In this document: positions 1 through 64,000 of the stretch, piece by piece | Layout: each line of letters starts with the position of its first letter | How positions within the stretch are numbered: position 1 is the first letter of the stretch | NCBI GenBank assembly: GCA_036172245.1 | Contig: JAYWIR010000007.1 | Span: 4,278,001-4,342,000, forward strand | DNA: 64,000 nucleotides | Direction of reading: 5' to 3' | From: Raillietiella orientalis | Taxonomy: Eukaryota | Made by a program: the position numbers and the translations under genes | Notes under the pieces: generated by a model | Seen by the model: the letters and a program-made list of their open reading frames with translations, nothing else | Database searches by the model: none | Told to the model about the DNA's origin: nothing

Positions 1-504
1 TATCCCGTTCCTTGGCAACGGGCCCCGGAGGCCATCTCCTCCTTGAGCCTCCTTGCTTCCTGCTGACGAGTTCCAACGCCACCCAGAGAGATCCAAAAAG
101 AGCAGCTGCCTTGAGCACTCGATACAGCACTGTCGCCGGCTGCAGGAGCGCACGGGAGTCCGGGATGCACCCCCGTGTTCCAGGAGATGGCCGGCGGTCA
201 AGAGCACCCGTCAAGAGCCCCGCCTTGCTGCAACATTTCTGCGCTCCCTCTTCCCCGTGCTGTTCTCCCGCTGGTGCTGGCGATCCCCTCGGGGCTCGCA
301 ATAGGGGACGCTGAGACCTCCTCCCCCATGCACTCGGAAGCGACCGTGCAAGCACGTTCCATGAGCACCACCTCCCTGGAAATCTGAGATTGCCCCCTCT
401 CATCGCGGGTCCACCTGGTTCCTCCGGACCAGACCACTGATCCCCCCACCTCCCCCATATGAGGACCACCGTGCGCACGCAAAGTGAGGTTCACACCCCG
501 TGCC

Positions 505-576
505 CTTCCAAAACGTAGTTCAGCTTGCTGGCCACCAGATGGGTGGCGTATCAGACATCAAGCTGATAAGAACAGA
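505..576 (-). pseudogene. U2: U2 snRNA fragment (from about U2 nt 39 to the Sm-site region), 5' end missing
   Basis: Minus strand reads TCTGTTCTTATCAGCTTGATGTCTGATACG, matching canonical U2 TCTGTTCTTATCAGTTTAATATCTGATACG as recalled. It is followed by a perfect stem-IIb-like hairpin GCCACC-CATCT-GGTGGC and a degenerate Sm-like GTTTTGG. The U2 5' end, including GTAGTA, is replaced by AAATAAA. Confidence 0.85.
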
Positions 577-880
577 TTTATTTCGCGGCTTAGAAGGGAG
601 CATTAAAGGCTGTGGAGGGGACGGCTCTGACTTCCCGCCTTAGGAATGGGGCTGTTGCAAGGTGTCCGAAGGTGTTCACTTCCCAGGGAATCCCCTTTCA
701 TACTCTTCGGCAACGTCGTCGATCTCGTCCCAGAGCTCCTGTCTCTAACGTTCTTTTTTGCTCGTGCAGGATGTCTGCATCATCCGGATGAGTGTCTCAG
801 CCTATGGGTCCAGTGAATGTCATGACCGTGCCGGATGCACGAGGCCACCCCAGCTTACCTCATTCAAACACCTGCGCGGG
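577..880 (-). mobile_element. 3' end of a non-LTR retrotransposon joined to U2 (Keno-like)
   Basis: Ends in AAATAAA abutting the U2 fragment. Minus-strand peptides VASCIRHGHDIH and RQELWDEIDDV resemble the ORF2 C-termini of the other copies (VCCTRAIHKIH; LPEDVRNEISGI). Confidence 0.5.
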
Positions 881-913
881 ACTCCCAGTTCTCAAAGGGC
901 TGAGTCATTTCCC

Positions 914-971
914 GGCGTCGACCCTTCCCCGGGCGCGACGATCGGTACGCCGCGCGCGGAGAAGGCAGCCA
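914..971 (-). repeat. Partial copy of the tRNA-like SINE-type repeat, B-box deleted
   Basis: GGCGTCGACCCTTCCCCG..CGCGACGATCGGTACGCCGCGCGCGGAGA..GCAGCCA aligns to 6544-6617 except for loss of GGGATTCGAACCC. Confidence 0.6.
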
Positions 972-1018
972 ACTGGGGGTCTCCGCAAATCGGCGTGTCC
1001 CTGGTGCCGCATCACTCT

Positions 1019-1118
1019 TCCTGGATTCATAGGGTGGTCCCTCCTAGGTCACCCATCATGACTGGGAGAGTCAACACGCACCCTCGGGTGACGTGTACAA
1101 CGTTAAAGAGCTTCGTGA
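1019..1118. repeat. ~100-bp inverted repeat, left arm (partner 4122-4223)
   Basis: Reverse complement matches 4122-4223 with about 2 substitutions and a 2-nt indel. The ORF track shows the same peptide WIHRVV.PRSPIM.GRVNTHPRVTC on opposite strands. Confidence 0.9.
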
Positions 1119-1264
1119 GCGCCCCCCCCCCCCCCCCCCCCAAGGAGGCGAACGGTTCTTCAGGGGGGAATGGCGTCGCCTGCATTCAAGAGATGCCAAA
1201 AGAAAATAAAAAAAGTTCCTTGGGGATGAATGCTGGCATGCCGACCGGTTTCCCCCACAAATGT

Positions 1265-1965
1265 AGAGGAGACAGTAACTAAATAAAAAATAAAAGACGG
1301 GATGGAAGGGACCGGGGTCTTTGGTTTCATTTGTTCCTTTCTTTCTAGAAGCGGCTGTGTGTGGTGGCGACCTCCCTGGTGACTCTTTCTGGCAGCCGTT
1401 CTCGTGAAAGCGGCCGACATATTGGTGGCCTCCCTTCCCCGCGAAGGAGACTCCAACACGTGGCGGACGTCGCATCCGCTCTATGGTGACAGTCCGATCT
1501 TGTCGCCATCACGGCGCCCGCCTTCAGTCCGCCTTGCGTGAGGAAGCGGCTCGGCAAATTCGAAGCGGGGGGTCCTGCGGGTGGCGGACAGCCCAAGCGA
1601 GTCCCCGCCACAAGTCCTCCAGGGCACTCCAGCCCAACAAAAGCGATTCCATCGCCTCGCACCTGAAACGGTTCGGGGAGGCAACCCTCCCTGAAAGCAG
1701 GTGCCTGCGCTGATTGCACCGGAATCCCCAGTGCAGAAACAGCAGAACATCCCGTTTCCAACGGAGCGGGAGCACGGAGGTGCCCACACTTAGGGAAAGG
1801 ACCACGGGTTCTTCGAGGAGGTAGGGGGAGGAAGGGGTGCACACCAAGCAGGTCAACCCACCGAAGGAGCCCCCTTGTCTGGAAACGAGGAATGGTGACA
1901 TTCACCAACTCGCTCGCCCCGTAGCCGTCCAGGAGTTTCTCGGCTCCTGCCATCTTGCATGCCAC
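1265..1965 (-). mobile_element. Decayed L1/Tx1-like ORF2 3' fragment, subfamily 1 (copy A)
   Basis: Frameshifted peptides RGLLRWVDLLGV, LRWKRDVLLFLHWGFRCNQR..VASPN and RFLTQGGLKAGAVMAT are homologous to ORF 2458-3360. The 3' UTR AGAAAGGAAC..CCAAAGACCCC is shared with 3374-3402. Confidence 0.8.
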
Positions 1966-2099
1966 TGGTCGGCTGTTGTCCCCGTTTGCCCTGAGGGGGC
2001 AGACATTGCTACGGCAGGGGGTGTGACACTATCCGGAACCAAAGGGAAGGAAAGAACATGAGAGAAACGGAACTTTTGCTTCCTCAGCATCTCAGGTGG

Positions 2100-3575
2100 A
2101 GTCTGACCCTTCTAGAGTTCCAAGGAGACGCATCAGATTTTCAGACCACTGCGCCACATCTATCTTCCCCGACCACCTCTCCACCGCAGTCGCAGAGCCC
2201 CCCTTGGATCGCAGAGAGCGCAGTTGCTTCTCTACGGCGCAAGGCGGCACGGAACACTTCCTTGCGAGAGTGTTGCCTCCTGCGCCCACGGTTTCCCTGG
2301 AGTGGAGTGAGGGAGGGGATTCAGGATTCGGCACACGGAAGGAAGGAACCCTTCCGTTTCCCCGAGCATAGATCGCTTTCTGCAGGAGACGCCGTCCCCG
2401 CCTAATGGCGTCGCTGTTGGACTGCACCCTTGCCCAGTTGATTCATAACTGCTGCTCTTGCCGCAAGTGGCGCTAATTTCAACCCATTCAGGAGATGCAC
2501 CACCAATTCCGACAGCTTGCTCACGCAGTGATTGCGAAGTCATAAAGGCGTCCATGGCGGAAAACTGCTCCTTTGATCTCGATCATCTTTTTTCAAATGC
2601 GTCTCGGGAAGGGAGAGCGTGGGGTTCCTCAGCCAGTCCTCAAAGGGGAAGGAAGGAAGGACTGTTGGATCAGGTTCAGGGACACAGCGTGTCCACAACG
2701 TGTCCTGACTTCCGGATGTTCCGTGGATGCCCGACCACGTTGGTCATCCGCAGAACAGGCGCCTCTTTGCCATCACAGCAAGAAAATGGCGGCTGGAGGA
2801 CTAGCGAGGTGGCAAACGCCGTCACACCTCGCAACATTCCGAAGGGACTCCTTCGGTGGAGCGAACTCTTGAATGTGCCCCCCGAAGAACTTGTGGTCCC
2901 TCCCTCGTGCGTGGACACTTCTGTGTTCCCCCTCTCATGGAAACAGGACGTGCTCTTGCTGATGCATTGGGGTTTCCATTGCGACCAGCGCGCGAACATT
3001 GTTTCCGGGGGAGTTGCCTCCCCGAACTGTGGACGGTGCGGAGCGGCAGAAACGCTCCCTCACCTTCTTTTCGACTGCGGTGTCTTCCAAGAAATGTGGC
3101 GGAGGTTGGCTTCTGCTCTTCTGCACCAGGAGGACACCGCAAGGGATTTGATGCTCCGCTTCTTCACGCCAGGCGGCCTGTCGTTAGGTGCTGTTGTCGC
3201 AACGGTCTGTTGCACCCGCGCCATCCACAAGATCCATCGACAGCTGGAGTCGCAGGCGATTCGTCGAGAGACCACCGAAATAGCCGACGAGAACATGACG
3301 TCGGCTGCCGAGTGGACCCATCTTCCGGAAGACGTAAGGAATGAGATCTCCGGTATATAACGCCAGTTCTGAAAGAAAGGAACGGCCGAAGCCAAAGACC
3401 CCTGTCCCGTACCCTCATCATATTTTTATTTAATTTTTTTTTTAATATTTATTTGTGGTCCCTTCCCTCCCGTTCCAGACTTTCGGATTTACCGACCTGC
3501 GTGTCGGGGAGCCCTCCCTCCATTTTTCTGTATCCTTTGTCCGGGAACCTGGTTCCCGGATAGTTTAGCAATAAA
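2100..3575 (+). mobile_element. 5'-truncated L1/Tx1-like element, subfamily 1 (copy B), ORF2 C-terminal CCHC (zf-RVT-type) region
   Basis: ORF 2458-3360 ends in KGLLRWSELL..WKQDVLLLMHWGFHC..PNCGRCGAAETLPHLLFDC (CxxC..HxxxxC). T-rich 3' UTR, hairpin at 3540-3560 and AATAAA at 3570-3575. The 5' boundary is uncertain. Confidence 0.85.
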
Positions 3576-3627
3576 CGCCCCGGCGCACCCGGGTGAGAAA
3601 CAGCAAGGAAATGATGGATTGAAGGCG

Positions 3628-3950
3628 TTAATCGTAGCGAAGGTGGCGCTCTCGTATCTTCCAGACAGAACGCCGCCGCACCACACAGAGGAAGAGAGCT
3701 GCGAGGACATCAGGGGACTTGGAGAAGGGGTTGAGCAAAAAACCTTCAAGGTATAGGCCACGATTCTCCTCCACGAAAGTAGGATGCTTTGGGGTAGGGA
3801 GCGCTGCTGACACGGTCTTTGAAGTAGGAAGGCTGCTGTGCTGAAGGACCAGAACTCCTTTCGCGCTTTCGATGCTCGAAGGGCCCACGCTCGGGCATCA
3901 GACTCGGGAGGCGGAAGGAGATGAGACCAGGCTGAATCTGCTCCACGTAG
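3628..3950 (-). mobile_element. Possible decayed ORF2 C-terminus of another LINE family
   Basis: Peptide ..SKTVSAAL..LAALFLCVVRRRSVWKIRER loosely resembles the L1-clade C-terminal IWKxRN segment. The zinc finger is not intact. Confidence 0.3.
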
Positions 3951-4121
3951 AGGAATACGTGGAGTCACTCGAAGAAAGGAAGTCGGCCGCTCACGTCGTC
4001 GTTGTGGTCCTCCGAACGAGACGCTGGCTCGCGTAACCAATCCTTGCGAGAGGCACTCCCGTCTTTTCACCGTTAGGCATGATATGAGCTCGTTTGACTC
4101 CTTGGAAAGGGGAGGAAAGGT

Positions 4122-4223
4122 TCACGAAGCTCTTTAACGTTGTACACACGTCACCCGAGGGTGCGTGTTGACTCTCCCATTCATGATGGGTGACCTAGGA
4201 GAGACCACCCTATGAATCCAGGA
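4122..4223. repeat. ~100-bp inverted repeat, right arm (partner 1019-1118)
   Basis: TCACGAAGCTCTTTAACGTTGTAC..ACCACCCTATGAATCCAGGA is the reverse complement of 1019-1118. Confidence 0.9.
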
Positions 4224-4705
4224 GCTCCAGAGGAAGGACTCCGTTCCTCTCTTACGCTTGGGAGGGAACCCCGAAGGGATAATCGCCCTGGCTGTGTCCG
4301 AAGGAACACCTCGAAGAAAATCTCTTGTTCCTTGTTCTCTCTGGAGGGGTCCCCCGGAGAGGGTCATTCCGTTATTTCTTCTCCGGAGGGACTCCCCGGG
4401 AAGGATCCGCTCTTCGTTTCCTCCTCTGAAGAGAACCCGAAGGGGCGCCTCCAAATTCCTCTGAAAGGTCCGCTCCCCTAAGGAAGCAACACGCTTCTTC
4501 ACACTCTGGAGAGACAACCCCGGGGAGGAGGAGTATCGAACAGCTCCATGGTACGAGATGGGGGGTCCCCCTTGTTGGGAGGAAGGGAGTAGATGGCTTC
4601 ATTTTCACAACCGGAGGGGAACCTCGAGGTCTCCTTGATTTCCTGGAAGGACCTCGGAGGGTCAGCTTCCAATCCTGGGCGCCAGTCAACGGGGGGCATC
4701 CGGCT

Positions 4706-4860
4706 TCAACCAGTGTTGCCGCACCCGGAGCCTACATGGTCAACCAGCATCATCTTGCGGGGAGGACTCGAAACCCACGGCTCATCCCCCATTCTCGGAG
4801 TCGATCCTTCCTTCCCTCCTCGCGGGATTCGAACCCACGACGCTTGGTGCCACGCACACC
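4706..4860 (-). repeat. tRNA-like SINE-type repeat copy
   Basis: Minus-strand T-arm GTGGG-TTCGAAT-CCCGC plus a second GGGTTTCGAGTCC; colinear with 6457-6600. Confidence 0.65.
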
Positions 4861-5339
4861 GGGGGACTACTCCAGAGGAAGGAGTCTGTTCCTCTCCCTC
4901 TTGAGAGGGAACCCTGTCCTGGTCGTCTCCGAAGGGAACCCAGGAGGGAACCTCCTCTTCCTTGTTCTCTCCGGAGAGGTCCTCCTGTTTGTGGGGCTGC
5001 TCCTCATTTCTTCTCCGAAGGGAATCCGGAAAGGATGCGCGCTTGTGAATTTCTTCTCCGGAAGGAACCCGCCGCAAAAGAACCTGCTTTTCGTTTCCTC
5101 CTCTTCTGAAGAGAATCCCGAAGCGAGCATCGCGCTTCTTGGCACTCTTGGAAGGCATCAACTCTCCAGCTCCATGGCGCAAGAGAAAGGTCCTCCCTGT
5201 GGGGGAGTAGACGGTTCCATTTTCACAACCGGAGAGGAATCCAAGGAACCGGCTATCCTTGATATCCTGGAAGGACCCCGGATGGTAAGCTTCCAATCCC
5301 GGCCAGTCAACGGGGGCATCCGATGGTTTCTGGCTTCCA

Positions 5340-5473
5340 CAAGTGCCGCTGTCCCTTAGGTCAATGGACGCCATCCTGCGAGGGAGACTCGAAACCCGCG
5401 ACGCCCCCCCCCCCCTCCCGTTCTCGGTGTCGGTCCTTCCCCTCGAATCCGCGTCAGCAGGTGCCGCACGCGG
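5340..5473 (-). repeat. Degraded tRNA-like SINE-type repeat copy
   Basis: Retains CCTGCG..GACTCGAAACCCGCGACGC and TCGAATCCGCG, colinear with 6457-6600. Confidence 0.55.
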
Positions 5474-5599
5474 AACAGGTGCGAGGTTTCCTGTACGCAT
5501 GCAACAACTGTTTGCTCCGGGAGATGCTGGAAGATCCTGTGAAGAGTGCGTAGGGAAGCAGAACCTGCCTTGCCGCCGTGTTGCCCTCCCTTAGGGAAC

Positions 5600-6438
5600 A
5601 TATGGACAGCAACCTCGCGGCAAAATGAGAGGTTACTGTGTGAATCTCCGGAAGGAGAAGGGGACTGGGCGAGTGAACGACGGGCCAGCTCACCGACGCC
5701 GCGATCCCGATCGCTCGACCCCATCGACTTTTGCACTGGGGCGTGCTACTGGGTATTCCGGAGGAAGAAATGCAGTGGCTCCCAGTACTCTCAGAAAGAC
5801 GCACACCTCCCGTTAAAAGTGGCAGGAGTCGGAGTTGATGCTGCTGCGCTGGGATCTCCCGCGCAACGCCCTCCGGCATTATTGGACGCGGGTGGAAGGG
5901 GTGGACCCAAACTGTGCAAGGTGCAGGGAACGTGAATTTCTCCTGCATCTCCTAGTGGACTGTATTGCCCTTCGGCTTCTTTGAGGACGCTTTGCCGCGA
6001 CTCCTGGAACCCCCGGCGGCAACGCCAGAGACGTTCTGAAGCGTCTCTTCCTGCGCGACGCCCTCACTTCGGCAGGTCGCATCCCCAGCAGCACTTTGCT
6101 GCCCCTACGAGGTGGGATCGTGGCTGCATGGAGGAACGCCAGATGAGGCAAGTTCCTGTTTCAAGACTCCCAGATAGGGAACTTGCCGGCATCCTTACAA
6201 GGATGCAGAGGACGTCCTCCAGCACACAGTGATCCCTTCCCGAGCCCCCCCATTTCTTGACTGTATTTTTTTCGTGTTATTTTTTTTCTTTTTTTTTGTC
6301 TTCCTTTCTCCTGTGCTGCCGAGGAGACACCGCTGGCCTGGGTGCCAGATCCCGGCAGGTTCCTTTTCGTAGTCATAAGTAAAGTGGTAGGATCAAACGT
6401 CCTGCCACGGACATGTATGCTTATTTTCTATAAATAAA
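5600..6438 (+). mobile_element. Decayed L1/Tx1-like ORF2 3' fragment, subfamily 2 (copy C)
   Basis: Frameshift-corrected LPLKWQESELMLLRWDLPRNALRHYWTR..DPNCARCREREFLLHLLVDC matches ORF 40579-41130. Subfamily-2 stop/UTR signature CAGTGATCCCTTCCCG at ~6227. AATAAA at 6433-6438. Confidence 0.85.
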
Positions 6439-6456
6439 CGCCCCTGCATGACCGGG

Positions 6457-6625
6457 TATCAACCAGTGCCGCCGTACCAGAATGGACCAACGGGTGTCAC
6501 CCTGCGGGGGGGACTCGAAACCCACGACGCATCCCCATTCGTCGGCGTCGACCTTTCCCCGTGCGGGATTCGAACCCGCGACGCTCGGTGCGCCGCTCGC
6601 GGAGACCGCCGCAGCCACGCGCCCG
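6457..6625 (-). repeat. Best-preserved tRNA-like SINE-type head (Pol III A-box/B-box)
   Basis: Minus strand: A-box-like TGGCTGCGGCGG (6606-6617), B-box GGTTCGAATCC (6566-6576) inside a perfect T-arm GCGGG/CCCGC, and a second B-box-like motif at 6511-6523. No full cloverleaf. Confidence 0.65.
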
Positions 6626-9600
6626 CCGACGCGGGCGTCTTCCCGCTTACAGGGAGCGCTGGACAGAGAGGGAACTGCAACCGCGTCGGGGCTGGAGACT
6701 GCGAGCGTCCCCCACCTGCATCGCGTCGCAGCTTCTGGGGTCGGCAGTGGATGAGTGACCGAGGGCTCGCCAAAAGTGACGTGCAATCTGATTGGTGAAA
6801 TCTGATGCAAGAATCGGTCTCGGGAGTACCGGAAAGAACACCCCTTCGGGGGGGGAAAGATCGAGAGCGGGGATTTCGGCAGCCCCGCTGCCTTCCGGCC
6901 CTCGGTCCGCTCTTTCACTGCCATCCACACCCGCGCGCGACCGCACCGCGAGACGTCGGCGCGGCACTCCCTGCGAGGTCGCGCTCGCTCGCGTCCCTTT
7001 CGGCGTTCCCTCCTGGCTGCCGTGCTGTGCCGCCAAGGGGGAGGGGGCGCGCCGAAGGAGCTGGAAGAACGGCCTCGCCGCCTGACTCGTCTCTTCCAGC
7101 TGCGGATTGCTGTACGGGCAGCGGCGCCAGCGCCGCGCCGCTCCTACGCCCTGCCTCCACCATCGCAGGGCACGCCCTCCGGAGCGCCTTCATCCACGGC
7201 AACACGATGAGCCGTCGGCACTCGAAAGGCGAAACGCGACCGCAGTTCGCCGTGGCTCTTCGAGCGCCACGGGCGCCGGGAGGGGGAGGGGGGCAGGGAA
7301 CGCGTTGGGCTCCCGGAGATCAGATGACACGGGAGTCTCCCTGAGCAGGTGCGGCGAGGTCAAGGGCCGCGGCTCAAGGATGTGGAAGACTGCGAGGCCG
7401 CCTGGGGGCGATGCTCTCCCGGTTCTTAGGAACTGCAGGAGAGCCTTCCGAACTGAGGAGGGAAGGGGACGGGAGGAGGGTTTGGGGTGGAGGTGGAGAC
7501 AAAGAAGCCTGGAGTCGCGGAGCTCGAAGAGCAAATCCCGGGAGGAGGAAGAGGTCGCGGCTGACGTCGTTTCTTTTCCCGCGAAGCCCCGGTCGCCTCC
7601 GGCTGCGGTGTCGCCGCGTCCCACAGAGCCCTCTTGGTCTCCGGAGACCCTTCAGGATGGGTTGGAGTGGGGAGAGAAGCGTCGGGACGCGGGGTCGGGC
7701 AGGGGTCGGGCACAAGGACGCAGGAGTGCGGCCCGGGAAGCGGTGCTGCTGCTCTCCGTCCGAGAGAACCAGGAAGTGGTTCGAGGAGTCCACCCCGGCG
7801 GTGGTGGCCCGCTCGCCTCGCGGGAGGGGGAAGTCAGGAAACGGTCGCAGTAGAAGGCTGGCGTGCGCACCTGCCTCCCGGGGGTTTTCGGCTGGGCGCA
7901 CCCTGGAAGAGCGTGCCTGTGGCCCCTCTGGTGGCGGATTCCAGCGGGGAGGGGAAGGGGGGGAGGACGCAACTGGCTGCTCTTCGGCACCCCGAGGGAA
8001 GGGGAGCAAGGCAGCTCCCTCACTTTCCTCTCCTTCCCGCTCCCGGACGGTTTGGGGTAGGATCTCGCTGCAGGAAAGCTCCGAGGTTCCCTCGGGAGAG
8101 ACTCTTCGCCCAGGGCCCGAGGCCTTTCCTCCGTCCCCAACCCCCTTCGCTTTGCCCGTGCGTGCTCCGAAGTAGTTCGTTTCCTCCTCGTTCGCCTAGG
8201 GACGCGCACGGGCGGGTCATCCCTGCCTGGCAACGCGCCCGCTGCTCGCCGGCAACCGGATCCGCTTGTTCCCCTCCCCTCCCTTTGTTTTTGTTGTTTT
8301 GCCCGATCCCCTCCTCTCCTCTTCCTCTCGGAGGCAAACAAGGAGGAGATTCTGGCGGGCGGCGGCGCTTCCTCGTCGCGCGACGCGCTCTGGCGGCGCG
8401 CGGACTGTTGTTTTCCCCACCGCGCGGCCAGAGCCGGCCCCCTCGCCCTGCCCGCCATAATTGAGCGCCTCTCCCCCCCCGTCCCTCCTCCTCCTCCTCC
8501 TCCTTGCCCCCGGAACCTCTCCGCCTTAAGTGGTGGCGCGATTTATGGGGAAACGCCGAGCTCCAGATCGCATCTGCGGTGTCATCTAAAAAGCGTCTCG
8601 GATAGCCCGGCGCGCGTGCGAGCCGCCGCGCTCCAGGAGCCTCTCGCGGCTGCGGCGGCGGCGGCCTTCCCCGCCCTCTCCTCCTCCCGCCCTTCTCCGG
8701 CTGCTCCCTGACTTCGCCCGGACAGGACGAGATGCGCAGCCCGGGGCGGTTCTCGGTCATTGAACGAGGGAGCGCTGCCGCGACGCGATGTCTGCCGAAC
8801 GCCGGCCGGGTCGGCCAAGACGGGTAGCGGCGGCGGCAGCAGCAGCAGCAGCGACGGCGGCTCGGAAACAGAAGCGGCGGTCGAGGAGTCGCGGGGGAGA
8901 GGCGGAGGAGTTCCGGGTAAACACCGGCGGCCGGTCGGCCAGGAGAAAATCGGCTTCCCGCGTCCGTCGCGCGGCCGAGGCGGCACTGCCGCTGCCACAG
9001 CAGGGAGAGGGGGAGGCCCTGGACGGTGGCGAGGAAGGAGGGGACGGGTCGGGGAGTGATCTTCCCCGGGAGCGGCCGTCCGGGCCCGAAGTTGCCCTCT
9101 ACGAAAATGGAGCGGCCCCTGGAGAGAGCGGGGTAGTTCGCGCGCATGCGTGAGTGTTTTTGTTGTTGTTTTGTGATGCCGACACCGTCGAAGGTCACCG
9201 GGAATCCGGCGTGGCATTGAGCGCGCCCGCCGAGGAAGGGGAGGGAGGGGGGAGGTGAAGCTTTCACTTTCGACCGCCCGTTACCGTGACCGTGAGCGCG
9301 ACCTTGCGCCTGGCTGGGTTGGTCTTTCGGGCGGATCCCTCGCGCGAGCGCGCGTCCCTTCTCGTCCCCTCTCCTTCTTCTCCGCTTTCCTCGGCGGGGA
9401 CCACGAGACCTCGGAGAACCGTCGGGAAGCGCACCGAGAGTCGCGAGTCCTCAAAAGCGACTGCAACCGGGAAGAGCAGGGGGAGGGACTCCCCAGGCAG
9501 GGAGTTCGTAACCCCGGGATCCGTCTCACTCTCCAGCGCGCTAGCGTTTTTCTCGGGAGAGGGGGCCCCCGGAAGCCGCGTTTCGCGCGATCCCGAGGCA

Positions 9601-11489
9601 ATCCGCGATTCGCCCGCTCCGCGCCTGCACCCGTAGGGGAAGAAGGGGGGCATGCGCCCCACCACAGCCGCCGCCAGCAACCCTTCTGTCGCCCTTCCGC
9701 CGTTGCCGAGGTTGCCGCGCAACGGCACACGAGCATCTCCCTCCTCTTCCTCCGGAGCTGGCCAATGGTGCAAGGGCGCTAGGTGCTCCCCTTCCCTCCT
9801 CCTCCTCTCTTCCTGACTGAAGTGGTGGCTGCCGGGTCGGCCCCTTCGCATTCCCCCGCGGAATTCGAGCAGGCAGTCAGGAAGTGTGACGGTGCCGGGC
9901 GTGACCTCGGGGCCACCTTGCCAAGAGTTAGTGGAGGAGGGTCAGAGGGTCCTCCACCGGGTGCTACCATGATCTCTCTAACGCGCGGCGACACGTCGGA
10001 GTGACGGCGGCCTCTCCGCCCCACCCCGAAGTCGCCCTGCTCCCAGTCCCGGGGGCACCACCGGTCCGTCGACTCCGTGAGGGACCTAGGAAGGGGAGCG
10101 CACGGAGGGGGAGAAGAGGATCTCGGTTACGGGGGACACCCAGCACCCCACAGGCGCGAGACGCTCGTAGTGAGAGCCGGTCCTCGCTCCGTCCCTGCCC
10201 TTCCCGCCTTCATCGACCCCGCCTCTCGCGGGTAGACCCCGGCGCCGGTCCTGCTGCGGCGGGACCGGGAAAAGAAGGCGTGGGGAAGTAGCAGGCGTGG
10301 CCCTCGGTCCCCCTACTTCCTGGTCGTTTTCCTCTCCAGGAACTCGGACCTCCTCCTTCTGCCGGTCGCCCTTCGCCCTTAGCAGGAGCCCGGGTGCTGC
10401 CCCAGCGCAACAGCCGCAGCGGCAGCGGAGGTCTTCAACCGAGGAAAACCAGCTGAGGGAGCTACTTCGGACTTTTTCCAGTGGTTCTTCTGCGGAGGAA
10501 ACAGCCTGAGGAGGATACTGTACGTCCTTAGGAGAAGGGGGGAGGGGGAGGAACGTACCGGATCCTTCTCCTCCGTAGAGGCGGTGGCGGAGCGCGGAAG
10601 GGGGGAGCGCAGCATCCACGATCACAGGATGCTTATCTGGAGGTGATCGATCTGAGGCAGACATCCGAAAGAGGGGAAGGAATGACTGGGAAGGTCTTTC
10701 TCCCTCCCCTCTCCTCCCAAATCTCCCCGCCTTCGCACGAGACGCGGCATAGTCGGAAGGGGGGGGAAGGGGCCATCCTGAACCTGAGCCCTCCCTTCCG
10801 AGCGCGCGTGCGGGATCAAATAGCAGGGACGACCGCCTCCTCACGGCCTCGCCCAGAGGCGTCTCCAGTGGGGCGGGCCGGGAAGGAAGGGTAGCGGCGG
10901 CGGCGGCAACGTTGGGGTGGGGCGTTGCGCCTCTACCCTAACGTTGCCGTCGCACCAAGTGAACATCGCTTGGCGGTCCACGGATGGAGGAAGCTCTTCC
11001 TCCGTGGATGGCCTCTTCCTCCGCCCTTGGAGAAGACTTCCGCGGCACCTCTCTGGAAGCGCTCGAGGGCAGCTTCGGAGGACAAAAGGGAGGGGAGGGA
11101 AGACCGCAGCAGCAGCTTCTTCCTGCCCATCAGGGCAGGTCCCCCCCGTTGCTGGCTCTCCTGGTCCGGGGGCACTGCAAAGGAGGCCTCGCACGCATTG
11201 TGACCCTGGTCGGCGGCTGCGGAGATGCCCAGGAGAAGGGGCGAGGGAGGTGGGCGCACCGTCTTATCATTCCCTCCCCCTCTGCCTGTTTCAGGCGATG
11301 CTCGTGGGGGAGAACAGGGAGAAGCGCAACACCGGAGAAGGGGAGAGCAGGGGCCAAACAGCGCGGAGCCAGACTTCGGGCCGGTAAAGTCTCCCGGCCC
11401 GAAGGCTGGCTCCGCGCTGCGGATGTTCTGCGACGAAGGGCTGTCGGATGCGGGTCCCCGAGGTTTTTCACCCCGGTCACGCCGGGGCG

Positions 11490-14060
11490 TTTCTTCTACA
11501 AAAAATAAATGAACCGGTTCGGTTGCGAACACTATGGTTCCCAACCGAAGACAAAAGAACTTCAAGGGTCCACTGACACGCAGGCCGGGATATCGAAAAG
11601 TTCGGAACGGGGAGGGGTATTGGGGACCACAAAATTAATTCAAAAAAACACCAGGGAGTTACGGAACGAACGGGGATGGGGAATGAGGGGAAAAAAGAAT
11701 AAAAAAAAGAGGCAGAGGGCAAGGGTTACCGGTGTCCGCAGTTCCTAGTTCTCCTCAAACCGGTTCTGCATGCCGGAGATCCCTTACTTCACTTCTTATA
11801 CCAGGTGAGACCACCTTGAGGACCTCCTGCATGTAGGCAGCTACCATCCCGGTGACCTCCCTTTGCTGCGTGATCGTCTCGAGCACATGGAGGGCCATGG
11901 AGGCCTGCATCCGTGCCATCGCACGGATGCAGCCCATGGTCCGCGCCAGTCCGGGAGTCCTCCCGTCGATAAGAACCGCCTCATCGGGTCGAAGGCGGTG
12001 TCCTCCTGGTGCAGGAGAGCTGCTGCCAGCCTCTGGCACAGTTCCATGAGGGCGCCGCAGTCCAGGATCAGGTGCGGCAGGATCAATTCCGCCGACCCCG
12101 CACCTGGCGCCGTTCGGGGGTGCAGCCCCTGAGGAAACGCGGTCGACTGCTCGTTGCACTGGAATGTCCAGCGGAGGAAGAGCAGCACGGCCTACTTCCA
12201 GGAGAGGGTAAACACTGAAGTGTCCAAACAATATGGAAGGGACTGCGAGTTCGTCGGGGCAACACTCAAAAGTTGAGTCTCCACGGTAGGAGTCCCGTCA
12301 CCAAAGCACGCCGAGTGGCAGCATTCTCCAAATCGCGCGTCTTCCAGCCTCCAAGGAGTTTCGTCCATCCCGCGATGATGCAGGAAAAATTCCTTCTCCC
12401 TGTCGTCTCTTGCCTTGAGGGCACACAGCGCTGCTACGAGGGGTGTGCAACGGCCAGGGTTTACCACTCCACCACGTCGTGCATTGCCACTTCCAGAAGC
12501 TGTGGCAACAGATGTCGCAGGGGGCAAAGATCTTCAGCGCTCATTCGTGGAATGTAGCCCAGGACTCAACAGTCTCCTGCCGCCAATCATTAAAGTTCGT
12601 TGGGCGGCAGGAGATCCACGGTTGGGCTTCCAGTAGGCAGGCGAGTTGCCTCAGGAGGAAGCCGGATCCCCGCATCCTGTAGCAGGAGCCCCCCTTCACT
12701 GCCGGTGCATCTCCGCAGGACGAAGCGTGCTGGCACACACAAGGGGGAAGTACACAGCTTGGCTCAGAGTGCCAGAATTTGGAACGGCACTTGCAGCCCG
12801 ATTCTCTCCAGCGTCAGGATGCCCAAGTCGACATCCCGTCACGGAGCCGCCAAGTCTTTGAGGCGGATACTAGACCTCTCAGGTCCCCCGTTTCTCAGCA
12901 GGCGTTGAACCCGCAGCTTTGCTTCGTAGGGGGGCTATGAAGATGCTCCAAATTACAGCCCGTTCCGCAATTTGAAGTTGCCATGGAGGAACGGGCTGAG
13001 AGCCAACTCAACCTTCTGAAGGCAGTCCGACCACGCTTCGGCAGCACTGAAGACGCCCAGTGGAACACCAAGGTACCTTAAGTACCTGCCCGTCGGGACC
13101 TGCAGGCGGACCCAGCCGGACTGCCCCCCATGGCGCACCCCTCTTGCTCCTGCTCACATGCACGCACGCTCCTCGACGAATAGGCTCGAAGACATCCTTG
13201 AAGCTGGACGCCAGAGCGGACATGCGTAAAAGGAGAAACAGGTCGTCTTCAAAGGCCTCCACGGCCAGTGTGCCCGGGCAGGAGCCTGGCAGGTTAGCCA
13301 GCATCAGCCTATACGCTCTGGTTACCAACTCGAAGTAGATGCAGAAGAAAAAGGGGCTTAAACTGTCTCTTTGCCTGATGCCCCTGCGCACGGGAATACC
13401 GCACACGTGGCAGCCGCTGAAAGAAACACAGGTCAGCGCGCGGCGCCAGCAGGAGCTCAGGTAGACTGAGAAGTGTGCTAGAAGACCGAGGCGTCCTAAG
13501 AGATACAGAAGAAGCTCCTAGTTGACGTAGTCGAGCACCCCGTGGAGATCGACTGCGATCGCCAAGGCACCGGGCGTTCCCTCTTGCCGTCTACGCCGAC
13601 TACGCTTGCCTGCGGTAGCAGCTCTTTCCGTTGCCAGGCTTTGCTGTGCGACCCAATCCTGAAGCGCGAGCCACCTACGTGCGCAAAGGAGGATGGCATC
13701 CCCGGACCGCAACGTGAGTCTGCTCCGGACTTACCAGGAACTCGGCGATCCTTCCTAGCCGCGCAACCCACAGCTTCGAAAACAACCTGACGTCCGAGTT
13801 CACCAAGGTGATCGGACGCCAGTTGTTCACATGGAGCAAGTCTCCGCCTTTCGTCAGGAGACGCACCTTCGCTGAGCGAAACGAGGTGGGGATATCTCCC
13901 GCCTCCCTCATCAGCGACGAGAGGTTCAGCACTAGGGGGATGAGTTCCACCGCGAAGCACTGAGAGAACTATGCGGGCAGGTCATCCTCGCCTGGCGCCT
14001 TCGTCTCTTGAGCCCCGCGAGGTTTCCCAGGGAGACGGGTGCCTTCCGGAGGAGAAGGGT
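11490..14060 (-). mobile_element. Decayed L1/Tx1-clade non-LTR retrotransposon with RT domain and C-terminal zinc finger, subfamily 1 (copy D)
   Basis: Ordered RT motifs across stops and frameshifts: KAPGEDDLP, NNWRPITLVNSDVRLFSK, AIAVDLHGVLDYVN, GIRQRDSLSPFFFCIYFE, AFEDDLFLL, LRYLGVPLG, then LPHLILDC..LLHQEDTA. T-rich 3' UTR with hairpin at 11518-11549. Confidence 0.93.
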
Positions 14061-16539
14061 GATGCCCCTCTTTCTGTGCACCGCTGCCACATGAGGGAGG
14101 GTCGAGAGAGCTGTGCAGCCCGGTCCTCTTGACACCCTCTGTTCCATCCCTCCCGTTCCGCAAGAGAGGAAGAAGGAGAAGGGGACAGGACTTCTCTCCA
14201 GGGGAAGAGGAGGAAATGCCCCTTCCCCCCCCTTTTCGAAGTCGCCCCCAGGGTTCCCGGAGCGAGAGGCCGGAAATTTTCCCCGGGACCCACGAGCGAG
14301 CATCTCCCTTGTCTCCTCCTTCGAAAGCGGAGTGGACGGAGGGTCGGGAGGGTCACTTCGCCGTTCCTTCCAGCGCGCTCTCCACCCCACCCCCATCGGC
14401 AGGTCCAGACCGGAAGCTCCAGGGGTTGAGGGTCTCAGGACAGCTGACTCGGCACCCGCACCCTACCCACCCTCGGGGAAGTCTCCGGGTCGCGTGGAGC
14501 CCTCCTGGATGACGGCGGATACGGCCCGGGAACTCCATGAGCTTCCATTCCACCTGCCGCGCTCCGAGTCTCCCAGGAGAGGTCTGGACACCGACTCTGC
14601 TGATGCAACTTCGAAAAGGAGGGGAAACTCAAGGCGCGGAGGGTCCCTGGGAGGAGGGTGGCCATATTACCCCCCCTCCCTTTTCTTTATCCCCCCCGGA
14701 CAGGGAAGCGCTCCCCGTTCTTCCCTCGGGGAACTCATGGGACGTTCCCTAGGCCATCCCCTGACTCCTCTCCCTCCTCCCTGCTCCACTGGTGCTCGCC
14801 TCCACCGCCCTCCCAAACGAGAAAGGGAGTCCCGGCGTCGCGCTAACCCCCTCTTCCTTCCTCCAAGAAGGGATGTTCTCACGATCGGGGGACGCGAGTC
14901 TCTTCCCCGAAGACGCCCGAAGGCACCTCGAGGAATCGTCCGGGAGCTCCTCCTGGAGGCGAAAGCGCCCCTCCTTCTTTGTGAGCACGACGTTCACACG
15001 GAGCGGGGGACGCGCGAGTGGAGGGGGAGGGGGGAGACGACACCCCCTCCCTCCTCACACTCCCACGGAAGGCCGCATCGCGGGAGAGCCGGGGGACCCG
15101 CGCCCTCAGCGGTGGAGGCGTCCCGCGTCCCGCGAGCCCCTCCTTTCTGCCTCGGAACAAAAAAAAAAAAAAAAAAGCGCCCGTGGGGAGGCGGAGGGGC
15201 GTCCGGGGTCGCAGACGCACCTGCACGCGCGAGTGCGCGCGCCGGCGGGCGCGTCCGCCCTCCGAGACGGCGGAGGAGCAGCGGCGTCCCCGCAAGCACC
15301 TGCTCCTCGCGCGCGCGCCCGAGGGGAGCGGCAGGGGGGGGGGGGAAAGGAGAAGCCGCAGCCACCCCCATCCCCAGCCCACCACCCCTAGCGAAGCCGC
15401 GGGAACGCCGGCCCGGGGCGGGAGGTCCCGGTCTCTTTCCGGGAAGGGCGCGCCGCCGTCTCCGGGATAGCGAGCGGGCGGGTGGAGGGGCCCGTGCTCC
15501 GTCCTATGGTGTCCACTCTGGGGCTCCCGGGCGCCTCCTCCTGACGGCCAGGGTTGAACGCACGCGGGCGCGGAAAGACAAAGGGCGCTGGCGGCGGGAG
15601 GGGCGCGCGGGGAAACAAAGGAAGCGCGGGGCAGCCGAGAAGAAAGGGAGAGGAGAAGCGGGAAGGGACCAGGAGGGGGTAGGCGGGAGGAGGGGAGGAG
15701 AAGGCGCGACCTTTTGTTTCCAGGCAACCGGACGGACGCGGCCAGCGTTGCCCTCGGGTTGCTGGGTTGCCCGTCGCTTCCCGTCTTCGCCGGCGCGTCA
15801 GGGGAAGGAGGAGGAGCAGAGGTCTGGGAGGAACGAGCGCGCACGCTCTGCCCCCTCCGAGCCCAGTGGTCCGGGACGAGGCATCGCCCCGGCAAAGAGG
15901 AGCTCCGCTTCCTCCGAAGCGCGCGCTCGACGCCACTGCGTTGGACGGGAAGCGGAAAGGGAAAGGCAAGCATGGAGAGGCAGACAGGACCACTGCCCCC
16001 CCCCCTCGTGCCTCTCGCCAGGAATGCCTCTGCTGCTGCGACGACGGCGCGTCCCCGGGACGCTCCGATCCTCAGCCACCCTCAGACTGGGGGCAAGGGG
16101 TCGAGGTCGCGGACGGAGACCCCTTGGAGAGAGATCCAAGCCAAGGGAGCTCGCGGCGGAAGGTGGTCACCGGACCGACTCGTGGGCGGGGATTAGCCCC
16201 CGGAGGAAGGGGAGGGTGTTGGGGCCCGGCGGAGCACCTCGGAGAAACCCGCTCCTCGGACGGTGCTTCCTGCGGCCTCTCCTCATTCCAGGAGGGGGCA
16301 TACTCCTCGGAGGTGACCTCTCGAAGGGGTTGAGCCTGTGGGTGAGTGGGCAGAAGAGGAGTTGGGCAAGAGCACTGCACCCGGGCAGGACGACAGGTGC
16401 GTAGGGAGCCGGGAGCAGCAGCAGCACTTGCCCTTTGCTCCCAGACGCCCTCTCGAAAGGGAGGGCCGTTGGAAAGCGCCGCAAGGGGCAAGAAGACCCA
16501 CGGACTAGTGGAGTGAACCTACGGCGACCGCCCACGAAG

Positions 16540-17452
16540 AAGGATGGGAGCGAGTGGGACGACGCGCATGGAGGATGGGGGTCTACGAGCGAGGGATCGC
16601 GACCCCCGCCCTCCGCGCTCTCCAGGAAGAGGGCGCTTGCCGAGAGTGCGGAGGGAAAAAGTTCTTGCCCCTCCCCGACGCCCCACAATCCCCGAGGCGA
16701 CTGTTTTTACACGGGGGATTCCATTGTAATCGGCAGCGAAGCATCGTTTCCGGGGGAGCTGCTTCGCCAAACTGTTTGAGGTGCGGAGAGATCGAGTCTT
16801 TTCCGCACCTCTTGCTGGACTGCGGTAACTTCCGTGAACTGCGGCGAAGGCCGATTTCAGCCATCATGCCGCAGGGAGGCACCGCCATGGATGTGCTGCG
16901 ACACTTCTTCAGCAGGAATGGACTTTCGGTAGGCGTGATTGTCGCAACCATGTATTGCATTCGCGCCATCGTCAAGGCCCGCCGCTACGCCCTGGAGTTG
17001 TCAGCGCAGCGAAGGGAGGCACACCTGCTTGCAGCTGAATACATGGAGAAGGCTGCAAGGTGGCCTCATCTTCGTGACGAGGTGAAAGAGGACATCGCCT
17101 GCATCCATCGCCGGTTTACAAACTCTTCAGACCGTCGTAATCCGGTGACCCCTGTGACCTCTCGCCCACCTATATCCCATCCCCGTTCGCTCTGTTGAAC
17201 TCCCGGTGCTATTACTTATATCCCGGTGCCTTCCAGAGCAAGTCCAAAGACCCTTGTCCCGATCTCCCCCATTCATTGTTTTTCTTTTGTTTTTATCTGT
17301 TTCTTTTCCCCGACCCCACACACCGTTCCGAACTCTGTTATTCCGGCCTGCGTTCCAGGAAAATTCTCTTGATCCTTGTCCAGTCGTCGGTTGGGAGCCT
17401 GGTTCCCAACTGGTTTATTTTGTATAATTTTCTTAATCTTATATGGAATAAA
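16540..17452 (+). mobile_element. L1/Tx1-like ORF2 3' fragment, subfamily 1 (copy E)
   Basis: ORF 16554-17198 has LHGGFHCNRQRSIVSGGAASPNCLRCGEIESFPHLLLDC. UTR CCAAAGACCC, hairpin at 17388-17412, AATAAA at 17447-17452. Confidence 0.88.
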
Positions 17453-20400
17453 CACCCCGCCGTGACCATGTGAGAAATCCTCGAGGAGGGATCGCCCTCC
17501 CTTCTCAGAATTTTCGCATCACCTCGAAGGGGGCGTCCTCCCCCTCCCTGCGTGAAGTTTCTCATCCCGCGGGCGCCATGCTGACGTCGCGCTCATGGAG
17601 CGCGCCCAGGAGCTTTCAGAGGGAACCCTGCTGGCGCTCCGAGCTCCCCGGCAGGACTTCTCGCGCGCTCCCTGTCTCCGGCGGGGGCCCGCGAGTCAGC
17701 TGCTCCGCACTTCCTTCGCTCCTAACCCCTCGCGCGCGAGCTCCGGCAGCCGCCCTCTTGGGAGTGGCCCGGAGCTGTAAAGGGACGCAGCGAGGGTGGA
17801 GAAGGGTGGGCAGCGGGCGCGCGGGTCCTCCTGGAAGCGAAGGAGCGGCCTTCAGGCTGGCGGGGGTGCCTGCGGGCGATCTGACGTCAGCAGGGCGGAA
17901 CGAACGCTCCCTGGCAGGGTCGAGGTCATAGGCGACGCCGCAGACCGGTGGGCAGTCACTTGGCGCCGCAGCACCACCCTGTGACCCAGGGAGTGGGCCT
18001 CCCCGAGGGACGTGCCGTGGCGGTCACCTCTGTCCCTCCCGAGAGAACCGCCTCCCCGCCTCCTCGTTAACGCCCTCCTTCGATCCGCTTCGGGCTGCCT
18101 TGGTGGCGGGTAGTCAGCGTGTACCCCTGCAGGGGAAGTCCACTCCTCCTTCCCGACTGAGCGGACCGCGACTGGACACCCGGAGGGGATGGCAACCGCT
18201 CGCGAGGCGAGCGGAGGGCTCGACCGCGCGCCAGGGGCTCGGGTGAGACGCGGGATGGGCTTGCCCCGAAGGTGGTGTACGGGACGCCGCCCTTCCCATT
18301 CCTCCCCCCTCCCCGATCGCACCGATCGCGGGGGGGCAGGTCGATGCAGCATTCGAGCCGTGGGGCCGTCCCTCCCGACGACGCGACCCGGCAACGGGAG
18401 AAAGTAGCGCCGCGCGGCGACTCCGCGTCCTTCGCCTGCGCCCGGAGGGTCCGAGGAGACGCCGGTGGTCGCCTCATGCACCGCCCCCTTCCTCCTCCCT
18501 CCCCCGAAAAGGGCAGCGGGCTAGAGCAGAGCACACACCCCTGGACAACCTCCTCACCGGGACTCACTGGGAGTAACGAATAGAGTGAGCGGGAGGCGGG
18601 GCCGTGGGGCTCGTCCTCGGGAGAAATCTCCGCCACGGGAGTGGATCGGGGACACTCCAGGAGGAAGACGGCAGCTCCAGGCCACTCGCTCTCTCGGGGA
18701 CATCCTCCTGGAAACCGCGCCCTGCGGTGGTCCCTCGGTCACTGCCCCGACCCCCTCGGGAGCTCGACGGAGGACACTTCGGCGCGGGAGGGGTCAGAAG
18801 ATGCTCGCTCTCCCCGGAAGCCACCGGTCAGGTCTCCCTCCGCTCCCTTCCTTGCCCGGGGCTGCCAGTCCCTCCCTCCGTGAAGCGGGAGGACCCGGCG
18901 GCGAGCCGGGAGGTCGCCACCCGCGCCAGCGATGATCGATCGCTCCCCTCCCCCCTCCCGCCGCCGCGAGAGAGCTCCCCCTCGTGGGGGAGGGGGGACA
19001 ATGGGAGTTTGATTTGCCCGGACAGATCGTCCGTCATCCCGGGAGGGGACCGTCCTCGGGGCTGCTGCCGCACCCTTGCTCCCCCTTCTTTCCTCCCGCT
19101 CCTCGCCCTCTCCAGGACCGCGCAGGCGCTCCCCTCGCCTGCGGCTGGCCGAGTGCCGCCGGCATCGAGCGCGCGCGCCAGTGGGGCGGCAGGGAGCGCC
19201 ACGCAGTCGTCCTCTCAGTGGCAGAGGTCACCCCCGAGATAGGTGGTCACGGCCTCGCTTCCCTCCCCCTCGCCCCCGGGCGCTCTCGGGGTGCCCGAGA
19301 GGGCGCCTCTGTCCTCCAAGAGAGAGGAGAAGCCGCCTTCCGGGAAGAGTCGCCCGCCTCGCTTCGTCGCCCTCTGTCCTGTTCCCCCCCCATCCGGAGA
19401 CCGCCGCGTCCCGCCATCCCCACGACTTGCTTCTCCAGGAGGAGGAGGAGAGAGGCGGGAAGGGCTCCCTGGAGAGGAGGAGGATTTTTTTTTTCCTGGG
19501 GACCGGATGGCTAATCGGAGAACTGTCCCGAGCAGAGACCGGGGGGGAGGGGGAGCAGCCGGGAAGGAGGGAGGAGGACGACGGGAGTTGGTGTTCCCGG
19601 GAGAGCAGCTCGCGCTCAGGGACACGGAGGTCGAAGGCCCCAGGCAGTTTCCGGGGAGAAGCCCCAGGAAGGACGGGGAGGAGAAGCTGGAAAGGAGGAC
19701 GGGGGGAGGGGAGGGCACCCCTTCCTCGCCCAAGAGGGAAAAAGTTTCCCACCGGGAAGCCCCGCTGCCCGGTGGACCACCCAGGTCGACGGAAACGCCC
19801 CCCAGCATCCCACGGAGCAGCTCTCACGGAGAGCCTCCGTTCCGGGGGAGGGACGTCCGTTCCGCGAACGCTTCCCTGCAGTGGAGGAGGGAAGGGGGCG
19901 AACCCCTCCTCGGGGGCTCCCTCGGCCGCGCGGCTCGCAGGACGACTACAGGCTACAGGAGCTGCAAGGGGCCGCCCTGGGAACGGCCAGCGGTGCTCCG
20001 GGGAACTCAGAGAGGCTCGATCCATTTGCCTCCTCCCCCCCGGGGGTGGGGGGAAGGCACTCCCATCCATCGCCCTGCCCCCGAGCTGCGCACACCCCCG
20101 CGGCTTCCTGGACGGGACTCTGCCAGAAAGGCCTTGCGCCGCGTCCTCCTACTCCGAAGAGAACAAAGGTGCCCTGGGGCGTCCCCCTTCGTTTCGGCTG
20201 ACAGACCCATGCAGGGGCGGCGGCGAGGACGCACCCTGCCCTGCCTCGATGGGGAGCAGGTCAATCCCCTTTTTGCTGTTCCGTTCATCCGTGCGTGCGA
20301 CCTCCCTTGGCCGGCGCGCGTGACAGCCTACACAGGCAAGAGCTGAACTGTGCAGCCTCTCACGGTCTCCTGCCAACTGGGAGAGGGAGGGGAGGTGGCG

Positions 20401-22572
20401 CCTCCACGGGGCGTGCCGCACCCCGTGGACAGCCTCGTCCGAGCTGCCGCTCGTGCGGGGGCGTAAGGCTCCCTTCCGTCCCTTCCCGAGAGTCTCCCAG
20501 ATCTCGGATTCCGCCGGAGGCGTGGAAAGGAGTGCGCGCGCGTGACTTCCTCCGGTGCTAGAGGAAAGGGTCCATCTCGCTGGCCAGGGAGGTGGGAGCA
20601 ACGGATCGGCCTCCTCCGGAGGAGGCTCGGAGACCCCGCTCGAGGCAAAAGGGCGCGGGGACTGGGAGCAAAAAGAGGAGGAAGGGGAGAGAGAGAGGGA
20701 GGGGGGGGCTCCCTAGAGTCGCTCCGCATTTGCTCCGTCGCCGCGCGCAGGCGATGTCGGGGAAAGGAGGAAGCGCGCGCAGCCCACACACCAACAGCCG
20801 CGCACCTTCGATCGAAGGCGAGATACTGCCGGATCGCGGCAGTTAGGCGGCCCAACAATGCAGCGAGCAAGAGGTGACGCAAGCGGCGCGGTCGCGCGCG
20901 ACAAGCGCGCCGCGGCGGCGGGGGGAGGAACGCAGCCGTGACGCGATGGGGTCGCCACCAGCGAGTTGAGGTTTCCTCCGCCTCGGGACGAGAGAACACA
21001 CGCGAGGCCGGGGTCAGCCAGAACTTCCACCCGCAGGAGTAGAGGGGAAAGGGGCTCGCAGGGAACTTCGGGAGCGGGTGCTGCCGCTACCCCACTCCCG
21101 GTCCCGCGAGCCCCCTTCTCCAGCGAGCAGCTCGTCCCCCTGCAAAAAATTCGGCTCGGCCGCGGGAGCAGCACTGAGGTTCAGCTCGATGAGGTCCACG
21201 CAAGGAACCGCGCGGAGAAGACTCGGGAGGGGGCAAACCCCTGCATGAATTCCAGCGTCGAGATTTCCGGGAACTAAATTTAGAATTTGACCTTTGCGAT
21301 GCGGAGAGACGAATAAATTTAACTCCGATTATTGAGATGTCACTCAAGTGCTCCCGGGACCTACTGGTTAACGGGGAAGAGGAGAGGAGCATCTTGATGG
21401 CTTGGCATGGGAAGGATTCGAGTCGTCGCGCGCGCCACCTCCGCGCCCGCAGCAGTTCGGCCGGTTCCTCTGGACCACTCGGGCTTGGGGATGCTCGGGA
21501 CGGAAGAGCAGGTGCGGGAGCGCTTCACCCGCGGCGGGAGCCGCCAGGGAAGAGCGAACGGAGGCTGCAGCTTTCTTGACCTCCACGGCTTACTTTCCGC
21601 CGAAACAAAGGAAGGATTAAAGGGTTTTCCCTCCCAAGACAATTTCTAGGAGCGCGAGGCGCGCTACAGTTACTTCTGTCAGGAGACCTTCCGAGAGAAA
21701 AGGATCGCTTCGGGAAATGAGGGGATAACGCACCACGAGGGAAATTTCCAGGGGACTCCCTGCTCCCGCGTGAGCAAACAAAAGCCCATGGTTTTTTCGT
21801 GCTCCCTGCAGGAAGAGAGCGCGCGGTGTTCCGAGTTAAACAACTAGAAGATGGAGTGGTTGCTTCCAATTAGTCCCGGTGCGAATGTTTGGGGGAGCGT
21901 GGACAAAGGAACACGTTGCAGGCTGCAAAGAAATCCCAGCAATCAACGGGAGGAGAGAGGGAAAGGCAGAGGGAGAAGAGCGGGAGGGAGAGGGAAAGCG
22001 AAACGTACGGTTCGGGTGGGAGTCACCGAAGAAGAGCGTTCCCCCGTGGCGCCTCCCCGCGCGCGTGTCGTCCACGGGGCGGCGAGGTGCGCGGCCCCGC
22101 TTCCGCGCAGCGGTCGCTCGCACGCTGCGCGCGCCTTGCCCACGAGCGACGACGCTCCAGGTGAAACAGCCGGGCGCATGCGCAGGCACGCATCCCGGAG
22201 CTCGCAACGGGCCCTGCACGTAATGGGCCGCGCGAAACGCGATAATCGGCGGTGACAGACAGACGACGGAGGCGCTGCCGTGCCCGAAAGCGCCGCGGGC
22301 GTTGGTGCGCGCGCGCGTAGTCGCACGTCCCACAGCGATCCCGGGATGTGGCACGCAGGCGGCGGCGCGGGCGATTCTTTTCTTCTTCTTCTTCTTCTTC
22401 TTCCCCCCCCCCCCCCCCGCCCACCAGCACACGGTTCTGTGTTCGTGTGTGTGCACGGGCGGGCACGGAGGGCAACATGCGCAACAATGCGTGCCTGCGA
22501 CCGCATTGTTGGGCGCGTCATCTCAACATCATGTCCGCGGCGGCGAACCGTGCATGCACTCCCCCCCTCCAG

Positions 22573-22595
22573 TGTGTGTGTGTGTGTGTGTGTGT
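22573..22595. repeat. (TG)n microsatellite
   Basis: Direct reading of the sequence. Confidence 0.9.
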
Positions 22596-23081
22596 ATGTA
22601 TTTTCCGGAGCACATGTGCACGCACGCGGACACGTGCTTCCCCAGGAGGAGCAGTGCTGCCAAATGAGAGAGGCTCACGCCTTTTTTTCCCCCCTCCCTT
22701 TTACGAGCCCATTCGTGCCGGCGAAGGAACGGCAGTGTTTGGTGCTCTGCGTGGACGTACATGGGAATGTTTACCGCTGGATCGTCCATGAATGCTAAAA
22801 TCACGGAAGCTTTAATGAATCGCATTCAAAAGTCAGTTCGATTCCATATTTTCATGACACTTATAGTGGCGCCAATTTTCTTGTTCCTACCCTGCAGCGT
22901 TATAAAGCTGTAAAGCTACCTACATTTTTGTAACGGTTCCCTGAAACTGCTTGCAGCGTGGAGCTTCCCAAACAATTACGAAGCTTTTCTGAAAGCCAAA
23001 TGACCACCATAAAAAGACACAGATGTCCAGATAACTTGTAAATCATGAACTGATAGAACAAAAGAACGTTACTGAAAGCAT

Positions 23082-23195
23082 CTCTCCCTCTCTCTCTCTC
23101 CCTCTCCCTCTCTCTTTCTTCTTCTTCTTCTTCTTCTTCTTCTTCCTCCTCCTCTTCCTTTTTTTTTTTTTCCTTTTCCTTTTTTTTTTCCTCCT
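23082..23195. repeat. Compound pyrimidine tract (CT)n/(CTT)n/(CCT)n/poly-T
   Basis: Direct reading of the sequence. Confidence 0.9.
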
Positions 23196-26100
23196 AAGGT
23201 ATGGGAGGACCGTTCCCGGTCGATGAGAATGTAAATATTCGGAAATCATAAACGATTCGAAAACTCTTGTTATGCTGATGATTATCGAAATATTTGTCGT
23301 TGATCCATCCTCGCGGTCATAAAGTCGATGATTTATTCCTCCTGACAGATTGGTTTATTTATTTTGCGTTTCTGTGCCCGCAGAAACCGAAATCGGAATA
23401 AATCGGAGAAGGCGACGTGCGTTTCGAGTGCGAAGGGGGGGGGGAAGGGCACCTTTTCTAAAACACACGCGTGGAAAACACATACTTCATCCCTCGCAGT
23501 CGTGCATTTATTACCCGAATAAATGTTCGTGTTCTCCCGTTGATGTACACTGTTTTGGCAGCAGCGTGGCAAGGACGTGGAGGGAGAGGGGGAAGAAAGA
23601 AGAAGCCCCCCCCCCCCCCCCCAAAAAAAAAGGGGGAAAAAGAAAAACGCGAAAGAAAAAAAAGGAAAAGAAAAAAAAAAAAAGAAAAAAGCCGAAAAGC
23701 TGAAGCCGGAAAGTCGGCAGTGATCGGGGAGTGTCGAAAGGAGGGGAGGAGGGGGGGGGAGACCTCCCGAACACTTCTTCTTCTGCGCGTGTGCATCCCT
23801 CCGAAAGCGCCTCCGTTCCGGGCGCGCTTGCGGTTTCGCGCGGGACCGTCACTTTCGTGCACGGGAAGGGAGGGAAGGGACAGACGCAGCATAAGTCAAA
23901 GGCAGGAAGAAGGAAAACGGGGGGAGGGGGGAGGACTGTTCCCAACAAGAAAGGCTTTTTTTCCATGGTATTTTTAGCGTTGCCAGGCACGGAGTCCAAC
24001 AATGCGGTCGCCGGGCGCGCGGAGCTGTCGGCGCGCGGTTTTTCGATTTAAACTGCGGAAAGCGCTCCGAGATACGCCGAAAACGCCTTCGGGGAGGAAG
24101 TCACGTGTCACTCGCTTCTGCCGCGACCGTCCGAAGCTGCTGCTGCTTCTGCTGCTGCTGCCTCTTTCCTTCCTTTCCACCGATCCATTCTCCGTGCACA
24201 CCGCAACCCACCTGCTGCCGACGCGTGTGTGTGCCCCCTCTCCCCCCTTCCCACCCATCCGTGGAAACACATCGCACACACGCATGCGTACGCACAGGTC
24301 GCGCTTCTTTCCCGTTGCCAGGGCCCCGTGTTTCCTGGTGCCGCGGAGCAGCTCCGCGCTTATTAGATGCTGAGGCTCCACGTATCGCAAATTGATCTCC
24401 TCCTGATTTATGGCCAGCGCATCGGGCAGCGAAGCGTTCCACCTCTCCGGGAAAGAGATCGTGACGTCACTCACGTTTCGAGCCGAGCCACCTGCAGATT
24501 AGTAATCGGGGCCAGGTTTCATCCCGAGCAGATAGTGACGGTAAATTATGAGTTGCCCGGAGCTACGGTGAGAACGAAGCGGAAGATGGAAAAGAAAGCC
24601 ATAAACAATGAAAAGTTTTATCAGGTGAGCGACCTGAACCCACACACAAAATGACTGGGGCGCGCTCATTATGCAAAATCGGGAGCTGACACGGCGCGTT
24701 GTCAGGGTTCCCATAATGAATACATAAACGCTTCGTCGCGGGAAGCCGAAAGCATTGTTGCGAAAGCGCGACGTCGGGAGAGAGCGCGATCTCGAAAAGG
24801 CAAGGCGACCGATTATCCCGCGATCGAAATGTTCCTTTCACGGGGAGCCGGCGGTGTGGAATGGCCGTGGACAAGCGGGAAGGATGACTCATGGGAGCGC
24901 CCCGTCCACGAGTCCTCCGAACGGAAATCGCGAGACTCGCGCGCGCGAGCGAGAGTACGCGTATCTGCTTCGCTTCCCTTTGTTTTTCTTTTTGAGCGCG
25001 CGCGCGCGCGTGCGTGTATTTTTAGTCGTATTTCGCCCCACCCCCCACTCCCACCTCCACCAATCCCCTCCCCTCCCCCCCCCCCTTTTTTTTCCCCCCC
25101 TTCTCGCTTTCATGACGTCGCTACCGAAACCTGCCCTCCATCCAGGCCGGAACGCTACTCCTCCGCGATCACAGCAATTAACGGGAAGGAAAGTTTCAGG
25201 AAACTCCCGCGTTTGCTCTCGCGCGCTGCTTAATTGCACGCGGATCCGCTGGTCGTTAAGCGGTCCCGGAGGATAATGATACTTGTCATCGACGGATGAT
25301 AACATTCGGCCCCGGTGTGGCAGGGTAGCGGTGACAGCCGCTGGGGTGCACGCACACAAGAGCGGTGCACACTTGAAGGATGATCCCCCCCTCCTCCCGA
25401 GTTTCCCTTTCCCACTTGTTTACCAGAATCTGGGCAGTTGTCAAGCAGGTGCATGCCCCGCGTAGGCAAGCAACGAAAATAACGTCACGCGGCGGAGGAG
25501 GAGGGGGAGGAGGGGACTTTCGGCCATGTTTGCACGTTTGGTCGCTGCCGTGCGAGGAGGCACTGCGGGACTGCCGCCGCTCTTCCCTTCCTCCCAATCC
25601 CTTCTCGTCGCTGCTGCTGTCGTCGTCTCTCCTTACCCCCCTCCCCCCTCCCTCCCTCCTCCACCCCACCCCCCCCGCGCAACACGACGACTGTTGACCC
25701 GGCGGCAACGAAGGCTCCGCGTTCGGGGCGTGCGCGTTCGTTGCTGCCTGCGCCGTCGCTCGGCGGGGAGGAGAACAGAGAAGGGCGGGGGGAGGGCGGC
25801 GGCGGCAGAAAGGGTTGGGGGTTGGGTGCTGCTGGCGGGGGAGGGGGGGAAGAAAACGACTCTGGACAACGCCCGGCACTTCGCGGACGAAGCCGGTCAA
25901 AGTATGCTCGCGAGGCGAGCGTCCCGTTCCGCGGAACGGGCATCAATCATTCCCGATGCTGCTGCGACCGGCGGGCGGACGGGCAGGCGTGTGCGTGCGA
26001 CGGGAGCAGACCGTTGTCGTCGTTGTCCTTTCCTCTTCTTGACCGGCAGAAGAGGAGGAGGAAGGGGGGGGAGGAGCAGGCGGCGCGCCCCGTCGCTGTC

Positions 26101-29100
26101 GCGAAAACGATCCCCCGCGCCGAATCTGCAAACTGAGAATCTGTCTGTGCGCGGTCACCACGACAACGCGCGCGCGTGTCCGCGTTCCGCGTCTGCAGAT
26201 TCACCCCCTTCCCCCAGTCCCCACCTTCCACCTCCATCCTTGCACCCCTCTTCCAGGCAGAGGACACACCTGAAGGATCTTCGTGGGAACGGAGGGAGCG
26301 TCCCGGGCCGAGACCGGCGCGCGCGATTCGCGGAAAGGCGAACCGGCAGGAAGCGGAACTCCTCCGGCGCGTCGCGGGAGTTCCGCTTCCGCTTCCTGCC
26401 TCTCTCGGGGATCACAAGTGAAGGTCGCGTGTGGAAGCATGGAAAGGTCAGGGCAATTCGGACAGGAAGGGAGGAGGAGGAGAAAGTGGGGGGAGGGGGG
26501 GGGGCGGGAAGGGAAGGGCAGGCCGACGGCACTCGCTGTCGCGCACGCGAGCGCTGCATCGGACGGGCGGCTCCGCTTCACCCGCCCGCGCGTTCGCCCG
26601 AGACGGCAGCAGGAGGCGCCGGGCGTGGGCCGGCCGGCCGCACGCCTGGCGTACGCTCGCGCAGAGACGAGTCGGGTGCGCGGACCACCGAGGGGGGGAG
26701 CGACCTCCCACCTCGGTGGTCAGTACGCTTGAATGCGCGCGCGCGCGCCGCGGCTCCCCTCTCCTCGGGGAACGCTGCCCTTCCCTACTCGGTCCGAAGC
26801 GGCAGCTCGGCACTCGCCCGCTCTCCGCGGCCCTTGCAGAGCGAGCGGTCGCGAGCGCCGTCCGCAGACTTCGGTGGAAGGGAAGCGTCGCCGCTTCCGC
26901 GGCCTCCCGCGAGACAGCGCGTCGGTCGCCGTCCGCTTCTCTCGCGACGACCGGGGGATGCGAGCGGGAGGGAAACAAGGAAGAGGAAGGAGGAGGAGGA
27001 GGAGGGAGCGCGGTGGGCGGAGCCTGCCTCCTCGGAGCCCAAGAGCAGCGCGCTACCTCTGCAATCGCCCCCGGGGCACTGCCTCCTCCTGCCTGCCCCA
27101 CATGAAGAGGGCGGCTGGGAGGAAATAAAAAGCCCGCAGGCGTTAACGGAGGCGGGGAGGGGGGAGGAGGGAAGAAGACACCTGGGCTCCTCCGTGACCT
27201 CCTTCCCCGGACAGGGGCAGGAGCTTCCCGTCTCCACCGCGCGGGGGCAGCCTCGCCCAGCAGGGAGCGCCCTCTGGGGATACCGCTGCGCACCCCCTCG
27301 GCCCTCTTCTCGTTATTCCCGTTTCCCGTAGCGACGGGGAACCCTCGGGACCCCCTCTTCTCCCCGCCCCCTCCACGCGCGCGATGGAGTCGACGTCCGC
27401 TCACCAGATCGGACGTACCCCAGCCCGGGCAGAAGGACGTGGGGCGCAAGAAGATGCGGAGAGGGCCACTGTCTTCGCCGCCCCAGTTTCCTCCTTCTCG
27501 TCCCTCCGTTCCTCCCGAGAAGAGGCAGGCGGCCCCTTCCGACGAGGGAGTGATGACGTCACGGTGGGGACGGGGGTGGGGGGAGGAGGGCGAGAGGATC
27601 TTCCGCTTCCCGTAGACCCCCGCGTCCGTTCCCTCCCCTACCCCCCGGGACCACCGGGACGATGCCGGCGTCAACCCCACGCTCCCCGCTCCTCTCCGCA
27701 GCCGCTTCACCTCGATAGCGTCCGGGCGAGGGGCGCGCGCGCGTAAGCGCGGACGCTGCTTCCGACGGCGCCCCACGCAGCGCGGGCCACGCGCAGAGTG
27801 CAAAGACGAAGCGGCGTGCGTTTGCGCGCGCAAGGAGAGGTGGGGATGACCGGGGAGAGGCTGCCTGGACCACAGGGAGAGTGAAGGGGACTCCCCTCCC
27901 GTTTCACTCGTCGCAGCCAGGGGCTCAGCGTCCCAGGGAGAAGGGGAAGGAAGGGGGGAAAAAGGGAGTAGGCGGGGGGCGGATGAAGTCTGGCAGCGGG
28001 GCATCGTCCAGCGCCCGGTCGAGGGACAGTCGTCTGCACCTCTAGTCCCTGTCTCCGAGGGGGGTGACCCCGGGGGCATCTGCCCGGAGTGTCTGCGCGT
28101 ACCCAGCCCTGCTGCGAGGGCGGAGGGCTCAGCACCCCGCCACGGCGGGAAGAAGGGAACGCTCGTGCACCCTCCCACCGAAGGGTCGCACGAGCTGGCG
28201 GGGCACAGATCTCTCTCCCGGGCGGAGATCGAGCGGGAGAAGGGGTGGCTCCTCTCGTCTTCGTTCCTGATCCCAAGGGGGGGGGGGAAGTGAGGATCCT
28301 CCCTTCCTGCTCGTGTCGGGGGAGAGGGCGAGCGAGGAGAGCTCCCTGCCACACCCCTTCGCTGCCACCTCCGGGTGCCAGGCCGAGCCGACCTACGGGT
28401 AGTACCCCCACCCCCTCCCTCCGGTCCCCGGATCCCAGGTGCGCTCTCGCTGTTTTTCCGGAGCGGTAGGACGCGATGCGGCGGTCGCTTTGCATCTCGA
28501 GTGTCCCTCCCCTCCCCCCCCTTTTATCCCCAGGGGTTGGGATGCCGACAGCACCTCCTGCTCGCAGGTGGTGTAGCGCGGAGCCGCGGGTGGCGCGCGC
28601 GGGTCCGCCCGCTCCCGGAGGGGCGAGCAGGAATCAACACGCATCCCGTCGGCCCCACGGCGGCCGCCCCATAGCGGAGGCGGCGGCCATAACTCATCCC
28701 TCGGGGGCCTCGCGTCCTTCTTGAAAGGTTTCGACACGTGTCGACTGCTGCGAAGCGAGGAGGAGGAGGAGGAAGGGAGCGCTTCGCCTTGCGAGGAGGA
28801 GGAGAGCCGTTCGGAGCTCGGGGACAAGTGACGGCGGCGACCAAGTCCTGGCGAGCAAGGGAAGTGGGGCAGCGCGAGCGGGTTCGCGCCGGAGGTGCCC
28901 CCGGTCCGTCCCGGTCCGGCGCAGGTGGCCGCGGCGCCTCGGAGCGCGTCTCCCTGGACGGTGCGAGCCACGGCGGGCCGGGCCGGGTGGCTCGCGCGCT
29001 CGCTCGAGAGACGTCACGACACGAGGAAGTGCTGCTCCTCCCGTGAGGTCATTCGGGTTGAGTCACACACACAACTCCGCAAAAATGAATGAAAGGCGCG

Positions 29101-30969
29101 CGCGGGAGAGAGTCACCCGGTGCCCATTGATGATTCAGTGGCCATTACTGCCTCTTGCACTCCATCTGATAACCTTCCGCCGCAATTAGGATAAGCGTAT
29201 TCCGACCCACTTCCCATTTCGAAAGCAGCGAGGGCCCAAGGAAGAGAGGGAGGAACGCGCGCACACGGAAACGATAAGAGGAGGAAAGTGACACAACCGT
29301 AACGCAAAAAGCATATCGCTGTCGCCTTTCGCCTCTTTCTGTCTGCGCGCCCGCACGTCCGGCGGTCAGTGGCGCGCGATCGAACGTCATCTGCACGCGG
29401 CGGCGCGTCCGAACTCACGGATTTCCGATCGCGCAGGGGGACGTAACGGGGGGGGGGGGGGAGGAAAGTGGGATATGCGCGCGCGTGCTGGATGGTGCCA
29501 CGAGGCCCCGCCTCCGAACGCGCAGTGGCTGCTTCCCTTGGTGGACGAGGGAGAGGGGGGAGGGGGGCAGGGGAGGTTGTGAAAAGAGAAAAGATGAGCC
29601 TTCCTACTTCGCCGGGTCTCCTCATCCAGGACGTGGTGGGATGCTCGCAGGCGCTCGTGGGCGAGGGCGGGCGCCCCAGTGGGGAAAGGGGGGGGAGGAG
29701 GGGCGGAACTGCCGGCGGTTCGTGATTCGGGCGGGCTTCCGGGCCACCGTGTGGTGGCGGAGGGTCCCGGGCGTCGCCGAGGCGCGGACGGGGCAGACGG
29801 CGGCGGCGTGTGCAGACTTGTTCCCTGGCCACCTGGGGGGAGGGCGAGCGTCCACGTAGCAGGCCGAGGGGACGCTTTCGGAATACCTGCCGAGCGGAAG
29901 AGCGTTCCTTTCCCGCCCCCGCCGCCGCATTGTTTGGCCTCGCTCAGGGCCTCCGTAATTTGCATCATTGTTGCCGGCGGCGAATCGGAAGCAATTTGCC
30001 GCTCTCGGGATATAAAAAAAAAAAAAGGAAAAAGAAAGCCGGCTGGAACCTGCATCGGCATTGTTGGAAATCCCCCCCCCCCCCGCGCCTCGGCACGGGG
30101 GACGCGCCGCCATGCTCGCGGAAACGCAGGAAGCAACACGTGAAGCGAAGGGAGGGAAAGGAACGCACGCACGATCCCCCCCAAAAAAAAGGAAAAATTC
30201 GGGAAGAACCGGTCAGACCGAGTTGCTCTTCCTCGTGCTCCCGCTGGCTTCAGCTTCTGTAGGGTTGCGTGCCTCTCTGAGATTCGGGGAGGAGCTAGGC
30301 CGCCTCGGTGGTCCCGCTTCCCCCGTGCTTGCAGGGTGGGGGTGGGAGCCCCCCTTCGTTTCCGGGCAGGGTGGAATGCGCGTCCGTCTCCCGGGCGGTG
30401 CCCGAGGATGGGTGCCTGCGTTTCTGGAAGGCGCGCGCGACCCTCATCCCCGTTCCGGAGCGCCAGCGGAACGGTTGGAGGGAGGGGGGAGGGAACTAGG
30501 CCCCGGTTCCATTTTCTTGCTCCGGCGATCTCCGAGGACCGCCCCCCAGCCTTCCGTCAGGTGGACCCCGCAGAATCCGAGGACCACCGCTCGGCCTAGT
30601 CCAACAGGTAGCGCGCATCCGCACCGCTCTTGCACCGTCCCAGATCGAGAAGATCGCCTCCTCTCGGAGCGAGGAGAACAAAAAAAAAAATGGACGAAAG
30701 GCAGGGAAGGGGAGAGGGGTCGCCGGAGCCCGCCATTTTCTCGAGCCGTACTTCCCCCCCCCCCCAGAAGGGAAAAGGAAGCTCCCCCCCCCCTTCTTCC
30801 CCCCCTCCCCTCCACGAAACGTTTTTCAATCCGCGTAGCCTTGGCCGGCTACGCGTGCGGGGGCGACGCGAAGCAGCACGTCGGAAAAAGTACGCATCTG
30901 CGTCACATCCGTACACAAATGCACTTACTGCTCGTATGCGGCGGAGGAGACGATTCACTTTCGTGCGTC

Positions 30970-31180
30970 GAGCACGTCATCGGCGTGACGTAACGAGCCG
31001 GCAGCGCGCGCGCTCGGGAGGGAGGGACGGAGAGAGCGAGAGAGAGGGAGGGAGGGAGGGGGGGAGGGGCGAAAATGCGTGTGTGTGCGTGCGTGCGTGC
31101 TTGTTGGGATTTGTCTGCCCGAACAAGGAGAGGCGGCTCTGATAAGGCGTTGCGGGACCCTTTCATTGTCATTCGGTTGC
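30970..31180 (+). promoter_or_regulatory. Candidate promoter of the predicted gene at 31271
   Basis: CRE-like sites ACGTCA (30974-30979) and TGACGTAA (30986-30993), a GA tract, and initiator-like TCATTG/TCATTC (31163-31174) about 100 nt before the ATG. Confidence 0.35.
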
Positions 31181-31270
31181 GGAACGCGGGCCCGAGCGCT
31201 CGCCTCGTCGTCGCCGTGCCTGCCGACTGCTGCGAAGCGGCGTCCGTCGTCCGTGTCCGTTGCTCGCGTG

Positions 31271-31394
31271 ATGGTGGCGCTGAACAGATTGTGCCTCGCG
31301 TCTGCTGTGCCGTTCGGGTACGGCCACCTACGGCCGAACGACTTGGAGGGAAGGCTCATCTGCGTGGTTCTGGATGGAAGGAGGACTCCGGAAG
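31271..31394 (+). CDS. Exon 1 of predicted 204-aa protein (candidate BH3-only, Bim/Bmf-like)
   Basis: ATG at 31271, open frame MVALNRLCL..RRTPE, donor AAG|GTAGGC at 31394/31395. Phase 1 matches the next exon. Confidence 0.55.
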
Positions 31395-31844
31395 GTAGGC
31401 GGCTCGGCGGGCGGCGCCAGCGGAGGAGGCCCACGCAACCCCACCCCGCCCCTCTTCCCCCGCCGGTTTGCTCGCACCCCGCCCATGCCACCGCTGGGGA
31501 GCTCGTCGGGGGGGGAGGGGGCAGTTTCGCGGGACCCTCCCTCCCTACCCCCACGGCTTCGTTGGCGGCGCTTCGATGGCTGGCAGGAAGGACGGTTTCC
31601 CCGGGGCGCGGAAAAAACGAAGCAGCCAGCCTCTCGAAGGAAGGACGCTCGGTCGTGGGAGAGTGACCCCCTGGATCGCCCTCCTCACTCGCGAGTTTGA
31701 AGAACGGAAAAGAAAAGGGGCGGGCGGGCGGGTCCTCCGGAGGAAAGGGGAGGGCAGCTTGACCCGGTCCGAAGGCTTCCTTCCGTTTTTTTTGTTTTGC
31801 TTTTCGACACTCCCCTTACCTTCCCCCCTTTTTTCTTTTTCCAG

Positions 31845-32170
31845 CGAGCGGCAACAGCATCATCGTCAATGCACCGGACGCCGTCTTCGGGTTGACTCCT
31901 CCGTCGTCTCCAGCCTCCCCGTGCTCTTTCACTTTCCCGGCGATACCGGCGCTGACCGTGAACTCGTGGACGCAGACCGACCAGGAACTGGGAAACCACT
32001 GCCACCTCTGCCAAGGAAGGTGCTGCGGCAGCAAACCCTCTGAGGACCACGAGGAAACGACGACGGCGGAGGGCAAGGCCGCGATGGGCGTCTGCTCGGA
32101 GTGGCAGACGGTGGACGAGCTGCTGGACTCGGTCGCGGAAGAGCTGTCCAGAAAGGCGGAGCAGCATCCG
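31845..32170 (+). CDS. Exon 2 of predicted 204-aa protein (TPPSSP, TQT, BH3-like helix)
   Basis: Long polypyrimidine tract ending TTTCCAG| at 31844 and donor CCG|GTACGC at 32170/32171. Open, G/C-ending codons, normal amino-acid composition unlike the surrounding spurious ORFs. Confidence 0.72.
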
Positions 32171-32268
32171 GTACGCGGGCGGGAAGGGGAAGAAGCGTGC
32201 GTTTTTCGTGCGTGCGTGCCTTTGCGTGGCTCCGGCCGGGACGATCTCCCTATCGAGGATTCTCGTAG

Positions 32269-32433
32269 GAGCGGGAGGAGACGCTGCCGCCGCCCGCCTC
32301 GTGCTCGCACCGCCCCTGCGACGTCGCGATGCTCCCCAACTGGTGGAGCATCGTCTTCAAGGCGATCTACATCTTCGCAAAGCTCTACCTCAAGAAGTGG
32401 CTTCAGAGGGCACTGATCCCCCGGCCCGTTTAG
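32269..32433 (+). CDS. Exon 3 (terminal) of predicted 204-aa protein, hydrophobic/basic tail
   Basis: Acceptor CTCGTAG| at 32268 after a 98-nt intron, phase 0 compatible. Encodes EREETLPP..PNWWSIVFKAIYIFAKLYLKKWLQRALIPRPV, TAG at 32431-32433. Confidence 0.65.
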   Translation, partial: EREETLPPPASCSHRPCDVAMLPNWWSIVFKAIYIFAKLYLKKWLQRALIPRPV

Positions 32434-33191
32434 ACAAGACGTCGCCTCCGTTGCCGCCCCGTCGCCGCCGCACGGGGAGGTGACGCGGGGCACCAGCGGG
32501 CGCGTGACCATCGCCGAAGCCCCTCCAGATACTGCTGCTGCCGCCGCCGCCGCCTCCGTTGCCGCTGGCCCTAGCCTGCGGTTCCCCTCCCCTTCCCCCC
32601 CCCGCGTCGCCCCCCGGCTCCAGCCACCCACCCACCCCCAGGACACTTGTGATAACGCTGTAGATTTCTTGAAGTCTCGTGCTCTTCGCTCATCAAAGCA
32701 GAAGTGATAGAAGAAGAAGAAGAGGAAGAGGGAGAAGAAGCAAAGCACTTTCGTTCGTTCGTTCGTTTCCGTCTTTTCCGGCTTTTTTTGTTTTTGTTTT
32801 TTTTCTTCCCCCCCCCCCCCTCCCGTTTGTTTTCCTCCGAGACTGTGCGAAGTGTTGACCTCGGGTCGAGGAGGGAAAGGGACAAACCGACTGGAGACAG
32901 AAGGAGACGAAGGACAGGAAGAGGACCGCCGCGCGCGCGCGCACGGCGGAAGGAAGCTGCGCGCTCGCCCCGAACGATCTCATGACCTGCCGATTTTTTT
33001 TTTTTTTTTTTTCTAGTCTCCCTTCCACCCCACGCCCCGTCCCCCACCCCCATCCCCTGATCTCCTGCCCTCCCCGGACCCGAAGCCAAGCCGGAATGGA
33101 GTGGCGCGCGTTCGGGCCCGAGAGACCACCATCGACTTGCCCTCGCCGCCATGTTTCCCCTCCCCCTTTTCTGGTTCCGCTATCACTTGGC

Positions 33192-33225
33192 CGTCGTCGT
33201 CGTCATCGTCGTCGTCGTCGTCGTC
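33192..33225. repeat. (GTC)n microsatellite
   Basis: Direct reading of the sequence. Confidence 0.85.
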
Positions 33226-36200
33226 TTCATGGTTTGTGTTCCTTCCCCCCTTCTCCTGCTCGGCCCGCGGTCCCTCTCCCTCTTACTCTCTCGTTTGGTT
33301 TGGTCCCCCGCGGGGGTCTGCGTGTGCTTTTCCCGCGACCCCCTCCCCTCCCTTCGGTTCCCGTTCCCGTCTTCGACCCCATTCCGCTCTCGCCGTCTCC
33401 CGAGCTTCAAGCAAGATGGCTTGAAGTCGGACAACCCCCCACGTCTTTCACGCGCGTTCCGCATCGCCCGCGCCGGATGGCCCGCACGGGCGCGTATGTA
33501 CAGAAGGCAAAAGAACGAAGAGAAAAAAAAAAAAAAAAAAAGGAAGGAGAAACTGGGAATAAAAGGATTTTCTGCTTCACTTCAGGAGGAGACTTTTCAT
33601 TCGGCATGCTTCCTGGACGGGGGCGCCGCCGCTCGCCGCCGCGCGCCCCCGCTGGAGGGAGAAGGAGGGAGGGGGAGGAGGGATGCAGCTCTTCTGCGTC
33701 CGGGAGGGCGCCCGTCTCGAGGCGCCGACGTGCCGCTAGGTCGGGCCCGCGCCCGATCCCGGCTCTTCCCGGGATCCTCGGCGCAGCGGAAGGAAGGAGG
33801 AGCAGGTAGTGGACCCGGGATACCAAGTCCCCAGGCAGGGAACAAACACCCCCTTCTGGAGGACCGGAGCAGGGGCTCGGGAGGCGGGAGAGGGGCGAAC
33901 GCCTCGGCCCGGGAGGCGGCGGGAAGAAGGGAGGCGTGCTCTCCCGCTCTCCCTCCGTCGGATGAGGTTGTCCCCCTCCTTCAGACGCGCGAACTCTAGG
34001 AACCGAAGGCCCCTGGGTTGGGGAACCCATGGGTTGAGTGGGGAGGGAGGGACTGACGACCACCCCCGAGGCGCTCGGGAGCGCGCACGTTCCGAGGAGA
34101 GACGTTCCGGTCAAGCGGATGGGACCGCCTCAGGCATCCCAGATGCCCCCAGGGCGAAGTCCGAAGGCATGGGGTGGAGGCGTGAGGCGTCCTGCTCCTG
34201 TCCCCTTGCTCCACCCCACCCTCGCGCCGTACAGGGAGCAGCAGGACGAGAGCGCAACCCTTTCCTCCACCTTCTGTCCGCGGACCACGGCGTCGTGCCA
34301 TCCTTCTTCCGGGAAGAGGGGGCTTCTGCTGCCCTGCGGACGGTCGGGACTGCCCCTTTCCTCCAATCCTCCCCACTTCTTCCCAACCCCATTTCCCCGC
34401 TCCCGCCCCTTGCTTCAAGAACTGCGCGCGAAGGGTGGTGCCCGGCTTGCCACTGCCTTCTCCCGCCCTGATTCCCGTGCGGCTCCCTCTCCCCCTTTTC
34501 CCTTCCTTTTTTTTCGGGAGGGGATTCCAGGAGACCGCTGCCCCCTTTGCGCAGTTGCTATATCCGCGCGCCGAGCGCCCCGTAGGGAAGAGGCAAGGAC
34601 TGCTACCCCTTGCCCTCATGGAATAAGGGCCGGTCTGTCTTCCCTCCCCCACGCTCCCCACGGGATCCTCCTGTCCTTCCCGCGGAGGAGGGTTCCACAG
34701 GGGGGGGGGCAGCGTCGGTGGCTGCCCGAAGGGAACGAGGGAGACGCTCCCTGGACGGTGGGCGCCCGTGGGCACCCCTTCCGCAGCTCCCTTCGGCGGC
34801 GGTACTTGGGCGTCTCGACCGCTGTCCTCCACGCGAGGCGAGTGGGAGCGAAACAGTCGGAGAGGGTTGGTTCTCCAGGGCCCCAGCCGGTCAGACCCAC
34901 GAGGGCCCGCGCGCCCTGCTGGGTGGCCGACGTCCGCGTTCGCCCCTTCTGCAGCCCTCGAGCAGGGCGGTGGCCCCTTCCCGAGCTCCCGTGCTTCCTG
35001 GCAACAGTGAGGTGTGCTCCTGGGAGGGCACGGGCCCCACGTCCCACCTTCTGTGGCTTCCGCGTGCCCTCCGAACTGGGGTCTCCCCCTGATGAAACTG
35101 CGCCCTCACCCCGGCAGCTCTCACGCCTTCAGTTGTTTCTCCAGGATCGTTCACCTGACGTCCCTTCCCTGTTTCCTGGAGTGTTGCATTCGTTGGAGCA
35201 TTCGGGTCACGGGCACCCCCACCGAGAAGGTGGCGGAGGTGCCCTCTCTCTCTCGGACTCCCGTGCTCTGCGGGCGCACCGGTGGACCGTCGTTTCTTGG
35301 TTTTCGCGCCCGTCGCCAGGCAACGAGCGACCTCTGCAGTGGCTGACGCGCGCCCTCCTGACCTGACCCCTTCCCCCACCTGCCCACCCCTTCTCGCAGC
35401 CTTTCCAGGGAACGGCCGGATCGCAGCAGCCACTCACCGCCGAAGGCGCTCGGCCGCTTGCCACGAGTGCGGTCTCGTTCGAGAACCTTCTCCGCCGTTG
35501 CTCCGAACCCCGGACGCGGCGGACGTCGCGGAAAACTCGGCGGCAGGCAGCCTCCTCTCCTTTTTTTGTTTTTTTCTGTCCTTTCCATTTATTTACTCTC
35601 GCCACTTTCCATTCCCCGATCACCTCCTAAGAGGCCGCAGAGCCGAGCGCCGAGACTTTTCCAAGAGACGCGGCGCCTGGGCACACGGAGTCTCCCCCGT
35701 GCACGGAGACAAAGGGCGCCGGCACACACCCAAGAACTTTCCTCCCCGAACGGAGCGCTTCCCTTCGGCTTATCAACTCTCGTCAGAGTTATCGAACTGC
35801 GCTCCAATCAAGGGGGAAGTGTTGTCCAGCTATTCGATTCGCTCCGACCATGTTGGAGTCACTTGGCGTTCCGAGAGGATCGTCCCGGCACCGCAGAAAA
35901 GGAGGAGGGGGGAAGAGGGGGGAACTTCGCTCGGAAAGATGCAAACGCTAATCGGAAAGAAAATCTCCGGCTGGAAACCGACGCAGAGGAGCGCGCGCAC
36001 CCACACTCGGACGGTCGCAAGCCTCGAGCCGTTTCGGAAAGAGCGCGGCGCGCTGGCACCGCAATACGATCGACGTGACAATGGCGCATCGATGGGGGCG
36101 GTCAACGCCCTCTCCCCCACCCCCTCTCCCTCCTCCTCCCCCTCTGCCGTCGGCGGCAGAGCGTCCCTTGCCGCAGATGCCGCGCCATTTTCTTGCCGCC

Positions 36201-37375
36201 TGCAGTGCTGCCGCCTCGCCTCTGTCTCCAGGAACTCGGACAGGTAGGTCCGCGGGGAGGAAAACAAAAAAACCCAAAAAGCAGTGCAGAGCAAGCGTAG
36301 GGAGGCGAGGCGGGAGCGGAGCAGGTTTCCCGGACGCACACCCGAACCTCCAGATTCGTTCGGCGACTCGCTCCGAAGAAGAAGGCGGCGTTCTTGGCGC
36401 GGGAACACCCGAACGCGCCACCCTCCCCGACGTCCACTCTTCCCTCCGGGGCGACCAGGAGGAGGAGGGTCTACGCGGGACCTACACGGGATCCGTTTGC
36501 GCACAGCATCAGGGAGACCTCGCCGCCTGGGGCGCAGAGCAGCACTTTCTTGTGGGGATTCACCGATCCCGTCCAGAGCACTCTCGGGGACCTTCCTCTC
36601 CCGAGACCGGCAGGGTTCGTTCCCCCACCCCCCATTCCTCTCCGCTGCGTCCCTCCTTTCAAGACTGGAGCCGCTCCGCGCTGCGGGCGCCACGCGGTCC
36701 GTCCGGTCGATCCAGGACCCGGGCTGAGGCGCTGCTTCTTGCACGCCAGAAGGGGGAATTCACGTGGAACGGGTTCCGCTGACACCAGCGGAACAGCTCC
36801 GTGATCTGACGCGGTAAATCAACAGGAATGCGCGGGGAAGGCGCTACGGAACGCCTGCCTCTGCCTCTGGAGCATTTTGCAGATCGGGCAAATAAGATCG
36901 TAAGTCTGCTTCCTCGTTATATTGCCTTTCCACTCCAGTTTATGCGGCTATCACTTTCTTTGTCTCGAGTGCTTGAATTTAATTCGCGCCTCTCTTTTTT
37001 CCTTTTTTTTCTTCTTCTTCTTCTCGTCCGACCTCTGATGAGAAATTCTCTTTTTACCCTTCATTGGTTTCTCCGGCTGCCTTTATGTATGTTTCCATAT
37101 TTCATGAGATTCACGTATCCCTGCGGATGCATCGAGGAAAGTTCCTCGGCCGAACGGCGGGTATAAATTTCGCCCAGAATCCTTGCGATCGTGAAAGAGG
37201 AGGAGAGGAAGGATACACGTGGCCGGGAGAGCGGGCGAGAGGAATTCCCGCGTCGGAAACGCGCGCGCGCAGCCGGCCGCGTAGGTACAAAAAGGCCTTC
37301 GGGATCTTCCGTTTTCGGGAGGCACCCCGTCCGTCGCGCCCGCCTGCCTGCGCGCGGAGCAGTGCGCGTGCGCGT

Positions 37376-38262
37376 TCGACTGCCGCCCGGGTGCGCGGGG
37401 GCGTTCACCCAAAAAATAAACAGACAGCGAGAAATGGGGTTGGGCCGGGGGGTCCAACCACGCGCGATTTCGTGGAGACCTGCCGGGTCACCGGTGCGCA
37501 CACCCGCGCCGGTCCACCACGGCAGCAGAGGCACAGGGACGAACAAAGAGAAAAAAGATAAATACACTTTGGGGAGGTTCGGGAAGGGATCACGTTCTGC
37601 TGGTCCATCATCCTCTGTAGGATGTCGGCAAAGTCTTGCTGCTGCGTATTCCTGTCCAGGTGGCGCCATCGCGTCGCCATCCTGATGGAGCGGACAGCGA
37701 AGCGGAGGTCATCCCTGTCGCCGGATCCTCCCGTTGCTTTGCTCCAAGCAACGACGGTCCCGCGTAGGCAGGCAGCACAGGGCCGCGAGGGAGGCCGCTG
37801 GCCGAAGGGCGTCACGAACGAAGAGCGGTTCCAAAGCGTCCCCGGAGTTGCCTCCCGGGGGTCCCAGGGCCGCGGCTAAGCGCTTTCAGAGGGGGCAACC
37901 CAGTCCACCAGCAGGTGGGGGAGGGATTCACGCTCCCCGCACCTTGCACAGTTGAGGTCCACGCCCCCCCCCCCAATTCCCCCCGCGTCCAGTGATGGGC
38001 GCTGCACGAGAGACCCCAGCGCGTCAGCAGCAGCGCCGACTCCTACCTCTTCAAGGAGAGGGTGCGCGTGTCCACGAGCAGCGGGGGCCACTTCGGGTGT
38101 TCCACGGGAACACCCAGCGGCTCGCCCCAGCGCAAGAGTCGGTGGGGCGGTGTAGTCGGTCGGCTGGCCCGTCTTCCACTCGCCCTTCCGGAGATGATGG
38201 TCGCCTGAACTTCCCATTTCGTCGCGATGCTGCTGCTCAGGTGTTCCCTGAGGGAGGGCAGC
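37376..38262 (-). mobile_element. Decayed L1/Tx1-like 3' fragment, subfamily 2 (copy F); left arm of ~887-bp inverted duplication
   Basis: Reverse complement of 41474-42359; ORFs 37405-37815(-) and 41920-42330(+) are identical. Contains NCARCGERESLPHLLVD. Confidence 0.92.
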
Positions 38263-39969
38263 TCTGCGGCGAGGGAAGTTCTTCCTGCCTCAGGACCTGA
38301 AGTCGAGGAGGGACACGGCTGGAAGAGTGGCGATGTCGTACACTGGGCGCGCGCGGCGTTGTTGCCTTTTTGCCGCGCACACCACTGCCACCCGTCCGGG
38401 GAAGGTGAGGCGGGGAGCTGAAAGAGTGGAAAATGGGTGGGGGGAGGGAAGGAAGGATGCAGGACCCGCAAGATGTGTGTGGGGAGCGCAAGTCTCCAAG
38501 CTGCGAAAATCTGAAAGAATGGTGGCGGTGGAACGTTGGCGGGCGCACGCTTGATCGCATGTCGAATCCTAAAATCACTGCTCTCTGTACCGCATTCTTC
38601 CTTTTTTTTTTTGTCGTTGTCAGAACGAGGGATCTTCTTTCCCCCCTGAAAAAAAAAAAAAAAAAAAAAAGGAAGTCCCCTATACAATTTCCCATCGGAC
38701 GCCCTCAACAAGGCGGCGACGATTCCAGATTTTCGGAAGGACAATGCGCCGTGTCAACGGGTGAGACGGCAGCTGGTTTTGAATAATTTCACAGATACCA
38801 TAGCCTGACGAAAGAGCTGACCCACCGCTTGTCAACAGATGACTGGAGTGCAAGAATGCGTAGGCCGGAACGTGAAAAAAGGAGGAAAAAAAAAAGAATT
38901 GCAGATGTTCTGCTCGTGGGCCGCTTTATCCTTCGGGCACGTGCTGCACAGTGGGGAAAAAGGCAGAAGAGATGAACCTGAACGGTGGGCTTTGTTTAAT
39001 GCAGTCTCCGGAGCAGTGCATTTCCGAGAATGGCTGCTGCCTCTTTCTGCCTCAGCGGCAAAGAAAGCCCATTTGCCCGACGCTCGCTTCCTCCCACCCG
39101 ACGGGCCCCCTCTCCGCCACGACCCAAGCCGAGGACGCAATGAACACCCGGACGACGGAGGCTTCGCAAACCCGAAGTCCGTTTCCATGCTCGCGGTCAT
39201 GGAATTCTTTTCACCTTCTGTTCCAAAAAGTGCTGTGGACCCGCGTTCGGTTGCTAAGAAGCGACTTGGACTGTCCGCACGGGGGTGCTTTCGCCATCTG
39301 CTGAGCTCCTCGCAGAAGATTCGTTCTCTTTTCTTTTTTCTTTTTTTTTTGGTTGTCGCAGTCGCTGCTCGCACTCTCCTCCTTTCCCGTTCTCTCCCGA
39401 CCCCGACTGTGCCATCAGCCTGGCAACCACCGTCGACGAACCGGCGCTCCCTTCCTCCTCCGAGCGCCCCCCCTCGCCGCTCCTCTCGAGGATCGCTTGG
39501 CGCCGTGGTTCCAGAACCCCCCCTCCCCTCCCCGGCCGCCACCCAAGGAACGGGGAGCGCGCTCGCGGCCCCATTTCCTGCGCGCAGCGAGAAGAGCAGC
39601 AGCCGCCATTGTTGCGTCACGCGAGGGATCGCGCGTCGTCGTCGGCTCACGTGCGCCGCTCGCTGTCTCCGTTTATCTCCGCGTGGTTCATTCGCAATTT
39701 CCCTGCAGCAGCGTTTCTTTTCGCAGCAGAGACTGTGTCATCCCGAATCCTCATCGGCCGCGTTGGCTGTGGGGAAGCGATGCAGGCCGGGAATGAACCC
39801 GCTCGGAGTCCGGCCTACGCCCAGCTGGCCACCTCGATGACGCGCGTTCCCCTCCTTAATGGTCTCGGTGGGCGGAACCGCCCACCTGTAGCTGGCCAGG
39901 CCGAAGAGGTTCGTAAGAATGAGATGACAAAGGCGAAAGAGGAAGCGCAGGCGGATGCCGAGAGATGCT

Positions 39970-41315
39970 GCAATCCAAAACAAAGTTTCGCGTTTCCCCG
40001 GAATATTCCTGGGGATGCCTCCGCGTCGGGACGGCGGTCTCAGCCTCCTGACGCTGGAGCGCTTGGAGATTCAGCTGCGATGCCGCACCCTCGCCATCGC
40101 AGCGAAGATGTGGAGCACCCCTTGGTGCGTTCCGGCCCGCCTCTTCGCCAGGCGTGTGTCCCGGTCTGGCCAGAAGATTCGAAGATGCGGCCTACTGCTC
40201 GGGCGCATGGCAACCCTGGCGAAGGAGAACAGCTGGATGGTTTGTAGCCCCGCCAACTCCTCCGCCTGGCTGGAGGAGACTGCTGGCACCTGGGCTAAGC
40301 AAAACCAGAGGAGTGAAGATCCCATGAATTGCCTGCGTGTCGGCCCATACGCCCGCCGCACCCTGCGGGAAATACTTGAATTTCCCGCGAGTTGCACGTG
40401 GGCGGAGACGACCCCCCTTGCTACGGCGATGCCCTTCCTGAGGAGGGCGCTTCACGGCAGCCGGACGCCGAGGTGGCAAGTCTCCTGCCGAATCGCAGGC
40501 AGGGAGAAGATGATCAGCGGCTAGACAACACGAGAACTGGAAGACGCCACGACCCCGAGCGTCCAGCCGAGAGGACTTTTGCGATGGGGCGAGCTGCTCG
40601 CCATCCCCATGGATGTGCTGAAGTGGCCCCCGCTGCTGAAAGAATCCAGGATAATGCCCCTTAAGTGGCAAGAGTCGGCGTTGCTGCTGTTGCACTGGGG
40701 TTTACCCTGCAACGCACGCCGCTTCCACTGGACAAGGGGAGCTGTCGATCCTGAGTGTGCCAGGTGCGGGGAGCGGGAATCGCTCCCCCACCTTCTTGTG
40801 GACTGTGCTGCCCTCCGACCCCTATGGGAACGGTTCGGGGAGACCCTCGGGCTCTCTACGGGCAGTACCCCCAGAGACGTTCTCCGGCTCCTCTTCGTGA
40901 AGGACTCCCTGCAGCCAGCCGCAGCCCTCGCAGCCCTGTGCTGCGTCCGAGGCATCGTGGCGGCCTGGAGCGATGCCAACAACGAAGATCGCAACATCAA
41001 CGAGAGGGACGTCATCCCATATGCTGTTCGCTTCATGCGGAGAGCTGCCGGATGGCCCCAGCTGGGAAACATGCAGACGGACCTCGAGGGCATCCTTCGA
41101 AGGATGGGCCCTCCTCCCAGTGACCAGTGATCCCTTCCCGGCCCTCCAACTTCTTTTTGTTTTCCTTATTTTTTATTTTTTTTATTTTTCCCCCCCCCAT
41201 CCCCTTTCACTGCCGGGGAGAGCCACGCCGGGCTGCGTCCCGGTGTCCCGGCAGGTCCAGTGCCCATGGCCGTGGTGGGGCCTTGTACCACGCAGTGTGG
41301 AGTTTTTTAAATAAA
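39970..41315 (+). mobile_element. 5'-truncated L1/Tx1-like element, subfamily 2 (copy G), nearly intact ORF2 C-terminus
   Basis: ORFs 39955-40524 and 40579-41130 are in frame and split by one TAG, where copy B has Trp. PRRDGGLSL motif, CARCGERESLPHLLVDC, AATAAA at 41310-41315. Confidence 0.9.
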
Positions 41316-41473
41316 CGCCCCGGGCGTACCCGGGTGACAACTCCACCCAACACGCTGACGCGAAAACTGCAACGTTCACGGCCGGCTGAACGATTGCCGT
41401 CGTGTGCGAAAGTCGAGACGCACTCGGCTGTTGGGAAGCAGTAGCAGCAGCAGCAGCACTTCCTCGGGCACTC

Positions 41474-42359
41474 GCTGCCCTCCCTCAGGGAACACCTGAG
41501 CAGCAGCATCGCGACGAAATGGGAAGTTCAGGCGACCATCATCTCCGGAAGGGCGAGTGGAAGACGGGCCAGCCGACCGACTACACCGCCCCACCGACTC
41601 TTGCGCTGGGGCGAGCCGCTGGGTGTTCCCGTGGAACACCCGAAGTGGCCCCCGCTGCTCGTGGACACGCGCACCCTCTCCTTGAAGAGGTAGGAGTCGG
41701 CGCTGCTGCTGACGCGCTGGGGTCTCTCGTGCAGCGCCCATCACTGGACGCGGGGGGAATTGGGGGGGGGGCGTGGACCTCAACTGTGCAAGGTGCGGGG
41801 AGCGTGAATCCCTCCCCCACCTGCTGGTGGACTGGGTTGCCCCCTCTGAAAGCGCTTAGCCGCGGCCCTGGGACCCCCGGGAGGCAACTCCGGGGACGCT
41901 TTGGAACCGCTCTTCGTTCGTGACGCCCTTCGGCCAGCGGCCTCCCTCGCGGCCCTGTGCTGCCTGCCTACGCGGGACCGTCGTTGCTTGGAGCAAAGCA
42001 ACGGGAGGATCCGGCGACAGGGATGACCTCCGCTTCGCTGTCCGCTCCATCAGGATGGCGACGCGATGGCGCCACCTGGACAGGAATACGCAGCAGCAAG
42101 ACTTTGCCGACATCCTCCAGAGGATGATGGACCAGCAGAACGTGATCCCTTCCCGAACCTCCCCAAAGTGTATTTATCTTTTTTCTCTTTGTTCGTCCCT
42201 GTGCCTCTGCTGCCGTGGTGGACCGGCGCGGGTGTGCGCACCGGTGACCCGGCAGGTCTCCACGAAATCGCGCGTGGTTGGACCCCCCGGCCCAACCCCA
42301 TTTCTCGCTGTCTGTTTATTTTTTGGGTGAACGCCCCCACGCACCCGGGCGGCAGTCGA
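41474..42359 (+). mobile_element. Decayed L1/Tx1-like 3' fragment, subfamily 2 (copy H); right arm of inverted duplication
   Basis: Homologous to about 40440-41340 and near-identical to the reverse complement of 37376-38262. Confidence 0.92.
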
Positions 42360-45300
42360 CTTCAGGTCCCCGACGTACAGACCACGGAAGCTCACGCGCG
42401 CGTACACACTGCTGCACGCAGCGGCCTGTACGGAACGAAGCTTTCCCGCAGCTGCTACGCTCTCTCCTCGGGGTGGCAGGAGGAGGGGGAAGGGGAGAGC
42501 GAAGAAAGAAAAAAAATCGCAGCTTTCCACGTGAGCCGCCGAGATGGCCACTCCGTCGCGCGCAGCCGTGCGTGGAGAATCTCTCGGGAGGCGTGGTACT
42601 CGGGATTCCTCCCTCGAACTGCGGGAGGAAGACGCGCGCCCGGCGACTGCTCCTCCGACCGGCGCCATCCGTCACGTGAGGAGGAAGACGGTCACGGCGA
42701 AGCTCCAGGGGTGGTGATTCGCTCCGACCCGCGCGCTCCGAACGACCGGCTGGTCAAATTAATTCCTCGGTTCGCCCTGACAACGGACTCGCCGCCGCTC
42801 GGCCTCGATCGGGAGAGTCCGAAGCGACGACGGGCTGCCTGGACAAACGAGGAAACGCGTCCCAGGCACGGGAAGGGACAGGGAGGGAAAAATAGCCTCT
42901 TTTCCCCCCCTTCTGGCTACGAGACGCGTAACCAGGCAACGAAGAGAACCGGCGCGGCCCAAGGCATCTGGCTGGCGAACCCTGCCTTCCACGTAGGAGA
43001 CAGCAGCAGCAGGCGCTTCTGCCGCAGCCGTCTCCCCGAATCTTTCGCGTCTCCCTCGCTGCTGCAATTTGTTGCAATGCAGCGATCACCGCCGCTCTTC
43101 GTGATGGTTGCTGCTGCTTACTCTCAATTAGACGTCATCTTTTCGTCTCCCGCCTGTCATCCGTCTGCTGGAGAAATCTACCAGAAGATGCGCGTTGCCA
43201 TGCCTTCGCTTTCAGGTGTTGGTTTTTGTGGGATGCTGGATGGACTCGGACTTTCTCATCAGCGAGCTTCCTTCTTTCCATTCTTTCGCACCAAGGGAGA
43301 AAGAAGATGCCCATCGATGGATTACATCTCGATGCGCCCTCGCCAGCCAGTCTGTTTACTGTATCCGGTGATTTTGCTTCTCCGAGATGACTTTGAGGAG
43401 CAGGAGGAGAGGAGAGGAGAGGGGGAGGGGGACGGCGGCGGCGAAATAAAATAAAAAAAATACAGTGTGATCCGGCTAAGGCTCGAAAATTGATTTTCTG
43501 CACGCTTAAGTGTCTCCCGTTTGTCAAGCTGGAGAAGAGGGACCTTCCGAGCAGCGGGCGACACGTCCCTCGAGCGCTTCCTCCCCCCACGGGAGAGGTT
43601 CCTGCGAAAGTCTGCAAGAGCGTTCCGAGGAGCGCCGTTCTGCCGTTCCCTGCCGACCTCGTCAATCGACGGACCGACGGAGTGCACCGGCTAAATTATG
43701 TACAAACATGACGGGCCGTCGGGCCGAGCGATGCACGCTGTTGACAACGGAGCAGTGCAAACAACATTAGCGATGACGTGTCGACAAACAGGCGGCCGCA
43801 GGCGACCACCCCGCAAATAAAGATGGCGCGCGCCGACCGACCGCGACACGGGTTGATAATCCTTTGATCGATTGGTCCGACGGAGAGTCACGGGAGGAAT
43901 AGTGAAGGAACCGACCCCGGGTTTGCCGCCGATCCCGGGGACCCGTTCCCCGGATCAGAATGATTTCGTTGGAGCTGGACGCGCCCAGGCGGGCGGGCCC
44001 CCGCGCAGAGGACCCCGGGCGTTTTTCCGAAGCGGATTCATTGCACCGCTTCGCTGGAACGACGGTGACGTCAGCTTCGTCGCCCGCGCGCACCTGCGTC
44101 GCTCCCCCCCACTTGGCCGTCGACGTCGTCGTCGTCGTCGTCGTCGTGCGCTGCCACCCCGGCCCGAACGCGGTGTTCCCTCCTTTTTCCGCGCGTGCAC
44201 CTCGGTGCGCTCGCGCGCGCGCTGCGAACGTGCGTCGAGGGCGGCGAAGCGGTTCCCCCCCCTCCCCTCCTTCCAGCTCCCAGCACGGGGAGGAAGCCCG
44301 CCGACGAACCCAGTGCGGGCGGATCCTCATTCCGCCCGCGACAGCGTGGGGAGGGGGAAAGCAGTCCGCACGGGGGCGTTCCTCCCCTCCCCTCTGCGCA
44401 CGCGCTTGCGGATCTGCGCTCGCACCCGCGGAGAGAGCAGCACAGATGAACTCGTAGCCGCGTGCCTGCGTCGGCACGCCTGCACTCGCGTTCCGTCCTC
44501 TGGCGGGCTCGCGTGACGCGCCGCGGAAGGGAGGGAGGAGATGCGACGACGCTTCATGCGCGGGCCCCGCGGTGCGCGCTCCGTGCCTCGAGCGTGCTGT
44601 ACGCGTCTCTGCACGCGGACAGCAAGAGCGCTGCCGGCGGGCGCACCCTCCTCACTCGAGCGTCCATACACGTGTACGCGTACACATGTACATGCACGTG
44701 CGCGCGTCCCTTTGCCGAGGGAAGCTTCTGTCTCCGGCCCGCGATAGGCTCCCATAGGACCCTCCTTCGAAGGGGGGGAATCCCTGGGGAGCCGCGTCGT
44801 CCAGTCGGCAGCGAAGGGACGGAGGGATGCCACAGCCGCCGTTTCCAGGGGAGATCTCCCACCCCCTTTCTCGGGAAGCATGCGAGCGAACCTACTGGCG
44901 CTAGCTCGCCCGGAGTCCCGGCGGAAAGCCCGGAGGAGCCCGACCGCCCCGGTCGGTCCACCCGCCTCCGCCGCCGGAGGAAGGGACTGCTCCGTGGAGA
45001 CGGCAGTCCTGCCTTCTTCCCACCCCTTTTGGCCTCTCCCTCTGCTTCTGCGGGGCGGGTAGAGGAAGGCGGGAGAGGAGGGAGGTGCTCAGCCGTGGAG
45101 AAGGGACCCGGAGCTCACCGTCGCGCTTCTGATCACTCGCCAGTTCAGCGGGGGGAAGGGGGACAGGTTCAGGGGGCAGGTACCCGGCTACGGAGATGCG
45201 ACGGCGCCGGACCTGCCCGCAGCCGCTCCCGAGGCGTTACGAGCCTGTCCGTCGTCGTGGAAACCTCGAGAGGTCCCGCTGCTCGACCTTGACGGAGGGA

Positions 45301-48300
45301 AGGGGGCGCGAGAGCGGGCAGCCGAGGTGCCGAGCGGAGGACCCCTCCCCTCTTCGACAAGCACCCCCCCTCCCCCTTTTTTTTGCAGCTTCCCCGTGGC
45401 CCATGCGCTCTTTCGGGCCGGGGAAGCAGGAAAAGTGGGATTTCCCAATCCTCACCCTTCCCTCCCTGGGTCTCCGAGGCGCGCGTCCAGGCTCCTGAGT
45501 CAAGGCTAGAAATCGAAAGACGACCCATGTGGGCTGCCCCGCCCATCCCCTCTCATCCTCCACCCATCCACTCCAGCTCGTTGCATCCCCGAGGAAGCTT
45601 GGAGGTCACTGTGGGCTGCCTCGTTCCTCCAGCGCTCCCTCCTCCCCCTGCGCGTGCAGGGGGCCCTCGCTGCCCCAGGGGCTGCGTAGGCGACCTCCGC
45701 CCCGAGGCGAGAGGAAAACGAGGAAGGGCGGCGAGCGCGCCCGACCGGATCCGAAGCGAGCGGTCAGGAGGAAGAAAAGAGGGCCGCTGCACCCGCTGAG
45801 GCGTTAGGGGGGAAGGGGGGGCAGAGAGAGGGCGGCGGTCTCTGCGACGCCCGGTGACCACCAGGAGAGAGAAGTCGGCGTCATCATCTCCACCCCCACC
45901 CCTTTTCTGTTACCCCGAAGCCGTGGACCCTGCACGCTAGCGGGAGGACGGGGCCCAGGAGGCGTGCGTCAGGAAGGGAGGAGGAGGCAGGGACCGAGGA
46001 GGGAGCAGCCCTCCCTCCTCCTATCTGGTCAGCGCTCCTCTTACCGGGGGAACCGACCTCGGATCAGGGTAGCCTCCCCGACCCCCTCCCTCGCGCGAAG
46101 GCGAGACTGCCCTCAGCCCGCAGCAACGCGGTTGCCATGGGGAATCATGCCCGAAGGCGGAGGAGAGGCAGCGTCCCGGCCGAACCCGCGTGCAGGGTCG
46201 AGGGTGGCCATCGCGTGCATGGCACGGAGCGAGAGCGCAAAGGGAGAGGAGGGGCGCTGACGGCCTCTGGGGGAGGGGGAGGCAAGAAAGGGACGGCGGG
46301 ATCTGCCTGCTCGGCTGCCGTCCTCCCTCGCCTCTTTTGGAAGGTGGGAAAGAAAAGATGGAAGGTCCCGGGATCGGTTTAAGTTTTCTACTAGCAATAA
46401 TCGCGGCTCCGCACGCGTCCTCGCCTACGATATTGCCCGTGCACAAGGCTGAGGAAAGGTCCCGGGGTCGATGAGCGCCCTACGGGGATGCGCGCGCGCG
46501 CACGGGGGGGTTCGCTGACCCCCGAGTCCCTTTTTCCCTTTCTCTCCCCGTCGGCGGGGCCGCTCGTTCCTTCCTCGGAGAACCTGCAGAGGCCTCTTCC
46601 TCTGCTCCCTCCCTCTCCCGGCATCTCCACCTTTCCACTAGGTGAATCGGCCGCTCCCGCTTCCCGTCCGTCCGACTGCCATTGGCGCGGCGTGGACCCG
46701 CGCGAAAGACGAGAATGCCGTCCGGAAGGCACTCCTGAGGTGGGTTCTTGGAGAAGAGGAGGCCGTGAGGACGGGAAGGGAAGAAGGATACGGGAGGAAA
46801 GCTCTTCGGACGCCCAGGTTCCGGGGGAGGGGGGATGGAAGGAGAGGAGACTCTGTCGGTGGCATTCCGTCGCTCCTCGAGGCCGCACGGAGCGAGCAGG
46901 GCCTCGGGAGGGGGAGGCGGGCGCGGGAGGGTCCGTCGGTGAGCGGCTTGGAGTCTCCCCCTCACCCCCTGCCGTGCCGAAGCGCCCGGTAGAGAGCCAC
47001 CCCCTCTTTCGATGTCTCCGCGTACGCGCCGTCGCCGCCGCCGCGTCCTCAAGGGCGCGCGCCATGAGACTCCCCCCCTCCACCCGAACTGGTGAGGAGC
47101 AGGACGTGTGTGGGGGGGGGGGATCCGGTGCGAAGCGCGCGGGTGGCATCGCCGCGCGCGAGAGAGAGGGCAAGTAGGAATCCCATCATTTTATTATCCC
47201 ATTTGTTTCGCGGAGGATGGGCGCGTGCCCGGCGAGCCGCAGAGTCCCTCGCCGGCCCGCGTACGGATCGACCAATAAACGGGAGACAAATCAGTGCGAC
47301 GTGAAGAAGACGGAGTGCGGCTTCCCGGCTCCTCCGCGAGCAGATAATCGGATTGGCGCTCGTCTGCTCCCTGCGTGCCTGGAAGCGGGACGGAATCGCC
47401 GCGTGGACAGCCTCTGTTTGACGTGGACCAGCTGGCGATGATCGGGCCCGTCGTCGCCGTCGAGCCGCTTGGGGCTGCGAGCGGCGGGTGTCCGGGCCGC
47501 GTGCGACCTCTGCCAGGTGGGATGGCGGCGGCGAGGACGAGATGATGCGCGCGTGGGCAGTACCGGAAACCCGAGCGACGGGGATGAGGACAACCCTCTC
47601 ACTCCCTCTCTCTCCCCGCGCGCTCCTCCCCGCCCCGCCGCCGCCGAGGGGAAGAGAACAACGCGGTACCCGAGTTTCCACCCCGAACACCACCTTCCGC
47701 AAGGGAACGGAGGGGACGGGAGGGGAGATCGAATTCTCTGCCGCTTCCCCGGAACCTGCTCCGGTGTGCGTGGGCGGGGAAGAGGCTACGGAAGGCCGAC
47801 TGCTGCGAGGGCGAGGAGACGCGAGCAACGCCGGAGAAATCAGCCGAGACGGACGCACCCCGGAGATTTCATGCAGCATTTCGTCGTCTGCGAACAGGGC
47901 GAGGGCGGCAGCCCTCTCTCTCTCTCTGCCTTGTCCGCCGCGACGGCAACCGACGATGGCGAAGCAAACGCACCGTGATCCTCCCCCCCCCCCCCTCTCC
48001 CTCGCTCCCCGAGCCGGTTCTCAATCAACGAAACGGGAATAAAGTCGGATCAAAGCGACCGGTCCTACAGCTTCCTTATTCCGCAGCATGCGTGTTAGCC
48101 GAGGGCGTAGCCATCTACCAAAGATGCTACGGTTGGCGCTGCCCGCCAATTCAGTAAGAGAGATTCCATATCGGCCAGTAGCCGCGACGGCCCTCGGACA
48201 CGTCCCGTGGGCAGCGGCTCGGTGACGGATCTCCTGCGGTCGCATAGCGCCGACGACGCATTCCACCCAAAACGGCAAGGAAATGGCGTTATGCAAAGGG

Positions 48301-48971
48301 AAGAAAAAGAGGAAAGAAGGGGGAGGGGGGGGGGGGGAGGTAGAAATGGGAAGGAAGACGAAGAGCAAATTTGCGTGTTTCTGCATAGGTGAAGAGAAAA
48401 AGGGTGTTGGATGGTTCGAGTGGACGAGGAGGAGGTCCCGTGGGGAGTGCGGCGCGAAGACGAGGGCCACGCAAATCACGCGCGCGCGGGTTCGGCTTGG
48501 AAGCATCTTGTGAGGTTCTCGTAAGGATCGTGCCAATAAATCCTTGCGAGGAACTTGCGAACTGTCGAATTCACAACGCGCGTCAGTTTTCCTCTTCCTC
48601 TCTCTCTCCCCGCTTTCGAAAGCGCGGTGCATTGTGAGAAAAACCCTTCAAGTCGTGTGTGCTCAAAGGTCGGACAAAGACAAAAAAAGAAACATAAAAA
48701 AAAAAAAAAGGAAAGAAAGAAAGAAAAGAAAGGAAAGGGGAGAAAAAAAAAAAAAAAAAAAAATGGAGCGCTCAACTGCGCAGCTAATCAAAACAATGGA
48801 AATTTGCTTGCTGGATTGGTGGTGGGCCCACGAACGAAGTTATTTTGAGACGCAACAATACGAGGCCTAGCGATTGTTTTCGAAATGCTCGACTGTCGCG
48901 CGGCCGGGTGGAGCCAAGCGAACCGAAGGTCAAGGAAAACAAACAAAAAACAGAAGAAAAAAACAAAAAAC

Positions 48972-49168
48972 GAGAAAAAACGAAAAATCGTTCGATTGCC
49001 TTCCTCCTCGCATCCCTCCTCCCCATCCTCCCCCACACGTTCGCGACAAGCCGCAGCCGTCGAGGGTAGCCACGAAAATGAAAAAAAAAAAAAAAAAAAA
49101 TGAGAAAAAACGAAACATCGTTCGATTGCCGTCCTCCCCCTCCCCCCATCCTCCCCCCCCCCCCACAC
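48972..49168. repeat. Local direct repeat, 130-bp period
   Basis: GAGAAAAAACGAAA(A/C)ATCGTTCGATTGCC(T/G)TCCTCC..CCCCATCCTCCCCC..ACAC at 48972 and 49102. Confidence 0.8.
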
Positions 49169-49752
49169 ACACACAACAACGGCTCGGTGCTACTCGATAC
49201 GCGATGCCTCTATTTACTTTTGTGGGCACGCGCGCCTTTGGGCGCATAGCGAGGCGTCCCGGGGACGAAGAGGTGGACGGAAGGAAACCTTCTGTCTGCG
49301 GAGGCGCGCGGCATTTGCAGGAGGGATGCAGCCGCAGCTCTTGGACGCCTGCGGATGCCACGGGCGGCGGAACCTTTCGCCGGCGCCGACGGAAATCGGC
49401 GTTTCGGAGGAGTGCGAAACGTCGTGGGGTGAATCCGCACGTATACGAAACCACCCTATGATCTGATAACGAATGCCGGGCATCTGTCAAAGGCGCCAAA
49501 GGTGGCTGCAACCGCTCGAGAGCGTTCCCGTCTGTTTGCGGAGGAAAACTCATCGGAAGGGTAAATTTAGATTGCGCGATAAATCAAAGCCAAACTGGGA
49601 AGCGGAGGGCACGGAAGGAACCCCATCAGAACACGCAAAGAGGAGCGCGTCTGCGAAGGGATTCTTCGCGTGGACTCACGCCAGGTCTGCCCCCACGTCG
49701 GGTTTCACTCGCAGCAGGACTCGCACGCCGCATCTCCGAGCGAAGTGCTAGA

Positions 49753-49925
49753 CACCCCCCCGGGTGCACCGGGGTAGCAGCGTCCCTTGTCAGTGAGAAA
49801 CGTGCAATGGTGGTTCGCTCGGCAGCAGGGCAGGGCGGGGGGGGGGAGCAAGCGAAAATAAAATGAAATAAAAATGAAGATAGGAAAAACCTTTGGAGGG
49901 TTCGGGAAGGGATCTCTGCCTGTTC
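49753..49925 (-). mobile_element. 3' UTR-only fragment of subfamily 2 (copy I)
   Basis: Minus strand CAGGCAGAGATCCCTTCCCGAACCC, a T-rich tract, CTGCTGCCGAGC, then CCCCGGTGCACCCGGG; colinear with 50904-51175. Confidence 0.7.
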
Positions 49926-50099
49926 CGAGCGAAATGCTGTTCGGCTTGGCCGCCCGTGGTGTGGCCAGTACCGGGTGAAGTGTGGTGAATCCCTGAAGGC
50001 ATCCTTCGGCAGGGAAAGCCGCGTCCACCCTCACGACGACGACTTCCCGAGCAGAGCCTGGTCACCCAGAGTCGCCCAGGGTCTGGAAACACGACGGCG

Positions 50100-51152
50100 C
50101 GAGTCCGGAGTTACGGCAGCGACTGCTGCTGCACTCTCACGGAAGGAGCTACTCGCTCCAGGAGACCGCCGTGCTTCCCATCAAGTGATGCGTGGGGCGG
50201 AAAGAACCTCCCTTGCTGCGGCGCCGCGCTCTTCCCGAGGGAGCGTCGTGACGGCGACCTACCGGCGAAGTGAGAGGCCTCCCGCGAGGTGAACTCCAGG
50301 AGGAAAGAACTAGGTGGTTGAACCATGGGCCAGCTCACGGACGCTGCGACCCCACCAAAAGGACTCTCTTGCGCTGGAGCGGACTGCTCGGAATTCCACC
50401 TGAAGACCTCGAGTAGCCGGCCCCCAGTGCTGCGGAAAACCCCCACCCTCCCTCTCTAGTGACAGGGGTCGGCGATCCTGTTGTTGCACTGGGGCCTCCC
50501 GTGCAACGCCCGCTGACGTCGCTGGACGAGGGAGGAAGGAGGCGGACCCGAATTGTGGCAGGTGCGGGGCACGAGAGACCTTCCCGCACCTGCTTGTGGA
50601 TTGCCCTCCGACCCCTGTGGGAGCGCTTTGCCACGACCCTTCCGACTCCCATGGGCAACCTTCTCAAGCGCCCCCTGTCTACGCGAGATGCCCTGACGCC
50701 AGCCGCGTACCTGGCAGCCCTCCTCTACCTAAGTGTGATTGTGGCTGCCTGGAGCACCGCTGGAGGAGATCAGGACGGCAGGCCGGGTGCCATCCACATT
50801 TTGCAGTGCACTTCATGAGGATCGCAGAGAGACGGTCCCATCTGGATGCAATGCTGGAAGAACTTGCCTGCATCCTGGAAAGGACGCAGAGGACGCCCAC
50901 CAGCAGGCAGTGATCCCTTCCCGAACCCCCCAGAAGTTTTTTGTATTCATTTATCTATTTGTTTATTTCATTTTTTGTTTGTTCCATCTCCCCCCCCCCC
51001 CTCTCCCTTACTCTGCTGCCGAGCCGAACCTCGCCGGTCTTCGTGCCTGCTTCTCAGCGAGTTCCATATGTGATGACCGTGGCAGCACCGAGTGTCCAGC
51101 CACGAGGAGCCAGCCACCGCTTCTGTGGGTTCCTTTTCGTTTCAAGGACAGA
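50100..51152 (+). mobile_element. Decayed L1/Tx1-like 3' fragment, subfamily 2 (copy J)
   Basis: Peptides LRWSGLLGIP, ALRPLWERFATTL, DALTPAAYLAAL..IVAAWS match ORF 40579-41130. CAGTGATCCCTTCCCG at ~50909. Confidence 0.85.
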
Positions 51153-54100
51153 CGTCCCGGCGCGTACCCGGGAGGGAAGCATCTGGATACGTTCGAGGGC
51201 ATTTCCGTGAGCGAAACCTCTCGAAACCAAACCGCCGGTGTGCCTGCGGACAGGCTGTTGGCAGTGCGCGCGGAGGAGGCCGGCCTTACAGCCCTCGCGG
51301 AAGACCTTCTGAGCTTCTGCCGGAGGCGGCCGGCCGCTGCCGCCGCCGAGGTGCCCGGAGAGAGACGAGCGTGCGCTTGGGAACAAACGGGGAAAGAAAT
51401 CCCGCACGTGCGCCTGGACCATCGCGCCAACCCGCAAGCACTTCCCTCCTGTCCTCCCCCAGCCCTTACCCATGCTTCCAAAGCGCGGTACAGACTTGGT
51501 CCGACTGCCACAACCACCATGGTTTTATGACCGCCTCCTTGTCCAAGTCAGCTCGCGGAACGGCGGGTTCGCAGGGAGACCCAACCCCCGGCGGCAGCTC
51601 TGCGCTGACCATTCCCTCCCTCCGGGACACCCGATGGAAAATTCGACCGCCAGTCCACCATCGGCCGCGTTCACGCCGGAGCCCACGCGCCGGCGTCCCA
51701 AAGTCGCAGCTGCGGTGACCTGTAAGTTCTTGTAAGTGAAGGTCGCTGCCCGAGAGAGCGGACGCGCGCGGGTCGAATCATTCAACAGGCGGATGGTTCC
51801 GGTGTTTCCTGTCGTCTCTGGTACTCGCGACCGGCGGAGGGAAGGGAGGAGGGAAGGACGTGGAACACCTCTGCCGGAAGTGTTCGCTGCCGAGCTCACC
51901 ACCGGAACCCGGAAAAGCCGCGAGACGGATGGCGCGCGCACCGCGGCGTCGTGCTGGGAAGCCGGGATACTTGGCCGCTCGGGAGCGCTTCGGTGAAAGC
52001 TGGAAGGTGCCCGCGCACGCGAGGGCAGAGACGGAGGGAACGAGGAAAAGGGGTAGGAGAAGGGTTGGGAGGCTGGAGGGGCGCTGGTCAGGAGGCTGTT
52101 TGGGAGGAGGCCACTCCCGTCGCCTCCGCCGAAGAGGAAACGGTCCGACCGTTTGACAACAACCTCAAGTAGCGGAGGCAGCAGCAACCGGCGCGTCCCA
52201 ACTGCGAACGGAACGAGGGGGGGGAACGCACTCACGCAAGGGGAGAAGAAAAAAGAAAAAGAAAAACAAACCCAGGAGTCCCTCTGGCGTTTACAGGGAG
52301 CACCCAAGTGCCATCAACAGCTCGCGTAATGGGGGCCTCGAGCGCCGCCACCATTCTCTGGAGCACGGGGCTCCCGTCTCTTTCGTCACGCGTGACCCGA
52401 CGTTCCCTCGCTCCCGGAAGAGAAGAGCCTTTTTTATTCATGGGCCCGTGGACCAATCCTCCTGTCCGACGGGCTGAGTGTTCCTCTCTTTCTCCTCTCC
52501 CCGCCGTCCCCCCGCGGACCCGGCGGGACTCTGGAAAAAAAAATAAAATAAAAACTCGAGAGCAGGAAGCTCCAGGGGAAGAGCGGGGAGCCCCGAGATG
52601 GGCGCTCCCACATCCACCACCGGGAGCGCGCACGCGCGCGCCGCGCGTTCCCCATTATCCCGTGTGTGTATTTTTTTTTTCTTCCTTCCTCCCCATCCCA
52701 TTGTTGTTGTTTTGTCTTCCTTCTTCCTCCTGCCCTCCCCCTCTTGCAGAGATGCCCAAATGAGGCGTCGGGTTTCCCGGCCCCCGCCGGCGCCCAGGAC
52801 CAACACGCGACTCTTCCGCAATTAGCGGGTCGCCGCGTTGTTTTCCTTTCGCTCCTCTCGCGGACGCGTCCTTTCCTACTCCCAGGCCCCCTCCCGCCTC
52901 CCCCAAGTTTCCTTTTTTTTTCTCGCCCCCTCCCCCCCTCTCTCTTTTTTTGTCCGCGTGCGTGAGCGTGCGTGCGTGCGTGCGGGTGCATGCACGTGCG
53001 TGTGAGTGTTTTTCCTTTCTCTTTTCCTCCCATCCTGCCCCTCGTTCGCTTCCTCTTTCGGCGGTTCGGGAACGCGGAGACGACGGTCGCCGCCCGTCTA
53101 TTGAAAGGCCCTCTGGAAGCGGAGTTGGCGCCCCTGGGACGGACGACGGCGCGCACGACGACGCCCTCGGCGAAAGAGGGCGGGAGGCTTCGCCGCCGCG
53201 CACCCCGCGCGCGCGCGGCATTCGGGGCGGCTCCCCCCTCCAGGAAAGCAGATTAAAGGTCTCCCCCTTTCTCCCCTTTTCAGCCTTCCTCCTCCTTCCC
53301 CGCCCCTTTCCCTTCCCTCCCTCCTTGGCGCGCGCCGGAGGGACCCCCTCCCCAACCCCTTCCCCTGCGGACGCCGAAGCCGTCCGTCCGGCGCGTGCGG
53401 TAGGACGAGGAGGAGGAGGAGGAGGAGGAGGGCGGGATGGGGGAGATCGTAGGCCTGTCTTCCTCCCCTCCCCTATCTGGACACACCCTACAACTCTTCA
53501 CCGGGACGGCGTCCTGAAAGCAGGAGCCGCCCTCAGGGCAGCAGCGCTGCTGACACCTTTCCCGGGAGGTCCTCGCCGGAAGTGGCGGGGCACCACCAGC
53601 GAGGAGTCCGAGTGTTCCTTCGGAGAGGGATCGGTCGCGCTCACTCCCACGTGCTCTCACCCCGGATCTTCCCCACCCCTGGGGGATCCCCACGAGGAAG
53701 CTCTCCGCCTGGGGGAAATGGGTGGGGGGAAGGGAAGGAAACCTCCCCTTCGCTGAGACCAGTCCGGGAGCTGCCCCTTCCGCAGATTCGCTCAGTGAGG
53801 CGTAGGAAGAACGCTTTGCCCGGCTGAAACCTCCTTCCCGAATCGTGTCCCCCCCCCCCCCCGACCCTCGCCCGACGCCGCTGCATGCTGGTGTGTCCCC
53901 TCCTTGAAGACGCCACACCGGCGGAACTTCCGGTGCTCCCATGGGGAGGATCCTCCCCACGGAAGCCACAAAATGGCTCGAGGGTGCTCGGGGAAGGAAG
54001 AGACGGGGGGAAGAGGCGCGACTCCGAGAGATCCCCGGAAGCATCCATCCTCGCTCCTAGCCCGGGAAGCAAGGGCCTCCTGGTGCTAGCCACGGCGGTG

Positions 54101-57100
54101 GGCGCCGACGCCTTCTAGGCAGAGGGTCGCTTTCCCGGCCTCCCCGTCGTCGGAGTAAGGAGGGAGACTGGAGTCATCGAGTGACCCGCGTGACCACCGA
54201 GCCACCGCTCACAGGAGACCCTGCCCCTCACACGCCATCTCCGAGATCAGAGGACCGCAGGCGAGAGGTCGCCATGATTCCCCCTCCCTCTTCGGGACCG
54301 TCTCCTTTCCCAATTTCCCGCTGTTCCTCCTCCTCATACTCGGCGTAGCCGGGTGAGACGTCCTTGGCCAGGCTGGGTCTGGAACCCTTTTTTCTCTTTC
54401 CAGTCCATCCCCAGTGGAGGGAAGAGGTGCGACCTCCACGGTGCCTCAAGAGGCCAGGCTCGTCGCCGCCTTCCGGCGCTTCTGCGTAGTTCGAAGGGCC
54501 GCCCTTTGCAGCTTCCCGGGCATCCGCGGAAGCGCTGCGCGAGTGTCTTTCGTGTGGACTCCCTCGGGGCTCCAGGAGCGTCTCTGTCCGATGGCGCAGA
54601 GTCCAGCTGTCCAGCTTCCCGGAGAGGAAACTCCCTCTCCCTGGACGTGATGTGACCTCTCTTCTGCCTACGTCGGAGCCTCCGTGTGCCCCCAGCTCCA
54701 CCGTCCCGCGGAAAGCACGGAGGGAGCAGAGGGAAGAGGGGAACCACTGTCCTCCGCACGAGTGGTTCCACTCTGGAGGCGAGGGAGGGAGGACCCCCTC
54801 CTCCGGGATGCCTCTTTCCCCTGATGCCGCTGCAGACGTTGGCCGGCTGGTGACTTCCTCGGGCGCCATCTTGGAAGGCTTCGCTCAAGCTCGTAAGGTT
54901 CCGCCTCCCCGCTCGCGGAAGTCACCACCACCCTTCGAGCAACTTCAGTGGGCAGGCAGCGGGGCCTCCGTGACCCTGCGAGCGAGAAAGTGGTGACTCG
55001 CCTCGAGGCGGGGGGACTCCGAACCCATGAGACCTTCGCTCCCTCCCTCCTCTGTGGGGTAAGGGTCTCTCGGAGAGGAGGAGGGGCGTGGAACGCTCGT
55101 AGGCCGCACCGACGGGTGCGGCGAGCGGGGGCGGCCAAAGACTCGGGAGGAAGAGAGAGGGGGAGGGGGAATCGAAGAGGAAGGAGAGGTCGTGCCAGGG
55201 AAGAACGAGTCCGGGGAGGGGAGGGAGTGGGTCCGAGGTCCCGTGACTTTTCCCCTCTCTCCGGGCGAGGACGGGGTCTGGATGGGGCCCTGCTGGAGCT
55301 CCTATTTCAGGGAGCTCCTCACCCCCGGAAGGCGTTCCTCCAGCGAGTCGGGGCTGCGGAAGTGTCCCTTTTCACCCGCCGCTCTCCCCTCTGGGGAGGA
55401 AGTCGCCCCAGGGGAAGTACTGCGAGGAGGAAACCCGGAAAGTTGCTTCGCGCATGGAGGGCCGTCGCCGCCGTCTCCCCTTCCCCTCCCCCTTTCTCCC
55501 AACTGCCGATCTCCGGTTCCCGGACAGACAAGGAGGAGTTGCGCGCGTCCTGCGAGCCATGAGGGAGGATGGGGGGGGGGGGAGAGATACTCTTCCCTTT
55601 ATTGCCCTCCCCTTCCCCCACTCGGGACCGAGACTGTGCGCATCTTCCTGCGTAAGGGAAGGGGTCTCTCCGCTTGGCGCCGAAGGCGGCGGCGACCGCC
55701 GCGCGCACATCCCCCCCATCCCTCCCGCTGCCTCCCGTGCGAAAAGCGCACAACGCAGCGCGCGCGGGCGCGTATGCACAAAGAGGGAGACGCGCTGCGC
55801 CCCCTCGTTCGCAGCTCCCGGTGGCAGGTGCACCCCGACCTCAGTCGATTACCCCGCACCTCCGTTCATTCCTCTGCACCGTCTTCGAGGCGCGACCGGG
55901 GAACCCCTCGCGCCATCCATACGGAAAGAGTCCGCGGCGGCGGCGGCGGCGGCGGCAGTGTCCAGGGTGTTCGCGGGGGAACGTCCTCCTCCTCCTCGTG
56001 TTGCCTGCAGAGTGGTCCGCGACGGAGCAGAGGGAACCGTTTAAAAAGGAAGGGGAGAGGGGAAAGAAGAAAAAAAAAAAAAAAAAAAAACGACTGCCAA
56101 CAACAACAGAAAAAGAAAGAAGGAAGAGAAAGGGAAAGAAGGGGGAGGAGGAGGAGGAGGAGGAGGAAATCCCCTTCCCGGCAGAAACTCCCGCGTCCGG
56201 GAAGCTGCCGCGCCGACTGCTTGCTCCCGCCGGCTTATCTTCCTTAATTTGCTTGTTCAAACCGCGCGGACGAGCGCTGAGCAAACATCCGAACTCTTTC
56301 AAAGAAATCTTTCGGGGAGGAAGGGAGGGAGGGGGAGGGGGAGCATCATCATCAGCAGCAGCAGCAGCAGAAGAAGAAGAAGAAGAAGAAAAATAGCCGT
56401 CTCGCAACGCTGCGCTTTCATTTCCTCGCGATTTCAAGGTTACCGAAATATAAAATCGCTTACCATTGTCTGGTCGCGTACACCTGTCGCAAACAATATA
56501 GTAAAACGCCCGCGGCAACGTGTAGCTCAGTAGTAAAACCGTTGCCACGGGCACTCCGATTTTATCTCGAGGGAGCAGGTGCACTGTACTTTTTTTTTCC
56601 TTCTTCTTCTTTCCCTCTCCCTCCCTCTCTCTCTCTCTCTCTCGTTTTCACTTGTAGCTCCGAGGGGGGAAAACGTCATTTTGTTTCTTTGGGCGATGAA
56701 GTTCATATGTTTTCAATTTATCTGTTCTGTCCGCCATCGCAATTATTGTCACCGCGAGAGGTTGCCGTGGCAGCGTTGTCTGCGAAAACGATCTTGGATT
56801 ACACGGCCTTTCGTCCGTCGGCGATCGGGAGCAGACGGTTCTCGGGAACAGCCCGGCTTTCGCCCGCTGCTGCTCTCGGGAACGAAAAGTGCCAGGAGAA
56901 GGAAGGGAAAAAAAATGATACGATTCTTTTCTTGTTTTTTTTTTCCCCCCCTCCCCCCTTCTTGTCGCCGGTTCTGGCGCGCGAGCGCCGAGCGGCGGCG
57001 GACGCAGAGCGCCTGCGCGGCCGCAGCCGACCGCAAGGAGTCCGCCCGCCGCTGCCGCCGTTGGAGCCAGAAACCTCCTCCTCCCCCTGCTGCTGCGTGG

Positions 57101-60100
57101 AGGCGCGGAGACCGCCGCGACGTCGCTTCTCCCCCGACGATGACGACCGGGCAGGAAAAACAGGGAAAGAGGAGAAGGCGCCGAGGGATCGAAACGGGGG
57201 GGGGGGGGAGGGAAGGCAAAACAAAACAACACAACAAAAACAAAACAAGGCACTCGATCTGCCCTCCGATTTGTTTCCAAACACGACTGACCTCGACCCG
57301 GGAAATGTGCGCTCGGCCCGCTCGCGAGACGCCTCCCCTCCCCCTTCAGCCCACCGGAGTTTGGACACGGGGCAAAGATCCCGCAGGATGGTCCGAGCAG
57401 CGCGCGTCCCCGGCGGCTGCTCGCTGCAGACTCGTCGCCCGACCCGTTTGCGACCGGCCAGTGGATATCCACCGGCGTCCATCCCCCGCTTACGTCGGCT
57501 CGGTGTTCTCCGCCTCGGGTAACGATCTCTCGGGTAAGGCACCGATCCGCGTCACCCACGGCGACGGACGGCATCGCTTTGTTCGACCACGCATCGGAAC
57601 CAGTTAACAAGGAGCGAAGCGGCGGACGCCAGCAGCAGGAGGAGGGGGAACGGATCCGAGCCAACGCCGACGGAACGCCCGGCAGGCGCACGCGGACGGC
57701 ACTGCTGATCCCGGGAGAAGCGGCGTCACGGGTTTCCGTTCCCCTATTTGCTGACGGGACTCGTCCTGCCGACCGCAAAGCTTCGAAACCCTTGGCTTGC
57801 GACCCCGTTGCCGTTGCTGCCGCTGTCGCTGGACCCGGTCGGATTTTCCCATGGCCTCCGGCTCGACCCTGGCAAGGAAAGGAACCGCGCGGTGCTCGTC
57901 GGGCGCCGTGGGCGGGGGCGCGGGCTCGGCGGAGCGCCGGGCGTCTTCCGAGGCGCCGGCAGCAGCGAGCAGGCCGCGTTTCCCGAAGTGCGGATCTTTT
58001 TTCCCGGAGGGACGCGGCCGCGGGCGAGCACCTGTGATAGAGACGTGTCCCGAGCGTGCTCCGCGGAATCACTTTAATATCGCTGCAATTGCTGCATCGG
58101 CACAGAAGGCGTCGTCGCCTTAATTGTTTACGTCGTGCAACGTGGGAATCGGCAGAAAGGAGGCAGAGGCCGTTTCGGGAGAGGTGCAGCGGGCGCTTAG
58201 ATTTATGGAATGCATTCCGTGAAATATTGCAGAAAGCCACCTCTCGAGAAAGGGAAACCTCCGGGCGATGTACTGAGTCCAAAGTCAGCGAGGGCTTTCG
58301 AAAACAACGCGCTTCTCGGGCTGGAGGAGGCGGCGGCGGCGGCGGCGGCAGTCCCCGCTCCTCGGGCACTCGGGGGGAGGAGGCGGTCGACGCGGTGTAC
58401 GAGCCCCAGCCGACGACGAGGAAGAGCATTCTCCTTCTCGTCTTTCCTGAACTCCGACGGCACGCCGCGTGCACGTGTGTGTCCGTGCGTGCGCGCGCGC
58501 CCGCGCGCGCATGTGCGTGCTGAGGAGGGAAGGGGGTGTGGAGGAGGAAACCGAAGACGAGAAAATACGGAAAGGAGTGAGGAAGAGGAGTAAAATGCCG
58601 TGGGGCTTCTTTCCCCTCCTCTTCCTCCCCCTCCTCCTCGCCTTTTGTCCCGTTTGGGCGGGAGGAAAGGCGGTCGGCGATTCTCCGCTCGCGGACGATC
58701 CGACGGGGAGTTCCGTTTGTCTTTCTTCTTGTTCTTTTTTTTTTTTTTTTTTCCTCCACCCTCTTCTCCTGCTGCTGCTTGGCCTCTCCCTTCGGCTCAC
58801 GGTGCAGGGGTTTCCGCATGATCCGAAGAGAGGAACGTGGGTCGCTCCAGCGAAAAAAATCCTAATGAATAGGCAGAACGAATGAGGAAGAAGAGCAGGA
58901 GGGAGAACTCCAGCCGTGAGAGCACTTGATCCGAGCCCCGTCCCATAAAGTGCAAGGAGCTGAGCTCCCTTGTCTACGATTTTTAGAAATTGTCCCCTTT
59001 TTTTTTTTTTTTCCTATTTCCTTTTAAGAAGAGGGGGAGGGGCGAGGTATCGGGAGATTATTAGCCGGCCGAGGATTGATTTTAATGAAGCGATCTTCAC
59101 CGGAGGACACGGAAGAACCGTTTCCGAAAGATAAAACTGATGCGGATTCGAGGAGGGGGTGCGCGCGGGCGTCGGGGCTGCGGACCGTTGCTATGGCGCG
59201 CGCGGGGCGCCTAAGAGGAAAGGGTTCGTTGCGCTCGGGGAACCCGGCCGAAGGAGGCCACCACAGAAGCACCACGCCTTCCCGAGCAGGAGCCGTAAAT
59301 AGGGAACAGACGAAAGAGGACGGTCTCGGGAATCCCGGCACACATGGGAGAGAGTGAGGGTGAGATCGGAGACGAGACGAAGAACAGGCGAGGAGGAGGA
59401 ACTTTGCGCCGGGAGGGGTTCTCCGACCTCGTCGGCCGCGGCGGAGGTCGAGGAAGCGAACGGCCGGACCCTCGGCGAGCGTGGGGAGCTCCAGCTTACT
59501 TTTTGCACCCTTTCCCCCCAGGAACGCCTCGCCTCTTCCCGACGGTCTCGGCCGCCTAGCCCGATCGCTCCTGCTCGGTGCACGACGCATCGTCGAGAGC
59601 TCAGGGACCTGTGCTGCCCGAGCACGCGGAGGTCGAGGAGGAGGGTGGGGGCGCTTCCAACCGCGCTGAGGCGCTTCCGGCTCTTCGCCATCGCACCGTA
59701 CGCCCCAACCACGTTGCTCCGGGGTTCGATGCCGTGGAGGGGAAGGGGTGGCAGGTACGCTCTGCATCCGTCCCGTCGGGAAAGTCGGACCTTCCGGGAT
59801 GAGCTTTTCCTTTCATAACCGGACCACCCGGGGAAGGGTGCGTTCCACTCGGCCAGGTGCTCCGAAGCCATAACGTGGCCAATGCCGCAAGCTGCTCCAG
59901 GGGGGTCACCTTCCTCCCTCCCTTCTCCCAAACCGTCACGGAAACTCCCTTCGGCGCTTCAGGGATGCCAAAGAGGGGAGGGAAGGAGAGATTCGACCTC
60001 TTCTGAAAAGAGAGAAGGGGAAGTCTTGGACCTGCCGTCCCTCCCCTTCCCTTCTTGTCCCGCGTCTCTCCTTTCCTGGCGGACCTGTGGGCCGTTGCGG

Positions 60101-62852
60101 AGAGAGTTCCCGCGAGGGGCCACCCTCCCTGCCTGTGCCTCTCGCCTGGGGTCGCCTCTCTCGGAGGCTCGCCCACGCGCGAGAAGTCAAAGACACGTCG
60201 GTGAGCGTGCGAGGCTGTGCTCCCTCCCCCTCTCCCCTCCTTCCTCCTCCTCCTCAGCGCATGAGGCATGGGACGCCACCTATGCCCGTGTGCTGCGTGC
60301 ACGCGGGATGCACGCGCTGCCGCTCCTCTTCGGGAAGGCCGCGCGGACGCGCAAGGCTCCCCCCTCCCTCCTCTTCCTGCTGAAACTCCCACACTGGAAT
60401 CCTGCAGACGTTCTCCAAGCGGTCCTCTCCTTCCCTGGCTGCTGCGGGCCCCGCGAGTGACGGGAACGCGAGGCCGTCCTGAGCGCTGCTCTCCCGGGAA
60501 GCTTCGCGCAAGAACAGTATCCTAATCGAGGACGGAAACTGGGATGGGATCGACGGCTACTCCAGGAAGTGGGGGAGGACGCCCTCGTGCCGCGCGGGAA
60601 GCGGGGCGAATCGCCCAGCCCTCCCTCCTTGCTCCCTCCCGAGATCCGAGGTGCCAGAAAGGAAGGAGAGCGTTCGTCGCCCCGCGCCCGCAGCCCCGAA
60701 GGCGAGGTGGTGGGAACCCCCCATAATCCTCCCAGCGTCCGGGTTCCGGAGGGGTGATCCCCCACTTCCTGAGGGAGAAGTCAGGGCATCAGCTGCCGAT
60801 GACGATCCACGAGAGGGTCTCGCGAGATCCAGGACGGCGGATAGGGGAGGCAGGGGACGAGGGGAGCGAAGAGAGGAGGAAGGGGGAGACTTCCCGGAAC
60901 CTGCAGTCGCCGTGGGAGATTCCGCGTGCACCGCCACAGCGCCAACAGGAATCCAAGGGAGAAACCGGAAACTCTGCCCTCCCTCCTGGACAGCAACGCC
61001 TTGGGAAGCCTTGTGAGGTTCCACGGAGTTTCACCCGGAGGCGGCCCTTGCCTCCCACGCATTCTACCCCACTCACGGTGCATCCGAGAGTCCCGTTCCT
61101 GCTCTTCTACCCCTTATTCCTGCATTTCGAGGGACACGGACGAGGAGGAAACCCGCTGGGGCGCTCCCGGGAAGACACCTCGAGGTCGTCTCCTTCGCCA
61201 GCGGCGCAAAGGGGCTGGCCAGTGGTTCACCATCCCCGGCCCTTTGGCCGGGGATGGTGAACTGGGTCTATTTGGTCTCTATTCTCCCCCTCCCTTTCCA
61301 CGGTGGTCTCGATCGCTAGCGGAGGAACGGACGAGGTGTTCCTACGGTCCTCTCTTCTCCCTAAGGAGGTTTCCCGAAAGATGCACGCCTCCCACGAGCT
61401 CAGCATCCTCGAGAAAACAAGGGAGGAACGTTCGCCCTGCGGGCGTATTTCCTCCGATTCTTCCTCCTCCTGTGCGTCCAGAAGGGTCGTCTGCGTCAGA
61501 GCTCCCGGAACCCAGATGGGGAAGAGGCGGACCGCAACCACCTTCGAGCAAGGGCTCGAGGGCAGCGAGGGACATCTCTTGTACCCTTTCCCTGTTTCGC
61601 GCCAGCCCTGGAGACTTCTGCCGAGGGGAAGCGGACCGCCGCCCGCCTCCATCTGGCTCGTATCAGAAGCGTCCTCCCTAAAAAGCGACCCTTTGGGTGC
61701 GCCTTGGGGAGGCCACCCTCAAGAGGGAAGAAGAAAGCCCTCTCCTCTGAAGGAGTCCCTGCAGGCGAACTTCAGCGGCCTTCCCCTCTCCGAGGGACGC
61801 GCACCCCGGCACAGGATGGCATCAGATCACGGGATGCGCTTTCGGAGGCGGAATTTCCTCCGGGAACCTCCCGGATTCGCGTGAGACCTTCCCCTCGCGC
61901 AGCTGCGCGCGCACCGGGAAGGGGAAGCGGAGGGAGAGCCCACGGCGCAAAGCGACGTGCGCGCGTCTGGAAGCAAGGAGTAGGGAGGCGCTCGCGCGCA
62001 CCAGGGCAGGGCAGGGGAAGAGGGGAAAGGGGGGAGGGGTGGAGGGGAGAGGGAGGAGGAGGAATCCTCGCGTCGTCCTTTCCACTTTTTCTATTATTAT
62101 TATTTTTTTCCTTTTTACAAATGGATTAGTCGCTGTTAGACTCCCCCCTCCGTGTCAATCTCAAAGAGGAGTTCCTCCGGCTAATCTGTTTTGATTGGCA
62201 CCGCGAGCGAGTCGCCCGCTCCGGACGGCGTTTCACACTTTAACCCCGCAAAAACACGGATGACGCGAGCATCTCGGGGGACCGCAACACGTCGCCCGTC
62301 AGAATGGGGAAGTCGAACGCACGGAATGACCGGAGAGCAGCAGGCGGCGGCCGCATCGGCGAGATGGGAGAGGAGGGCACCGGGGAAGATAGGGAAAAGA
62401 TCGCGAACCTGTCAATGCGGGCTCTCCTTCCATGCACTTCTGCTTTTCCCATGAGAAACAACGGCGATCCTCATCCTGGCAAATGGATCCAATAAATAAC
62501 GTCGAATGGCAATTGTGGTGTTTTTGAAACAAAACGTGACACCTGTACAGAAGTCACAATGACTGACGAATTGCTGCACCTATGCATTTGCGGCTGCATC
62601 GATCGACATTGGCATTCGCTCATTCACGATGAAGTCAGATGAAATATCGGTCCATTAAATTGGCACTGTTGGGAGCTACGGCTCACTTTTGTTACCCGTT
62701 CTTCGCCCCCAAATCCATTGCTTGGCGTTCTCCATCTGATAAAAGCGTTTATGAAAGAAACCGAAAGTGCGATATCTGGGATATCGGTTTCCGTAGGCGA
62801 CAATGGTTTTTTTGGTGGCGCGACTTGGGCAGGAATACCCTTCTTCCCAAGG

Positions 62853-62877
62853 GGAGAGAGAGAGAGAGAGAGAGAGA
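62853..62877. repeat. (GA)n microsatellite
   Basis: Direct reading; a similar tract lies at about 63538-63565. Confidence 0.9.
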
Positions 62878-63015
62878 AAGGGGGGGGGGGAAGACACACA
62901 CACGTACACAAACACGGCCGTTCGCTACGATGGATACGCAAGGCTTCCTTCTTCCTTTTTTTTCTATCGCGACGATGAAGCGAGCGCGCCAAGGATCGCT
63001 CCAATGTTGCTTCCC

Positions 63016-63046
<31 letters not shown>
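63016..63046. repeat. (CAG)n microsatellite
   Basis: Direct reading of the sequence. Confidence 0.9.
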
Positions 63047-63047
<1 letters not shown>

Positions 63048-63533
63048 GGCGGCTCCCCCCGTGTCGTTGTCTTCGAGCGGTCCGCACCGCGTCGCCGTGC
63101 TTGCCTTTGGCCAGCAAGGCGGTGTGCGCGGTGGCTGGCCAGCAGCGGCCTTTGGCGCCGTCCCCGCGGCTGCAGGCCGATCGGCGACCGGTTCGGACTT
63201 TGGCGCCACCACGACCGCTGCCGCCGCCGTCAGCAGCAGCAGCATCAGCAGCTCTTTCGGCGGAATGCTCGGGAAGGCTGGCTAGCCGTAATTCGGCCTC
63301 GTGCGCGGCGTCCTCCGTCTGCGCATCGGCGGACGCGGAGCGCGCGCGGTGCGGTACGATTTGTTTGGAAACGGCTCGAACACTAAACGCCTATCGGTTT
63401 GTAATTCTGGAGGAGCACGGCTGCTGCGCGCGCGAGAGAATTACCGAGCAGTTTTCAGTAGGGCAGCAAATCATGAGCGTTGAGGCGAAAGCTTTTAAAA
63501 TGAATTGTGCTCGAAGTCATAATTCCTCCGCAG

Positions 63534-63571
<38 letters not shown>

Positions 63572-64000
63572 GAAAGAAAGAAAGGCGGAGGAGGAGGAAA
63601 CGAAGAAGAAGAAGAAGCAACTAGTTGCAAAAACGCCCGAAAGCCCCTCCGAGCAATCGTCGTCGTCCGCTTCGTCCGTTCCCTCTCCGTTCCACCCAGG
63701 AAGCGCCCGTTCCCGGCGACCTGGCGTAAGTTGAGATTTGCGTCCGCGGACTGCGGAAGAGTCATTCGTGTCTCGGTTCGTTCTCGGGGCCTCCCAATAA
63801 AGTCTCGTTACTGCGTAAACAGAGACACCTGATGAGACCACGCGAAGCATAAAATTGGAAACTTCCGAGCATGAAATCAAACGTGGTAAAGAACTGCAGC
63901 TTAATTCGCGGGTGCATATCGGCTGGGAGGAAAGGCAAAGTTCGGGAAGGAAAGGGGGGACTGCCGCCGCCTCTGGAGCAGCCGAGACTCACCGACCGAG

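What the first reader, a model, noticed from the sequence alone, without database searches (positions are those of the whole stretch)
31271..32433. Predicted three-exon gene with Bim/Bmf-like BH3-only architecture, invisible in the ORF track
Seen: exons 31271-31394, 31845-32170 and 32269-32433 have GT-AG introns with matching phases (1, 0) and give a 204-aa ORF. In order it has a Pro/Ser-rich segment LTPPSSPASP, NSWTQTD (TQT at 31970-31978), the helix VDELLDSVAEEL (32111-32146) near the end of exon 2, and a last-exon tail WWSIVFKAIYIFAKLYLKKW. Established: Bim and Bmf are ~200-aa mostly disordered proteins with a dynein light chain LC8-binding TQT motif, a BH3 helix (Bim IAQELRRIGDEF) and a C-terminal membrane-binding segment. 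Here V/L/V/L occupy the four hydrophobic BH3 positions and a small residue (A) the G position, but the conserved Asp is Glu. Inference: a divergent BH3-only apoptosis regulator of the kind homology search misses in invertebrates. Each motif alone is weak; the order, size and exon layout together are the argument.
Basis: partly seen in the sequence, partly recalled or inferred. Interest (0 to 1): 0.8.

Follow-up and report, generated by a model that had tools for sequence, protein, structure and literature searches.

The report
Hid-like cell-death gene with decayed BH3
This arthropod gene looks like a distant relative of the fly cell-death trigger Hid, and its crustacean and insect relatives also carry a motif typical of vertebrate death triggers, which hints at a link between two apoptosis switches usually treated as separate.

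Summary
The three exons, splice sites and 204-aa ORF are there and look coding; no RNA run was available. The genome is an arthropod, probably a non-insect pancrustacean. The protein is best read as a divergent Hid-like (RHG) IAP antagonist, not a working BH3-only protein. A motif scan plus profile search gave 66 homologues (Daphnia and unnamed) with leader+A[VI]PF, PPxSP...FxF, a canonical BH3 and a hydrophobic tail. A profile built without the query scores it above all 2000 shuffles. The 3' UTR carries bantam and miR-2 seed sites. The family BH3 itself resembles Puma/Bmf/Bim. Crustacean RHGs, the masked motif and the BH3 in Hid-like proteins were not found in print in the library searched. 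Binding and killing are untested.

The parts
31169..31174 (+). Initiator-like TCATTC about 100 nt before the ATG (candidate start region; inference, consensus recalled)
   Evidence: the pattern occurs 29 times on this strand of the window, so weak
31271..31394 (+). Coding exon 1 (aa 1-41), phase-1 donor
31271..31303 (+). 11-residue uncharged/hydrophobic leader in front of the IAP-binding motif; homologues have 8-13 residues (mostly 9-10)
31304..31315 (+). IAP-binding motif AVPF (aa 12-15), followed by G-Y as in the family's A[VI]PF-x-[FY]
   Evidence: 17.4 bits, family median 19.1; 1 of 20000 shuffles at this position; 22 of 66 homologues
31395..31844 (+). Intron 1, GT-AG, 450 nt, long pyrimidine tract
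31845..32170 (+). Coding exon 2, phase-0 donor; mostly disordered with one C-terminal helix
31871..31885 (+). APDAV, resembling LPD[LVI] of insect Hid-like and Daphnia proteins (by eye, not scored)
31898..31939 (+). PPSSP-x5-FTFP block; same spacing as PSSP-x5-FQFP in 20 of 20 hymenopteran Hid-like rows; PP[NS][ST]P...FxF in 37 of 66 homologues
   Evidence: 0 of 20000 shuffles
31970..31978 (+). TQT, possible LC8 site; not conserved in the 66 homologues; dipteran Hid has ATQT in another position
32102..32146 (+). Decayed BH3-position helix (aa 128-142); family-invariant G, R, D replaced by D, D, E
32171..32268 (+). Intron 2, GT-AG, 98 nt, weak acceptor with tandem in-frame AGs
32269..32433 (+). 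Coding exon 3 with stop codon
32329..32409 (+). Hydrophobic, amphipathic, Lys-flanked tail (aa 171-197), candidate membrane anchor; same position as the family tail but not significantly similar
   Evidence: (hydropathy 1.35, moment 0.34)
32648..32654 (+). miR-2-family (K-box) 7-mer seed site TGTGATA in the 3' UTR
32976..32982 (+). bantam 7-mer-A1 seed site
33058..33064 (+). bantam 7-mer-m8 seed site
33558..33563 (+). AATAAA, the only canonical polyadenylation hexamer in the 3.5 kb after the stop; defines a 3' UTR of about 1.1 kb (inferred)

Best explanation
The gene is this animal's Hid-like RHG homologue, a pro-apoptotic IAP antagonist. SHOWN: gene structure, motif set, homology signal to a crustacean family that matches insect Hid-like proteins, miRNA seed sites, and the presence of IAP, Apaf-1-like and caspase genes. 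INFERRED: the protein is anchored to a membrane (probably mitochondrial) by its tail; a protease removes the 11-residue leader after a small residue, as for Smac (recalled), exposing N-terminal AVPF; AVPF binds the BIR groove of the DIAP1-like IAP and releases caspases; bantam and miR-2 keep the mRNA repressed. The ancestral BH3 helix has decayed here, in a genome where no Bcl-2 gene was found, so killing would run through IAPs and not through Bcl-2 proteins. Component odds: real gene 0.92; homologue of the Hid-like family 0.85; acts as an IAP antagonist after unmasking about 0.6.
For: (1) A profile of 29 homologues built without the query scores the spliced protein 8.8 bits, E 6e-5 for one comparison, 0 of 2000 shuffles as high. 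An ordered chain of all nine family blocks, including five that do not score alone, gives 34.7 against -28.0 +/- 8.8, 0 of 1000 shuffles; maximum 2.4 in 456 genomic-frame decoys and 16.9 in 105 Wnt proteins. hhalign: exon 1 E 7.5e-4, exon 2 E 9.8e-4. (2) The leader-before-motif layout is a family trait: A[VI]PF starts after 8-13 residues in 22 of 66 homologues (many are N-terminally incomplete) and in 1 of 20000 shuffles. The residue before the motif is A, G, N, C, T or S in 25 of 25 and residue -4 is L, F, M or I in 24 of 25. (3) The family matches insect Hid-like RHGs in the supplement of PMC8620624 by eye: MA[IV]PF, LPD[LI]V, PSSP-x5-FQFP, W-x-x-VG-x-x-LR-x-IA[DE]-x-F and an LLP...LW...GW/W[KR] tail. 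Three exons and under 300 aa are typical of hid-like genes. (4) Daphnia has three exons with phases 1 and 0 and intron 2 seven residues after the BH3 (query eight). (5) 3' UTR: 2 bantam 7-mers (expected 0.056; P 0.001) and 1 K-box 7-mer (expected 0.017), jointly 0 of 2000 shuffles and 0 of 400 genomic tiles; homologous loci L036 and L039 both have CTGTGATA within 50 nt of the stop. Both miRNAs are in this genome with matching seeds. PMC4550278 names reaper as a miR-2b target and cites the bantam-hid paper by title. (6) Partners exist: a two-BIR+RING IAP whose BIR1 matches DIAP1 BIR1 at E 3e-17, an NB-ARC gene, three caspase loci. (7) Two family members and a canonical-BH3 pattern found no better copy in the genome.
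Against: Similarity is motif-level only: the query scores 34.7 where held-out family members score 219-274, and direct searches with single exons found no relative. The tail is not significantly similar (747 of 2000 shuffles as high; hhalign E 0.25) and lacks the GW and terminal R of insect Hid-like proteins. The basic RKRRR, ADDE and LxL blocks are absent. AVPF is not N-terminal; the motif needs a free N-terminus (passage; structural basis recalled), and no protease is shown. Residue -4 is Cys here, seen in none of 25 homologues. Intron 1 is not in a strictly equivalent place: PPSSP lies before it in Daphnia and after it here. The genome searches with P0129 and P0111 did not list this locus either, so they are too insensitive to exclude another divergent copy. 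Blocks and UTR seeds were chosen after I had seen the resemblance by eye. The K-box sites in L036 and L039 are not significant singly (P 0.09, 0.12).
Confidence: 0.6

Rival explanations
1. One reading: a functional BH3-only protein that kills by binding Bcl-2-family grooves, held by LC8 through TQT.
For: The four hydrophobic positions and the Trp are kept in register with a canonical family BH3 (block P 0.005) and the segment is predicted helical (low confidence). D-to-E occurs in 7 of 8 non-aphid hemipteran Hid-like rows, and G-to-D with D-to-E in Oryctes. LC8-family genes are present.
Against: G, R and D, invariant in 61 of 61 homologues, are all replaced, and the minimal L-x3-[GAS]-D of PMC10107002 is not met. 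The block scores 4.1 bits against a median of 50.7; a local BH3 profile does not score the query. No Bcl-2 gene was found by PF00452 (the one candidate is a retroelement fragment), TIGR00865, BH4 or a BH1 pattern (21 hits against 18 control, none Bcl-2-like), whereas BNIP3 was found. TQT is in 0 of 66 homologues.
Confidence: 0.1
2. A true Hid-family homologue whose AVPF stays masked or is exposed only rarely; it acts through the amphipathic tail on membranes or as a partner that recruits other IAP antagonists.
For: The leader is conserved as a hydrophobic peptide and no processing is shown. The tail is more amphipathic (moment 0.34) than five homologue tails (0.08-0.24). PMC7215429 describes GH3 helices as able to kill and bind mitochondrial lipid.
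Against: A, P and V/I of the motif are kept in 25 of 25 homologues and in this otherwise very divergent member, which is best explained by BIR binding.
Confidence: 0.17
3. An unrelated orphan gene; the motif matches are convergence or chance.
For: No direct homology hit; five of nine family blocks do not score alone; motif choice was partly post hoc.
Against: Two independent blocks in the right order and position (0-1 of 20000 shuffles each), the helix register next to a phase-0 intron, and UTR seed sites that are independent of the protein sequence.
Confidence: 0.09
4. Not an expressed gene: chance ORFs in GC-rich DNA, or a pseudogene.
For: No transcript seen; long chance ORFs abound in this 63% GC window; intron-2 acceptor is weak.
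Against: Three-base GC periodicity and codon scores in all three exons, intact frame, matched intron phases, polyadenylation hexamer and miRNA sites.
Confidence: 0.04

Closest known systems
Hid-like RHG proteins of winged insects (Friedrich 2021, PMC8620624)
   Same: A[VI]PF motif near the N-terminus; three coding exons with short terminal exons; under 300 aa; PSSP-x5-FxFP (Hymenoptera) or PPSSPSC (Diptera); W-x-x-V...L..[IV]A[DE] helix before the last exon; hydrophobic C-terminal segment; bantam and miR-2 seed sites.
   Different: The motif follows an 11-residue leader instead of the initiator Met; no GW or terminal Arg; the helix is decayed; the host is probably not a neopteran insect, where that paper placed the limit of the family.
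Unannotated crustacean family found here (Daphnia pulex XP_046444153.1 'putative protein TPRXL', D. sinensis, D. pulicaria and unnamed metagenome proteins)
   Same: Leader + A[VI]PF-x-[FY]; PPxSP...FxF; helix register; intron phases 1 and 0 with intron 2 just after the helix (Daphnia); K-box in the 3' UTR (L036, L039).
   Different: Family BH3 is canonical and this one is not; the basic RKRRR block is missing; the tail has diverged; 204 aa against about 250-370.
Vertebrate BH3-only proteins Bim, Bmf, Puma
   Same: Disordered protein with a late BH3-position helix and a C-terminal membrane segment. The family profile's only 2 hits among 177635 PDB sequences are Puma BH3 peptides (E 0.36-0.38); Atlas neighbours of a family member are Bmf, Bim, Puma and Bik clusters (0.77-0.85, lead only).
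   Different: No Pfam BH3-only family matches; the query lacks the Gly, Arg and Asp; these vertebrate proteins have no IAP-binding motif (recalled); no Bcl-2 partner was found in this genome.
Smac/DIABLO and Omi/HtrA2 (recalled)
   Same: An IAP-binding tetrapeptide hidden behind an N-terminal extension.
   Different: Their presequences are much longer and they are folded proteins of other families (recalled); no sequence comparison was run.
Drosophila Sayonara (PMC10107002)
   Same: An arthropod protein with a BH3-like motif.
   Different: A coiled-coil PTHR21974 protein whose BH3 arose in Diptera; nothing in the query's anatomy resembles it; not aligned.

Membership tests
RHG / Hid-like IAP antagonists | IBM sequence A-[KTVI]-[PAE]-[FEISY] | tested here: met
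   AVPF at aa 12-15; consensus from PMC8620624
RHG / Hid-like IAP antagonists | IBM directly after the initiator Met | tested here: not met
   11-residue leader, no nearer ATG; shared with 22 of 66 crustacean homologues. So it is filed as a variant, not as a textbook member.
RHG / Hid-like IAP antagonists | Three coding exons, under 300 aa | tested here: met
RHG / Hid-like IAP antagonists | Hydrophobic C-terminus with GW and terminal Arg | tested here: not met
   Hydrophobic segment present but no GW or terminal Arg, and no significant similarity to the family tail
RHG / Hid-like IAP antagonists | Sequence homology to the family | tested here: inconclusive
   Significant against shuffles and decoys for the crustacean profile but far below member scores; insect rows compared by eye only
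RHG / Hid-like IAP antagonists | Binds BIR domains and induces caspase-dependent death | not testable with these tools
   Needs experiment
BH3-only proteins (Bim/Bmf type) | Minimal BH3 L-x3-[GAS]-D | tested here: not met
   L-D-S-V-A-E; pattern absent from the query, present in 61 of 66 homologues
BH3-only proteins (Bim/Bmf type) | Four hydrophobic positions on one helix face | tested here: met
   V, L, V, L in register; helix predicted at pLDDT about 53
BH3-only proteins (Bim/Bmf type) | Conserved LC8-binding TQT | tested here: not met
   Present in the query, 0 of 66 homologues; 320 of 20000 shuffles
BH3-only proteins (Bim/Bmf type) | A Bcl-2-family partner in the same genome | tested here: inconclusive
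   None found by four kinds of search; the genome search uses a loose first look and had no positive control for this family
BH3-only proteins (Bim/Bmf type) | Binds a Bcl-2 groove | not testable with these tools

The most novel reading that the evidence does not exclude
Hid and the RHG family descend from an arthropod BH3-only gene of the Bim/Bmf/Puma kind that also carries an IAP-binding motif. In crustaceans the motif is masked by a 9-11-residue leader and must be cut free, in insects the leader was lost, and in many insects and crustaceans one protein can still hit both Bcl-2 proteins and IAPs. This animal is a natural experiment: it lost the Bcl-2 family and its BH3 decayed while the IAP motif was kept.
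Probability: 0.3. Interest if true: 0.93.

Novelty: new variant of a known kind. Interest (0 to 1): 0.78.

Why it matters
Fly apoptosis is described as RHG/IAP-controlled in contrast to BH3/Bcl-2 control in worms and mammals (PMC10886741), and RHG genes were taken to be limited to neopteran insects (PMC8620624). This gene leads to a crustacean Hid-like family, so the family is probably much older. Its members and many insect Hid-like proteins carry a canonical BH3, a term that does not occur in that paper's main text. That offers named, testable candidates for the missing arthropod BH3-only proteins (for example the Daphnia protein) and for the origin of RHG. The conserved leader implies an undescribed activation step. 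The query itself is the decayed case, useful for asking whether BH3 loss tracks Bcl-2 loss.

Tried and rejected
No RNA holder was listed for the locus, so no reads were laid. Exon 2 against 1.84 billion representatives gave one low-complexity bacterial-type repeat protein; exon 3 gave no hit; Pfam gave nothing meaningful for the exons or the 29 family members; the Atlas gave no usable hit for exon 2. The single-sequence fold of exon 2 was low confidence (pLDDT 40), so no fold search was run. The BIR1/AVPF complex prediction returned no verdict (not folded). A GH3 reading of the tail: a recalled Grim/Reaper spacing matches once in the window, but the pattern was written after seeing the sequence and the tail is positionally the Hid-type tail, so the label was dropped. 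Synteny: 150 of 165 long frames in the window and 95 of 326 candidate frames in 180 kb of flanks gave one Pfam-recognised gene (glycosyl hydrolase 31, about 80 kb upstream), so no test of Bim/Bmf synteny was possible; small exons would be missed. No Met-A-x-x RHG paralogue was seen in window or flanks. No full p53 or FOXO site near the promoter. One of four metagenome motif hits (L038) is a bacterial regulator and was dropped. The 163-aa Wnt1 tree (36 rows) did not place the organism firmly. Stark et al. 2003 was not held. Parts 2 and 3 of 8 of the PMC8620624 supplement were not read; insect sequences were compared by eye, not scored.

Full report
Observation. The gene model is in the sequence as described: three exons, GT-AG introns of 450 and 98 nt in phases 1 and 0, and 204 codons plus TAG. 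All three exons show third-position GC of 0.76-0.93 that introns and flanks lack, and each ranks in the top 0.5-0.6% of stop-free stretches under a codon model from this genome's Wnt exons. The DNA is single-copy in the genome search. No RNA run was listed, so splicing is inferred.

Organism. The genome (210 Mb) has Wnt genes and arthropod cuticle domains. A tRNA-Leu(UAA)-like sequence follows cox1 on a mitochondrial-type contig (read by eye), the pancrustacean arrangement (recalled). Odorant receptors and odorant-binding proteins were not found (weak negatives). Wnt1 is at most 65-66% identical to any hit and forms a long branch outside the weakly supported insect-rich group. I read it as a poorly sampled, probably non-insect pancrustacean. 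That explains why single-exon searches found nothing.

The missed feature. Residues 12-15 are AVPF, a perfect IAP-binding motif by the consensus in PMC8620624 (main text parts 1-3 of 5 read). That paper describes hid-like genes as mostly three-exon and under 300 aa, and takes the family to be limited to neopteran insects. Its supplement (parts 1 and 4-8 of 8 read) shows, by eye, further shared features. All 20 hymenopteran rows have PSSP-x5-FQFP, and the query has PSSP-x5-FTFP. A helix W-x-x-[VIM]-G-x-x-L-R-x-I-A-[DEG]-x-[FI] stands before the tail in 20 of 20 hymenopteran, 3 of 3 dictyopteran and 7 of 8 non-aphid hemipteran rows, and recognisably in about 5 of 15 beetle rows; I did not see it in the dipteran, lepidopteran or aphid rows. 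This is a BH3 signature, yet the term BH3 occurs 0 times in the paper's main text. The query helix WQTVDELLDSVAEEL is in exact register with it.

A crustacean family. A degenerate DNA pattern for the insect helix hit 4 metagenome loci, 3 eukaryotic and 1 bacterial chance match. An alignment of pieces from the three found 66 proteins among 8000 scored candidates; the named ones are Daphnia proteins annotated as uncharacterised or 'TPRXL', and the larger group is unnamed (I infer other crustaceans; not shown). The canonical BH3 is in 61 of 66, PP[NS][ST]P...FxF in 37 of 66, and A[VI]PF after 8-13 residues in 22 of 66; many members lack their N-terminus. So the leader in front of the motif is a family trait, not a defect of this gene. 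The leader ends in a small residue in 25 of 25 and has a hydrophobic residue at -4 in 24 of 25. The Daphnia gene has three exons with phases 1 and 0, and intron 2 lies seven residues after the helix against eight here; intron 1 is less comparable because PPSSP lies on the other side of it.

Is the query a member? A profile of 29 of the 66 homologues, query excluded, scores the spliced protein above all 2000 shuffles (8.8 bits, E 6e-5). Block by block: motif 17.4 bits (family median 19.1), PPSSP 15.9 (19.2), FTFP 13.6 (14.1), BH3 4.1 (50.7; P 0.005); the basic, acidic, LxL, MLP and tail blocks are at chance. The ordered chain of all nine blocks scores 34.7: 0 of 1000 shuffles, maximum 2.4 in 456 genomic decoys and 16.9 in 105 Wnt proteins, but true held-out members score 219-274. 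hhalign supports exons 1 and 2 (E about 1e-3) and not exon 3 (E 0.25). The homology is therefore real with good probability but distant, and it rests on the N-terminal half.

Independent support from the 3' UTR. The 1130 nt up to the only AATAAA hold two bantam 7-mer sites and one miR-2 (K-box) 7-mer, against 0.056 and 0.017 expected; jointly 0 of 2000 dinucleotide shuffles and 0 of 400 genomic tiles. Two homologous loci have a perfect K-box within 50 nt of the stop. Both miRNA genes are in this genome with the matching seeds. PMC4550278 (passages only) names reaper as a miR-2b target and cites by title the paper on bantam regulating hid. I saw the sites by eye before testing, but the two miRNA families were fixed by the hypothesis.

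The BH3 question. For this gene it does not: Gly, Arg and Asp, invariant in 61 of 61, are Asp, Asp and Glu, and the minimal definition in PMC10107002 (passages) fails. No Bcl-2 gene was found by PF00452, TIGR00865, BH4 or a BH1 pattern, while BNIP3, LC8, NB-ARC, caspases and BIR genes were found by the same tool. That absence is suggestive, not proven. Against full decay, the same substitutions occur in some insect Hid-like rows.

Mechanism. Most likely: transcription under miRNA restraint, tail anchoring, removal of the leader, AVPF binding to the DIAP1-like IAP on C15 (BIR1 matches DIAP1 BIR1, E 3e-17), caspase release. Sequence features and partners are shown; anchoring, cleavage, binding and killing are inferred. 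The protease is unknown; a small P1 residue with hydrophobic P4 and P2' fits rhomboid or signal-peptidase-type enzymes (recalled), and the query's Cys at -4 fits less well.

Novelty. Ten library searches (listings seen) found no paper reporting crustacean RHG genes, a leader-masked motif or a BH3 in Hid-like proteins. Passages of PMC7215429, PMC10886741 and PMC13159474 did not either. Subscription journals and bioRxiv supplements were not searchable, so prior report cannot be excluded. I file it as a new variant of a known kind: it works like an RHG protein, fails the Met-adjacent motif test, and fails the BH3 test. Interest 0.78, mainly for the family it exposes.

Noticed in passing
P0111, P0112, P0216, P0218 (Daphnia); L037:289-2214: Daphnia proteins annotated 'putative protein TPRXL' or 'uncharacterized serine-rich protein' have leader+AVP, a canonical BH3 and a Hid-type tail; they are the best experimental entry to the family.
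   Followed up: partly
PMC8620624 supplement S5-S7, S9: Bee, wasp, ant, termite, cockroach, bug and some beetle Hid-like proteins carry a canonical or near-canonical BH3 motif not mentioned in the paper's text; it seems lost in Diptera, Lepidoptera, aphids and many beetles.
   Followed up: partly
G000 whole genome: No Bcl-2-family gene was detected although IAP, NB-ARC, caspase and BNIP3 genes are present; a possible complete loss in this lineage.
   Followed up: partly
window 31271-31666: Read-through from exon 1 into intron 1 stays open for 131 codons and would give a short motif-bearing isoform, like the lepidopteran S-isoform; may be chance in GC-rich DNA.
   Followed up: no
window 1-64000 and flanks L018-L035: The gene lies in a 60-70% GC, gene-poor domain of about 200 kb, whereas IAP and caspase loci are 34-40% GC: a two-compartment genome.
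   Followed up: partly
window about 1345-2028, 11755-12297, 40525-41130, 50404-50913: Fragments with a C-x2-C...HL motif typical of non-LTR retroelement ends (recalled); no Pfam hit at E 1e-4 for the three of four scanned.
   Followed up: no
L017:1746-2310: The mitochondrial-type contig has a duplicated tRNA-Leu-like sequence with about 500 nt between cox1 and cox2; 54 cox1-like matches are scattered over the genome.
   Followed up: no
L033:3361-6603 (- strand): A 1081-codon open frame in AT-rich DNA about 115 kb upstream with no Pfam hit.
   Followed up: no
window 30900-30990: Three CRE-like TGACG elements cluster 280-370 nt before the ATG; the pattern occurs 53 times in the window.
   Followed up: no
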